Positions 1 through 64,000 are shown, numbered from the stretch's first letter. The stretch: DNA of 64,000 nucleotides from Ostrea edulis (GCF_947568905.1 NC_079169.1:53630001-53694000); one strand, 5' to 3'. Notes: generated by a model from the sequence alone, not told the origin. Made by a program: numbers and translations.

Positions 1-339
1 CCAGGGAACTTATACTGTTATAAGAAATATTTTATTCAGTTTTCTAATGCAACACTCATGAAACAAGTCATTCATTCATAGATTGGGTTAACATTTTGAG
101 CTTAGGATTTCAAATCTAGATAAATAATCATGCACCCACTTCAAAGAAAAAAACAACTATTCAATGTGTTGGTCACATTCTTAATTAAGTTCTTAAAAAC
201 AAATATAAATGGATGTACCTAGTCATCCAGTTGCATGCATGAACAAAGAATGTCCTCTAACTATATCAGAATCTGCCTCTTCAATGCAGCATTCTTTAAC
301 GTTATGCAATCACAACATCAAGATAAAAAGTTTACAAAC

Positions 340-775
340 GTGGAACCAACGTTGGCCCAACGTAATGCTCCCAGCTTGCATTTATTTCGCAGTACAGCTA
401 TTGGGCCAACATTAATATATTGGGCCAATGTAATCACCCCAACTTGAAACACTTAATATATAAAAGAACTCATGCTAACACCAGGCCACGCTGGGCCAAC
501 GTTCTATTACCAGCTTAATTAAACATATTTGTTAAAGATGCATTTCAACATTGGACCAACATTGGGCCAACTTCAGAATCCCAACATTCTCGGAAAATAA
601 AGCAACTATAGGAGTTAGTTTAAGTTGGACCAGCGTTGGGCCAACATAGAAATCCCAACATGGTTGAGACGACTGGCATGGTAACATTGGCCCAATGTTG
701 GCCCAACGTTGTCTACCCCGCGCCCACCATACAACCATTTACCAATGTTGGCCCAATGTAGTCATGCTATCTGGG
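340..775. mobile_element. Non-autonomous DNA element with palindromic subterminal repeats (CMC/EnSpm-like)
   Basis: Many GTTGGCCCAAC/TTGGGCCAAC motifs in both orientations; imperfect ends CCCAGCTTGCA (370) and TGCTATCTGGG (765-775). No clear TSD. Confidence 0.4.
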
Positions 776-1045
776 ATGTGGTTTGGTTCTGTCCTCATTA
801 TTTAGCGCACAAACGTAATACATGTATCTGTTTTTTCATTAATCATTATGATATATACTTTGCAAATTTCACTAAACAAATAGAAGGGAGATCCAAACCC
901 CACCCGTTTGATCCGCGCACGCTTATTTATTTATTTATTTTTTTTTTTTTTTGGCCATGAAATGAAACGGGTTCGGCGTTTCGAAAACTCGCACAACTGT
1001 TCGTTCTTGACCTAGGCTTATATTGCAACTGATGGTACTTCGGAT

Positions 1046-4000
1046 ATGTCATTGAGAAGACGCAACAGCTTTTATAGAAGTTTCAAAGATGCATGTCCAG
1101 ATTTCGAAGAAATGCTTTTGGACAGGGGAGCAACAGCAGCTGCACAGAATAAGTGGGTTTTCGAAATCGCCTGGGAAGTGGCAAACAAAGGTAAAACATG
1201 GGGTGGCCTAATTTCGGTCATGCTGCGCTGCCGGAGCGGAGTTTATTTTAGGTCATACGTTAACCTATAAAACGGACGCATGAACGGGGCATGTAAAGTT
1301 TGTGCATAGATACCTACCGAGGTCCCATGCCAATGGACACGTTCAACGTGTGTGGTCTTCCTTAATTAACAGGAAATAAATTTATTGAATGCATTTTAAA
1401 TACTAAATAGCACGTTCTCAAAACTAATAATTTAGCATGCTTGTAACAATTTGAAAATTATTATACTATAGGCCTATTCATAAATTCCTTATTTTGATGT
1501 TCCTGCTATTTAGAGATTACTTGGTAATATGGATGGTATGGGATTGTAACAGTCCCAGTCTCTGTAATATATTAGCATTTTATTATCGAAATATCTTGAG
1601 CTGTATAATAAGTAAGATTATTGAAACAAAAATGTCAGTACCAGGCCTATTCATTTCTGAAGTTTAAAATGTGCTCAATAGACTTTGTTCAGTATTCTCT
1701 TGTATTAATTTGATCAATCATATGAATTAAAGAGGAATGATACATCATCATAATAACTGATTTCCACATGATTGAATATTGTTTAATGTTCTGCTCAAGA
1801 GTATTTCACTCATATGGAGATGTCACCACTGCTGGTGAAGGGCTGCAAAATTTAGGCCTATACCCGGCGCTTATAGCCATTGAGCAGGGAGGTATCTTTA
1901 TCGTGCCACACCTGCTGTGACACGGGACCTCCGTTTTTGCGGTCTCATCCAAAGGACCACCCCATTTAGTTGCCTCTTATGACAAGCAAGGGGTACTGAG
2001 GACCTATTCTAACCCAGATCCCCACAGGATGGCATGACTTGGAATGGAAGTATAAATTTATATCAGCAAGATTTGTGCATTTCTTTTGAATTTGATTGTC
2101 TAGCTGGGTAAATCAGTCAGTTAACATGTCAACTGCCATTCTGTAGATCATACATGTAGGTTTAAGTCCAGCAAACGTTTATATTTTTTCCAGATTTAAA
2201 ACTGCATTTTTTGACTTAAGTAAGGCAGGGGTCGAAATTAACTTTTTCTACCAAAGGCTAATTATAGCCTGTGGGTAAAAAATCCACAGGCTAAAATGAA
2301 AACCTACAAGCTAAAATAAAAATAATAAAGCAGTGCTCTTTTTTCATGTTTTTTTTTAAATCAATGATTTTCCGAATCATTATTCATAACTGAACCTAGT
2401 GGGTCAACAGGCATCATTTGGACAAGACACTAAGTTACGTAAGTCATATGGTGCAATGTTTAGGTCTCTTGATTATCGCACCTCTAATCCACAACCTGTT
2501 TACTGCAGGTCTAGATCCAGTCTTCCAATTTCATACCACTTCAGGGTTGTTGGAGACCGAATCACGTGATGGAGTAGTACTGACACAGGTGTAAGAGCTC
2601 CGCTTATTTCATCAAATTTTGTTCTATTTTTGACGTTCATAAGCCGGATTTTTTAAATATTTTGAATCTGATTGACACTACTGTGATACTTTGAAACGCA
2701 TGTGAGTATTTTGGATACTTTTTGGAAGATATTGTGAATCTTTGAGTCTATCGTGATTACTACTCAATGGCGGACAATAAGCAAAAGAAAGAGAAAAAAG
2801 CAGTCACTAGTGATTTTTCAAAGCGAATCCCGGACTCGTGGTTTTATAAGCAGCATGATCACTAGCCCCATGAACTTTTTTGATAATCATCTACATGGTG
2901 AGCAGTGCACTCATGTCATCACTACAACCCGACCTCAATATGACAATAAATTAATTTAGATAGGACATTCTCATGATTCTGATAAAAATAACTACCGGAA
3001 GACTTGGTTAAACATAGACTCCGTTTTTGTTTTTAGATAAATGAATAGCAAAAACCTCATACTTGGAATTCAATATAATCACCCCTATAGGTGAACAGGA
3101 CTCGTGGCATATGTCTATATTTTTCATCATAATGCGATATCCGACCTCTAAAGCATTTGTTTGACTCCGAGTTTCTTAAAAGATTGTAAAAGAAAAATCC
3201 TGATAGAAACGGTTGTTGAAATCGGTCGCTCATGTAAGCGTTTGTATGATTCAGAGTGCAAGTTTAAGAAAAGCGAATAGTGCATCACCGTATAAAACGG
3301 ATACGATACGATCATAGTTTGTAAATCACCACTCGCTAAGATTTTCGAGTGTCCACTATTTTTACTCGCTATTTTTCAAATGTACTCGCATTTTGCGAGT
3401 ATTTCTCGCTAATTTTGAGCCCTGTAAGGTAAATTTGAAAGTTTTCCTTTTGCAAAATACTATTGTACATAGATTCATATCCTCTGCTTTTCAGTTTTCA
3501 ATCATTTCACATTTCTCTGGTGTGTTATTGCTCCTTAAGAAATGTTTGACAGTCACATGGCACATATGAAACCTGCCTTACAGATTATCTAGGAACTGCT
3601 GATGTAGTATATCCTGGTAATTTGGTACTTATAGTCATAAACCTCAATTAAATATCATCATCATTGGAGACAATTAGATAATAGACTTAAGTGGTATTAA
3701 TAATTAAAACAAGATGTTTACAGGATTTGACATTAACTTTTTTGAGCACTAGACCAATCGGGCTACTTCAAATGATTTTTACTAGACCTGACCTTACATC
3801 CACTAGCCCTGACCAACTCTCCAGAAAAAAATATGATGATTCTCCATATCTAAATAGTTAATTTAAACTGCAAACGTCACGTTTGCTCTAAAATGCATTT
3901 ATTTGTCTCAAAAAATTATTTAGTCTCGCCATTCAATTTGATGCTTTTATATACTTTCAATCATATTTTCAGTTTCTTTAAATTCTTACCGGTACGGAAA

Positions 4001-7000
4001 TTCTTTAATCCATTTAGAATAAAATGACCTCAATATTTTTTTTTTTAATTTCTATTTCATACTTAGCCCTGCTTTGTTTCTTCTCAATGTTTTCTTCTTT
4101 TTTTTCTTGGGACAACGTTTGCTTTCCTTGAGGACGAGGAATCGTATTTGAATATAGACATTTCTACACATATGTAAACACCAAAAAATTGCTGTTTACG
4201 ACGTAATTCATTAATTTGATAAACACTTTTTTATATTCAAATCAAATGAACTGGTTTTTTTTTAATGAAAATGAATTCAATAATTCTATCTAACCAAAAC
4301 ATAACTTTACACACGTTAACATTGTGTAGATGTCAAAGAACATCACTTACGACTGCGACTTATTAGAACTAAAAATAGAGATTATGTCATGCGGATCAAA
4401 ATTGCTGGTAAACTCTTCTTTTTTTTTTAAAGAATAAAATATCTTATGATTTAAAGTTAAGTTTTTTAAATTTGTTTATTTTTAAACACGACCAGTCAGA
4501 CTAGTAAATCGACATTTTACCCGACCGGACCTATCATTTAGTAGACTCGGTCGGTCGGACGTGCCTTAGTGTCAAACCCTGTGTTTATAGCAATGCTGTG
4601 TAATTACTTTGAATGAGTCACCTTTTCAGAGTCCTCATATTCGTTGTACACTGTAATAAGACGACCGACAGAATGACCTTGTGATCTTGACATTAAGAAA
4701 GGATATGAACAGAATGATGTATTTCTGTCCAGTAAATTGTAAACTAATAAAGAAAACAGAGACTTGCTTGCCTACCCAAGTTTTTAATATACTATGAGTC
4801 AAAAGAGTGCAAGCAAAGACCTTTTTTATTTAGAGTAGGCCTGCACTGCCTATCCAGTCAAGCTATATTTGTCGTAAATTTTACGAGTTCTTTGTAAGAC
4901 GAGAGTAGAGAGTTAATTAATGTCAAGAAGAGGTTGGGGATATACTTTCTTTTTTCCATTTGAACATAAATATATACAGGACTTCCAATGACAAATTGCA
5001 CCATGGTGTAGCAGTACATTGTTTTTATTCCCTTGAGGTTGAAGATAGGGAGAGGGAGACACATTGTTTTCAGTATGTCTGTCCTTCTGTCTGTAACTTA
5101 AACTTTGGTCATAATTTTTTAACTTTATAATTTATGTAAGTCTCTTCATACTTGATTGAGTGAAAAATCAAGGTCACAGCTATTTGACTGCTTTTATAAA
5201 TCAAAGTACATTCTCCAAGATAAGATTTGCCACCATTTAACATGGCCATGCTTAGGAGCATTATGTTTCACAAACACATTTTGTTTTCAGATGTAGTATA
5301 TAAAAATGATGAAAATGAATTTAAGCTGATCAAGATGCTGCCCCATCAGCATTTTCATGCCCCACTTTATCAATTTGAAAGATGAGAGTAATCTTGTTTT
5401 TGGTTTCTAAATCTTGTCTTCTTTGTTTCTCCACAATTGGTCATAACTTTTAAACTATAAAAGAATATAAGTACATGCATTTGACTGATAGAAGTCAAGG
5501 TCATTTATCAAGGTCAGGTGAAATTTGCCACAATTGAACTTGGCCATGCTTAGGTGCATGGTGTTTTACAAACATGTTTTGTTTACTTGGTGATGCAGAA
5601 TTTAATGTATGAATTATAATATTGTCTAAATATAAATGGTAATGTTTTAAAGTAGGAATCCACTGGCCAGGACATAGACTTCCTTGGTTTCAACTTTCAT
5701 TTGAATTTGACATTATGTTTCCTTTAGATGTTGAATGTATGTGTTTGCAGTTGGCGGTATTTACACGGTGATCAAATCTAAGGCCCCAGTCAGTGTAGGA
5801 GAACTGGGAGAACAGTACTGTTTACTGGGTCCTTATAACGAGGCGTGTGTGAGAACGGAGGTAGAAATCCTAGAACCTCATCATTACATCTACAGGCAGA
5901 CTCTACAATCAATGAGAGATGCTGGTATCAAGGTATGTATTACAGGCAGACTCTACAAGCAATGAGAGATGCTGGTACCAAGTACATGTATGTATTACAG
6001 ACAGGCAGACCACATTAGTTCATCTACAGATTGATTTTAGAGAAGTTTTTTATAAGGATTATTTCACTGAAGCCTTTATTTAATGTATCCATGACTGACT
6101 AGTAATTAATCTGGATACATTGTTGATTGATTCAAACACAACTGAAACTTCCTTAGATATCATCTGTTTGTTATTCAGTTTCAGCAGACATCTATAATCA
6201 TTTCTAGATATAGAATTCTCCAGGGATTGAATGAAAACGTTATTTTTGTGAAGGTTTACTTTGGTCGTTGGCTGATTGATGGATACCCTAAGGTCGTTCT
6301 GTTTGATATTGGATCAGCTGCATGGAAACTCGATGAATTTAAGTATGAGCTGTGGGAGAAAGGTGGCATTGGTATTCCGTGGCACGACCGGGAGTCTAAT
6401 GATGCCGTCATATTTGGGGCTTTAGTGGCATGGTTCATAGGCGAGGTATGTGATTTAACAACATCTTTTCTTCTAAAATTGTCATTCCTAATCTTGAGCT
6501 GATACTTAAAATTGTAGTATTTGTCATAGTGGATATTTAGGTCTTGTTATTTGGTTGAACAATAAATACAAATGTACAGAAAGATTAGGGGTCTGCATTG
6601 CTAGTTTTTTAAACAAAATACAATGTAGTGTTAAAGTCTCGGTTTTTATTTTTCAGTTCCGTAAAAACTTGACAGACCAGCCTATGGTGGTGACACATTT
6701 TCATGAGTGGTTAGCGGGAGCGGGCCTTATTTACCTGAGGACAAGAAAGGTAGACTGCACCACCATCTTCACCACCCACGCTACACTCCTAGGACGGTAC
6801 CTGTGTGCGGGGAGCTCAGACTTCTATAATAATATTGATAAGGTAAATAATATCGAAAGAAAATGTAAGCTGTGTATGATTGTATGTATTTTGTTATATG
6901 TTGTGCAATGGTAGATGAAGCAGATGTGCAGTTTAATTGAACACTGCACAATAGCACATTATGGGTTATTAATATCATTGCACAAAAGCACATGTTGAAT

Positions 7001-10000
7001 TATTGATAACAATGCACAATAGCACATTATGGATTATTGATAACACTGCACAATAGCACATTGTGGACTATTGATAACAGTGCACAATAGCACATTATGG
7101 ATTATTGATAACACTGCACAATAGCACATTATGGATTATTGATAATGCTGCACAATAGCACATTATGGATAATTGACAATGCTGCACAATTGCACATTAT
7201 GGATTATTGATAATGCTGCACAAAAGCACATTATGGATTATTGATAATGCTGCACAATAGCACATTATGGATTATTGATAATGCTGCACAATAGCACATT
7301 ATGGATTATTGATAATGCTGCACAAAAGCACATTATGGATTATTGATAATGCTGCACAATAGCACATTATGGATTATTGATAATGCTGCACAATTGCACA
7401 TTATGGATTATTGATATTGCTGCACAAAAGCACATTATTGATTATTGATAATGCTGCACAATAGCACATTATGGATTATTGTATTGTTACTAGTAGTTCA
7501 ATCTTACAATTTTAAACTGTTGTGTTGAATATTTTGGAAATAAAACTTCAAGTGGGAGGATTATAAACAACAAGATGACATTTTCTCCAGATACTGGAGC
7601 AATAATTGTTGGTATGATTTCACAGTATAACTTGGACAAGGAAGCGGGTGACCGGCAGATCTACCACCGCTACTGTATGGAGAGGGCAGCCGTACACTGT
7701 GCTCATGTGTTCACCACAGTGTCGGAAATCACAGGCGTGGAGGCTGAATACTTACTCAAAAGGAAACCAGGTACAGACTTTTCACTCAGATGGAGACGTC
7801 ACAGTTGCCGGTGATGGTTTGATGTTGTTTTCAGATGCAATTTTACCCAATGGTTTGTTGTTTTCAGGTGTTATTTTGTCAAATGGTTTGTTATTTTCAG
7901 ATGTTATTTTACCAAATGGTTTAAATGTCGTCAAATTCAGCGCAATCCACGAGTTCCAGAATCTCCATGCCATTTACAAAGAGAAAATTCACGATTTTGT
8001 CAGGGGACACTTCTACGGGTAAAAAGTTAATTATACCCCACCCCACCTGCCCTGCAAACAATGTTTGGAGGGTATACTGGAATCACCTTGTCCATCAATC
8101 TGTCCCTACATCTATTTGTTCAGATGTGTCCATAGTAAATCAACAGATTTGATGAAAACTTTGTATATCTTGTAGAATAATGGAAGTTTTGCACCTGCTA
8201 TTTTCATTGAGATAATTCAAGATTCAAGGAAGTTATGGATATTTTTTCTAGTTTGAGGGGTGTTGTCATTGTTCAGAGTATATTTTATAAACTAATGAAC
8301 AGATTTGATTCAAACTTTGTGTATATATAATATGTAAATAATGAAGTTGTGCACCTGTCATTTCCAGCTCACCTGATTTGAAAGGTCAAGTGAGCTTTTC
8401 TGATCACCTGTTGTCTGTCTGTTGGTTTGTCTGTCTGTAAACTTTTTACATTTTCAACTTATTCTTTAGAACCACTGGGCCAATTTCAAACAAACTTGGC
8501 AAATCCTTGGGTGAAGGGCTTTCAAATTTGTTCAAATTAAGGGCAATGCTTCCTTCAAAGGGGAGATAATCACAAAAAATGCAAAAATAGGGTGAGGTCA
8601 TTTAAAAATCTTCTCAAAAACCACTGGGCCAGAAGAGCTGAAATTTACATGAAAGCTTCCTTACATAGTGCAGATTCAGATTTGTAGAAATCATAACCCC
8701 TGAGGTTAGGAAGGGGTCTCAATCAGGGATGAAAGTTTTACATGCAAATGTATAGGGAACCAAACTTGGCACAAAGCATCCTTAGATGTAATTTGTAATA
8801 TAAAAGGCCATAATCTGTCTGCAAGGGCATGTGATAATTAATGAATTTGTAGTCAAGTGTAATAATTAAGTTTGATAATTAATGAATTTTTACTTGTTAT
8901 CTTTGGAAAGTTTTTTTTTTAACCAAGCTGCTTGTATAATGTTAGTTTTGCTCAAGCTTGTTTATTGCTAGGACTGCTGCTCAGGTGAGCAATGTTGCCC
9001 ATGGGCCTCTTACTTCAATTTTATGAACTTTTTTCATTTTCTTTTAGATTTTGTAACAATCTGTTCTCTCACAGAGAATACTGCATTAGTTTAGGAGAGA
9101 GTATAATGGAATCATCAGTTCATTTGCCTGACTGTCTGTCTGTCAGTGGATATGATTTTGTCCAGACATTTTTTAGAGACTAGTGAATGACTTCATCTAT
9201 ACAATATATCAAATATGGTCTTATATCAATGAGCCCTGCGGGGGTTATTACTCCTGTATCCACTTTATTGTAATGAATTTACATTTATGTTATGTTACAG
9301 ACAATATCCTCTTGTTGAGGTATTTCTAGATAAAAACAGCCTTTCTTATTTTTTACAGGCATTACGACTTCGATCTAGATAAGACCCTTTATTTTTTCTC
9401 GGCTGGACGATACGAGTTTTCCAACAAAGGTGCTGACATGTTCATTGAGTCTCTTGCCAGACTGAATTACTATCTCAAGGTAAACAATTAAAACGGAATT
9501 ATTATCTTAAGGTAAACAATTAAAACGGAACCATTATCTCAAGGTAAACAATTGAAACGGAATTACTATCTCAAGCAGTGATTTTTTTGGGGCCAAAATG
9601 CCACCGATATTCGGCTGTTTCCCCTCACAAAAATTAGCTATTTTTTCCCAATTATATATATATGTTTTTCCCAATTTCTAATCTAGGGAAATTAGGCCAT
9701 TTTAAAAAAAAGGTTACCGTATAGGCATATTGCTGACAAAGAGTAAATACGTTTTTTTTCTTCAGTTTTGTTCTCCAAACCACTGCGCATGCAAAAGGTT
9801 TTGTAAAGAATATGTAAAACAATGGAGGCATCCATATAAGCAGATATGCAGCGAAGTATATAATTTCCAGATACACATTAAGCATATTGTTGACATTTTC
9901 AGTTTGACCGCCATCGTATGTAGGGTCAGGCTAATAACAGAAGTGGCCAACAGTATAGGGTTTTACTAAAATCCGAAAAATACAAACAGGAGATACATTC

Positions 10001-13000
10001 TGGAAACTTGATTATTAATATGATTATACAAGATTATGGGTAAAAATGCTGGTGAATTAATTTATTATTTTCTGTATGATATTAGACAATAAGTATTTCT
10101 TGGAAAAAGTAAATAATATTTATACAAAGTGTGACTTCCAATGCATATTTAATGTTAAATAATGATTTATTTTATGATTTTAAATCAAATCTGAAATAAA
10201 CCTCAAACAAATAAAATGTTATTTGATTATTTTATGCATCTTTACCATTTTAACTTACTATGAATGATTTTTCCCAATTTGAGGAAAATGTCGCTAATTT
10301 TTCCCAATTCAAAAGGAGGGGTGGTAGTTTGAAAAACAAAAAAAATCACTGTCAAGGTAAACAATTGAAACGGAATTACTATCTCAAGGTAAACAATTAA
10401 AACGGAACTATTATCTCAAGGTAAATAATTAAAACGGAATTATTATCTCAAGGTAAACAATTAAAACGGAATTACTATCTCAAGGTAAACAATTAAAACG
10501 GAATTATTATCTCAAGGTAAACAATTAAAACAGAATTATTATCTCAAGGTAAACAATTGAAACGGAATTATTATCTCAAGGTAAACAATTAAAACGGAAT
10601 TACTATTTCAAGGTAAACAATTGAAACGGAATTATTATCTCAAGGTAAACAATTAAAACGGAATTACTATTTCAAGGTAAATGATTTTCACTGCAGCCAT
10701 ATTCTAAGCAGACTTTCACTCATGCACAAGAAATATTGGCTGGATTTGCTAGCATCCTTTTTTTCTTGCAAAGAATTAGGCATTTTGGTTACATGTAATA
10801 CTGGCACATGATGAATATCACTTGTTGCATTTAACCATTCCAATGCATGATATAAGTGTTTGTTTACAGTATAAAGCAATATATCCAGCAAATAGCTTCA
10901 ATCATATCATTTTGCAGTGTATGTTGTATTCCTTTGCTCTATAAATCACAGGGCTCAGAACATCTAGGTGCCAATATTTATAATAGAGGAAGGCTTGTAA
11001 CTCCTACTGCTTGGTATCCAGTTTCAGCAATTAAAGAAATAATCATGTATCTTCTCTAGATTGTCACAAAAGTTTGTCAAAAACTTCTGAGTATTTTCTG
11101 AGTTATTCAATAATTAAGAAATGTAACCTATATAGTTTACCTGAAATTAGCTTGGGTTTGCTGCACACTTTGTAATTTCATGTGTACCCAGACGGTAGTT
11201 AGGCCACATAAAATTAATTTTCTGGTTCTTGGGCCAATTTTCTCTAAAACAGATGAGGGAGGAACAAATATATCCTATGAGCTTTATCTAACAGCATTTT
11301 GGAATTGAAATACTTACCTTAATTTGAAAACACATGTTGAATATTTTCAATAGGAAAAAAATATACCCGTTCTTTATCTGTATTTCGCAACTAGCAGCCA
11401 GTTTTAAACGTCTGTGTGTTCCAAGCATAGTGCTTCTTTCATAGCACACACAGACATTTAAATGTTGCAAAGCTATTTGCTAAAAATTTTACTCAGGGCT
11501 AGAAATAATTTGTTTTTATTCACTGGTCACTTGGGCTATCAACTTACATTTTTACTGGTCAATTGATAACCTTTACTGTCCCGTCGGATCATTGGTTATG
11601 AAAACAACTGGTCCAATTTTCATGAATTAGGCCTTGTATCTTGCTTATTCAAACTAGCATCAACAGCAGGTTTAAAAAAAAACGTCGTAATCTTGCTATT
11701 CTTATTCATGATTTTCACTTAAAGGGACTGATTCACGATTTTCACCAAAATTTTATTTTTCATTTTTAATTATCAAAATCTACTGTCTAATGTATTTAAA
11801 AGATTTCATATAAAATTAAGGTTATATATTATTTGTTTTGTAAACAAAGATTGCAGTATGTTATTGTTTACGAAATTTAAAAGAAATGGATATTGATCTA
11901 ATTTTATTATATCTTTCACATTTCAAGCATTTTTGGGGTAAAATGTGTCATCTAAAAGTTTAAATTTGTGACTATGCAAAATTAAGATGCTTTATATTAC
12001 AAAATCAATATTTCACTTGTTTGTATACATAAAAAGACTCAAGTCTTTGTTTACATAACACATATTTAAGGCTAAAATATTGCTTTTATTCTTGCATTCA
12101 GAAGGTCAAAATTTTGGCTGTCAACATTAAAAGAGTTATATTTTTAATGTTTAACATAAAAAAATGAAAAATATTTTCATCAAAAATCGTGAACCAGTCT
12201 CTTTAAAGTCTTAGAAAATAGTCAGCATTATTTACACCTTTCTTGTCATTTGTCAAAGTGTAATGTCATCGAATTACGAAAGCATTGCAAAAGTAGACAG
12301 CTCATTCTAAGGCACTTGCAGCAGGAAACGCACTTCTTAGATAAACTAACTCAGAACTCCTCCTATGGCTCACACGTTTGTGTAAAGTGTAGAGAAATGA
12401 TTCAAGGATTGTCGATTGTATACTCCACTTAAGGCAACTCATTCTTAGAAACGAATGAATTTCGTTGATTTATCTACATTGTGTTACTTCATAGTATAAC
12501 TTAACAAAAAGTGAATTTGCATGCGATAAAAGCCTGGACACACACGTCTAGCCCGATTGTTGAAAAATTTTGATAAGTATCAATAATTAACTTGCCCTAA
12601 GGGCACATGTTCTCTACAAATCACTTGCCCAAATCCGATATTCACTTGCCCCAGACCATTGGGTCATCGATTATTTCAAACTCTGTTACTATTGAGAATT
12701 GGTGCACATTTAATTTTATATTTATACAAACATTTAGATGTATTTGTAGCTGTCAACAGTGAGACAGTGAGATTTATTTGATGCATTTAAATAATTGCAT
12801 GTATTCATACATAATGCAGCTATAAAACACATTTGTTGCAAGCAAACAATGACATATTTGTAGCAAGCAGACAGTGACATGTATTTGTAGCAAGCAGACA
12901 GTGAGATGCATTTGTAGCCATCAATGAAATGTATCTGTAACAATCAAAAGTGATACCCGGAGCATGTATTTGTAGCTATCAGTGACTTGTATTTGTAGCA

Positions 13001-16000
13001 AGCAGACTTTGAGATGCATTTTAAGCTATTGTTGAAATGTATCTGTAGCAATCAGAAGTGATACATATATTTGTAGCTATCAAATAGTGATTTGTATTTG
13101 TAGCAAGCAAACAGTGAGATGACAGTAGTAGCCTTCTTAATCTTCCCGACAAAGACAAACAATTTCAATGTGGAATCACTGAGAGGTCAAGCCATTTCTA
13201 AACAGCTGAAGGAAACAGTCCACCATGTACAGACACAGATCGGCAAGAGGATATTTGAACAATGTCTTAGGTATGGTAAACGGCAACAGGAGTGTAGTCA
13301 GCTACAAAGGGAGATTACTTATCAGTTACAAAGGGAGTTTACTCAGTTACAAAGGGAGTTTACTCATCAGTTACAAAGGGAGTTTACTCTATTACAAAGG
13401 GAGTTTACTCATCAGTTACAAAGGTAGTTTACTCATCAGTTACAGAAGGAGTTTACTCATCAGTTACATAAGCAGTTTTCTCAGTTACAAAGGGAGTTTA
13501 CTCAATTACAAAGGTAGTTTACTCAATTACAAAGGTAGTTTACTCATCAGTTACAAAGGTAGTTTACTCATCAGTTACAAAGGGAGTTTACTCAGTTACA
13601 AAGGGAGTTTAATCATCAGTTACAAAGGTAGTTTACTCATCAGTTACAAAAGGAGTTTACTCATCAGTTACATAGGCAGTTTTCTCAGTTACAAAGGGAG
13701 TTTACTCAATTACAAAGGTAGTTTACTCATCAGTGACAAAGGGAGTTTTACTCAGTTACAAAGGTAGTTTACTCATCAGTTACAAAGGTAGTTTACTCAT
13801 CAGTTACAAAGGTAGTTTACTCGGTTACAAAGGGAGTTTACTCGGTTACAAAGGGAGTTTACTCATCAGTTACAAAGGTAGTTTACTCAGTTACAAAGGG
13901 AGTTTACTCATCAGTTACAAAGGGAGTTTTACTCAGTTACAAAGGGAGTTTACTCATCAGTTACAAAGGTAGTTTACTCATCAGTTACAAAGGGAGTTTA
14001 CTCAGTTACAAAGGGAGTTTACTCAATTACAAAGGTAGTTTACTCATCAGTGACAAAGGGAGTTTTACTCAGTTACAAAGGTAGTTTACTCATCAGTTAC
14101 AAAGGTTGTTTACTTATCAGTTACAAAGGTAGTTTACTCAGTTACAAAGGGAGTTTACTCATCAGTTACAAAGGGAGTTTTACTCAGTTACAAAGGTAGT
14201 TTACTCATCAGTTACAAAGGTAGTTTACTCATCAGTTACAAAGGGAGTTTACTCAGTTACAAAGGGAGTTTACTCATCAGTTACAAAGGGAGTTTACTCA
14301 GTTACGAAGGGAGTTTACTCATCAATTACAAAGGGAGTTCACTCAGTTACTAAGGGAATTTACTCAATTACAAAGGGAGCTTACTGTGCTACTGATGTAT
14401 CTTGAAAATTTCCCCAAGTGTTACAATGTACTTTACATGTAGTCATTTAAGCAGGATTCATATTTCAGCATTTTTGGTGGTGAAACTTTAGTGTTAATTT
14501 ATGGTTGTGCTTATATGTGAATATCTCTATTTATTTCACAGAACAAGCACTTAATCTTGATTATTTCAAATAGTGCATCAAATCCAATTATGCCATATTT
14601 TAGATATACAGTTGATTCTCGAATTATCACCACTCAATTCATCGCCATTTTCATTTTAACATTGCATTTTTTTAAGAACATTTTTCCTATTACTTAAATT
14701 CTCATTAAAACACCAAATTCACTATCGCTGTTTGCCACAGTATTTTTAGTACAAAAGTCTATATCAAAGTGTTAATTACCTCGATAAACCGCCATGGGTG
14801 CACGTGATCATTGATGTGGGAAATTGGTCATTATCGATCTCCGGCGTACACCTGAGCAGAAGGTACCTAGTAATAAATAAACAAGATAATTACTTGATTT
14901 GAATCATAGTCTTGCTGTTTTGACTTCATCGAAAAATATTTCAGTTTAGCTATGGCTTCGCCATGAAATAGGTTTCTGTTGAATTTCTAAGAAAATAAGC
15001 AAATTATTACATACCATGGAAACCATCCGCAATGTATACAACAGGAAATCTCCAATAATTCTACTGTTTTATGGGAAAAGTTCATAAAAAGGAGGACAAT
15101 GGGTGATATTTTGGCTGCAAAGTATTAAATACCCCTCGATCTTTATCCAGTTAATGACGGCTCACCTACCAGGAAACAGCCATGTGGTGTAATAAATACC
15201 AACAATGGACAAGGTTTTTAAATAACTTGAAACACACTGTGTTTATGTGTCTTGCTTTGAAATAAAGCCTTATTATTGATAAAACTATTTTAATCATGTT
15301 AGAAAATTTGGAGGGAAAAAAATTTCAAGAAATTTTTACATTAAGTTTGTACATAAAGGAAAGATAACTCTTACATATACAAGAAAAGTAACTCCTCCCC
15401 AAGGTGGCGGAAATTCAATTCATCACCAAATTTGTTAAAACACTTTAAATTCAAAAGAACAAAAGGTGGCGGTTTATCGAGAGTTGACTGTATTACTCAA
15501 GAAATATTACTGGAATGTGTCTTATCATTTGATTTTGCTTGGTTAGCATTCTATATTTTCTCACACTGGGAAAATATTACAGAAGGTTTGATTACTCAGT
15601 AGGGAGTGGGACATGCAGAGAGTAATAAAATCTGCAGAGGACAATTTTTGATATTTCATAGATTAGTTAGAGTTTGCACATGTGTATGACACCATTTTTA
15701 TGTCCCCGTAATCAATTTGGGCATACAGTATTTGGTCTGTCTGTTTATCTGCAAAAAATTGAAACATTGTCCATGACCTTTGAATCAATGGTGATAGGGC
15801 TTTCATATTTCATATATGTATTCATCTTTCTTTTTCATACCAAAGTTTTTGACCTTTTAACGTTAGAGTTTGACCAAATGGGGAATCATTTTTTCACAAC
15901 CACATCTTTTCCTATTTCTGAAAATTGATGAACATTTTTCTGTTCTTGATATGACTACATTATCCATCAGACTGAGAATTTTGTTGGTTTGGTTACAGGG

Positions 16001-19000
16001 GGAAAATTCCAACAGGGGATGAGATTTTACAGCAAGAGGATATAGTCAAGTTAAAGAGGTGTATCTACTCTGCTCAAGTAAGTACATGTTGCTTTAAATT
16101 TGTTGATTAACTTCGTATTTGACATTACTTTTACAATTTATAGAACTCTTAATCTTTCAGAGGAACAGCTTGCCTCCGATATGTACCCACAATGTAAATG
16201 ATGATGCTACTGACCAAATCTTAGGTGCTCTCAGAAAATGTCAGCTCTTTAATAGAAAAGAGGACAGAGTTAAGGTAAATAGTACGACGTAGTCAAACTC
16301 TCTTTCCTTTGTTTACTGTTCCCATCTCATCATATGAAATGGAGATTCATAATCAGATTCATTTTCCTTCAAATGGTTTGTTACAACAGATGATTTGTGA
16401 GCTGGTGGATTGTCATTGGGAATCTTGATTCCTTTAGTACCGTTTGCTGGACGGATATTTTTATATTGTGCCTCCATATTCTTTGTCGAAATCAGCTTTA
16501 ATGTCCATCATTGTAAACTCTGATTAAGGCTGAACATTGATTGCATTATTTACTTTGTTCAGAAGTAGTGATGCTCTCAAAATGATACATTTCCATATAT
16601 AAGTAGGTTGTACAAGAGAGAGAGAGAGAGATCTTTTTACATATTCAAAATTTTCAGGTTGTGTTTCACCCCGAGTTTCTGAATTCCACCAATCCGCTGT
16701 TTGGATTGGACTATGAGGACTTTGTTAGAGGCTGTCATTTAGGAGTATTCGCTTCATACTACGAACCCTGGGGGTACACACCTGGTTAGTATTACACCTG
16801 TATGTTTCACCTATACATGTATGTTTCACCTGTGGAATATCAAAGTAGTGACAGTTTGATATTTTAATGCATATCATCTAATATTCATAGGCTTGATGAA
16901 AGTACAGCGATTTTGTTTGGCTGAATCTTCATCAAAGAAAACCTGATTTTGACTTCATGTTGTGTATTGATATGTTGTATGAATTGGAAACTCTAATCAT
17001 ATCGTGCTTTATTATTTAAACTCAATGTTTTGAAATATTTAAATGATAAGGAATAAATTTATTATTTTTTTGATAGATACCAGGAAAAAAACCCAGAAAA
17101 CTTTGCTACACTCACTGATGCAGTTTTCAGTCTTTTTTTTTCATAGTATACTTCCATCCAATGAAAAAAATATTGATTAATTCCTTTATAATTGATATAC
17201 TTGTTTTTACATGTTCTTTTATCATGTGTGATATTGTTTTGTTTTACTGTATTTTAGATTATTGATACAAATTTCTTTTCCTTCAGGACCCACAGTATGT
17301 TAACTACAAGTATAGCATTTCTATTCAATGTCTGGAAATAGAGTTCATGAGACTTTATATGCTTGTAGGAAATGTTTTATAAAATCATTCTAAATACTTA
17401 ATTCTATCAGAGAGCAAAGCAATAAAACATTAAATTGTCATTACTTGATCTCCTTTTTCTTTATGTTTATTAATGAAGATGTTAACTAGACTCAAAAGCA
17501 ATGGCAGGTATCATTGTACATTTAATTTAGAAGATTTTTTAGGAGAAAATATATGCAGATCGTAGCAGACATTTGTAAAAGCTTCTTTTTATGCTGATTT
17601 CTGTAGCGGAGTGTACAGTCATGGGCATACCCAGCATCTCCACCAATCTCTCCGGCTTCGGCTGTTTTATACAGGATCACGTCACAGATCCCAAATCCTA
17701 CGGCTTGTATATAGTGGACCGTCGATATAAAAGTCCAGAGGACTCGGCCCAACAGCTTACTCAGGTAACCATGGAAACAGAAACATGGGATTTTCTTTAT
17801 ATTTTCAGCCTTTTTCTGTTTCTTCTTTACAGCATGCAGACACTTTTAATCAGTATGACAGGTGCTTTTGGCGATGGACTGAATTTGTCTCCGATTTAGT
17901 TTACAATTCTATTTATTGTGACTAACAATTGTTGTCCTTATGACTGTGTGTTGTAATTCATATTTGTGCTTATCGTATCTGTTGAGTGATGACTCTATTT
18001 TCAGATGCTTTCTTAAGCAGGAAGCATTCATTCATTGCTGTTTGTAAAAAAAAAAAATTATAAATTCTCCTTCCATTTAAATTGCTTGTAAGTGTTTGCT
18101 TGAGGAACCTGTGTGGAAGTATCTGGAAATAAAGTGTTAGACGTAGTTAGGGCCCCTATTGTGGTGTAGTTTGTGTCAGAGTGTTCTGACTTTTCCACCA
18201 TTTTATAATAGCGGAATGCACTGTGATGGGAATTCCTAGTATCACAACCAACTTGTCGGGGTTTGGCTGTTTCATGCAGGACCACATAGCTGAGACTCAG
18301 TCGTATGGTATTTATGTGGTCGATCGCCGAAACACCAGTCCTGAGGAGTCAGTGCAGCACCTGGCCAAGGTAGATCACTCTGTCTAGAGTGTGTCTGTCT
18401 GTGTGTCTGTTATAGTTGCTAGTGTTTTACAGTTTCTCTCTTTCTCTGCTCTAATTTTGGTGTGTTGCTTGTGACTTCTGGTGTGTTGCTTGTGACTTGG
18501 TGTGTTACTTGTGACATTTCGTGTGTTGACCTAGTTTGATGGTGTGTGTAAACTTCTAACATAGTGTTTTATGTTGTGTCTTTGTTTTAAACTTTTAAAC
18601 GATGCTGAAGGTAATAAAAAACACTTTTATTTTTTCAGCGAGTTGTTTTCTATAGGGCTTAAAAGTGAAAAATTCTTCAGAAAAGAAATGGTACAATTAC
18701 ATGTGTGTGTATGTACAATGATTTTGCGGGAAATTGAGCTGACACAGTGTAAAAAAAAAAAAAAAAAAATAAGTATTGAAATAGCAAAATACCAGATTCC
18801 AATGTTGTGCTCAATAATGCAATTTCAATATATCATTATTCAATAAATACAGTATAATTATATAATATTTATTGAATATTTATACACTGTAGATCCCTTT
18901 TATTTTCATGTGGATACAATGACATATTTATTCACAAGACAAAACTTTAATGAATCATTATCTATAGCCAAGTTTTCTATATTTATTCACAAAAACATAA

Positions 19001-20975
19001 TTTTTTCCTGGTGATTGTCTCGTGTAGAAGTCTCGCCTCTTATTTTTCAGTATATGTATGATTTCACATGTTTATCCCGGCGACAGCGTATCATACAGAG
19101 GAATCGCACGGAGCGTCTCAGTGACCTCTTGGATTGGAGAAATCTGGGCGTGGTATGTTAACATCAACTTTTACCAAATTCTGTAGACATCTGAAAACTG
19201 ATATAGAAGTAAATCTACACCATACCTTGGTATAACACTTGAGAGAAAGCAACCGTTTCAGTCCATCTCCCCAAAACTCAGTTCCTACATGTCAGTTTGT
19301 AAGTCTCAAGTTACGCGTAGCTTCTCTGATTGAAGTTCATTGGTCTTCTGTCTGTCTTTTGGATGAATTCAAACAATTGGCCATATTTTCATCTTCTGCA
19401 GAACCACCTAGTATCCAAATTTTATCTTATTATACCCCTCCCCTTTTGGGGGGTGGGGTGGGTTGGTATTATGGATTAGCCATGTCTGCCTGCCTGACTT
19501 GCTATGTGGTCATCTATCCTAATATTTGTTTGAGTCATAACTTTAATTGAGAGACTTCAGAAACTCATACTTAACTGACACAAAGAACACATGGCCAGAT
19601 GGTGTGTTATGACCCTGAACTAAAGTTTTCTCATTTTCATTTTCTCAAGGTCACTGGTGAACAAAAGTTTGAAATATTTGTGCCACATCTTTGTAATGCA
19701 AAACATTAAGAGGCACCTACATCATACATTATGCTTAAGGCCAGTTTGGTCAGGTTCGTAACTTTGTAATGGAAAGACAGTAGAAGCTCATAATGGAATT
19801 GAAAGTTGCTTAAAGAAACATGGTGTGACTTGACCCAGTGGCAAGTCCTAATGTTAAATGAATTGGACAATGGTGACTGCAGAATTGCAGTTAATTTGGA
19901 TTCCATATTTATTACTCAAAACCCAGGACAATGATGACTGGATATTTTATGAGACTTTATTAAATTTTATTTCCACATTTAGTTCATGAAGCCTCACACA
20001 GTGAATTTTCATTTAAAAAATAAATTTTATTTTTTAAGGTACGTGACGTTTCACACCAGCATGAAAAAAAAATATTTTAAAAAATTTATATCTACATTTT
20101 ACTTACATTCTTTTGGAATGGAATATTCCCAGCTGTGATAATAGTCATGCTATATTTATTAAGATTCATACGCACATTGTTCACATTTATGAGGAAATGG
20201 CTGTCATTTGAATTGGTTAAGAAATCAAAAGTAAAAACATTGGAAAAGTAAATATTAGATTATGATGCTTCCTACATGTAATGAATTTAGATTAAAGGTC
20301 AAGAAAGAGTAACTTGTTTCAAAGGAAAATGGGGTTTCTAATTTCTCTACCATCATAGAGCACTATAAAAGAATAGTCATTTTTTATACGCCAAGTTTTG
20401 GAAATTGTGTTGGCAAGGGATATCTTAGTCCCAATAAGGACAGCTCAAGTTTAAAATTTGGCACAAAGCATTTTCAATGAAGCTTTTTCCCCGAATATTC
20501 ATTCCAGAATTCCTAGGTCATATACATATAAAACATCCTAGTGTAATGTAGAATTGAATTTGTTAAGGCCCAGTGCAAGGCTGGGGCCAATATAGGGAAG
20601 CAAGATTAGATAGAAATAGGAGAGCAAGACAAAGTGGCTTATCAATAGACTATTAGTATTTTAAGTTGCACTGTTTGTCATTTCTGACAAATAATTTGAG
20701 TGTTTCTTTCTTGACAGTACTACCGGAAGGCGCGACAAATTGCCGTGGCCCGAGCTTACCCAGACCTCGCAGCTAAGGAGGAAGAGATACTTCAGAGTAA
20801 AAAGTTCATGTTCCCCAAGCCTGCATCTGAGCCCCCTTCCCCGTCAATGTCGCGTTCCTCCACGCCCGCCCCCTCAGAGCAGGGGGACGATGAGGAGGAT
20901 GATATTGATGAGGATGGGGAAAATGCAGAGCTGAACTCAAACCCGGAAGCAGACAGGCCATTGTTTAAATCCTGA
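1046..20975 (+). CDS. GYS: Glycogen synthase (GT3 family), spliced gene
   Basis: GT-AG exons that join in frame: 1046-1190, 5751-5932, 6254-6445, 6657-6842, 7626-7770, 7901-8018, 9359-9479, 13104-13270, 15999-16077, 16161-16274, 16658-16784, [17607-17764 or 18212-18369], 19051-19152, 20718-20975 (2094 nt, 697 aa). Motifs: [59 protein letters not shown] (EX7E), [15 protein letters not shown] (G6P arginine helix), C-terminal SxxxS ladder. Confidence 0.97.
1779..2028 (-). mobile_element. SINE-like retroposon (non-tRNA head, shared central domain and tail)
   Basis: Homologous to 24618-24860; on the minus strand it shares GGCACGATAAAGA and the GTGAC..ATGAGTGAAA tail with the tRNA-headed SINEs at 43020 and 44730. 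Confidence 0.65.
2226..3424. mobile_element. Non-autonomous TIR element, 5-bp TSD (hAT5-like)
   Basis: TIR CAGGGGTCGAAATT / AATTTTGAGCCCTG; flanking direct repeat TAAGG. Confidence 0.8.
3721..4581. mobile_element. Non-autonomous TIR element, 6-bp TSD (hAT6-like)
   Basis: TIR CAGGATTTGACA / TGTCAAACCCTG; flanking direct repeat TGTTTA. Confidence 0.75.
6945..7481. repeat. 34-bp minisatellite in GYS intron 4
   Basis: Unit GCTGCACAATAGCACATTATGGATTATTGATAAT, about 15-16 copies. Confidence 0.95.
7825..7923 (+). repeat. 33-bp triplication of the GYS exon 6 acceptor and exon start
   Basis: TTGTTTTCAG|ATGTTATTTTACCAAATGGTTTG-like unit x3; exon starts possible at 7835, 7868 and 7901. Confidence 0.9.
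8366..9011 (+). mobile_element. Non-autonomous Helentron (HINE) with Cg170-like internal sequence
   Basis: SubTIRs CTCACCTGA / TCAGGTGAG, GTCT microsatellite near the 5' end, 3' palindrome GCCCATGGGC, internal AGAACCACTGGGCCAATTTCAA...AAACTTGGC motif. Confidence 0.75.
9464..10682 (+). repeat. 32-bp minisatellite made of the GYS exon 7 end plus donor, split by a transposon
   Basis: Unit GTAAACAATTAAAACGGAATTACTATCTCAAG; 3 copies at 9480-9575 and 10 copies at 10357-10676. Confidence 0.95.
9576..10351. mobile_element. Non-autonomous TIR element, 5-bp TSD (hAT5-like), inserted in the minisatellite
   Basis: TIR CAGTGATTTTTTT / AAAAAAATCACTG; TSD TCAAG. Confidence 0.85.
11494..12685. mobile_element. 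Non-autonomous TIR element, 5-bp TSD (hAT5-like), with nested Kolobok-like MITE
   Basis: Imperfect TIR CAGGGCTAGAAATAAT / ATTATTTCAAACTCTG; TSD TTACT. Confidence 0.65.
11723..12202. mobile_element. Kolobok-like MITE
   Basis: TTAA TSD; TIR AGGGACTGATTCACGATTTT / AAAATCGTGAACCAGTCTCT; second copy in opposite orientation at 25313-25750. Confidence 0.8.
12790..13110 (+). repeat. Degenerate repeats of the GYS exon 8 acceptor
   Basis: ATTTGTAG|CAAGCA motif with AG ending at 12863, 12890, 12998 and at the true site 13103. Confidence 0.75.
13300..14385. repeat. 20-24-bp minisatellite in GYS intron 8
   Basis: Unit (CAT)CAGTTACAAAGG(G)AGTTTACT, roughly 45-50 copies; source of the spurious QLQREFT / SYKGSLL ORFs. 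Confidence 0.95.
14609..15490. mobile_element. Tc1/pogo-like MITE
   Basis: TA TSD; TIR CAGTTGATTCTCGA / TCGAGAGTTGACTG. Confidence 0.7.
17607..17764 (+). CDS. GYS: Glycogen synthase exon 12a (alternative exon)
   Basis: ctgtag|CG...CAG|gtaacc; 158 nt, phase 1 to 0; (A)[52 protein letters not shown]. Confidence 0.93.
18212..18369 (+). CDS. GYS: Glycogen synthase exon 12b (paralogous alternative exon)
   Basis: ataatag|CG...AAG|gtagat; 158 nt, same phases as 12a, no stop; (A)[52 protein letters not shown]. Absent from the ORF track. Confidence 0.9.
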
Positions 20976-21817
20976 AAGGAGAGTTTCACTAACTCTTGAC
21001 CTTTTAGGAAGAGCTGAAGGGGGTTCCTTTATCAGGTTTAGAGGGGTGAAACGTGTATTGACGATTTGCTTTATAAGATGGAACGCTTTATTATCAGCTT
21101 TAACAGTCAGGTTGATTAGAGGTTAATGAGTTGATCTCATTAGCTCCTCAGCTTTGAGTGTGTTGTGTTTGTAGCAACAATCAATGTGAATCACTTGGAA
21201 CATGTGTAGATGAAGGTTGTCACCAAACAATAAGTGAATAGGAAGGGGGGTGGGTGAAATTACTGTTTTGTGCAAAACATATTGCAGTGTGCCACAGATC
21301 ATATCATTTGTAAATATAAAGAAACAATGCTTTATTGATAGATACAAATGTACATGATATATGAAAGCTAGGAGATTATTCTGTTTTGATGTAAAGTTTG
21401 TTAGTTACTCAGGTGACTTTTCTCTGTTGTGTATTCATTATTTTCAACTTCACAAATGCTGCTGGGACGTTTTTAACCAATTTTGGTATATAGCATTTAT
21501 GAGATAAAGGCAACAAATGGTGTGAATTCTATGGTCCCAGGTCCTGTGAAAGTAAAGGGTCTAAGTCTTAAAAATGATGATACCAGCACCATTAAAATTT
21601 AGAGACTGTGTTGTTAGTGTGGTGCTCTGTAATGAACTTGTATCATTTCTTGATTTCAAAAAATATATGCATATGCATAGTAACAGTATACTGAGAGATT
21701 TCTACCAAAATGTTGAAATCCATGGTTCAGGATTAAGGAAGAATAGCACACCAAGTGTTTTTGTTTTCTATGACATTGATTTGATATCAAACATGGCATA
21801 ATGGTAGCATCAGTTAA

Positions 21818-22125
21818 GGAGGAATAACACTCCATAGAAATTTGATATGGAAAGTGGAGAATATGTTAATTATATTTTGAAATTGAAAAGTTTGAAATTT
21901 ACTTTATTTAATCAAAAAATACAGTTTTAGTAGAAAGTACTTTGTGAAAAAAATTTTTTAAACCTCTGCTGAACTCGAATACACTATCTACAGGTCAGCA
22001 GTCAACATTTCAACTGACTGAGCTACATAGCTAAGCAATCAAATTTAAAGGAAATATGCAAATACTTTTGATATTTTCATTCATGATTTGAAAGGAGGCC
22101 AGCCATTAATATGTAGTATACCTCC
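21818..22125. mobile_element. Kolobok-like MITE (second family)
   Basis: TTAA flanks; ends GGAGGAATA / TATACCTCC. Confidence 0.55.
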
Positions 22126-24059
22126 TTAAGGCTTTAAGGTTTTCTTCCTTCTACTTTATTTCAAGGTGCATCAACCATACAAATTGTATCCATAGTTCAA
22201 ATGTGATGGGAGGCCTCTACCATTTGAAATTCTTGGCCCTTGTTTGTTGGCAAGGATGATTGTGAAAAGTTTGACAACCTCAGTTTAATTAATTAACTAC
22301 CAAGATGATCCTCGAGGGAGTAAACATCTGAAATTATAAAGTGAAATGCATTATAATTTTTAGAACAATATTTATTATTACCTGCTAGTTTTAAGAAATT
22401 GAGCAAGCTGTACTGTGAAATCAAAGAGTTAACTGCATATTACTCAGGTGACTGTTAAGGCCCATGGGCCTCGTGTTAATTAGATACCACATGTATTACT
22501 TTAAAATAGGTGTATAGATAGATATTTTTCAAGGATATGTGCTTTTGAAACAGCCATATAACACCAGCATTGTGATAGTCTAAAACTGTGCTTTCTTGTG
22601 AGTATATCACACTAGAGAAATAGCTTTTCAATGCTTTGCCAAATTAACATTTGTTAAGAACTAGATTGAATTGCCCAGATTTTGTAAGGCTGACACAGCA
22701 TGAAGTAAGCACACATTGTCGGAAATCTTTCTTTTTTTCAAAAGCAGATGAACAAATCTGCCATGCTTTCAACCAACCCAGGGTTGAAGATACAGCATCT
22801 GTTTGTATGCTTTGGAGACGATTTGTGAAGGGGAAACCTATGTACATGTACATTTAGCCTTGTCTGGTTTTTTAAACCAAGAGACTAAATATTAGGTAAA
22901 CTGAAGCTATGTCACTGTTGAAGGTTAAGGTCATTAATCAAGGTTAATTTTTTGATATGCCTCAACTAAACCTGACCATGGCTCTTGGGCATTGTGTTTC
23001 ACAACCACATCTTGTCTCATTGTGCAGAAAGATTGACTTTATAGGATACAGTTCTTATAAATCTGACCTAGCAGGCAGTTTTATTTTATCTTTTCCTGTC
23101 CACATTTCTGGATAACATATTATAGTTAATATTGTAATGTGCCATATACACCAAGTGGTTATACCGATACACCAGTAAGTGCTGCAAAAGTTTGTGTTGC
23201 ACAGGTTTACATCCCATGTTGATCAAGAGTTTTCGTTCTGAATTAGCTCTAGAATTTGCTGTTAAAATAGTTTTAAAATCTCAAAAAGAAATATCCTATT
23301 TTAACCCATCTTTGACATTTTTCTTAGGTGCGTTATGCAACAAATCCTACTGTGTATATTGGTGAAATCTTCGACATGTTCATGTTGATTGGTCAATGAT
23401 TTTGTATTTTTGATAGTGAAAAACAGTTTTACAACTATTTAGCATATGCAGTCTTGTTAATTTGTACAAGTGTTCTTGTTACCTTGAAATCTGCTTCCAT
23501 ACTATTGTTGTTATGCTTTATTCAATTCAAATTACATCAGAATAATGGAAGTCTGTGAAAAGAACTTTATACGGAGTGTGTATTTAGTTTTCCTCTTTCA
23601 GCGAGTATTTTACAATTAGTAAGACATTTCACCCAGAACATGCACAGAAGGAAGAAACAAAAACCATATTGTTTCATTCAGATTAAAGACTTTGAACACA
23701 AGGTATTTTTCTCTGGGAAATGTTAAATTAAATGTGTTTCCACAATCAAAGCAAACAGTCCATGCTGTCATTAGGTAGATGTGTTGAGCATCATTTCTAA
23801 TGTCTCTAAGTTTACAATGAGATTTTTTACATAGTGTAACATACAGAAGCCTCTTTCCTATATCTGCATAATTAGTCACTATATTCGGGTATTATAGTAT
23901 TATCGTTATATTTACTAGTGAGTGTAACCCGTATATGGAGGTTTGACCGGGTAGTTTCGTGTGGCCCAGCGCAGCTATATATTTTTGTCAGGTACTGTAG
24001 ACATGTGACCTCACTACATCACAACTCAAAAAAATTATCTAGTTGGTTGTTTTTTTGTT

Positions 24060-24099
<40 letters not shown>

Positions 24100-24617
24100 G
24101 TGAACTAGTCTGTACAAATATTGTTAAAGATATAATATATATGACGTAGGTTATCGCACCAGAATCACTGATTTTCTTTTGATTGTGTGCTTCCATAGAC
24201 CTTTGTTTCTGTGATACCTGATTCTCCTCTATTTTTACGGTTAACATTGTTTCACGTTAACATGGGAATTGTTGCTGAACATAACAATACATGTATAAAA
24301 ATGATATACTTCTAGTGCTACATTTTTCTAAACCTGTTTGTTGCTTGTTGACTGCGTTTTAAATCCTATTGTGAATTATACACACAGATGTTTATTATTG
24401 GTTAATAATGTACTATATTAATAAAGTGTAGCCTCATTTTCTTATCGGTGTGCTCGTTTATCATATTTATTCCATTCAGTATCTTCTTTATATACAGCAC
24501 TAATTATGTTATACCAGAGACGCATATTAAAACATTTACATAATTTGATATAGATTCTTAAAGAAGTGCCCCGACATTTAGGGAGCCACAAAAGCCCGTA
24601 CTGTAAATGCTCGGGGT

Positions 24618-24860
24618 TGATTGTACATATCTTTTGTTCAACGTCCCGCAGAAGAATTTTTCATTCGTATGGGGATGTCACCTGATGAAGGGGTAAAAAA
24701 TTTAGGCCTATGATCGGCGCTTACGTCCTTTGAACAGGGAGGCATTTTTATGTCGCGACGTGGGGCCTCGGTTTTTGCGGTCTCATCATAAGGACCGCTC
24801 CATTTACTATGGTAGTCGAACAATGCCGGGGTAGGTAGCGAGGACCTATTTTAACACGGA
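24618..24860 (-). mobile_element. SINE-like retroposon, second copy of the 1779-2028 family
   Basis: Shared AAAATTTAGGCCTA, CGGTTTTTGCGGTCTCATC and GAGGACCTATT blocks. Confidence 0.65.
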
Positions 24861-25312
24861 TCAAATGTTCGGGGGAGATGCAGAACTATGATTCTGACGC
24901 CACATCTATTTACACAATACTTCGTTTGCTACAAATTTGCGCTTCTAGTATTAGAAGTGCATCAAATCGAATCAATATATAATAATGAAAAGTTCGTTGA
25001 CTAAGTATCGGGAAATGTTTGCTTCGGTCGTTGCACGGAACATGCATCACGGTGGCGAATCGCGTGACGCTGGCATGACCTATTGGCCGAGGGTATCCGC
25101 ACGACAGTCGTGCCAATTGCACCCGTTATTCGCACGACAAAGACAATCTAAAACTGCATGGGTATAATAAATACATTTATATTTTTTGCAATTTACGGTA
25201 GTTCGAAGGTACCAAAGATATATATACAGTTCGAATTTTCACATCGCCCAGGCCTTGCCATGTTACGTAATTTTTACTGTGAAAACAAATGGTTAAAAGG
25301 TGCATTTCTTAA

Positions 25313-25750
25313 AGGGACTGGTTCACGGTTTTTTTGGGGGGGGGGTTAAAAATTTTTTTTTTCATTTTTGATGTTAAACATTAAAAATTATATCTCATTT
25401 GAAATGTTGACAGTCAAAATTTTGACCATCTGAATGCAAGAATAAAAGCAAAATATGTGTTATGTAAACAAGGACTCAAGTCTTTTTATGTTTACAAACA
25501 AACCAGTAAAATGTTAATTTTGTAATTTAAAGCATCTTATAATTTTGCAATGTCAAAAATTTTACTTTTAGATGACACATTTTACCAAAAGAATACTTGA
25601 AATGACTTAGATCGATATCCATTTCTTTTAAAAATTTCGTAAACTACCGACTTAATTTTTTGTGTGAAACCTTTTAAACCCATTAGACAGTAGGTTTTGA
25701 TCATTATAAGTGAAAAACAAAATTTGAGAGGAAATCGTGAATCGGTCCCT
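25313..25750. mobile_element. Kolobok-like MITE, second copy
   Basis: TTAA TSD; TIR AGGGACTGGTTCACG / CGTGAATCGGTCCCT; inverted relative to 11723-12202. Confidence 0.8.
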
Positions 25751-26539
25751 TTAAAAAAAGAAGAGCATGAAAAACCAAACAAATTGCCCAAATTTTCTGC
25801 TTGCCAGGTTATTTTAAAATTAGTCTGAAATAACTGACGTTTTCCAGGTTTTTATTTAGGTATTTTTTGTTCTTCTAATTTTCTTTTTAGCCTGGTAGGT
25901 AAAATATCAAAATGGTAAGGAAAACACCCTGAATTTATGAAATTTTCCATTGATTTTTGGCAATTTTATGCCAACTTCACCCTCCTGTCATACAACACAA
26001 AGCAATTTCGGATCAAATTAAATGTAGTTTTGATTTGCTTATATATTCCTTATATGAATGCCAGATTTTGGGACCCCTGCATAAATCATCTATTTTCTGG
26101 GCCAGATGACAGTAGTAACTGAACCTACTTCTTTCTTCCACTCTCTGAGATATAAATAACAAAACCTTTTGATATATTGAATTACTTTTATTGGGAGAAC
26201 TTACATTTTTTCCAAAAGCCCTTAAAATTTGCGTCATATTATTAAAAATGACAGAATATAGTAAAAATGACTACATAGTAGACATATTTCAAACCCTAGA
26301 AGCTTCTGGGTCCCCACCAGAGCCAATGGGGGCCTCATGGTGGCCCCTAGACCTTCTGCCTCATATAAAGTTGCGCCCCCTAATCGCCATTCCTGAATCC
26401 GCCCCTGCAAACAAAATAAGGAGGAGGGGGATGAACACCCACCCACCCCGCACCTTGTGAACAACACCTCTATAAATCTAAACCGAAATGACGTTTATTA
26501 TATTGGGTTCTTTGTGATATATCTGGGGTTATATAGGGT

Positions 26540-26760
26540 AAAAAGATGTACCGGTGTTGTAGCATAGACTTTTTCCCCCGCATAGACTTTCCCCCCGGAA
26601 AAACGGGCCCGGGATAGATCTTCCCCCATAGAGGGAAAAAGCGCCCCAGCATATAATTTCCCACTATGTACAAAGTAAGTATAGAATTTTCCCCTGGGCG
26701 GAAAAACCGCCCTGGTATAGAATTTTCCCCCTCCTGTTTCGGATTTCATCGACCGGAATC
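26540..26760. repeat. Short element with repeated TATAG(A)..TTTTCCCC motifs
   Basis: About six related ATAGAxTTT(T)CCCC units; on the minus strand it ends CTACAACACCGGT. Probably a non-autonomous element; family not assignable. Confidence 0.45.
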
Positions 26761-26825
26761 TTTTTTTTCTCATGTAGAAGCTTTTGAATAAATATAGAAA
26801 CTATATACTATCTAAAAAAAATTGC

Positions 26826-28610
26826 AGAGCCAATTAGTCTGACTGATGCTGGAAAAATCTTTAGAACAGAAATGGAAAAGTCTCAGAAAGAAATCGACAG
26901 GGCACTGATATGAAAGGCACTTCGAGGATCCTTCAAAGAAAGAAGGCTTTACATAACAAAAAAGCATGATGGGAACCTCAAAGAGCTGTTAAAAAGCTTT
27001 CATTTCTTGGGGGGAAAAGAATATGTAATTAATGTTTTTTCTCTTTAAACAATACTGTTACTTTAAAAAAAAAAACAGTAGTGGCAATGAATATGAAAGT
27101 AATTATTTTTCATGTCTTCAAAACTTAGTTGCACTAAAGTGAAAGACGATCTAAAAACAAATTGCTCTCAAACTTCACTGACAGTATTTTATTTTACATT
27201 TTATTTCAAAGGTAGAGAAGGAATTTTTCCTGTTGAAACCCAATGTCAAGAAAGATGACATTGCGGAGAACTGGACAGAAACCTTATCTCACTTGGATAT
27301 GGTTTTTGGGTCTGAAAATCAAAGTGAGGTATGTAAATTTGGTTCATGTATCCATATGTTGTTCAATTTTTCTTCATATTTAGTTGAGAGTGTTTTAACC
27401 CTGGATTTTTTTCTATAACTTTTAAGGAGGAGGATGGTAGTGTTCCTGGTGCTGCTGAAGAGTTCAGACTTTTGAAAAAACTTCAGCAGAACATCTCCTA
27501 TTATCACAAGGGAAAGTCTGGAAAGAACCCATTAATGATGACCATTAAGATAAACTATTAAATTTGTTTTATTTACACTAAGATTGAGAGTATTAGAATG
27601 TTGAATGCACATTCATATATTGCGTTTTACGCTTGATAATACTGTTTTATTTCATAGTGTATATCCTATTCACTTATTGTAGCCTACTGAAATGAATTCA
27701 TTGATGAATAAGACGGATGACCCTCCAAGACTGATATTTGTACAAGGAGAACGAGGCATATGCAATGCCTATATCATAGCTGGAGGGATCCAAATGGAAG
27801 TTCCGAAAGACTTGAAGGATGCCTTAACCTTTCCTCTTTTCGCTTATTATGTTTGGGATTTGGCGTACCCTAAGAATTATCAGCTTCTGGGATTTTTACA
27901 AGTATATATTCTTAAAGACAGGGGGAACAAATTGGCAATGAGCCAAAATTATTTAAAATTCACAAAAATGTTTGATGACTTGAAATGATAAATTTGATTT
28001 CTGCAATAGATACAGACAGGGCTAAGACATACATTCGCCTTTTATAGCTCACTTGTTTTTAACAATGAACAGCCCATGGGTCTTTTGAGCTTTTAACATA
28101 TATGTATAGACACGTGCGTCTTTGGAAGTGACATAAATGTAAACAATATCTACATTTAAAGTCATATTCATCTAATAACTTCATTTATATTGTAGACAGT
28201 ATTGCTCAATTTTGTCATTTTTGAATGTACATCAAAATGTAAAGAAATATTTAGAATACACAGCACTGTCTCACTTGAATATTCAATCAATCCAATGTGA
28301 ATGTAGATGTAAGAGCAATTTTAACTAGCATATTAAACATGATGTTTCTAAGAAAATAAACCTTTAAATGGAAACAATTGTTGTACTTCAAGTTTTCCAG
28401 CGGACTATAGGTGTCTAGTTTCTAAACGCATATCTTAAAGTGTTTAGAATTGTGTTGAAAATCTAAATATGTAAGCGTTTAGGTTCTAAACACTTAATTT
28501 CCATTACCCGTAATGAAAATCAACACGTTTAGAATTTAAACATGTTTTAAAAAGTGTGACAAGAATGTGTTTAGAAATGTGTCTTTCGTCTAAACACATT
28601 TTTTACAGTG
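26826..28610 (+). mobile_element. Truncated CACTA/EnSpm-like element with a decayed spliced accessory gene
   Basis: Right end CTAAACACATTTTTTACAGTG (CACTG terminus) with GTGTTTAG/CTAAACAC subterminal repeats at 28420-28610. Exon-like segments at about 26826-27016 (in-frame TGA at 26911), 27211-27329, 27420-27550 and 27692-27988 (..LFAYYVWDLAYPKNYQLLGFLQVYIL.., like the SAMD3-like EnSpm accessory C-terminus). Left TIR not seen. Confidence 0.6.
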
Positions 28611-29749
28611 TATGCACGCAGAAAGAGGCAGTCGGTCCGCGGAACCTCTGTTTGGCAATATCACAATTGTAATCATTCAATAATTTAAGTGTTTAGTAAA
28701 CTGTCACAAACTGCTTAATTAATAGATGCTTCGTATAACATTTATTTCTCTTTTTTATTTCTTCTTTCTTGACCGAACGATGTGCACGCCACATGTGGTG
28801 TTCTGGTGTACAGACAGCTATACGCCCCTGTCACCTCTCAATGAGTAAAATATTTCCACAGAGACGTAACAAACAAAAGAAAACGTTTTATGAGTATGTG
28901 TGTTTAATTTATGTTATTCAGGTAAGCGACACATTTCTATCTACATACCACGAATATGAAATTGATAAAGATTTTAATTTTATTTTTAAAACACATGTAA
29001 ATTTCACATTTTTCTGCGGGTTGAGACGCGTATTAAGTAGATATGAATGAATTCGTTACCTGTTCGCACCAAGCTGAGCTGGCGAAAAACAATATTTATT
29101 TACTTTAAAGTACAAACGAAAAGCCCAACACATTTTCCCGAAATTGCATATTTGATTTCATAAATAAATTTCCCGTCTTACCGTCCCCCACCAAAGCACA
29201 GTGCAGTAACAGTAAAATTGGGGAAGTACACTTCTTGGTGGTGGGTCCCGGGTCCACGTGGCACAAGTGAATCTATAACTGTCACAGGTATAACTGTCTT
29301 ATATATGATAAAATATTCATTTATTAGATATGGTACTAAGCCTTCATTTTACGCATTTGTTTAACACCTTATTCAGTAAATGAAACTTATTAACCTTTCA
29401 CTTTTCAAAAAATAAAACGGCACATGGAGAATTGATTTGGAGGGGGGGGGGGGAGAGAGAGAGAGAGAGAGCGGGGGAGGGGTCACTATGACAGCGTAAG
29501 ACTTGAAATAAGTGAAATTTGTTCTGTAACAAAGGTCTTAGTGGCCAAAACAAAATTAAAATGTAAAACTTTTCAATTATTTAAGTTTAGCAGATTTTCA
29601 CGGGGGCAGGGATGAAGAAAACTGGCAAGAAGAGAGTCATGTTGATCCTAATTGCATCGGACAAAATATTTGATCCGCTCCTATGGAACATGGTGGACTC
29701 CGGACTGTGGCTGAAGACGAAACGTTTTATGTAATGATTAATGAACATG

Positions 29750-29850
29750 TGAAGGGCAAACACGGAACCCTGGACACACCAGAGGTGGGATCGGGTATCT
29801 AGGAGGAGCAAGCATCCCCTGTCGACCGGTCACACCCGCCGTGATATGCC
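29750..29850 (-). mobile_element. 3' fragment of the Penelope-like element
   Basis: GGGCAAACACGGA.CCCTGGA.ACACCAGAGGTGGGATC..TAGGAGGAG.AAGCATCCCC block, shared with 39720, 52985, 55770, 57135 and 61010. Confidence 0.75.
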
Positions 29851-30259
29851 CCGAAATTTTGAGTTCATCAACATAGCCAGAACGGAAGAAACTGTTATAG
29901 ATGCCCCACGAATTACTCCCGACATTACACATCGAAAAGGGAACTCGATAAAGGAGGTTCTACTACACATAGTATACAAAGAGAAACCGCAAATTTATTT
30001 ATTTTTAACTTCACATTGTCAAGGTGTTTTTTTGTGATATTGTTCAAAGGAATGACGTCACAAAAGTTCGACATTGTGAAGACGTTTATTGTCTTGAAAA
30101 ATATAAACTACATTCGTCTAGGAATGATCAAGATAAGTAATAAAACTAAAGTTCAACACCGGACATTGTACATTTTGATGGAGAATATGTTTGGGGTTTT
30201 TGTTTTTTGTTTTTTTTTTGTTTTTTTTGTTTTGTTTTTTTTTGTTTTTGGTTTAACAC

Positions 30260-31010
30260 CGAACATTGTAAATTTTGGTGAGGCGTATGAATTCTATTTG
30301 ACACCGGACTTTACACATTTTGGTGGAGTGTATGATTTCTATTTGACACCGGACTTTACACATTTTGGTGGGGTGTATGATTTCTATTTGACACCGGATT
30401 TTACACATTTTGGTGGGGTGTATGATTTCTATTTGACACCGGACTTTACACATTTTGGTGGGGTGTATGATTTCTATTTGACACCGGACTTTACACATTT
30501 TGGTGGAGTGTATGATTTCTATTTGACACCGGACTTTACACATTTTGGTGGGGTGTATGATTTCTATTTGACACCGGTCTTCACACATTTTGATGGTGTG
30601 TATGAATTCTATTTGACACCGGACTTTACACATTTTGGTGGGGTGTATGATTTCTATTTGACACCGGTCTTCACACATTTTGATGGTGTGTATGAATTCT
30701 ATTTGACACCGGACTTTACACATTTTGATGGTGTGTATGATTTCTATTTGACACCGGACATTGTACATTTTGATGGAGAATATGTTGGGTTTTTTGTTTA
30801 ACACCGAACATTGTAAATTTTGGTGGGGTGTATGATTTCTATTTGACACCGGGACTTTACACATTTTGGTGGGGTGTATGATTTCTATTTGACACCGGAC
30901 TTTACACATTTTGGTGGGGTGTATGATTTCTATTTGACACCGGACTTTACACATTTTGGTGGGATGTTTGATTTCTATTTGACACCGGATACTATACATT
31001 TTGATGGAAA
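30260..31010. repeat. 45-bp minisatellite
   Basis: Unit TTTCTATTTGACACCGGACTTTACACATTTTGGTGGGGTGTATGA, about 16 copies; gives the ORFs 30016-30801 (+) and 30253-31032 (-). Confidence 0.95.
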
Positions 31011-34000
31011 ATATGTTTTCTATTTGATTCATTCACTTTGCGTTCACTTTATGTGCATCTCAATCTGGTCATATATAGACGGACACGAGGAATTTCATTG
31101 CCCCGTGGTGTTTTCCGTGTACACCTCGTATATATTGTCGATTCTTCATGAACAAATTTGACCAAAGATATTTTTGACGTTTTGTCGGCAATGGGGTTTT
31201 GTTTTTTTTAATTTGAGAAATCAATGCATGTGTCATAAATTCTAGAAATACCCAGTTACCGAGGTGTGTTTGTATACATGTACATTTGTTCCCCTAAGAT
31301 CACGAAATGCTTTCAAGAGAATTTGCATCACGCAGAATCTGGCGCATTGAATGTTTGTTGATGATGTGGAAATGTGTCGTCATTGGTATCATCGTTGTCG
31401 TTGAACATCTTATCATTGAATCATTGGGAGAAAATCAACCAAACTTCACAAGGGGTATCCATGGTATCTACAGGAAAAGATTATTGGAGTTTATATATGA
31501 ATGAAACCGCACATTTCCAAAGGAAGATGAGTCGGGAATACTGAATGCAGTTGTATGTGAGGTTCTCAAAATTCTTATCAAGAATTACCCAAGCTAAGAA
31601 ACCAAGCGAAGCTTCCATCATCAAGTTTGGTCAACAGACAATATTGTCTCTTTGTGGCATTTTAAGTCATGAGTAGATTGGCAGAGATTTCATATCTCTC
31701 AAGTCACAGAAAAATAATTAATGTTTGAAATGAGCTCGATCACAGAAACATGCTTTCTTTGATGTGAAAGAAAATTGAAAACAATACACCCCACATATTC
31801 TAATCCCCCAAACAAAATGAAATATTCCACATGTCCTGACAGTTTCATTGTTCTTCCCACTTCCCCTTTTATTTGCACCCAATTTCTGAGTTTGGGTGTT
31901 AAAATAGGAATACGTAACAAATTCTTTAAATGAACAACAAGTGTGCAATTTGTAAAATTAATATGAAAATTTCACATTGTAAAGGTTAAAGTAAGCGTTC
32001 ACACCCAGACGTCCGGAGTCAGGGCCGAGCTACTGTAAGGGGTTAAAGTTTAACAGCAGAATGTACATACCCTGTAAAAAAATATCTTCTTAAGGATCGC
32101 AGGTCTACAATTACGTGTAATCATCAAACATTCTCGTGTAGGGTAGATTCATTTTAATCGACAGGATGAACCTCGGAGCCAGGGTGGAGCAAATTAATGT
32201 TTGTACTTTGGAATGTATGGGGGGAAATATTTTTATAGGACCGCACGTCTTTAATTTCTCAGGTCAAAATGCGCACACATCCTCATGTAATGTAGAATCA
32301 ATCTCCTGGACCTCATGACAGGGCAGTACCGCACCTCCCTGTAACAGTTTTATAATATCCCAGGGTTTACTTCGCTGAATTGACGTGTAGGAATATTGTT
32401 TTCCTATTTGCAACATTGTTTACGGAGCTACGCGGTCACTCTAAAACGTCCGCGATGACGTTGACCCCCGTATTCAATAATTAAGAAGCTAATTAGAGCC
32501 ACTCAAGTTTTCCCGCTGGTAAGTCACAATTCAATATTTTAAGAACTATATTTTCATTTTGAAAATTCCAAAGGTAACAAATATTTTTTTTTTAAAGTTT
32601 TTATGAAATTATAAGTTGAAATTTCTCATACAGGCAACATAAGGCGCATTTATTTTATGAATACTAATTTTTTTTTAGTCAAAAGTAAAATTTTCGATAG
32701 AATAAAGATATATATATATATATAAGTCACAACTCTGTAGGGTTGGGCACGGGGGGGGGGGTGTACACACCACCCCTGATCTTTGGCAGGACCATCTTAA
32801 CTTTAAAAAGGTGTCATTTCGTGACATTTTATGATCTGCAACCCCCTCTTTGGTGTGGAAAAAGTACATATTAATACTAACACCCCCCTCCGTGGCAATG
32901 TTCCTCCCAACAGTGAAAAACAAAATGTTTCAATTTGAAGAAAATATTCGGAAGCTTAGCAAACTACAAAAATAGTGGACCGTGAAGAATGCTTTTGGTT
33001 TTTACAGAATGAGTAGAAACTTATGATTTTAAATTTTTTTCGTATAACACATATTTGAAAAAGTATTGAAAAGTTTGAGAACGGCCACTGTGTGGTTAGA
33101 TAGGGTGAGTTACCGCGAGTGGATAGCATAAGAGTTCATGTGAAATATCTCGAAAAATTAAAATTAAAATTTTTATCATTGGATGGTGATGGGAAAACGG
33201 AGTACAAAATATTAAAGTTTAAAAACGATGTGACAGGACGGGAAATGAAGTTTAAATTTTCACTCCCTGGGCAGATACAGCCACAGTTAGATGCAAAATT
33301 TGGATTGCTACAAAAAATATGAGAAAAAAGCAGCTGGTATTTTAGTCTCATTGTGAAAGTACACCATCTATTTCCTAGATAATTTACATTTTACTTTCTT
33401 TTCCGTCAGAATATTCCTATAGCCGTTAGAATAGTCGAACTATATATATCAAGATTGATACGCAGACTGTTCACATTCATGAGAAAATAACTATCATTTC
33501 TATTGGTAAAGATATCGAAGGAAAAAAACAACCTTGACCTCTGCTGGATCGACGTTTGACTTTGGGGACTTGTTTTTCCCCGTGCTTACTGTCAACGTAA
33601 TCATTTGAATCCCTTTGTAAAAATGCAAATATTTCAATCTGTCCGATCCCGTTGAAAAGGTGCATTTGTTGCACCAGAAAGAAATGATAGTTTGATTTAT
33701 TTATTGTGTAGTACTTACTGGTAGCTAGGTGTCGACATTAATTAAAGCACGGAAGTACGGTCGCTTGTTACTTATAAAAGAAAACATCTTAAACTTTTAA
33801 ATTAATCCATAAACTCTAACGCATATTTACTGTGCGCAAAAGGTGTACATACGGGTAAAAAAAAAAATCACAAATACGAATTTTAGAATAAAAACAATCA
33901 GGAAACAACAACTCACGCCTGTGGTCTCTCCAGATGTAAACGTGTCATTGTTTCCTATTTGACTAGATATTACGTAACACAAGGCGTATATTGACCCTGT

Positions 34001-35445
34001 TGTGGTATTTATAAACAAATTGTTTTGATTAATAAAATCTGTGGTTTTGTCTGCCTACTTCATTCGGATTAAACTAAGTTTACATTGTTCAAACTTGATT
34101 ATTATTCATTTGACAGCGTATGATACTGTGCCCGAGAAACCCAACGGAAAAAATATATATGTCAATATATATCTCCCAAGGACATTTACACTGGTACATA
34201 AGTAAGTAAGTAGGCAGATTTTATTTAAAGTCGGCACTATATACATTCAAACACCTACACTTAATGTAGAAGTGTTCGCAAGACCTCGTCCTAGCCGAAG
34301 GGGCCAGTGCCCGCCCCCTACGGATCTCGTAAAAGGATAAATACATCTATAATATTATTTATGTTTGTCAGTCCTGTGAAATCATGACAGTAACAACCAC
34401 CTTAAAGAAATAAGAATGGTCAGTTATTCAAATACACAATCAAATAAATGACAATAAACATGAAATAAGAATGGTCATTTATTCAAATACACAATCAAAT
34501 AGATGACGAAAAACAAAGATATATACAGTTGAAATAAATAGACTAGGGGCAATATTATGCCAAAAAGCAGCGGTTCAGTAAAAAGTGTTTGACTAGAAAA
34601 AGCATATATTTTTACATTATGCACCCGCGTTGAAAATACACTACGGATGACAAGGAAGTGTCCTTGAGTCATAATAGAAAACTAATACAAACACGTACCA
34701 ATAAAAGTGAAAAATGTACATGTACTCAAACATCTATAGTAATATTACATCATAAGAAAACTAACCATATTTATTAAAAATATATGTACATGTACCGCAA
34801 AAAGACAAAGTGGGGCGTCATCTGCCACCGTAACAAGGTAGCATCAAATTAGTGCCAGGAAAAATTCCTTAGGCTGGCTTGTTACATTTATTCAACGTGT
34901 AAAACCCAACTATAAGGGAATTATTTTTTGGACTCTCCCATTCTTTTATTTCCTGCGTAACTAGACTGACACATTCTGATTGGTTAATAAGTCAGTGATT
35001 GATAAACATGCTACCGACTGAAACTCGGAGTAAAAATATGCGGCGTCATAATGAATTTAATGAAATGGAAAATATTAACGACCGCGATTGTGAATACGTA
35101 AAATCATAATTTATTTCCACAATTTCTCAGCAAAGTCCAAAAGTGATAGGAAAACTTTATCTAAAGTTTTATAAGTAGGGATAATATATTTCAACTTTTG
35201 AACATCACAGAAAATTTGAAAGCCCCCCTTCCCCTCTCTCTCTTAAGGAAATTTTAAAAATATTTGTATTTATTACAACCAAAGGAAACCAAAAATTAAA
35301 AATCAACACATGCATCTGTTTTCGATTTTCTTTGATATGTCTTTTGTACATTTTTATAATAGTTGATAAAATAGATTGATTCCTGGCAGTAAGCAAACTT
35401 GTCACATTTGGTGCTGCGTCTCACAGATTCCATTCCAGAATGACA

Positions 35446-35725
35446 TCACGTGACGGGAATGGGAGTAATCAATCAATTATTGCTTAAACTTGCATTGGTC
35501 GGTCAAATAATTACTACTTTTCTTTTAGTGTAATTGCATATAATTAACTTTTAATCAATGACATTAGACGAGTCATGTGACTATGATTACGTAAACAGCA
35601 GGAAATTCCTTAAGAACTTATAAAAGGAAATCACATTGTATGATCTTACTAATTCGACACTGCAACAGTATATTTAACTTAATTTAGATTAATGTTGGAT
35701 TGCAAATTATACAAAAACTGTCCAG
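35446..35725 (+). promoter_or_regulatory. Candidate peroxidase promoter and non-coding first exon
   Basis: TCACGTGA 35446, AGTCATGTGACT 35571, TTACGTAA 35587, GGAAATTCC 35601, TATAAAAG 35619, then a consensus donor CAG|GTAAG at 35725/35726. The first coding exon has an acceptor 2 nt before the ATG (40813), so an upstream exon is expected. Confidence 0.5.
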
Positions 35726-38700
35726 GTAAGGTTTTTCTGATACTCGATAATAAACTCACATTTTAGCTCATTAGCTATATTATACTCGAAAAATAAATTC
35801 GCCAAAATTTTTTTCTTCAGTTTGTTTTTAAATTCTTGTTTTTATGTGTTTGTAATTAACGAGTAACTGACTGAAATGAATTGAATATATTTTATTGTTT
35901 GTGACACAGATAGACTGGATACAAGTTTTTACAACTTGAAAACCCTCTCCATTATACAATGCAAAATAAATTGTTTATGAAGCTTTCTACAGCGGTAAAA
36001 ATTGCTTCGTTGACTGGAAAAAAAATATAATTTAATATTTTTCATCATTTAGCTACAGAATATGGCAACACACGTAATTTTGTATGCATCTGCTTGTCGT
36101 GTTTCTGTATTCTAATTTCATTGGGATACGATTTAACCCACTCAAGCGCAGATAAAACTGAAGATCAGTGAAAAATAACTGAAAGAATGAATCAAGACGA
36201 ACTCACATCAGTAGATAGGTGACTGGGAAATCTTAAGATTGACTCGCACATCAGTATAGGGGGAGGGGGGCTGGGAAATCTTAATATTGACCCGAACATC
36301 AGTATATAAGTGACTGGGAAATCTTAAGAGATTATTGATAAAATGAAAATGGCATTCGCAACTTTTGTTTTAAGTCTTACTCATGAAGATATGGCACATT
36401 TTCTATGCCTTCTTCATTTAAGGCTTACGCAGAATTTGGAATTCGATACTAAACTTTTGCGTACTTGCAAAGCAGCCCGTTTCCACTGTTTATTACGGAA
36501 TGCCTTTCTTTATAAAATAAGATTTTTTTTTATTTCAAGAACAAACGTAGGGTATGGAAGGTGGACCTAAGTCTAAGACAAGTTTACTGTTCCTGCCACT
36601 TTACCTTATATCAAACCTGTGGACTTTCTTATGGAAGTCATCACAAAAACATGTTTTGAAAAAATACCGACACCTTTTTATTTAATAGTTTTTACTTTCT
36701 ATAATTAGCTAAATCTTCAACTTACATGGCTTTCTTTTGTCATATTTTGGGTCCACTAGTGTTACTATATTACGGCCATAATTTCAAAATATGTTAATGC
36801 GCATACGTGACAAAAACCACTACATGAACCGCCAGACGGTCCGGATTAATGTTCTTATGGAAACAGCTTCATTTAGAAAGACTGAATAATGACACGGGGG
36901 ATGCGCTTAACAGATCATGAACAATCAGAGTAGTGTCTGTGGTAATTGTAATATGGTGGAATAAAACCAATAAAAACAAGTATTTACTGTTATACCTTAG
37001 TGTGAGATGACAAAAAACCGACCATTTTCTCAAACGATTTTTACCGTGTTGTAGACATCGTTTCTGCGCAATCCGCCCTAAGAAAATAGAATACTAAATC
37101 ACCATGCTAGGTCAAAGGCCACAGGCGGAAAAATCTTTCTCTGGGTTCTTCATCAACATGAAACAGCGAATCACCTTTACAATCGGAAGTTGTCGGTACG
37201 CATGCACGAAACCACAAAAAAGGGGGATTTTGATACTAGCAATAATCACCATAACAATACACTTTGTAGTGAATCCATATTACGGACCTACACATCTCAA
37301 AATGTGCTTGCCTTCGATATCTTTACCACAAGTTATGGTAGTCATTTCCTCAGTAATGCATTGCAGATGTGAACAATATGCATATGAATCTTGATAAACA
37401 TCGTACGACTGTGAATATTCAGAGAGAATTGAAAGTAGAATGTAAGAAAGAAAGAAATTTCAGTTTTGAAAATACATTCGAGTATGAAGCGTCGCAGCTC
37501 ATGCCTTAACATATTTTCAAAAATGAAAGGTATATCTTAAATAATACACAAGTACAATGTACAATTAAGAAAAAAGAATTCATTTAAACATAGAGCATTG
37601 TAGTTCTGAGTTCATACCCCCATGTATTTTTAGAAATGAAGATTATTTTTTATATTTACATTTTACTTTCATTTCTGTCGAAATTCCCAGTCGTTGAAAT
37701 GGACACTTGTATATGTTTATAACGGGTACAAAATAGCAAATTGTACAGTTCATAACGATTACAAACTAGCGATTTGTACAGGTTATTACAGGTAGAAAAT
37801 AATAACTTACACAGGTTATAAGGGTTACAAAATAGTAACGTGTACAGTTATAAGGGTTACAAAATAGTAACTTTTACTATTCTGTGTACGCTCAATGTTT
37901 ACAACTGCAATGCATTCATGAGGAAATTGCTATCATTACAATTTGTAAAGATATCAAAGGCAAACATATTGGAAATATGAATATTTGTCGAATACAATAA
38001 AAATTTGCGAACATGAAACAATTAATTGTTTTCATCGAAACAAATTTGTAATTTCTTCCTCCATTGTTTATGAATAGAAATAATTTTATATCAGAATCAG
38101 TGTAGTGCTGATAAAAGACTTGGATAATCAAGTCATCCAACTTGGGCCTGCGTATATCGAAACTTCCTCATGCGAGGAAACCTAAGGCCGAAAGTAAGAG
38201 GGCGATGGTGCCAGAAAGCTAAGTTGCGAATGCAAGAGTGCAAAGGCGAAGGAAGGATGATTTGGCTAGAGAGCGATGTTAGTTTTGCTCTACCCCCTTT
38301 GCATTTTTACTTCCGCAACTTTCCTTTTCCGTTTCGTCGCAGTTACACTTTCGCGTCTTCGACCTAAACGTTCCAGTAAAACACAGATTTCATTTTGTTT
38401 CTTTTTTCATGGATGCGTACCAAGAACTTACGAATGTAAAAAAAAAAAAAAAAAAAAAAAAAGCCATTGAGCAATTCAATGCGTGAAGTTGCAAAGGTAT
38501 TGCAAAGTTGCTACTGAGCTATTTTAGTTTTGCTTTGTTGACTTTGCTTTCTTCGCAGTTTCGTTCCTTCACATATTAATCCTAAATATGAAGGAGCAAG
38601 TAGCCTGATCAGAACATGATAATACTTTTAAAGTGTACAAAAATCGGTTAATGTTTATGGAAATAATTTGTTTGTCATAAAGTTTATTTGCTTGTCACCA

Positions 38701-39721
38701 GGTACAAATTAAAATGGCTACCTTCATCGCATTACATTAAACAAATTTATACCAATAATTGAATATTGACCCCTTATATGTTAAAAGGTATTATGTTCTT
38801 ACACACCAGTTCAACCGAACATAAATTATTTATAAAATAAAACAAACACCTGTATATAGGATGAGCTTGCCTACGTGAGTGCAACAGGCTTTAATCAACA
38901 ATGCACGTACAGTGTATATACAACATAAATCAAAATCTTAAATTTGATTCGACAAAAGTAAAGACGTCATATAAACCAACAATTCTTAAGCTAAACTGTA
39001 TGCATCAATACTGAGGGAAAGGGGTGTGTGTGTGTAATATGTTGCTTATTCAACCTATTCACCCGTAAACACATCTTAATAGCCAATCGATCTACCGATA
39101 CCGAAAACACTCACCCGAATTCAAAACAAACACGTTTTCCCCAGTAACTTTTATACATATATGTACTTTTCAAAGTCCTGCATTAAATCATGAATACATT
39201 GACAAACTAATAATGCATTTTAATTATCGTTAAACAGACTTTTGATTTGAAGGTATATAAATTAATTTCCAGAAAATCTTTTAAGGACTTCGCGAAAGTG
39301 AATTTAAAGTCTATATACAAATGTCTTCATTATAAAATATTGAGAATGGATAGCATACAACATAAAAACCCTCTTTAATCAAATGGCAGATTACACCGGC
39401 ACAAAATCAGTAAAAGAAAATGGTTTTGAATTCGTGATTTAAAAATTCGTCCTTCATAAGAAACATCAAAACTGAGGTCATTTTATGAAAAATTACACGA
39501 TTATCAAACTGTAATGTACTCACTTGCAATAAGAAAGTTATTTACCAAAAATTTTCGTACTTACATATAATTCACATTTATAAATAAAACTCCATAGCGA
39601 CGTCTGAAGTTATACAAGTCTAATTTGAAGAGTTAATGGTGATATTGACCAATATGAGAGAAAAGGGGTTAATTCGACCTTGACAAAAATGTTAAACTCT
39701 GCATTTCAGCTTTGAAGATTA

Positions 39722-39852
39722 AAAAGTGAAGATAACGAACAATGATAAATCTCATAATTCCTATAAAGAATACAAAATTAAGAGAAGGGCACAAACGGAC
39801 CCCTGGATCTACCAGAGGGGGGATCAGGTTCCTAGGAGGGGTAAGCATCCCC
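39722..39852 (-). mobile_element. 3' fragment of the Penelope-like element
   Basis: AAGATAACGAACA.TGAT.AATCTCATAA...GGACCCCTGGA..TACCAGAGG...AAGCATCCCC. An older RT-end fragment lies at about 40380-40590. Confidence 0.7.
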
Positions 39853-40814
39853 TAGATCTGATGTCTAGAGTCCAGTGCACTTAACATGTATTCCCTCGCG
39901 GCCCGAAGCGCGGTGCTGGGACCTTGTTACCTGTACATTGCACCTAGTGACACTTTTGGTGTTTCCGCTTTGTTCTGTTTGTGTGATTAATAAGATTAAT
40001 TACTGTTCGTTATCCTAACCTTTTCTTATTAAACAAGTATGTGTGTTTTACTTAATGATATTTTAGGAGACCTACTAATGACTTGTTATTTTGCAGAAGG
40101 TTTAATACTTAATACCTCCTCCGTGACTTGTCATCATCTGCCATGCCCCCTTTAATACATTATACAATACTAAAACTATAGATTTACTAATCGCGTGTTA
40201 AACTTGTGTACTGAAATTATCCCATATTATTTGCTCTGAGTGACGGAGGGCCAGATGAGTTCTGGCCAATACAGTCCTAGACCAATGATTATTCCTTTAC
40301 CAGGTGACCAGCTTCAAAAGAGACTATCATAATTCTTTCTAATGAAACATCCAATACCATGGTCAGTCAAAGAATTGTCATCCACTGAAGACAAAAACGG
40401 AGTAAGTCGTAGTAAAAATCAGTATGTTCAACATCTTACTGGTATGAAACACGTCAGATAGCATTCGGCCTAATGACATACTGTATTTGTAAATTAGATC
40501 ATTATAACTACCATAGAATTTGCGAAAATTCTTACTCTAAACGATACCGTTGAAACCCCTGTAACATCAACCCACCTGTCAGTAGCCTAAACCTGTTCAC
40601 AAATCTGATCATATATTTTAATATTCAAATGGGAAATTATAATTAACCCTTTGATGATAAATACTTTAATGATATAGATATTGAAAATAAAGTTGTGGCG
40701 GTCTACTTAAATTCTGGTGTCATTTAAGGTATGATGTATTCTTAATTGTAAATCGGATGTAATGACAGTCAAAACATTGTATAAAACCACTTCTTGTACT
40801 TTCTTTTTTCAGCG

Positions 40815-43800
40815 ATGACGGGACGGATCTTGGTTTTCCTATTGGTGATTACGGAGCTTCAGGGTCAGAATCTAGACTCGGTGGTCCGCGATGCCGTTGA
40901 TGCTGAATTTAACAGGGGTGGTACAATCAGCACTCGGGGTATCACGGGTGGTAGGATTAGACCCATCGGCGGCAGGACTAGCTCACAGCTGATTCCCACA
41001 GGTAAATCATGATTGTGATAGTCGCACCTTGTATCGGTTAATTCATGATTGTGATAGTCGCACCTTGTATCGGGTAAATCATGATTGTGATAGTCGCACC
41101 TTGCATCGGTTAATTCATGATTGTGATAGTCGCACCTTGTATCGGGTAAATCATGATTGTGATAGTCGCACCTTACATCGGTTAAATCATGATTGTGATT
41201 ATTAGAATCCTTCATTAGTACGAGTGTGGGATAGGGAAGTTCCACCGAGGGGACAAGATTCGCAGTCTAGGATGAGGCTTTGCCGAGTCCTAGACAGCGA
41301 ATCTTGTTCCAGAGGTGGAATTTCCCTATCCCATACGAATAAATAATGAAGGATTATTTTTCTCACATTTTACCTAAAGTTTAGTGCATAAATTTAGGAG
41401 CTTTGAGAAAATTCTAAATCATCATAATCCTCATTTGAACTTCGATGCAAAAACTAATTAGATAAGCAGAAGGAACATACCATTTACACTAAAAACTATA
41501 AACAAAAAACAAAAAAAACCGCAAGGTTGTCCACCAGAAAGCTATACTACACTAAAATTTAAAGATAACAATGCAAAATATATTTACTTCACCTTGAAAC
41601 GTAAATCTTCACCGTGTAACGCAAATCATAGAAAATATATGACGTCACAATCAAATGACGTCGCAGCAGTGCGAGACAGAAAAATCTCACTTGGTTGTCT
41701 CACATGGGTAAAGTCGATCTCACTCTGGTGATAATGTGAGAAAGTCGCACCTTGCATCGGTTAATTCATGATTGTGATAGTTGCACCTTGTATTGGGTAA
41801 ATCATAATTGTGATAATCGCACCTTGCATCGGTTAAACCATGATTGTGATAGTCGCACCTTGCATCGGTTAATTCATGATTGTGATAGTCGCACCTTGTA
41901 TCGGGTAAATCATGATTGTGATAGTCACACCTTGTATCGGGTAAATCATGATTGTGATAGTTGCACCTTATATCGGCTAAATCATGATTGTGATAGTTGC
42001 ACCTTATATCGGCTAAATCATGAATCATTGTCACAGTCGCACACCTTATATTGGTTCTTAATTCATATTCTATGAAAATTCCTAGATTATTCCCCCCCCC
42101 TTTTTTTTCTTTTAACTCTTTAGAGGTATGATTTTTGTACTTTTTGTTTTTCGTGTACATCCTTATATGAGAGACCTATCACTGCTAACGAGTAACTCTC
42201 TGGTTTTATGGTTTGTTTTTCGTTTGTTTGTTTTTGTATTTTTATTTTAAAAGTCGGTTACCTCCCATGGTAATTACTCGCATAAAAGCAAAAAATAAAA
42301 TATATAAAAAATAAACCTAGACAGTTATTCCCTAACTAGAGGCACCCATAACACTAAGCATTTGTTCATCAGTTGAAACAATTTATTATCAATCATGTTA
42401 AGAAAAAAAAAATGAGAATAGTGTATTCAATAACGGAATTCCACGAGCAGAATTAAATATATCTACGCGACGTGATAAAATCTACAGTATCGAATTTGTT
42501 TTATACCAAGATAATTTTGAAAATGACAAAAATATTTGTAGCTGTTATATTATAGTTTGTTTATCGAGCAGAACCATGTGAACATTATTTACTTCTTTTT
42601 ATTTCATAAACACGTTCACACTGTAATATTCTATACCAGTCTAAAGAATATAAGTATTTTCACGCCATTTTAACCATATATACACCGTTAGTGGTATATA
42701 TCTGTATACCATCTTGTAGTTCATGCCCGTTTGGCAGTGACGTAATAGAAGAATGATGCTCTTCAATGACGTATAATACAGGAGCGGATCCAGGAATTTT
42801 GGAGGAGGGTCTACCATTCCTTTAGATTTTCAAGGGGGGGGGGGGGGGGGGTTCCACCCTCAAAATGCATTATTTTCACCTTTTCTTAATCAACATTTTC
42901 TGACGAAAGAGGGGGTGGGGTGGGGTTCGGATCCACCACTGTAATACAAGCGTTATCTGACGTACTTTATCCACAAAATCGACAATATCACGTAAATTTG
43001 GTTATTAACTCCAATCTTTTGTTACCCGGTCACGGTAGGTAAAGCGTTCGCTTTGTAACCAGGAGGTGGTGAGTTCGAGCCCTGGCCGCGTCAAACCTAA
43101 GACGTAAACACGGGTAGTGATTGCTTCTTCGCTAAATGCTCTGTGTTTAGAGATGAGATTCAGTTTCGAATATGACATTGCAAATGGAGATCCCATGTCA
43201 CGGCATGCATTGGCACGTTAAAGAACCCTCACTGCAACGGCCCTGAACGCTAAGCATAGGTCTAAATTTGTGGTACTTCACCCACAGCTGGTGACGTCTC
43301 AACATGAGTGAAAAATTCTAAAAGGGACGTAAAACAAACAACCAATCTTTTATTTCAGCACTTGTTTGTTTTAAACCCCTTCGAGAATTTCATGCATACA
43401 ATATTATATACATCAATGTACATAAACACGTACATACAAACAAGACTAACAAAGCATATGTACCTCAATATACATACGTACACATATACATACATAAATA
43501 ATTAAACATACATTCACATAAATACACAATATTACATACAATGACATGTATCGTAATACATACGTTAACATAAATACAAAATAATATATGTATGGTCACT
43601 TCTAAACTTAAATACAGTTCAAGGACTACATTAGTTACATATATTGTTATGTAGAGGTAACCGGAAGTACTACAGATATGCCACGCGGAAGTGGATCCGG
43701 AGCGATAAATGCCCTCAACAGTTTCTCTCAGAACAACGCTCCAGAAATGAATAGGATGTTGGACGACAGATCATTCCGGGCTTCTACAGCTGCTCGGAAC

Positions 43801-46800
43801 ATTGCCTCGAGGTATGTAGTAACTTCCGGGGGGAAAATTAAATCCACCATTACAAAAGACACTATCAAATCCGATGACAAAACTTTTTTTTTTTTTTGCA
43901 TGTATATCCACGTATACGTCTCTTTTTGATTTAGCTGCAGAACTGTAACTCTCTGAAACAAGAGGCCCAAAGGCCTTATCCGTCACCTGGGTACTAGTTT
44001 AAAGTATCACTATGGAATCTAGAGAAAAAAAATCCATTTCTGAATATCTAAGCTATATTTTAATGTTCAGCAACAGCATAAAACAAGAACTCATGCATTT
44101 ATTTTTTCTTACACATCTGCGGTTCTAGAAAAGATTTTTTGAAAATTGGTCAATTTTTGGCAGATTTTGCTCCGCTCCTAAAGCCCAGGGATGCAGGAAT
44201 CCTGAGATTTACAATTTATGTCCCCCGTATCCCAAATATGCTTCATACTAAATTTGAGAGAATTTGGAATAGTAGTTATTAAGAAGTTAAAAATGTTCAA
44301 TTGTTAACGCACGACGACAACTAATTGCAATACATGTAGGTCACTTGAGTTTACTCAGGTGACCTAAAATACTGGGACAGATCAGAGAGTTACAGATCCA
44401 CTCTTTATAAAAACCTTCTATTTACGGCTCATATCGTTGTATTCTTGTATTGCCGTATCATGAATTTAATATAAACAAAATTCCTATCATAGATGTATAT
44501 TCTTACTATACTTCTGTCCAAATACATATGTACCTTCAAATATTCATTAAAGCCACATACGACCTGAAAACTCGCAGCTTTAAATGATTTCGTTCGTTGA
44601 CGAAATTAACTTTAATGAATCATTTAATAAAATTTTGGTGTACACTACCTTAAATCAGGCGTGTTTCGTTCAGTGAATGTTTCTGGTCAAGACGTCCACT
44701 ATTTGCATAACACACTGACAAAGGCATATTAGTTGCGGTTGCTCAGTGGTAGAGCGTTCGTTTTGAAACTGAGAGGTGGTGAGTTCGAGCTCCGCTCGTA
44801 CCATTGCCGCGTCAAACCTAAGACGTTAAAATATGTAGTGATTGCTCCTTCGCCAAACGCTTGGCATTTAAAAGTGAGAATCACGGGTCTTTCGAATATG
44901 ATCTTAAAAACGGGGATTCCGTGTCGTGGCCGGCATTGGCACGATAAAGAACCCTCACTGATACGGCACTGAGTGCTAAGCATAGATCTAAATGTGGTAC
45001 TTCAACTACAGCTGGTGGCGTCTCAATATGAGTGAAAAATTCTCAACAGGACGCAAAACAATAAATCGTAGCAACATCTCTGCATTTAGAAGTGAGATTC
45101 AGGGGTCTTTCGGATATGACGCTGAAACATAGGCCCCGTGCCGTGACAGGCGTTGGAACGTTAAAGAACCCTCCATGCCACGGCCTAAATGTATGGTATT
45201 CCACCTACAGCTGATGGTGTCACAATATGAGTGAACGTAATTGGGGGCGTTTCCTGGGGGAGATATTTCTATAGATGAGAGTTTGTCATGCATTCATTTT
45301 TCCTTTTCTCTTTGAAACGTCTCACAGTCAGTGTTGATTAATCAGAAGTATGATTGTCGGTGTTGATTAATCAGAAGTATGATTGTCGGTGTTGATTAAT
45401 CAGAAGTATGATTGTCAGTGTTGTTTAATCAGAAGTATGATTGTCGGTGTTGTTTAATCAGAAGTATGATTGTCGGTGTTGTTTAATCAGAAGTATGATT
45501 GTCGGTGTTGTTTAATCAGAAGTATGATTGTCGGTGTTGTTTAATCAGAAGTATGATTGTCGGTGTTGTTTAATCAGAAGTATGATTGTCGGTGTTGTTT
45601 AATCAGAAGTATGATTGTCGGTGTTGTTTAATCAGAAGTATGATTGTCGGTGTTGTTTAATCAGAAGTATGATTGTCGGTGTTGTTTAATCAGAAGTATG
45701 ATTGTCGGTGTTGATTAATCAGAAGTATGATTGTCAATGTTGTTTAATCAGAAGTATGATTGTCGGTGTTGTTTAATCAGAAGTATGATTGCTGTTGTTG
45801 TGTAGCCCATCTCTAGCTTCCCGGACTAACAGCACCGCAGCCTTCAGGAGAGTCGTCTCCGACCAGCAGATCATGAACAGCTTTCAGAGGGCCATGGCGC
45901 CCTTCTGTTATGAAATTCCTATCTGTGACCCCCAGGACCCCTACAGGACGGCGGACGGATCCTGTAACAACCTGTATGATACCCTCCTTGGGAAATCCTT
46001 CACTCCACAGGCACGGATCATTCAAAACGCTTATGATAACTGTAAGTTGAATGTGAATTTTACGTCAAACAAGAGACGCATAGGTCACAACGCTCACATG
46101 AGGATTTGGTTAACAGTTTAGAATTCAAACCTTGTATTCCTCCAATCCTATCGGTTTCTTTTAACTGAATTTGAATTATATTAGGATGCGTGTATTAATT
46201 TGCCAAAAATTACCTTTGTAGTCCCTGAGGAAAAAAGTTACCGCATGTTCTTATGCTAAACCGCTGTTGTGACCAAGTGCCGGCCTTTGTGTCCGGAGAT
46301 TGTTTTAATATATAAAGGCAGCATGTATCCTCGTGCATCACGAGAAAACGATTCTTAAACTCAACATCTGGCCCAATGCCGGCTGTGGAAGTCATGGTTG
46401 AAACAAACCTTGAATGTATACTACATGAGGCTGTTTGCACATTGATGTAAATTAGTGTGGAATTGTGATTCTTCAAAGATTATAGAATAATTTCCATATT
46501 TATCATTATATCAAACTTTAAGCTCCTGATTTGGGCCCGCCTTGACATTTATGGTTTGAACAAACTTGAATTTTTAGTATATCATGATTCTTGCACATTG
46601 AGATTGTTGATCAGAATATTCCCTGCTGTATATTTAGAATTTTAAAAAATTAAACCGCGATTGTGGCCCAACCCTGACCCCGGGTGTCATGGTTGAACAG
46701 ATTTCTACAAATTGTGTTTTTCTGGTCGATTGGTTCTTACAAAGAAACATCTCACACCCTTGTCACTACATGTATGTCCCAATTATGTTCTCGTGGGAAG

Positions 46801-49800
46801 AGGGACGATCCTTTATTTGTACGATCTTGACTCGTGGCATATTTGGTTGAAATTGTTCAAATAATTCTGAAGAATCCGAAAATATCAGTAGATAACGGAC
46901 ATACTTTGCCCAGAAAGTAATACGAGTTTCAGTTCATGTGACGTAATTATCGCTATGCAATCGTCCTTTTCTGATAGAAGTTATTGCTTATATTTCACTT
47001 TATTCACACATACAGAAAATAAAATGATAACACATTGTATTGTAGTTATTGACGCTCCGCGGACACTGACTAGTGACAGACAGGCTTTCCTGCCCAGTGC
47101 CCGGGCAGTGAGTAACGCCTTGTTGTCCGGGTCTACACCAACAAGTTCTAGATTCTCAATCTTCCTAACCCACCACGGACAATTCATCGATCATGACGTC
47201 ATATCCACCCCCTCCATGACAGGTAAATCCACCCTTCAACAATAGGGATCCTCAAAGTATTATCTCAACTCCCTCAAAAACAGATAAGGTTATGTTTGAA
47301 ACCACAATGAAAACTGAGGCGTCATTCATCATCGTTTAAGTCACAATAGAGATCAGTTTTAATTCGTCAACTGGAGTCTGTAACTAAATAAAACCTCAGG
47401 TTAACATTTCTGTCAATCAACTGACAAGTAGGTCATCTATAAAATGGGAGATCATCTTTAGATCTTTGCAACAACAAAGACATATATATTATGTTATAAC
47501 AAGGTCATTCATACGAAGGTCGTCAGTCTATCAACAGTCGTGAAGTGATTACGCATGTTGCTCTTAAAAACGCAGACATGTTGGTATGCACGGAACGTCA
47601 CATTAACATATACGAGGGTTGTTCGATATGTAATGTGTATTGTACGAAATCTCAAAAGCATTCGACTCAAATAGTGAAATGAACTTTACATCCCTTCAAA
47701 ATATTCTCTGCGGTTTGAAATACATAATTTCAATCTCTGAATCCATTTCTGAAATGCGTCACGGTACGCTGATTTAGGTAGGTCTTTGAGGCACTGACTG
47801 ATGGCTGAGCCAAGGGCTTGTCGGAAATTGTAACGACAACCAGATAAGAACATTAATAAGTTTTGGAAAAAGGAAAAAGTTGCATGGGGCTAGATCTGAA
47901 GAGTATGGTGGGTGTGGCAAGACGGTAACCTTCTCCGACTTCAATAATTGCTTCACAAGCTCAGATGTATGTGATGGAGCTTTATCATGAAGTAGACGAA
48001 CATGCCTAAATCCTGATACAGGGTGTCGTTTATGATAATATTTCTTGAGCTTTTTTAGTATAACATCTCGGTAATACCGACCTGTAACGCCCCTCGCCAC
48101 CGGAATTTGTACGGCTATACATTACATGAGAATAATATGCATTAAAGAACCTTCTTTGTGCTTATGGTTCTTTTGGCAACTACAAGCTTTCTTCTGTGTT
48201 TAGTTAACCATATTTTGTTTCCATTTTTTTTTTACTGGTTCGAAATAGTGAACCTATGTTTCGCCACCAGTAACAATATTGTCTCCGATTGAATTTGGGA
48301 AACATTTTGAGCAATTGCTTAGCGGTTTGTACTCGTACTCGATTTTGGTCATCTGTCAATATATGCGGTATCCATCTGGCTGAAATCTTTCGTACTTTCC
48401 AAATACGCTTCAAAATGAAATGCACCAGCGATAGCGATATGCCAACAGCTTTTGCAATATCGTGTATCTGCCGTCACTTTCAATTATTTCCCTGATTTTT
48501 GAGACTTTCTGTTTGGTGTTCCATAGGTATGAACCTTTGATTTTGGAAATCTCCTAGTTTCCATTAAACTACTAGCATTGAGAAAATTATTCTCTCATGT
48601 ATGACATATTCTGGTATAAAGTAGCTTTTTTATGCAACGATCCGGCCTATAAGAAGCACATTCAAGGAGGGAAGGGTAGCAGTGGAAAAAGGGAGGGGCA
48701 TTCAATGACAAATTTTCACCCATTTTTTTAACTGAATAAAATAAAATTTGCCCATCCATGCCCATGTCTTCAGACCTGACTATATAGGCACAACTTTGTT
48801 GTTTTGTTACAGAGGGAAATCCTGCGAGGAGCATAACAGATTGCTGCAATCCTTCAGTGAGGTAAGTGATTAGTATATAATAATATCTAAATAAGAAACG
48901 GCATAAAAGATTTGCAGCATACTAGATCACCTGTGGCATTATCATTACAAGCATGCATGCTAGTGACAGTTTTACCATGATAACTGATTGCAATTATAGT
49001 TGACATAATGAAATGATTAGAATTTCAGAACTTTCTGTATAATTATAAGTAATTTCAAAAACCGTACCGTTTAGTGGCAATTAACATTATTATTCATGGA
49101 CTGCTGGAGTAGGGAATCATTGAGAAGATCACACAGTGAAAATACATTATAACTTTATAAATATGTCTTTATGGCTCATAAAAATGAGACTTTGTCATGG
49201 CTATAGAAATGCTATTTACTCCTGAACATCTACAATGTACCTCAAACTTTACACAGATGTTGCTTATGACCGGATATTGTGTCATGGTCCTGAATCAAGG
49301 TGAAGGTCACCAGTATGTTTTGTGGGTCCATTTCTAAGTACTATTTTATGTTATACTATTTATTTAGTAGCTGCTAGATATCAGTGGCTCATATTTGTCA
49401 CAAAAATAAATCATGATTAGTGTCACAAGAATTAAATATTTTTTTCATCTAGTTCTCAAGAGTTTTATAGGTGCACACTCGCACCTTCTCAGAACGCATC
49501 TAATCTATGTTCTAGTTTTATAGGTGCACACTCGCACCTTCTCAGAACGCATCTAATCTATGTTCTAGTTTTATAGGTGCACACTCGCACCTTCTCAGAA
49601 CGCATCTAATCTGTTCTACTTTGTGTCATACTGAGGTGGCCGTTTAAAGACCATGGACCTCTTGCTTTATTTTACGTCATGTCTAGTCTGATTAGTTTCT
49701 AATTCTAACGAGGAGAAAGGGTTTAATATTACAGACGAACTTTGATATTGTCGTGCATGCATTTGCCATAGCTAAGATGTATCATAGTACTGGTAGTCTC

Positions 49801-52800
49801 GCTTTCCCCAGACTCTCAAGACTTCGCACGAACGAGTCTGAAACGATTCCCCTTTTATTTTTGTACCCAGAAGAGGGTGCTAATTTAATTAATTTTCATA
49901 TTTGTAAACAGACTTGTACAGTTTCCTCTAACTTCTGTTCAGCAATCTCTTGCAGGTATGTCTCTATCAGCCAATCAGAATCGATACCGATTTCTCGTTA
50001 AGTCTCGACATGAAATCACAGAAATAAACAACCAGTACCAGACTCTCGCTCGTGCAAAATCTCGAGATCGAAAGTTTGGAGAAAGCGAGACTATACTGGT
50101 GATATTCTAGCGTCTAGTGTATCTATCCCTCCGTGATGGATGCGAGAATGAACATAATTAACTTTAACCAATAATATGATTAAGATTTATTTAATTACAA
50201 CCGTTACAATTTTTGAAAAGTTATGGATAATAAAATAATATATTTCTTAAAGTCAAATCAGATTTAATTTTGAATTTATAAAGTTCATAGAATAAATTTA
50301 TTTCGTAACTTTGAACCTAAAATCTGATAGTAATGAACTTCATATTTTTTAAAACTTACATGTAAGTAAAACATTATCCCGTCCACTGATAACAGCTATT
50401 GTTTGCATAAATGATATGGACCATTTCCAACGCAAAGCCAGTGAAGATTGCGTACGATATTATATTTGTTTATTTCGGGGTACAAAATTTACACAAAAAA
50501 GCAACTGTTCTGTTGAATAATCGAACATTTTAGAATGAATTTTTCAATTTGTTAGAATCACAATTGATAACCGGTAAATGAGTACATATATAACTACATG
50601 CACCACACATGTTAATAACTCATGTTTCATGGTGTGTCTTAATTTTTCAGTAAACATACTTTACATCAATTAGTCATATCAACGTGCGCGCCATCAGGGA
50701 AGCTTAATGTATTCCCGTTGCATGAAAAATACTAAACTCGAAACTCTCCTATGCACATGTGTTTGCCGCTCGATACTAACATCAAGCGGGAGAACAGACA
50801 AACACCTCTCTCTACCCCTTGAATTTCCACTGGCAAAATTGTAATATTGCTCGTATTCATGATAAAATATTTGGAATCCACGTTTATTTCTATTTCAGCA
50901 AGTCATAATCATGTGAGTGAATAACTTTGAATTGACCCCTTAAAATATAATATATTCAGTATATCATGGCACGATTTAACGTTGTACAAAAACTGTAGTT
51001 ACCTATTGGATTTCCGGAAGCCTAACTTGATAGTAAACTGTTCAAAATTTAATCAAAACTGCTATATAACCATTGATGGTGAGAATTTAAATTACCCATA
51101 CTATTCCATGAATGAAAAAAACCCAAAAAACATCACTGATCATGAATTTCCAAGGGGGTGGAACCTTTTTTTGGATATATAGATATAAAAATTGCATGCA
51201 AATTCATTTTTATATAAAATAATAGACTTCTCATTTGTGTGTGACATGGCTTTCGTGCACTCCGCTGACAACAAATAGAATAACTCTCTTTTTGTGTTAT
51301 ACAGAGATAAATATGCTTGCTTTACCATCCGGGTTCCGGATAACGACCCCTTTTTCCCGCCAGGACAGACGTGCATGAATATGGTTCGCCATGCTGCAGC
51401 TTTACCTCTGGGATGTACAAACGGTAAAAAGATTAAATCATTATTTGATAACTAATTCGATTAAATGTATAATTATTTCATTGGATGATAATGTCGCGAG
51501 ATGAAAATTTAGTCCCGTTTCCATGGGAACAAAGTTTGCTCCTCGAATGACTTAGATGAGATTGTCTTTATAATCCCGATTTCTTACAGGTGTACGTGAA
51601 CAACAAAACCAGCGTACCTCATTCATTGATGGTACAGCTATCTACGGCTTTAATAAAGAACGGGAGCTGTTGCTGCGACAGCGTAGTAAGGCCAGGTTTT
51701 TGTTTACATGACGATCTTTAGAAATAACTACTGTGTAATATCCAATATGATATACATTGCTTTGTAATATTTTAGTCTATCCAATGTGATACATTTGTTG
51801 GCTAAAAATACAATGCACAATAATTGTAAGGTGAGAGTAAAACTGAAAAGTGAAAATGACTAACAGTGACCAATCTCAGAATCTAACAAAGAAAAAATAT
51901 ATACTACGTAGATGAACATACGAGGGCGAGTCAATAAGTAACCAGCCTAGCTTATTTTCGGTTGAGATCCACCTCTTCTTTTTCGATGTAATTGCCCTCT
52001 AGTGTGATGCACTAAGACTAATGGTGTTCAAGTGCCATCAGCCCAGAAATGAAAAAGTCAGGGTCCTTTCCATTGACCCACTCCTCAACTGCCGTCACGA
52101 CTTCTTCGTCAGACCGGAAATGATTTCCACGGATATCCTTTTTCAAGTTTGGGAATAGGAAGAAGTCGCTAGGAGCTAGGTCAGACGAATAGGCAGGATG
52201 TAGTATTAATTCATACCCGTTTCGCTCTACAGCATCCATTGTAACTTTGCAAGTGTGGACTCTCGCGTTGTCCTGTTGCAGGAAAACACCTTTGGAGAGT
52301 TTACCACGGTGTTTTTCTTGGATGGCGGTTCTCAGCTGGTCTGACAAGTTTGCATAGTACACTCCAGTTATTGTACTTCTCTTGGGTAAAAAGTCAAACA
52401 TAATAACACCTTTTGGGTCCCAAAATACTGTGGCCATCACCTTGCCAGCAGATGATTGCGTCTTGAACGTCTCTGGCCTCGGGGACCCAGGCCCTACCCA
52501 CTGACGACTTTGAGCTTTACTCTATGGCTCATATTAATGTACCCAAGTCTCACCTACAGTTACCAGACGCATAAGAAAATCGTCTTTTGACCCAAAACGC
52601 TTCAACAAGGCGCTGCATACTGATGCTGTGGTTGCCATTTGCTCATCGCTAAGGGATTTGGGGACCCAATGGGCTGTTAGCTTGCGCATACCTAAACGAT
52701 CATATAAGATTGTTGAAACGTTACCATGTGCCTGTGCTCTTTCTTCCACCGAAATTCGCCTATCAGAGTATACCAGATCCCGAACTTTCTTTCACATTTC

Positions 52801-55800
52801 TTCGTCCAGTGGGCGTCTAGACCTGGCTTCATCTTCTAAAGACTTTCTACCCCTACCCAGAATTTACCCTGAGCATAAGATAGTGCAGAAGACCTATACA
52901 CATCGGCTAACTCGCCGTGTATTTCCTTGCCTGGCTTACCTTTTAAATACAAGTACCGAATTATAGCACGTTACTCAACTTTAGATGAAAAGCATGAAAG
53001 GCGAAGATAACGAACAGTGATCAATCTCATAACTCCTATAAACAATACAAAATAGATAGTTGGGCAAACACGAACCCTGGTCATGCCTTTGCATCACTAG
53101 CCATGTTTGACATTCAATAGAATGACCCGATACGCGTGCAATTTTGTACCCAGGCATAATTTGATAAAACATGTATTGAAACAAGGCATGAAAATCGTGA
53201 CGGCCTCGGTCAATCGGAAATGGGATAGGCTGGTTACTGATTGACTCGCCCTCGTATGTATATAAACATTGTGTAGATCACTGAATAAACATATTAAACG
53301 ATCTAACTTTTAGGTGGCGGAAGGCTGAAGGAGAGTAACCTTGTCTCCGGTCTTCTTCCCCGAGGAACATGTCCTTTTGGATTCGATACTCCGTATCACT
53401 GTTTTATGGCAGGTTAGTTTCTAGACGATAAAAACACAAAAGAATCCAATTTTTTGCGGTTTAAAAATCGGCTACGTTCAATTGTAATAAAAAAAACCTA
53501 TAATTTTGTAATTTTCTGAAGATCTTTGAAGTTCATCACATTCTTTGTACCGTTTTACTTATCGTTGTACCTACCGTTGAACTATCATTGTACCTAGGGG
53601 GAATTGCATCGTTTATCCCCATGCCAAAGTCAGTATAATATGCTTTTCTCTTGCATTATAAGGTGACCACAGACAAAGTGAGACACCAACACTGACTGTC
53701 ATGCACACCACGTGGTTAAGACGTCACAATCTCATAGCAGACGCCTTACGTACATCTTCGGGTATAACAAACGACGAGGTTCTCTTCCAGGAAGCAAAGC
53801 GAATAGTTGTTGCTGAGCTCCAGCACTTGACTTACACGGAGTTTTTACCAGCAGTTCTCGATGACTTCCATATGAGCGTGTTTAATCTGTATTCCAGATC
53901 CGTTGGCCACGATAACGTGTATAATCCCAATGTTGATCCACGGACATTCAACGCCTTTGGTGCCGCTGTTTTGCGCATGGGTCACACATTGGTCAGGAAT
54001 ATTGTCGGACATGACAATGGACGAGGAAACGTGCAGACACATCCCCTCATCGATCATTTTGGAAACCCGAATCTTATGTTCTCACCATCAAATGGTTACG
54101 AATTTATGGCACGGTGGATGTCCAAAAATGCAAAGTCTCGCAGCGACAGCGCTATTGTAGATGGACTCCGAAATAGACTGTTTGAGGGTCCCCCTGGCCC
54201 ATTCCCCAGAGAGACTACGTCTTTGGACCTCGGGGCTATGAACACTCAGCGCGGTCGTGAACACGGTCTCCCATCATACAATGCCTATAGACAGTTCTGT
54301 GGCCGGTATCCAGCAAACTATTTCGCTGCTGTGCGTGGTGGATTGGAGGATCACACGCCACAAGCTGCTAGCAAACTCGCTAGTGTGTACAGGTATACTA
54401 CTTGTTTTATATCTAATTTGTCCATGCACAAGCATTTGTCAAATTACTAATGAAGTCGAGATCAACATACGCTAAACTCTTATCATATCATAGTACCAGT
54501 TGTTATATCTGCAAATGATCTTCTTTCACTTGAATAGTCGTAACACAATGTATTTCCATTTCATGATATAAACCTAAAATTGATATTTCCTTATGTGACG
54601 TATGCAGAAGCACTCATGACATAGACCTTTATGCGGGCGGAATATCGGAAACACCGATTGCTGGAGGGATCCTTGGTCCCACCTTCTCCTGCCTGTTCGC
54701 TTACCAGTTTTCTCTATACAAACACGGAGATAGGTTCTGGTACGAGAACAATAACATCCTCGCCGCCTTCACTCCAGGTTAGTATTGCCAGGAAGAAAGT
54801 GATATCACATATCACACTCCAAACGAAATACATCAAAAATGTTTGTATCAAACTGATAAATAGCACACAAAAACCGTCTCCAGGTAACAATGATTTTGTT
54901 CATGTACTCTATGTTCAATCATTTTCAAAGTTTTAGTCATGTCTACTTTTTTGTTGTTGAAATTTACCGATATGGGGAGTAAATTTAAAACTTAAAACAA
55001 GAGAATTCACAATCACTGATATCGCAACTGTGTTTATTTTCTATGGATTTTTCAACGCCAGAATTTCGACCCTGTATCATTGAATTCAACCCTCCCTTTT
55101 TCAGACCAACTTGCCCAAATCAAACAAATGACTTACTCCAAAGTTTTGTGCTCAGTCGTCAAAGACGATCTAGGATCTATAAGATATCAGCCTCGATTAC
55201 TTCTACGACCAGAAGTCTTTGGGTAAGTATAAAAATATGTTACCATACACACGTATGCATTATCATGCAAAGGCGACATTGTTGATCGTGTACTGCTTAT
55301 TGATCTGAATTTTTCCGCCGTCCTTGTTATCTTATGAAATTAACTGTGTGTCAAGGTTGATTAAACCCCCTATAAAGTATGCTTGCCGCAGCGACTATGT
55401 ATAATTTTGTTTCAATTTAATGAAAGGCCATCTCTTTATCTTATAAATAGCCCACCGTCATTGTTGTTATAAATTTTTCACATCTTCCACCTCTTGTGTA
55501 AGAGTACGTGGAAAATTCCTCAACAATCTTCTTCTCAAGGAACACAAGAGCACATTTAACCAAAATAATGCGAAATCGTCTTTATGTACGGTAGACTCAT
55601 GTTTATTTGCATTATGATCCCCGAGTTCAGGCCCGGAGGTTATAAAACTTTTACCGTACTCATACTCAAATGTGTTTGTTTTGAGTACAACTCTGAGTAA
55701 TCTTCGAAGTATACTCGAAAAATCTTGAGCATGTACTCCATTTGAGTATGAGAATGATTTCATAAAAGGAAAGGCCAAGATAACGAACAGTGATCAATCT

Positions 55801-58581
55801 CATAAATCCCATAAGCAATACAAAATAGATGGTTGGCCAAACACGGACCACTGCACACAGTAGAGATGGGATCAGGTGCCAAGGAGGAGTAAGCATCCCT
55901 TGCCAACCGGTCACACCCGCCGTGAGCCCTTTATCTTGATCAGGTAAACAGAGTTATCCGTAGTCAAAATCAGTGTACCAAGCACGGCCTAATAATCGGT
56001 ATGAAACACGTCATTGTTATAACGACGATAGAATTTGCGAAATGCTGATTTTAAACGAGACTGTTGAAACCACCGAACCATCAACTTGTCAGTAGCCTGT
56101 CTCGATTTAGATACTTATCATAGGCAGAACAAGCTCTTGCGTATCCAATCAGTTGAGAAATAAACATCGTATGCAGATGATAATGGAATATTGCTACATA
56201 AGTATGGGAAATTGGTGATGGCCGTTACTATCTACTTTCAATAAAATATCTAAGTATGAAGCAAAAGTGCACGACTCTGTGGTGTCTTTTGTGTCGAGCT
56301 CGCAGGGTTATATCGAATCGACATATTGATGGAAGTTATTATTGTTAATAGATAAAACGTCGTCGATAAATCTAAATGTCGAATTGAAGACCACAGCGAG
56401 AGATATTTTTTCTTCTCGCTTAGAAATTTCTGAATAAATTCTGCTTACTAGGAATATAAAAACAGGTCACCTAACAAAGGAGCACAATTGGTGCACATAG
56501 AAATTCCAACAGACTGTTGGAAGACCTGATCACCAAAGATCACGAAGATATTGTCAATGAGGAACTGTAACATATTTTTTAATTCAACTTCAGAATACTT
56601 GTGCATGGAATCAGAGTGGTGTTTAACAAAGTAAATATTTGGATGACTGATCACTAGATAGGAATAATTCCGTTTTCCATTTCTGTTGAAGCAACTGTCT
56701 ATGATGTCAAAGAGTCTAGTCGTTAATTTATCGTGAGGAATAGTCGTATAAAGTGTTCAAAAGTCATAGGTTTTGATGTTTTGCGATTTCAAGTTTGCTA
56801 AAGGTTGTTTAGAATATTTTAGAATCCACATTTGATTTACACCACTTCTGGCATATGTATTCGCACAGTAGGTTTGAAGTTTCTCCTTCACAGCTAGTAA
56901 TATTTTCGTCAGTAACGATAAGGGCTTGGTAGTGCATTTACTGGATCCAGCGATGTATCTTTGTTTTTATGTAGTTTAGGAATCCAGTATAGGTACGGTA
57001 ACCCATGTTCATTCGACCCACCGACTGGGATACCAAATGTACCTAAAACTGAAGCATGGTTTTGAAGAATTTCATCTTTTGAAAGGGCAGTTGGAGTATA
57101 AGTACGATTAAGTTTTATGTACACAACTGCAAGGGTGCTCGTAACTCCTATAAAGAATACAAAATCAAGAGTGGGTAAACACGGATCCCTGAAAACACCA
57201 GAGGTGGGATCTGGTTTCTAGGAGGAGTAAGCATCCCCTGTTGACCGGTCACAGAACAAATATTCAATGAAGAATTAACTGGGGACCTCCCGATTGCAAA
57301 GCGAGTGTCTTAACTATTAGCTAGGCTCGATCACATCCCAGAGCTAATATAGAAAACATTCAATCTTTTAAGATCTTCATACGCCTGAAGATATGGCACA
57401 CAGACTGGCTGCATATTTAAAATGATCTTGAAGGACCAAAATTGTAAAATTTTCAATCCTTAGCTAAGAAAGTTCTTTCAGGTTCTGGAATGGGGCTACA
57501 TGGACCATGAAATCCTAATCATTTAGCAAGCAAATTACGTGCTTAATGGCATACCTTGCAAACCAAAATTGAAGATCAATAAAGGAACCACCATGTCTGT
57601 CTGTCTTAGTATGTCATTCCAATTTGCTGAGGCGTTTGAAACGTAATAAAGACACCCAAAGTTTGAACTTGTCTCGGTAGTTGCTGATACTCAGATTATC
57701 TGTAGTGACCCTGAGCCAGTCATATCATCAGATTATCTGTAGTGACCCTGAGCCAGTCATATCATCAAGGTCACTAGAAAAAAAAGTGTAGAGATAATTA
57801 GCTGTATAGCTATTTGATTGCATACAATACATGGATCGATTGATAGCAAAAGATATATTTAAGTAATATCTTAATGACTTTTATCATGTTCAAGGACTGT
57901 GTTTCAAATAAAGTAACGCTAGCATCATCAAATGGATGCGTATTTAAGATAAAATATAAATTGACAAACACAGATTTAGTTGGTATAATACTTGCGGGAC
58001 ACTTTGTGAGAGAAGCTATGAAAAAATCAATTGATAATATATTAACTAAAATGTATTATTGCAGAAACCATCAACGACCATGCACCCAAATATTGAATGG
58101 AAATTACCTTGGTTTCGATATCCGTCCATTTGTAAATGAACTGAGCTCTTTGGGAGGATCTCGAACAGGCCGCAGTGGTCCTCTTCATTCCTTCCAAGGA
58201 GCCTTTCAGCGTACTTCTGGTGGTGCCGCTAGGACTAGTTCTCTTTCCCACACTAGCCGCAAACCAACTAATTCTGGCTTTCAAGTCCCGAACCCTGCTA
58301 ATGTTCTGCGAAATGTAACCACTAATGCCTCAGGGAGTCAGCGAGGTAACAGTCAGCTGGAGAACACGCAAACAGGTAGACAGGGTAACAATGATAGAAG
58401 ACAGAACCAAAATCGACGAGGGCAGAACCAGAACCGCCGAGGGCAAAACCAAAACCGTCGGGGACGGAACCAGAACCGCCGGGGACAGAGCCAGGGTCGG
58501 CGGGGGCAGAGTCAGGGTCGGCGGGGGCAGAGCCAGGGACGGCGAACAAAGTTTCAGGGACGATTTGGTCAGACTGGATAA
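40815..58581 (+). CDS. Secreted animal heme peroxidase (peroxidase-cyclooxygenase superfamily; chorion peroxidase/peroxinectin-like)
   Basis: In-frame GT-AG exons: 40815-41001, 43655-43811, 45806-46041, 47046-47222, 48813-48861, 51305-51423, 51590-51685, 53314-53412, 53663-54392, 54608-54777, 55105-55222, 58065-58581 (2655 nt, 884 aa). Hydrophobic N-terminus MTGRILVFLLVITELQG; YRTADGSCNN; GQFIDHD (distal His); TSFIDGTAIYG (Ca site); GDHRQSET (distal Arg and Glu); RMGHTLV (proximal His); NTQRGREHG; GDRFWYE. Confidence 0.94.
41002..42050 (+). repeat. 36-bp minisatellite starting at the peroxidase exon 1 donor, split by an insertion
   Basis: Unit GTAAATCATGATTGTGATAGTCGCACCTTGTATCGG; GTAAAT and TTAATT variants alternate; interrupted at about 41200-41742. 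Confidence 0.93.
41200..41742. mobile_element. Hairpin-bearing interspersed repeat (unclassified, possibly Crypton-type non-autonomous)
   Basis: About 150-bp imperfect palindrome at 41206-41355 centred on GGCTTTGCC; second copy at 60133-60680. Confidence 0.7.
42779..42941. mobile_element. Short MITE, 5-bp TSD
   Basis: CAGGAGCGGATCC / GGATCCACCACTG; TSD TAATA; related copy at 63011-63171. Confidence 0.75.
43020..43327 (+). mobile_element. tRNA-derived SINE (possibly Meta+Deu domain type)
   Basis: A-box-like GGTAGGTAAAGCG, B-box GAGTTCGAGCC, central GTGATTGCT.CTTCGC.AAA and GGCACG.TAAAGAACCC, (CAAA)n-like tail. Confidence 0.75.
43957..44368 (-). mobile_element. Non-autonomous Helentron (HINE) relic
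   Basis: AACAAGAGGCCCAAAGGCC end palindrome and GGTCAC.TGAG...CTCAGGTGACCTAAAA start structure on the minus strand. Confidence 0.6.
44730..45235 (+). mobile_element. tRNA-derived SINE plus a tandem partial copy
   Basis: TCAGTGGTAGAGCG A box, GAGTTCGAGCT B box, same body as 43020; partial second body at about 45082-45235. Confidence 0.75.
45329..45795. repeat. 29-bp minisatellite abutting the peroxidase exon 3 acceptor
   Basis: Unit GTCGGTGTTGTTTAATCAGAAGTATGATT, about 16 copies, ending about 10 nt before the AG at 45804-45805. Confidence 0.95.
47613..48590 (-). mobile_element. Degenerate mariner transposon (truncated)
   Basis: TA|CGAGGGTTG terminus; minus-strand fragments ARWIPHILT, LLHDKAPSH, PHPPYSSDLAPCNFFLF; frameshifted; second TIR not found. 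Confidence 0.85.
49460..49620. repeat. 53-bp tandem triplication
   Basis: GTGCACACTCGCACC motif at 49471, 49524 and 49577. Confidence 0.9.
49794..50093. mobile_element. 300-bp MITE with TAG termini and 6-bp TSD
   Basis: TIR TAGTCTCGCTTTCCCCAGACT / AGTTTGGAGAAAGCGAGACTA; TSD TACTGG. Confidence 0.8.
51921..53254 (-). mobile_element. Full-span but defective mariner transposon in peroxidase intron 7
   Basis: TA TSD; about 29-bp TIRs CGAGGGCGAGTCAAT(A/C)AGTAACCAGCCTA; transposase fragments HWVPKSLS, QQDNARVH, YSSDLAPSDFFLF; frameshifts; nested PLE 3' fragment at about 52985-53085. Confidence 0.92.
55766..57255 (-). mobile_element. Penelope-like retroelement relic (Naiad-type RT) with an upstream 3'-end repeat
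   Basis: Minus strand: LPYLYWIPKLHK, SGVNQMWIL, KTYDF*TLYTTIPH, QQSVGISMCTNCAPLL, FRFIDDVL, NFPYLCSNIP; RT runs directly into the 3' UTR; a second 3' UTR copy at 57135-57255. Confidence 0.85.
57708..57770. repeat. Short tandem duplication
   Basis: CAGATTATCTGTAGTGACCCTGAGCCAGTCATATCAT present twice. Confidence 0.85.
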
Positions 58582-60132
58582 TTTGCAGATACAGTGAATG
58601 TGTTTTGAGTTCTAAGAGTACAATGTAAACATTTTTGTAAGTAGAGTTGAATGCTATTGTTATAGAATGCAATATTTTCACTACTGTTTGTTAAATACAT
58701 ATTAATATTGTGAAAATGCATGTAAAGTGTTTGCCATAGTCAAACTCAGGTAAAACAAAACACCATTCAAAATATACAAATTATGAAAAGGACATTCATA
58801 TTGCATTTCAATATATTTGCACTTACATGTAACACTGCAAGCAAATCAGGCAACTGTACTGTAGGAAAGGATTCATTGGAACTACAGGATTTCTACGGGG
58901 AAGATTTAACATTCGGTTCTGCTTCGTTGGATCTAAATTCAAATTTGATGCACGGTTTTTGTCACTTCTTAGAAGAGTAGGCTTACAAAATAATGCTTGA
59001 TTTCCACGCAGAGCAACATGGAAAAACAGTCCACGAGGCACTCAATCAGGATCATTCTCTAATGTAGAATATCCGAAAGGAAACAGACCCAATTCTGCCT
59101 TGCTATGTCCCGGCGCGGGGATGGACATTTTGGTATCGATTTGATGACATGCTCCACATCATGCGTTTGGCCAAACTATGGACTATTTACCCAGCGGTAG
59201 TCCTCAGGATATGCATTTTGTTCTGTACTGGAAACCCTATTCGAAGATCTGTCAGCATGGTGGAATTCGTGTGGAAAGCTGTACTCGAAAATTTGTTAGC
59301 ATACTGTATGGGAGTACTTTGTATGGAAAGCTGTACCCGGATATTTGTCAGTTTTCTGGACTTTGCTACATTGATTTTACAATTACACTCGCTGAAAAAA
59401 CAACCCTTTTTGACACAGATATAGACGATTTATATTAAGATTCATTTCTAGGACGAAAATAACATATTTATTAGGTGGCGTGCAACCCTATTAGACTGTC
59501 ACATTGAATGAGAGTTTGTGGGTGTAACTATAAAGTTTGTCTGTATAAAGGTTTAAATCACAATATGACTTGCTGATCTGTATGGTAATAAAAACAGACC
59601 ACTTCACCCAAAACCAGCAGATGTATAGGTTCTTTTGTTTATTTGTTTTGTTTTTCAACAAAGTGTGAAACATAATATTTTGTTTCTTTTTCTCGTCACA
59701 TTTAGTATCATTGTAATGACAATGTAGTGCTGATTATTGTTAGTGTGAATCTCTGTGAGGAGGAAATAAAGACGGAATTGTCCCCAGAATGATCAATTTA
59801 ATTATTCAGTAAACAAGCAAGATCGGACATATGGTGTTTACAAAGACTAGTATCTCTAAAACAAGAATCAATCAAGTCTTCATTGAATTTTAAGTTTAAT
59901 GTCTTTACAATGTTGTTATTGATTTGGTATTTGGGTAATTGTATGAGGAACATCTGTGATGATGACCATCACTACTCATTTCAATCACTAGTGTTTTACA
60001 TTCGCTAAAGGTGAATTTGTCTCTAACATTCAGTAAAAAAAAAAAACCCATTCAGTCAGTATCTACAGTGAATTTAGATGAACTTATGCAATCCAATTCA
60101 AAAACTGTATTTGACTTTTAGAAATAAAGAAG

Positions 60133-60680
60133 CTTCATTAGTACGAGTGTGGGATAGGGAAATTACACCGAGAGTTAAAAGATTAGCAGTCTAGGACAAG
60201 GCTTTGCCGAGTCCTAGACAGCAAATCTTGTTCCAGAGGTGGAATTTCCCTATCCCACACAAGTAAATAAAGGGTTATTTTTCTTACATTTTACCCACTG
60301 TTTAGTGCATAAATTCAGGAGGTTTGAGAAATTCAAAATGATCAAAATCCTCATTTGAACTTCAATGCAAAAAAACTTTGACAGCCAGAAAGAGCATACC
60401 CGAAAAAGGTTTACACACTGTTATGTGTAAACTAAAATACCCAAGGTTGCCCACCAGAAAGCTATATCAAATATTAAAATATTCAAGGAAACAATAGCAA
60501 TTAGTTTAATGTACATCATAGCAAATATATGACGTCACAATCAATGACGCCGCAGCAGTGAGAGACGGAAAAATCTCACATGGCTGTTTCACATGGGTAA
60601 AGTTGATCTCACAGTGGTGATAATGTGAGAGAGAAAAATCTCACATGGGTAAAGTCGATCTCACACTGGTGATAATGTAA
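60133..60680. mobile_element. Hairpin-bearing interspersed repeat, second copy
   Basis: Colinear with 41200-41742 (CTTCATTAGTACGAGTGTGGGATAGGGAA...GGCTTTGCC...CTGGTGATAATG). Confidence 0.75.
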
Positions 60681-61009
60681 TGTGAGAAATTCAATTTCTC
60701 ACTCTCTCATACTTTCCTTTTAGGTACACTATAACACGAAACAGAATGGGGGAACGGAGACGATCCGTTTCTCATACAATGTGTTTACTTTGCAATGTCC
60801 CCATCACTGGCCTTAACCATTTAACTCTAACTTACTGTATACTATTATTGTAAGATTGTAAAATAAAAGATGTCTGCTTTGTAAGTAGGCACTTTTGGCG
60901 GGAAATTTAGTCTTTGCCTTCATTTACGTACTCTTTTCACAAATAGTTTTAACGTATACATAAGTGGTGGGATTACGGATATCAAAATAATTCACGGAAT
61001 ACCTTCCTT

Positions 61010-61115
61010 GCAACTATGGATTGAAAGGTGTAAATAACGAACAGTGATCAATCTCATATCAGCAATGTAAAATAGATAGTTGGGCAAACACAGCTACCCC
61101 TGGATATACCCACCG
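61010..61115 (-). mobile_element. 3' fragment of the Penelope-like element
   Basis: ATAACGAACAGTGATCAATCTCATA...AAATAGATAGTTGGGCAAACAC...CCCCTGGATATACC. Confidence 0.7.
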
Positions 61116-62067
61116 GTCACACACGGAATGGATATGAAATTCAATATATGAAAGGCTTTATTTTGTTCCCCTAAAAGGTGTTGTGTATGTCTTCATATCA
61201 AGTCACCAAACTATCTAAAGAAAGACACCATAATAGTAACAACTACTCGTATATTCTTAGAGTCATATGCATAAAAATTACAAGAATTTTACTCAGTCAT
61301 ATTGAAATTATTTAGTTTGAGATAGATAGTGTTCGCTGCCACATACATTTGTTAAAACAAAAAGCTAAATATGACGTCACAATGCACATCAACTGCGTTA
61401 TATGATTAGGTGGATCAAATGTCTATAGTCGCAATGCAAGATGTTTAGATGTGTTGACAGCTGTCCGTACACGTCTGGATATCTTCAGAATGTGTTTATT
61501 CTACGTGCTTGTTATGGATGTATGAAAGTGTGCACTAGCTGTGCTCGCCACACCTGTAGCACCGTAAACAGATTAATGAACTTAGAGACTTCGACCAAAA
61601 CTGTGAAATTTATCTATCATGGGCCAAATGTTAGGGTTCTGGGATGGGGTTTTGGATCATATAGTGAAATGCATCAAGAGTCGTATGCATAAAAATTCTA
61701 AGAATTTTCTTAAGTATATACTTAAACTTCTTAAGTATATACTTAGCTAAGTAAGATTCTTAAGTTCCGTTGCATAAAACCTCTAAGCAACATGCTAAGT
61801 TGTTTTTAGCTAAGTACATCGCAATATGCTTAAGTTTATCGTTGCTATGTCAAACGTCATTTCCGCTTTCACTTTACCGTAAACACAGATTGCATGAAGT
61901 TGAACATTTTCTTGATAAGTCTCTCTTGTATCGCTAATAAATGATGAAATACTATATTTTTTTGTGTTATGTAAGGTTAATAAAATAAATAGACCAAAAA
62001 TCAAATGTCGTTTTATATGACGATATATCCGATTTTATCGTCTGCATCTGCATTGATCCTTGAAAAT

Positions 62068-62350
62068 ATGGCAGAAAGAGAAGGTGTTGAGAGTCAGTCA
62101 TTACAGACAACTAAGAAAAGAAAACCGAATTGGATAGCAGATGAATGCTTGTTTTTAAGCAAGTGTGTAGAAGAACATAAAAGTATCCTTCGAGCTAAAT
62201 TCGGAACGGGGGTTACGACATTAAAGAAACGGGAGATTTGGAGGAAAATCACAGATGCCATCAATGCCTCTTCCTACACCAAGCGAACGGTGGAGGAGGT
62301 TGAGAAGAAATGACACAATATACAGATGAAGGGGGAAAGCAGAGCTGGCA
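62068..62350 (+). pseudogene. Harbinger Myb/SANT-like DNA-binding protein fragment
   Basis: KRKPNW...KKREIWRKITDAINA...RTVEEVEKK*HNIQMK; TGA at the position of the family's conserved Trp. Confidence 0.75.
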
Positions 62351-63010
62351 GACGCACGACGTAGTGTGAAACAAACGGGTAAACGAATATATATTAAATC
62401 TATATAGTATATATATAGTATGCATTTCAAATTTGCTTGAAAAACATACACGAACAAGACAGGCACTAAATCCAGTCCCCATAATGTGCTGATGATGAAC
62501 TATATTTCTTTACTATCGCATTTATAAATAAATAGAGACCTAGGCACTCGAGGGTAGCCTAATTGTATGTTATCTTACCGTACCATCTAGTATGTATCCA
62601 AACAGGCCCAATATCATATGTTGTTTCTGTATTCAGCAATCAAATCCTCAACAACTTCGAATATCGCAGTCTGCACAAAGTTATACACAGTAAACAAAAT
62701 GTCGAAATATGCATTGTCATTGACTGAAATGACGTAATATTATTCAAAGGTTATGTCCCTTTTTTGCCCCCCCCCCCCCTCTTCCGGTCATGAATAGATC
62801 CTTATATATCATGAAAAAGTAAGTGTGGAAAGTTAGCTTACATAGGTGACGTATAAGCCATTGCTATTTTGAGAAATTTTTAATTTAACTTAATGACAGA
62901 AAAATATGAATAATGTGAAACTTTGATCGATATGACCCTTCTAAATAAATATAATGTGCATGCACTTAAAAAGGAATTTTTCAAACAATTTTTCATCATC
63001 TAATTATTAC

Positions 63011-63171
63011 CAGGGCGGATCGAGGAATTTTGAAGGGGGGGTACAATTAATTCTGGTTTTCAAAATTGGGGGTACATCTTAAAGATGCGTAATTTATACT
63101 TTTCTTTAGCAAAATCATGTGACGAAAGGGGGGGGGGTCTAACTCCCGAATCCCCTCTGGATCCGCCACTG
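63011..63171. mobile_element. Short MITE, 5-bp TSD
   Basis: CAGGGCGGATC / GGATCCGCCACTG; TSD ATTAC. Confidence 0.75.
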
Positions 63172-63345
63172 ATTACAAACTTCAGACAGTCTTTGATTCC
63201 TTGATGCATTTGAGTATGAATTATTTTCTTTTATTTCTAAAGAATAAATACTTGTATTAATTTCGAAATTACACATAATTGCCTAGTTTAACATTTTTTT
63301 TTATACTAGCAAGTATTCTTCTATCCCAACATTCGAACGCATCAA

Positions 63346-63596
63346 TTACGTACCCTGGATATCTGCAACTATGTGGTCATTGGCATTTCCATTGTCATTG
63401 TAAGCATCTGCGTTGTCATCATCGTCAGGGAGGGGCAGATTGAACATTTTTGCGATGTTATGTAAAACTCCGCATGCTATGATGACATTGCTGGCACGTT
63501 GAGGATGCTGACGTATTTCTCCATGAAGAACATGGAACCGTCTTTTTAAGTGACCAATTGTTCTCTCAACAAGGGTGAGAGTGCACTTATGCGACC
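63346..63596 (-). pseudogene. Harbinger (HARBI1-like) DDE transposase, C-terminal exon
   Basis: VERTIGHLKRRFHVLHGEIRQHPQRASNVIIACGVLHNIA after an acceptor-like TTTTTAAAAG. Confidence 0.8.
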
Positions 63597-64000
63597 TTTT
63601 AAAAATGAAGATATACTTTGAGAAAAATAATTGGGGGGGGGGGGGGGTGTCAGAGGTGTGTGTTACATTCATATATAGATAGAGAAGAAAGAGAAATGTG
63701 TGTGAATGAAAATATGCAGTTCCAAAGTATATCCACATGAAGATGGATATTAGAATCCAGAATGCGTTAGTGTTTTGAATATACTTTTGAGCTGTATATT
63801 TTCTTTCTTTCTTTTTTTAATCTATTATTTTTGTACTCTATGTTAGTCCCTAAGCCATGTTTTTTCTGCCATGTTTTTTTCTAAAGTTTTAAAGATACAC
63901 GCATGTCAACAACAAAAATTCGACTTGTATCTTTCGTAATAGTTAACATGAATGATATCTATGTTTGTTATGCAGAATGGGGAGAGCGAATTTAAACTGG

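What the first reader, a model, noticed from the sequence alone, without database searches (positions are those of the whole stretch)
17607..18369. Mutually exclusive duplicated exon in the catalytic domain of glycogen synthase
Seen: two tandem 158-nt exons with identical phases and canonical splice sites, 37/53 residues identical, no stops, and third codon positions almost all different (GAG TGT ACA GTC vs GAA TGC ACT GTG). This implies an old duplication with both copies under purifying selection. Including both reads CGG AAT GCA CTG TGA; skipping both reads GTA TAT GTA TGA, so only one-of-two gives protein. Established: the exon carries the second Glu of the EX7E motif and directly precedes the G6P-sensing arginine helix; vertebrates make muscle and liver enzymes from two genes (GYS1/GYS2). 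Inference: this animal may make tissue- or season-specific synthases from one gene by exon switching. 12a has PSIST like GYS1 and 12b has PSITT, close to PSVTT in GYS2. I cannot tell whether public annotations already include both isoforms.
Basis: partly seen in the sequence, partly recalled or inferred. Interest (0 to 1): 0.82.

Follow-up and report, generated by a model that had tools for sequence, protein, structure and literature searches.

The report
Oyster glycogen synthase swappable exon pair
The flat oyster's only glycogen synthase gene has two old copies of one exon, and each mRNA can use just one, giving two enzyme versions that differ beside the regulatory helix; public gene models already show both, but I found no paper on them and their use is untested.

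Summary
Exons 12a (17607-17764) and 12b (18212-18369) are both 158 nt, share phase and AG/GT sites, and are 36/52 residues identical, with 40/52 third codon positions different.

Splicing in either one gives a 697-aa protein. Including both or neither gives an early stop codon.

The two products are 100% identical to RefSeq XP_048757365.1 (isoform X1) and XP_048757366.1 (isoform X2) of Ostrea edulis. So public annotation already holds both isoforms. The same X1/X2 pairs are annotated in Crassostrea gigas/angulata, C. virginica, Saccostrea echinata and S. cucullata.

Both exons are under strong purifying selection (pN/pS 0.08-0.18). The 12a and 12b sequences form separate clades. Nine residues differ consistently between 12a and 12b in five oysters.

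Pinctada also has two copies, one of them unannotated. Pecten and Mytilus have one.

A GCATG motif lies 18-68 nt downstream of the upstream copy in all five species, which hints at regulated choice.

Tissue or seasonal switching and any enzymatic difference therefore remain untested. The likeness to GYS1/GYS2 is analogy, not homology. I found no paper describing the pair.

The parts
1046..20975 (+). Glycogen synthase gene of Ostrea edulis: start codon to stop codon, 14 coding exon positions, 697-aa product with either exon 12.
   Evidence: The gene model has AG/GT at all introns. The product with 12a equals XP_048757365.1 and the product with 12b equals XP_048757366.1.
16658..16784 (+). Exon 11. 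It ends with one extra base (phase 1) and encodes ...[12 protein letters not shown].
   Evidence: It is 100% conserved as protein in C. virginica and S. echinata.
17607..17764 (+). Exon 12a, 158 nt, used in isoform X1. It encodes the residues equivalent to human GYS1 517-569.
   Evidence: Orthologues stand in C. gigas, C. virginica and S. echinata with pN/pS 0.08-0.16. The cloned C. gigas cDNA AAS93900 carries this type.
17765..17778 (+). Conserved extended 5' splice-site motif GTAACCATGGAAAC directly after exon 12a.
   Evidence: It is identical or nearly identical in four oyster genera, while the rest of the intron barely aligns.
17832..17836 (+). GCATG, a (U)GCAUG-type motif as bound by Rbfox proteins, 68 nt downstream of exon 12a. 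Candidate intronic splicing enhancer.
   Evidence: It is the only GCATG in the 2.3-kb interval from exon 11 to exon 13. A GCATG lies 18-68 nt after the upstream copy in all five Ostreida species, Pinctada included. No other donor of this gene has one within 70 nt, and the intronic background is 0.87 per kb.
17765..18211 (+). Intron between 12a and 12b, 447 nt.
   Evidence: The spacing is similar in C. virginica (430 nt) and S. echinata (446 nt) and longer in C. gigas (620 nt). It is long enough to rule out steric exclusion.
18212..18369 (+). Exon 12b, 158 nt, used in isoform X2.
   Evidence: Orthologues stand in four further oysters with pN/pS 0.10-0.18. Splice sites are conserved. It carries a conserved RRx[S/T] motif that 12a lacks.
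18387..18410 (+). GU-rich element (GAGTGTGTCTGTCTGTGTGTCTGT) 18-41 nt after the exon 12b donor. Candidate splicing regulatory element.
   Evidence: The core ATGTGTCTGTCT is kept in O. edulis, C. virginica and S. echinata, with two changes in C. gigas, inside otherwise diverged intron. It is absent in Pinctada.
19051..19152 (+). Exon 13, the common acceptor for both copies. It encodes the Arg-cluster regulatory helix that senses G6P and phosphate.
   Evidence: The sequence [14 protein letters not shown] corresponds to human R579-R591.

Best explanation
This is a genuine, anciently duplicated pair of mutually exclusive exons in the single glycogen synthase gene of the European flat oyster, Ostrea edulis.

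How it works:
- Exon 11 is joined to either 12a or 12b, and the chosen exon is joined to exon 13.
- Each copy is 158 nt, which is not a multiple of three. An mRNA with both or with neither shifts frame and meets a stop well upstream of the last exon junction. Such an mRNA would make no enzyme and should be removed by nonsense-mediated decay (inferred).
- The result is two 697-aa enzymes, RefSeq X1 and X2, which differ at 16 residues (537-578).
- The catalytic parts of the exon are identical in both: Glu518 and the GIPS...NLSGFGCF stretch.
- The nine differences that are fixed across oysters lie in a loop (human 545/546), a strand (550/552), the RR-x-x turn (557/558), and the start of the helix that runs into the Arg-cluster helix (566/569).
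- So the switch most likely alters allosteric or phospho-regulation, or tetramer behaviour, rather than the chemistry (inferred).
- 12b alone carries a conserved RRx[S/T] basophilic-kinase consensus.
- The choice of exon is probably regulated. A conserved GCAUG lies just downstream of 12a, and a GU-rich element lies downstream of 12b (inferred).
- 12a looks like the major form.
For: - Anatomy and frame logic.
- Exact identity of the two reconstructed products to XP_048757365.1 and XP_048757366.1 of Ostrea edulis, and equivalent X1/X2 pairs in C. gigas/angulata, C. virginica, S. echinata and S. cucullata.
- Both exons stand in tandem with intact AG/GT in independent contigs or genomes of C. gigas (L006), C. 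virginica (L008, L018) and S. echinata (L017).
- Purifying selection on both copies (pN/pS 0.08-0.18, p below 1e-8) while the intron between them is nearly unalignable.
- Separate 12a and 12b clades.
- Nine fixed a/b differences and the RRx[S/T] motif.
- GCATG 18-68 nt after the upstream copy in five of five species, against about 0.06 expected per species.
- Placement of the exon relative to Glu518 and R579-R591.
- Helix 569-584 spans the 12/13 junction in the AF2 model.
- Two runs guessed to be RNA hold about 12% of the 2.6-kb stretch, roughly what the exons alone would give, and half of the sampled words of 12b.
Against: - I saw no splice-junction read.
- Expression of 12b rests on RefSeq models (from my own knowledge, alternative Gnomon isoforms need transcript support), on selection, and on the weak word-share result.
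- The cloned cDNA and the assembled full-length products on record in Logan (P0389 on 23 contigs, P0390 on 9) carry 12a. The exact 12b isoforms are on record only on the NCBI genomes. 12b may therefore be rare.
- A search for short spliced fragments found no oyster fragment of either type.
- The regulatory motifs are short, and the species are related, so the counts are not independent.
- The AF2 model is mediocre (mean pLDDT 67).
- No enzymatic difference has been measured.
Confidence: 0.85

Rival explanations
1. Both exons are spliced, but the choice is unregulated noise. 12a is the working exon and 12b a tolerated minor alternative with no distinct role.
For: The cloned C. gigas cDNA and the full-length Logan products on record carry 12a. 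I saw no transcript with 12b. A decayed 12b-like copy with an in-frame stop exists in one unidentified Crassostrea-like sample (L007), which shows that 12b can be lost.
Against: 12b keeps pN/pS 0.10-0.18 over saturated synonymous divergence in four genera. Nine residues differ consistently between 12a and 12b in five species. Conserved intronic motifs flank each exon. An exon with no role would not be held like this since the oyster genera split.
Confidence: 0.12
2. 12b is a non-expressed relic (pseudo-exon), and the X2 models are annotation artefacts.
For: I obtained no direct read evidence. The old UniProt model K1QSC1_MAGGI shows that gene predictors can mishandle this locus, because it fuses both copies in frame.
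Against: The reading frame, AG/GT sites and length are intact in five oysters. The pN/pS test gives p below 1e-10. The surrounding intron has diverged beyond alignment. X2 is predicted independently in six species' annotations. Two runs guessed to be RNA hold half of the words of 12b.
Confidence: 0.03
3. The pair mainly serves quantitative control. Regulated inclusion of both exons, or of neither, gives frame-shifted mRNAs that are degraded, which tunes enzyme level rather than making two enzymes.
For: Both aberrant forms carry stops 91 and 245 nt upstream of the last exon junction, which fits the usual rule for nonsense-mediated decay.
Against: This reading does not explain protein-level constraint on both copies or the fixed a/b differences. 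It could coexist with the main explanation.
Confidence: 0.1

Closest known systems
Mutually exclusive exons arising from tandem exon duplication (tandem duplicated exon substitutions; PMC9741552, PMC9013439, PMC8373072)
   Same: Adjacent homologous exons of equal length and phase, with one used per mRNA. The pair is old and conserved. The isoforms are identical apart from one homologous segment that tunes function.
   Different: There is no sign of docking/selector RNA pairing beyond chance. The intron is too long for steric exclusion. Frame incompatibility is the only exclusivity mechanism visible in the sequence.
Alternative oxidase of Crassostrea virginica: duplicated exon 10 with alternative use, where the variant form rises under air exposure (PMC5589949)
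   Same: An oyster metabolic enzyme in which a tandem exon duplicate gives two proteins of equal size. One copy is close to the consensus across taxa and the other carries changes near functional sites.
   Different: In AOX the duplicated exon is the last one, and both mRNAs and their regulation were shown experimentally. Here the pair is internal, both copies are about equally far from the molluscan consensus, and expression was not measured.
COQ-2 exon 6a/6e switch in helminths, annelids and molluscs (PMC7434440)
   Same: A mutually exclusive exon pair of equal length that remodels the core of a metabolic enzyme in lophotrochozoans.
   Different: For COQ-2 the functional consequence (ubiquinone versus rhodoquinone) and the two diagnostic residues are established. 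For oyster glycogen synthase the consequence is unknown.
Vertebrate GYS1 (muscle) and GYS2 (liver) paralogues
   Same: Two glycogen synthase forms that share a catalytic core but differ in regulation. The oyster isoforms differ next to the same Arg-cluster regulatory helix.
   Different: The vertebrates have whole-gene duplicates that differ along their whole length. The oyster has one gene and one swapped 53-residue segment. The oyster duplication is confined to Ostreida and is unrelated to the vertebrate one.
Rbfox/(U)GCAUG-controlled exon choice, for example C. elegans egl-15 exons 5A/5B (from my own knowledge)
   Same: GCAUG lies within about 70 nt downstream of one member of a mutually exclusive pair and is conserved across species.
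   Different: Only the motif is seen. The full UGCAUG hexamer is present next to 12a only in C. virginica. Binding, tissue pattern and effect are untested.

Membership tests
Mutually exclusive exon pair from tandem exon duplication | Two adjacent exons of the same gene are homologous to each other. | tested here: met
   105/158 nt and 36/52 aa identical. Both match GYS1 518-568.
Mutually exclusive exon pair from tandem exon duplication | Same length and phase, and each copy has its own functional-looking splice sites. | tested here: met
   Both are 158 nt with AG...GT, conserved in four to five oyster species.
Mutually exclusive exon pair from tandem exon duplication | Mature mRNAs contain exactly one of the two. 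| tested here: inconclusive
   RefSeq X1 and X2 each contain one exon and equal the reconstructions. The cloned cDNA has 12a only. No junction reads could be examined. The only model with both copies is the ab initio model K1QSC1.
Mutually exclusive exon pair from tandem exon duplication | A mechanism prevents productive double inclusion or double skipping. | tested here: met
   Both aberrant forms shift the frame. The stops lie 245 nt (both included) and 91 nt (both skipped) upstream of the last exon junction. Degradation by nonsense-mediated decay is inferred.
Mutually exclusive exon pair from tandem exon duplication | Both copies are kept by selection in related species. | tested here: met
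   pN/pS 0.08-0.18 with p below 1e-8. 12a and 12b form clades with UFBoot 95 and 98.
Eukaryotic glycogen synthase (GT3, Pfam PF05693) | Full-length similarity to GT3 glycogen synthases, with the E-X7-E motif and the Arg cluster. | tested here: met
   PF05693 is precomputed for the identical protein P0270. Solved-structure matches to human, C. elegans and yeast enzymes. EPWGYTPAE and [14 protein letters not shown] are present.
Rbfox-type (U)GCAUG-regulated alternative exon | A conserved GCAUG in the proximal downstream intron. | tested here: met
   Present in five of five Ostreida species at +18 to +68. Background is about 0.8-0.9 per kb.
Rbfox-type (U)GCAUG-regulated alternative exon | Exon inclusion depends on an Rbfox protein binding that site. 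| not testable with these tools
   This needs a minigene, a knock-down or CLIP.
MXE clusters selected by competing RNA structures (docking and selector sites) | Conserved intronic complementarity between a docking site and selector sites next to each exon. | tested here: not met
   The longest complementary runs among the three introns (9-13 nt) do not exceed shuffled controls. The introns are barely conserved.

The most novel reading that the evidence does not exclude
Exon 12b makes a differently regulated glycogen synthase. It installs a conserved RRx[S/T] kinase site and changes charge at the start of the helix that leads into the G6P/phosphate-sensing Arg cluster. A GCAUG-dependent (Rbfox-type) splicing programme switches between 12a and 12b across tissues (muscle versus storage tissue or gonad) or seasons. 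This would give oysters, from one gene, the equivalent of the vertebrate muscle and liver isozymes. Glycogen synthase may have taken this route repeatedly in lophotrochozoans: nemertean isoforms of equal length differ in the segments equivalent to exon 6 and exon 10.
Probability: 0.25. Interest if true: 0.7.

Novelty: new member of a known kind. Interest (0 to 1): 0.45.

Why it matters
Glycogen storage and its seasonal cycle underlie oyster condition, reproduction, survival and market quality. Glycogen synthase has been studied in oysters as a single transcript and as a candidate gene for glycogen content.

If the two isoforms differ in G6P or phosphorylation control, then expression studies, SNP associations and primers that ignore the exon choice have been averaging two enzymes. 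The pair also offers a natural swap of 16 residues next to the regulatory helix for asking how this region sets allosteric control.

The case is tempered by three points. The isoforms are already in RefSeq. This kind of splicing is common in oysters. No functional difference has been shown.

Tried and rejected
1. Laying RNA reads on 16000-20000. No junction counts were obtained.
   - 12a was used only in local scripts.
   - looked up the public protein id P0270, which contains the 12a peptide.
2. A profile query built from P0067 or P0060 plus window exons, meant to reach full-length oyster proteins. MAFFT scattered the short rows. The trimmed version A4 mostly returned fungi, because its backbone P0044 turned out to be a Mortierella-type protein. 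It did surface K1QSC1_MAGGI, which opened the way.
3. The representative search with 12b. It gave mostly genomic exon fragments. These were useful for finding contigs L001-L013, but several (L002-L004, L009-L013) appear to be annelid host DNA from worm metagenomes with a single exon.
4. A search for short spliced fragments containing 12b. It returned no oyster fragments of either type, so it is uninformative.
5. Docking/selector RNA pairing: nothing beyond chance.
6. Orthology of the Pinctada copies to 12a and 12b: unresolved by a 52-residue tree and by pairwise distances.
7. Literature. Six searches found no paper on this exon pair.
8. Assembly artefact or haplotype duplication: rejected, given 34% nucleotide divergence and conservation in other species.

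Full report
**What is in the sequence**

- Exon 11 (16658-16784) ends one base into a codon.
- Two 158-nt segments follow, at 17607-17764 (12a) and 18212-18369 (12b). Each is preceded by AG and followed by GT.
- Each starts with the last two bases of an Ala codon and then has 52 open codons.
- They are 105/158 identical as DNA and 36/52 identical as protein. The differences by codon position are 11, 2 and 40.
- So the duplication is old enough to have saturated the silent sites, while the protein was held.
- Both peptides match human GYS1 518-568, C. elegans gsy-1 541-591 and yeast Gsy2.

**Gene model**

I used fragments returned by the representative search as guides. With them I placed all exons with AG/GT borders: 14 coding exon positions from the ATG at 1046 to the stop ending at 20975.
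- Only exon 12 is present twice.
- With 12a or with 12b the product is 697 aa.
- With both, the frame shifts and stops 15 nt into 12b.
- With neither, it stops 11 nt into exon 13.
- These stops lie 245 and 91 nt upstream of the last exon junction. Such mRNAs should be targets of nonsense-mediated decay. That step is inference from the usual rule.

**Whose gene it is, and what annotation already holds**

A profile search surfaced UniProt K1QSC1_MAGGI. This is a 725-aa model from the 2012 Pacific oyster genome that carries both copies fused in frame, which is a prediction error.

I then used residues 1-500 of that protein as the query. This found the oyster cluster, and I listed its members.
- My 12a product is residue-for-residue XP_048757365.1, named 'glycogen [starch] synthase-like isoform X1 [Ostrea edulis]'.
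- My 12b product is XP_048757366.1, isoform X2.
- So the window is from Ostrea edulis, and public annotation already contains both isoforms.
- The same pair is annotated in Crassostrea gigas/angulata, C. virginica, Saccostrea echinata and S. cucullata. In each species the two forms differ only between residues 536 and 578.
- The experimentally cloned C. gigas cDNA (AAS93900) carries the 12a type.
- From my own knowledge, NCBI predicts alternative isoforms only with transcript support. I could not check that here.

**Conservation and selection**

Independent contigs and genome loci show both exons in tandem with intact splice sites in three further oysters:
- C. gigas (L006);
- C. virginica (L008, L018);
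- S. echinata (L017).

Between orthologues, pN/pS is 0.08-0.16 for 12a and 0.10-0.18 for 12b. The proportion of silent differences is 0.5-0.93, and Fisher p is below 1e-8 in all twelve pairs.

The intron between the exons is almost unalignable among three genera, with 115 of 647 columns identical.

A maximum-likelihood tree of the 52 residues puts all oyster 12a sequences in one clade (UFBoot 95) and all 12b sequences in another (98). The duplication therefore predates the split of Ostrea, Saccostrea and Crassostrea/Magallana.

Nine positions never share a residue between the 12a and 12b sets in five species. They are exon positions 11, 28, 29, 33, 35, 40, 41, 49 and 52, equivalent to human 528, 545, 546, 550, 552, 557, 558, 566 and 569.

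**How far back the duplication goes**

- The Pinctada imbricata gene (L014) also has two intact copies between exons 11 and 13, at 14623-14778 and 15906-16061. Only the second is in the deposited protein.
- Pecten maximus and Mytilus coruscus have a single copy, with no remnant detectable at E below 1.
- Parsimony suggests one duplication in the stem of Ostreida. However, the short tree and the pairwise distances do not resolve whether the Pinctada copies are orthologous to 12a and 12b.

**Where the differences sit**

- The first full codon of the exon corresponds to Glu518. Its side chain contacts the UDP ribose in human GYS1 (PMC9287172).
- That residue and the GIPS...NLSGFGCF stretch are identical in 12a and 12b.
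- Exon 13 carries the Arg cluster (human R579-R591), which binds G6P and the phosphorylated tails.
- In an AlphaFold model of X2 (mean pLDDT 67, so only the secondary structure is used), a helix runs from residue 569 in exon 12 to residue 584 in exon 13. The Arg helix follows at 588-602.
- The fixed differences therefore cluster in the approach to the regulatory helix.
- 12b has RRNT, RRES or RRHS where 12a has RRYK or RRFK. This is a conserved RRx[S/T] basophilic-kinase consensus found only in 12b.
- From this I infer that the switch changes regulation rather than catalysis. Nothing here measures that.

**How the choice might be made**

- The 447-nt intron rules out steric exclusion.
- I found no intronic complementarity beyond shuffled controls. 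Frame incompatibility is thus the only exclusivity device visible.
- Some short motifs survive in the diverged introns: GTAACCATGGAAAC right after the 12a donor, and a GU-rich ATGTGTCTGTCT 20-45 nt after the 12b donor in the four oysters.
- A GCATG lies 18-68 nt downstream of the upstream copy in all five species, including Pinctada.
- In O. edulis it is the only GCATG in the 2.3-kb interval from exon 11 to exon 13. No other donor of the gene has one within 70 nt, and the intronic background is 0.87 per kb.
- (U)GCAUG downstream of an exon is the classic Rbfox enhancer arrangement (my own knowledge). I offer it as a testable lead, not a finding.

**Expression evidence and its limits**

- Run searches found two runs guessed to be RNA. 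They hold about 12% of the 2.6-kb stretch, roughly what the exons alone would give, and half of the sampled words of 12b.
No junction reads were seen.
12a was handled only in local scripts. One search looked up a public protein id that contains the 12a peptide.
- Full-length 12a products are on record on many Logan contigs. The exact 12b products are on record only on the NCBI genomes. 12a is therefore probably the major form.
- A search for short spliced fragments returned none from oysters.

**Comparison with what is known, and verdict**

This is a textbook-type mutually exclusive pair from tandem exon duplication. The closest oyster precedent is the duplicated exon 10 of C. virginica alternative oxidase. 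COQ-2 is a lophotrochozoan example in which such a switch remodels an enzyme core.

The resemblance to GYS1/GYS2 is functional analogy only. PSITT is the common molluscan state, and the duplication is specific to Ostreida.

Six literature searches found no description of this pair.

The scan's earlier notes list several other such pairs in this genome. I did not test them.

Verdict: the pair is real, old, selected and already annotated, but it is uncharacterised. It is of moderate interest, mainly as a ready-made experiment on glycogen synthase regulation in an animal whose biology turns on glycogen.

Noticed in passing
window 5893-5983; 7823-7922; 9464-9575 and 10352-10681; 13036-13117; 13289-14385: Short tandem repeats in this gene straddle or abut exon/intron borders. 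They copy the exon 2 donor, the exon 6 acceptor plus 22 nt of exon, and the exon 7 donor (the same 32-nt unit recurs about 10 times deeper in intron 7). One repeat runs across the exon 8 acceptor at 13104, and another starts 19 nt after the exon 8 donor. They create extra splice-site-like copies.
   Followed up: partly
P0172 = UniProt K1QSC1_MAGGI: The 2012 Pacific oyster gene model contains both exon 12 copies fused in frame (725 aa). This is an annotation error that hides the alternative splicing.
   Followed up: yes
L014:14623-14778 (Pinctada imbricata): An intact, unannotated second copy of exon 12 with AG/GT sites lies upstream of the annotated one. A GCATG lies 19 nt downstream of it, as in oysters.
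   Followed up: partly
L007:521-676 (Logan SRR24489028): A 12b-like exon with an in-frame stop and changes at otherwise invariant residues (P to F, T to I). It is closest to C. gigas 12b (dN/dS about 0.2). It is either a decayed copy in some Crassostrea-like species or a pseudogene.
   Followed up: no
P0299/P0520 (Tubulanus polymorphus); P0304/P0521/P0523 (Lineus longissimus): Nemertean glycogen synthase isoforms of equal length differ only in the segment equivalent to oyster exon 6 (both species) and to exon 10 (Lineus). These are candidate independent mutually exclusive exon pairs in the same enzyme.
   Followed up: partly
L017:15903-33926 (Saccostrea echinata): The intron between 12b and exon 13 is about 18 kb, against 0.7-0.9 kb in O. 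edulis and C. virginica. The 12a-12b spacing is unchanged at about 446 nt.
   Followed up: no
P0400 (O. edulis X3), P0393 (C. virginica X4): RefSeq also lists 595-aa N-terminally shortened isoforms that start at MRDAGIK, at the end of exon 2. They would lack the first ~100 residues of the enzyme.
   Followed up: no
L002-L004, L009-L013: Contigs in marine metagenome assemblies carry a single exon 12 with an unusual NLCGFGCF and RRNRSPEES. I guess they are host DNA of annelids, because the JGI sample ids look like gutless-worm metagenomes to me. That origin is unverified.
   Followed up: no
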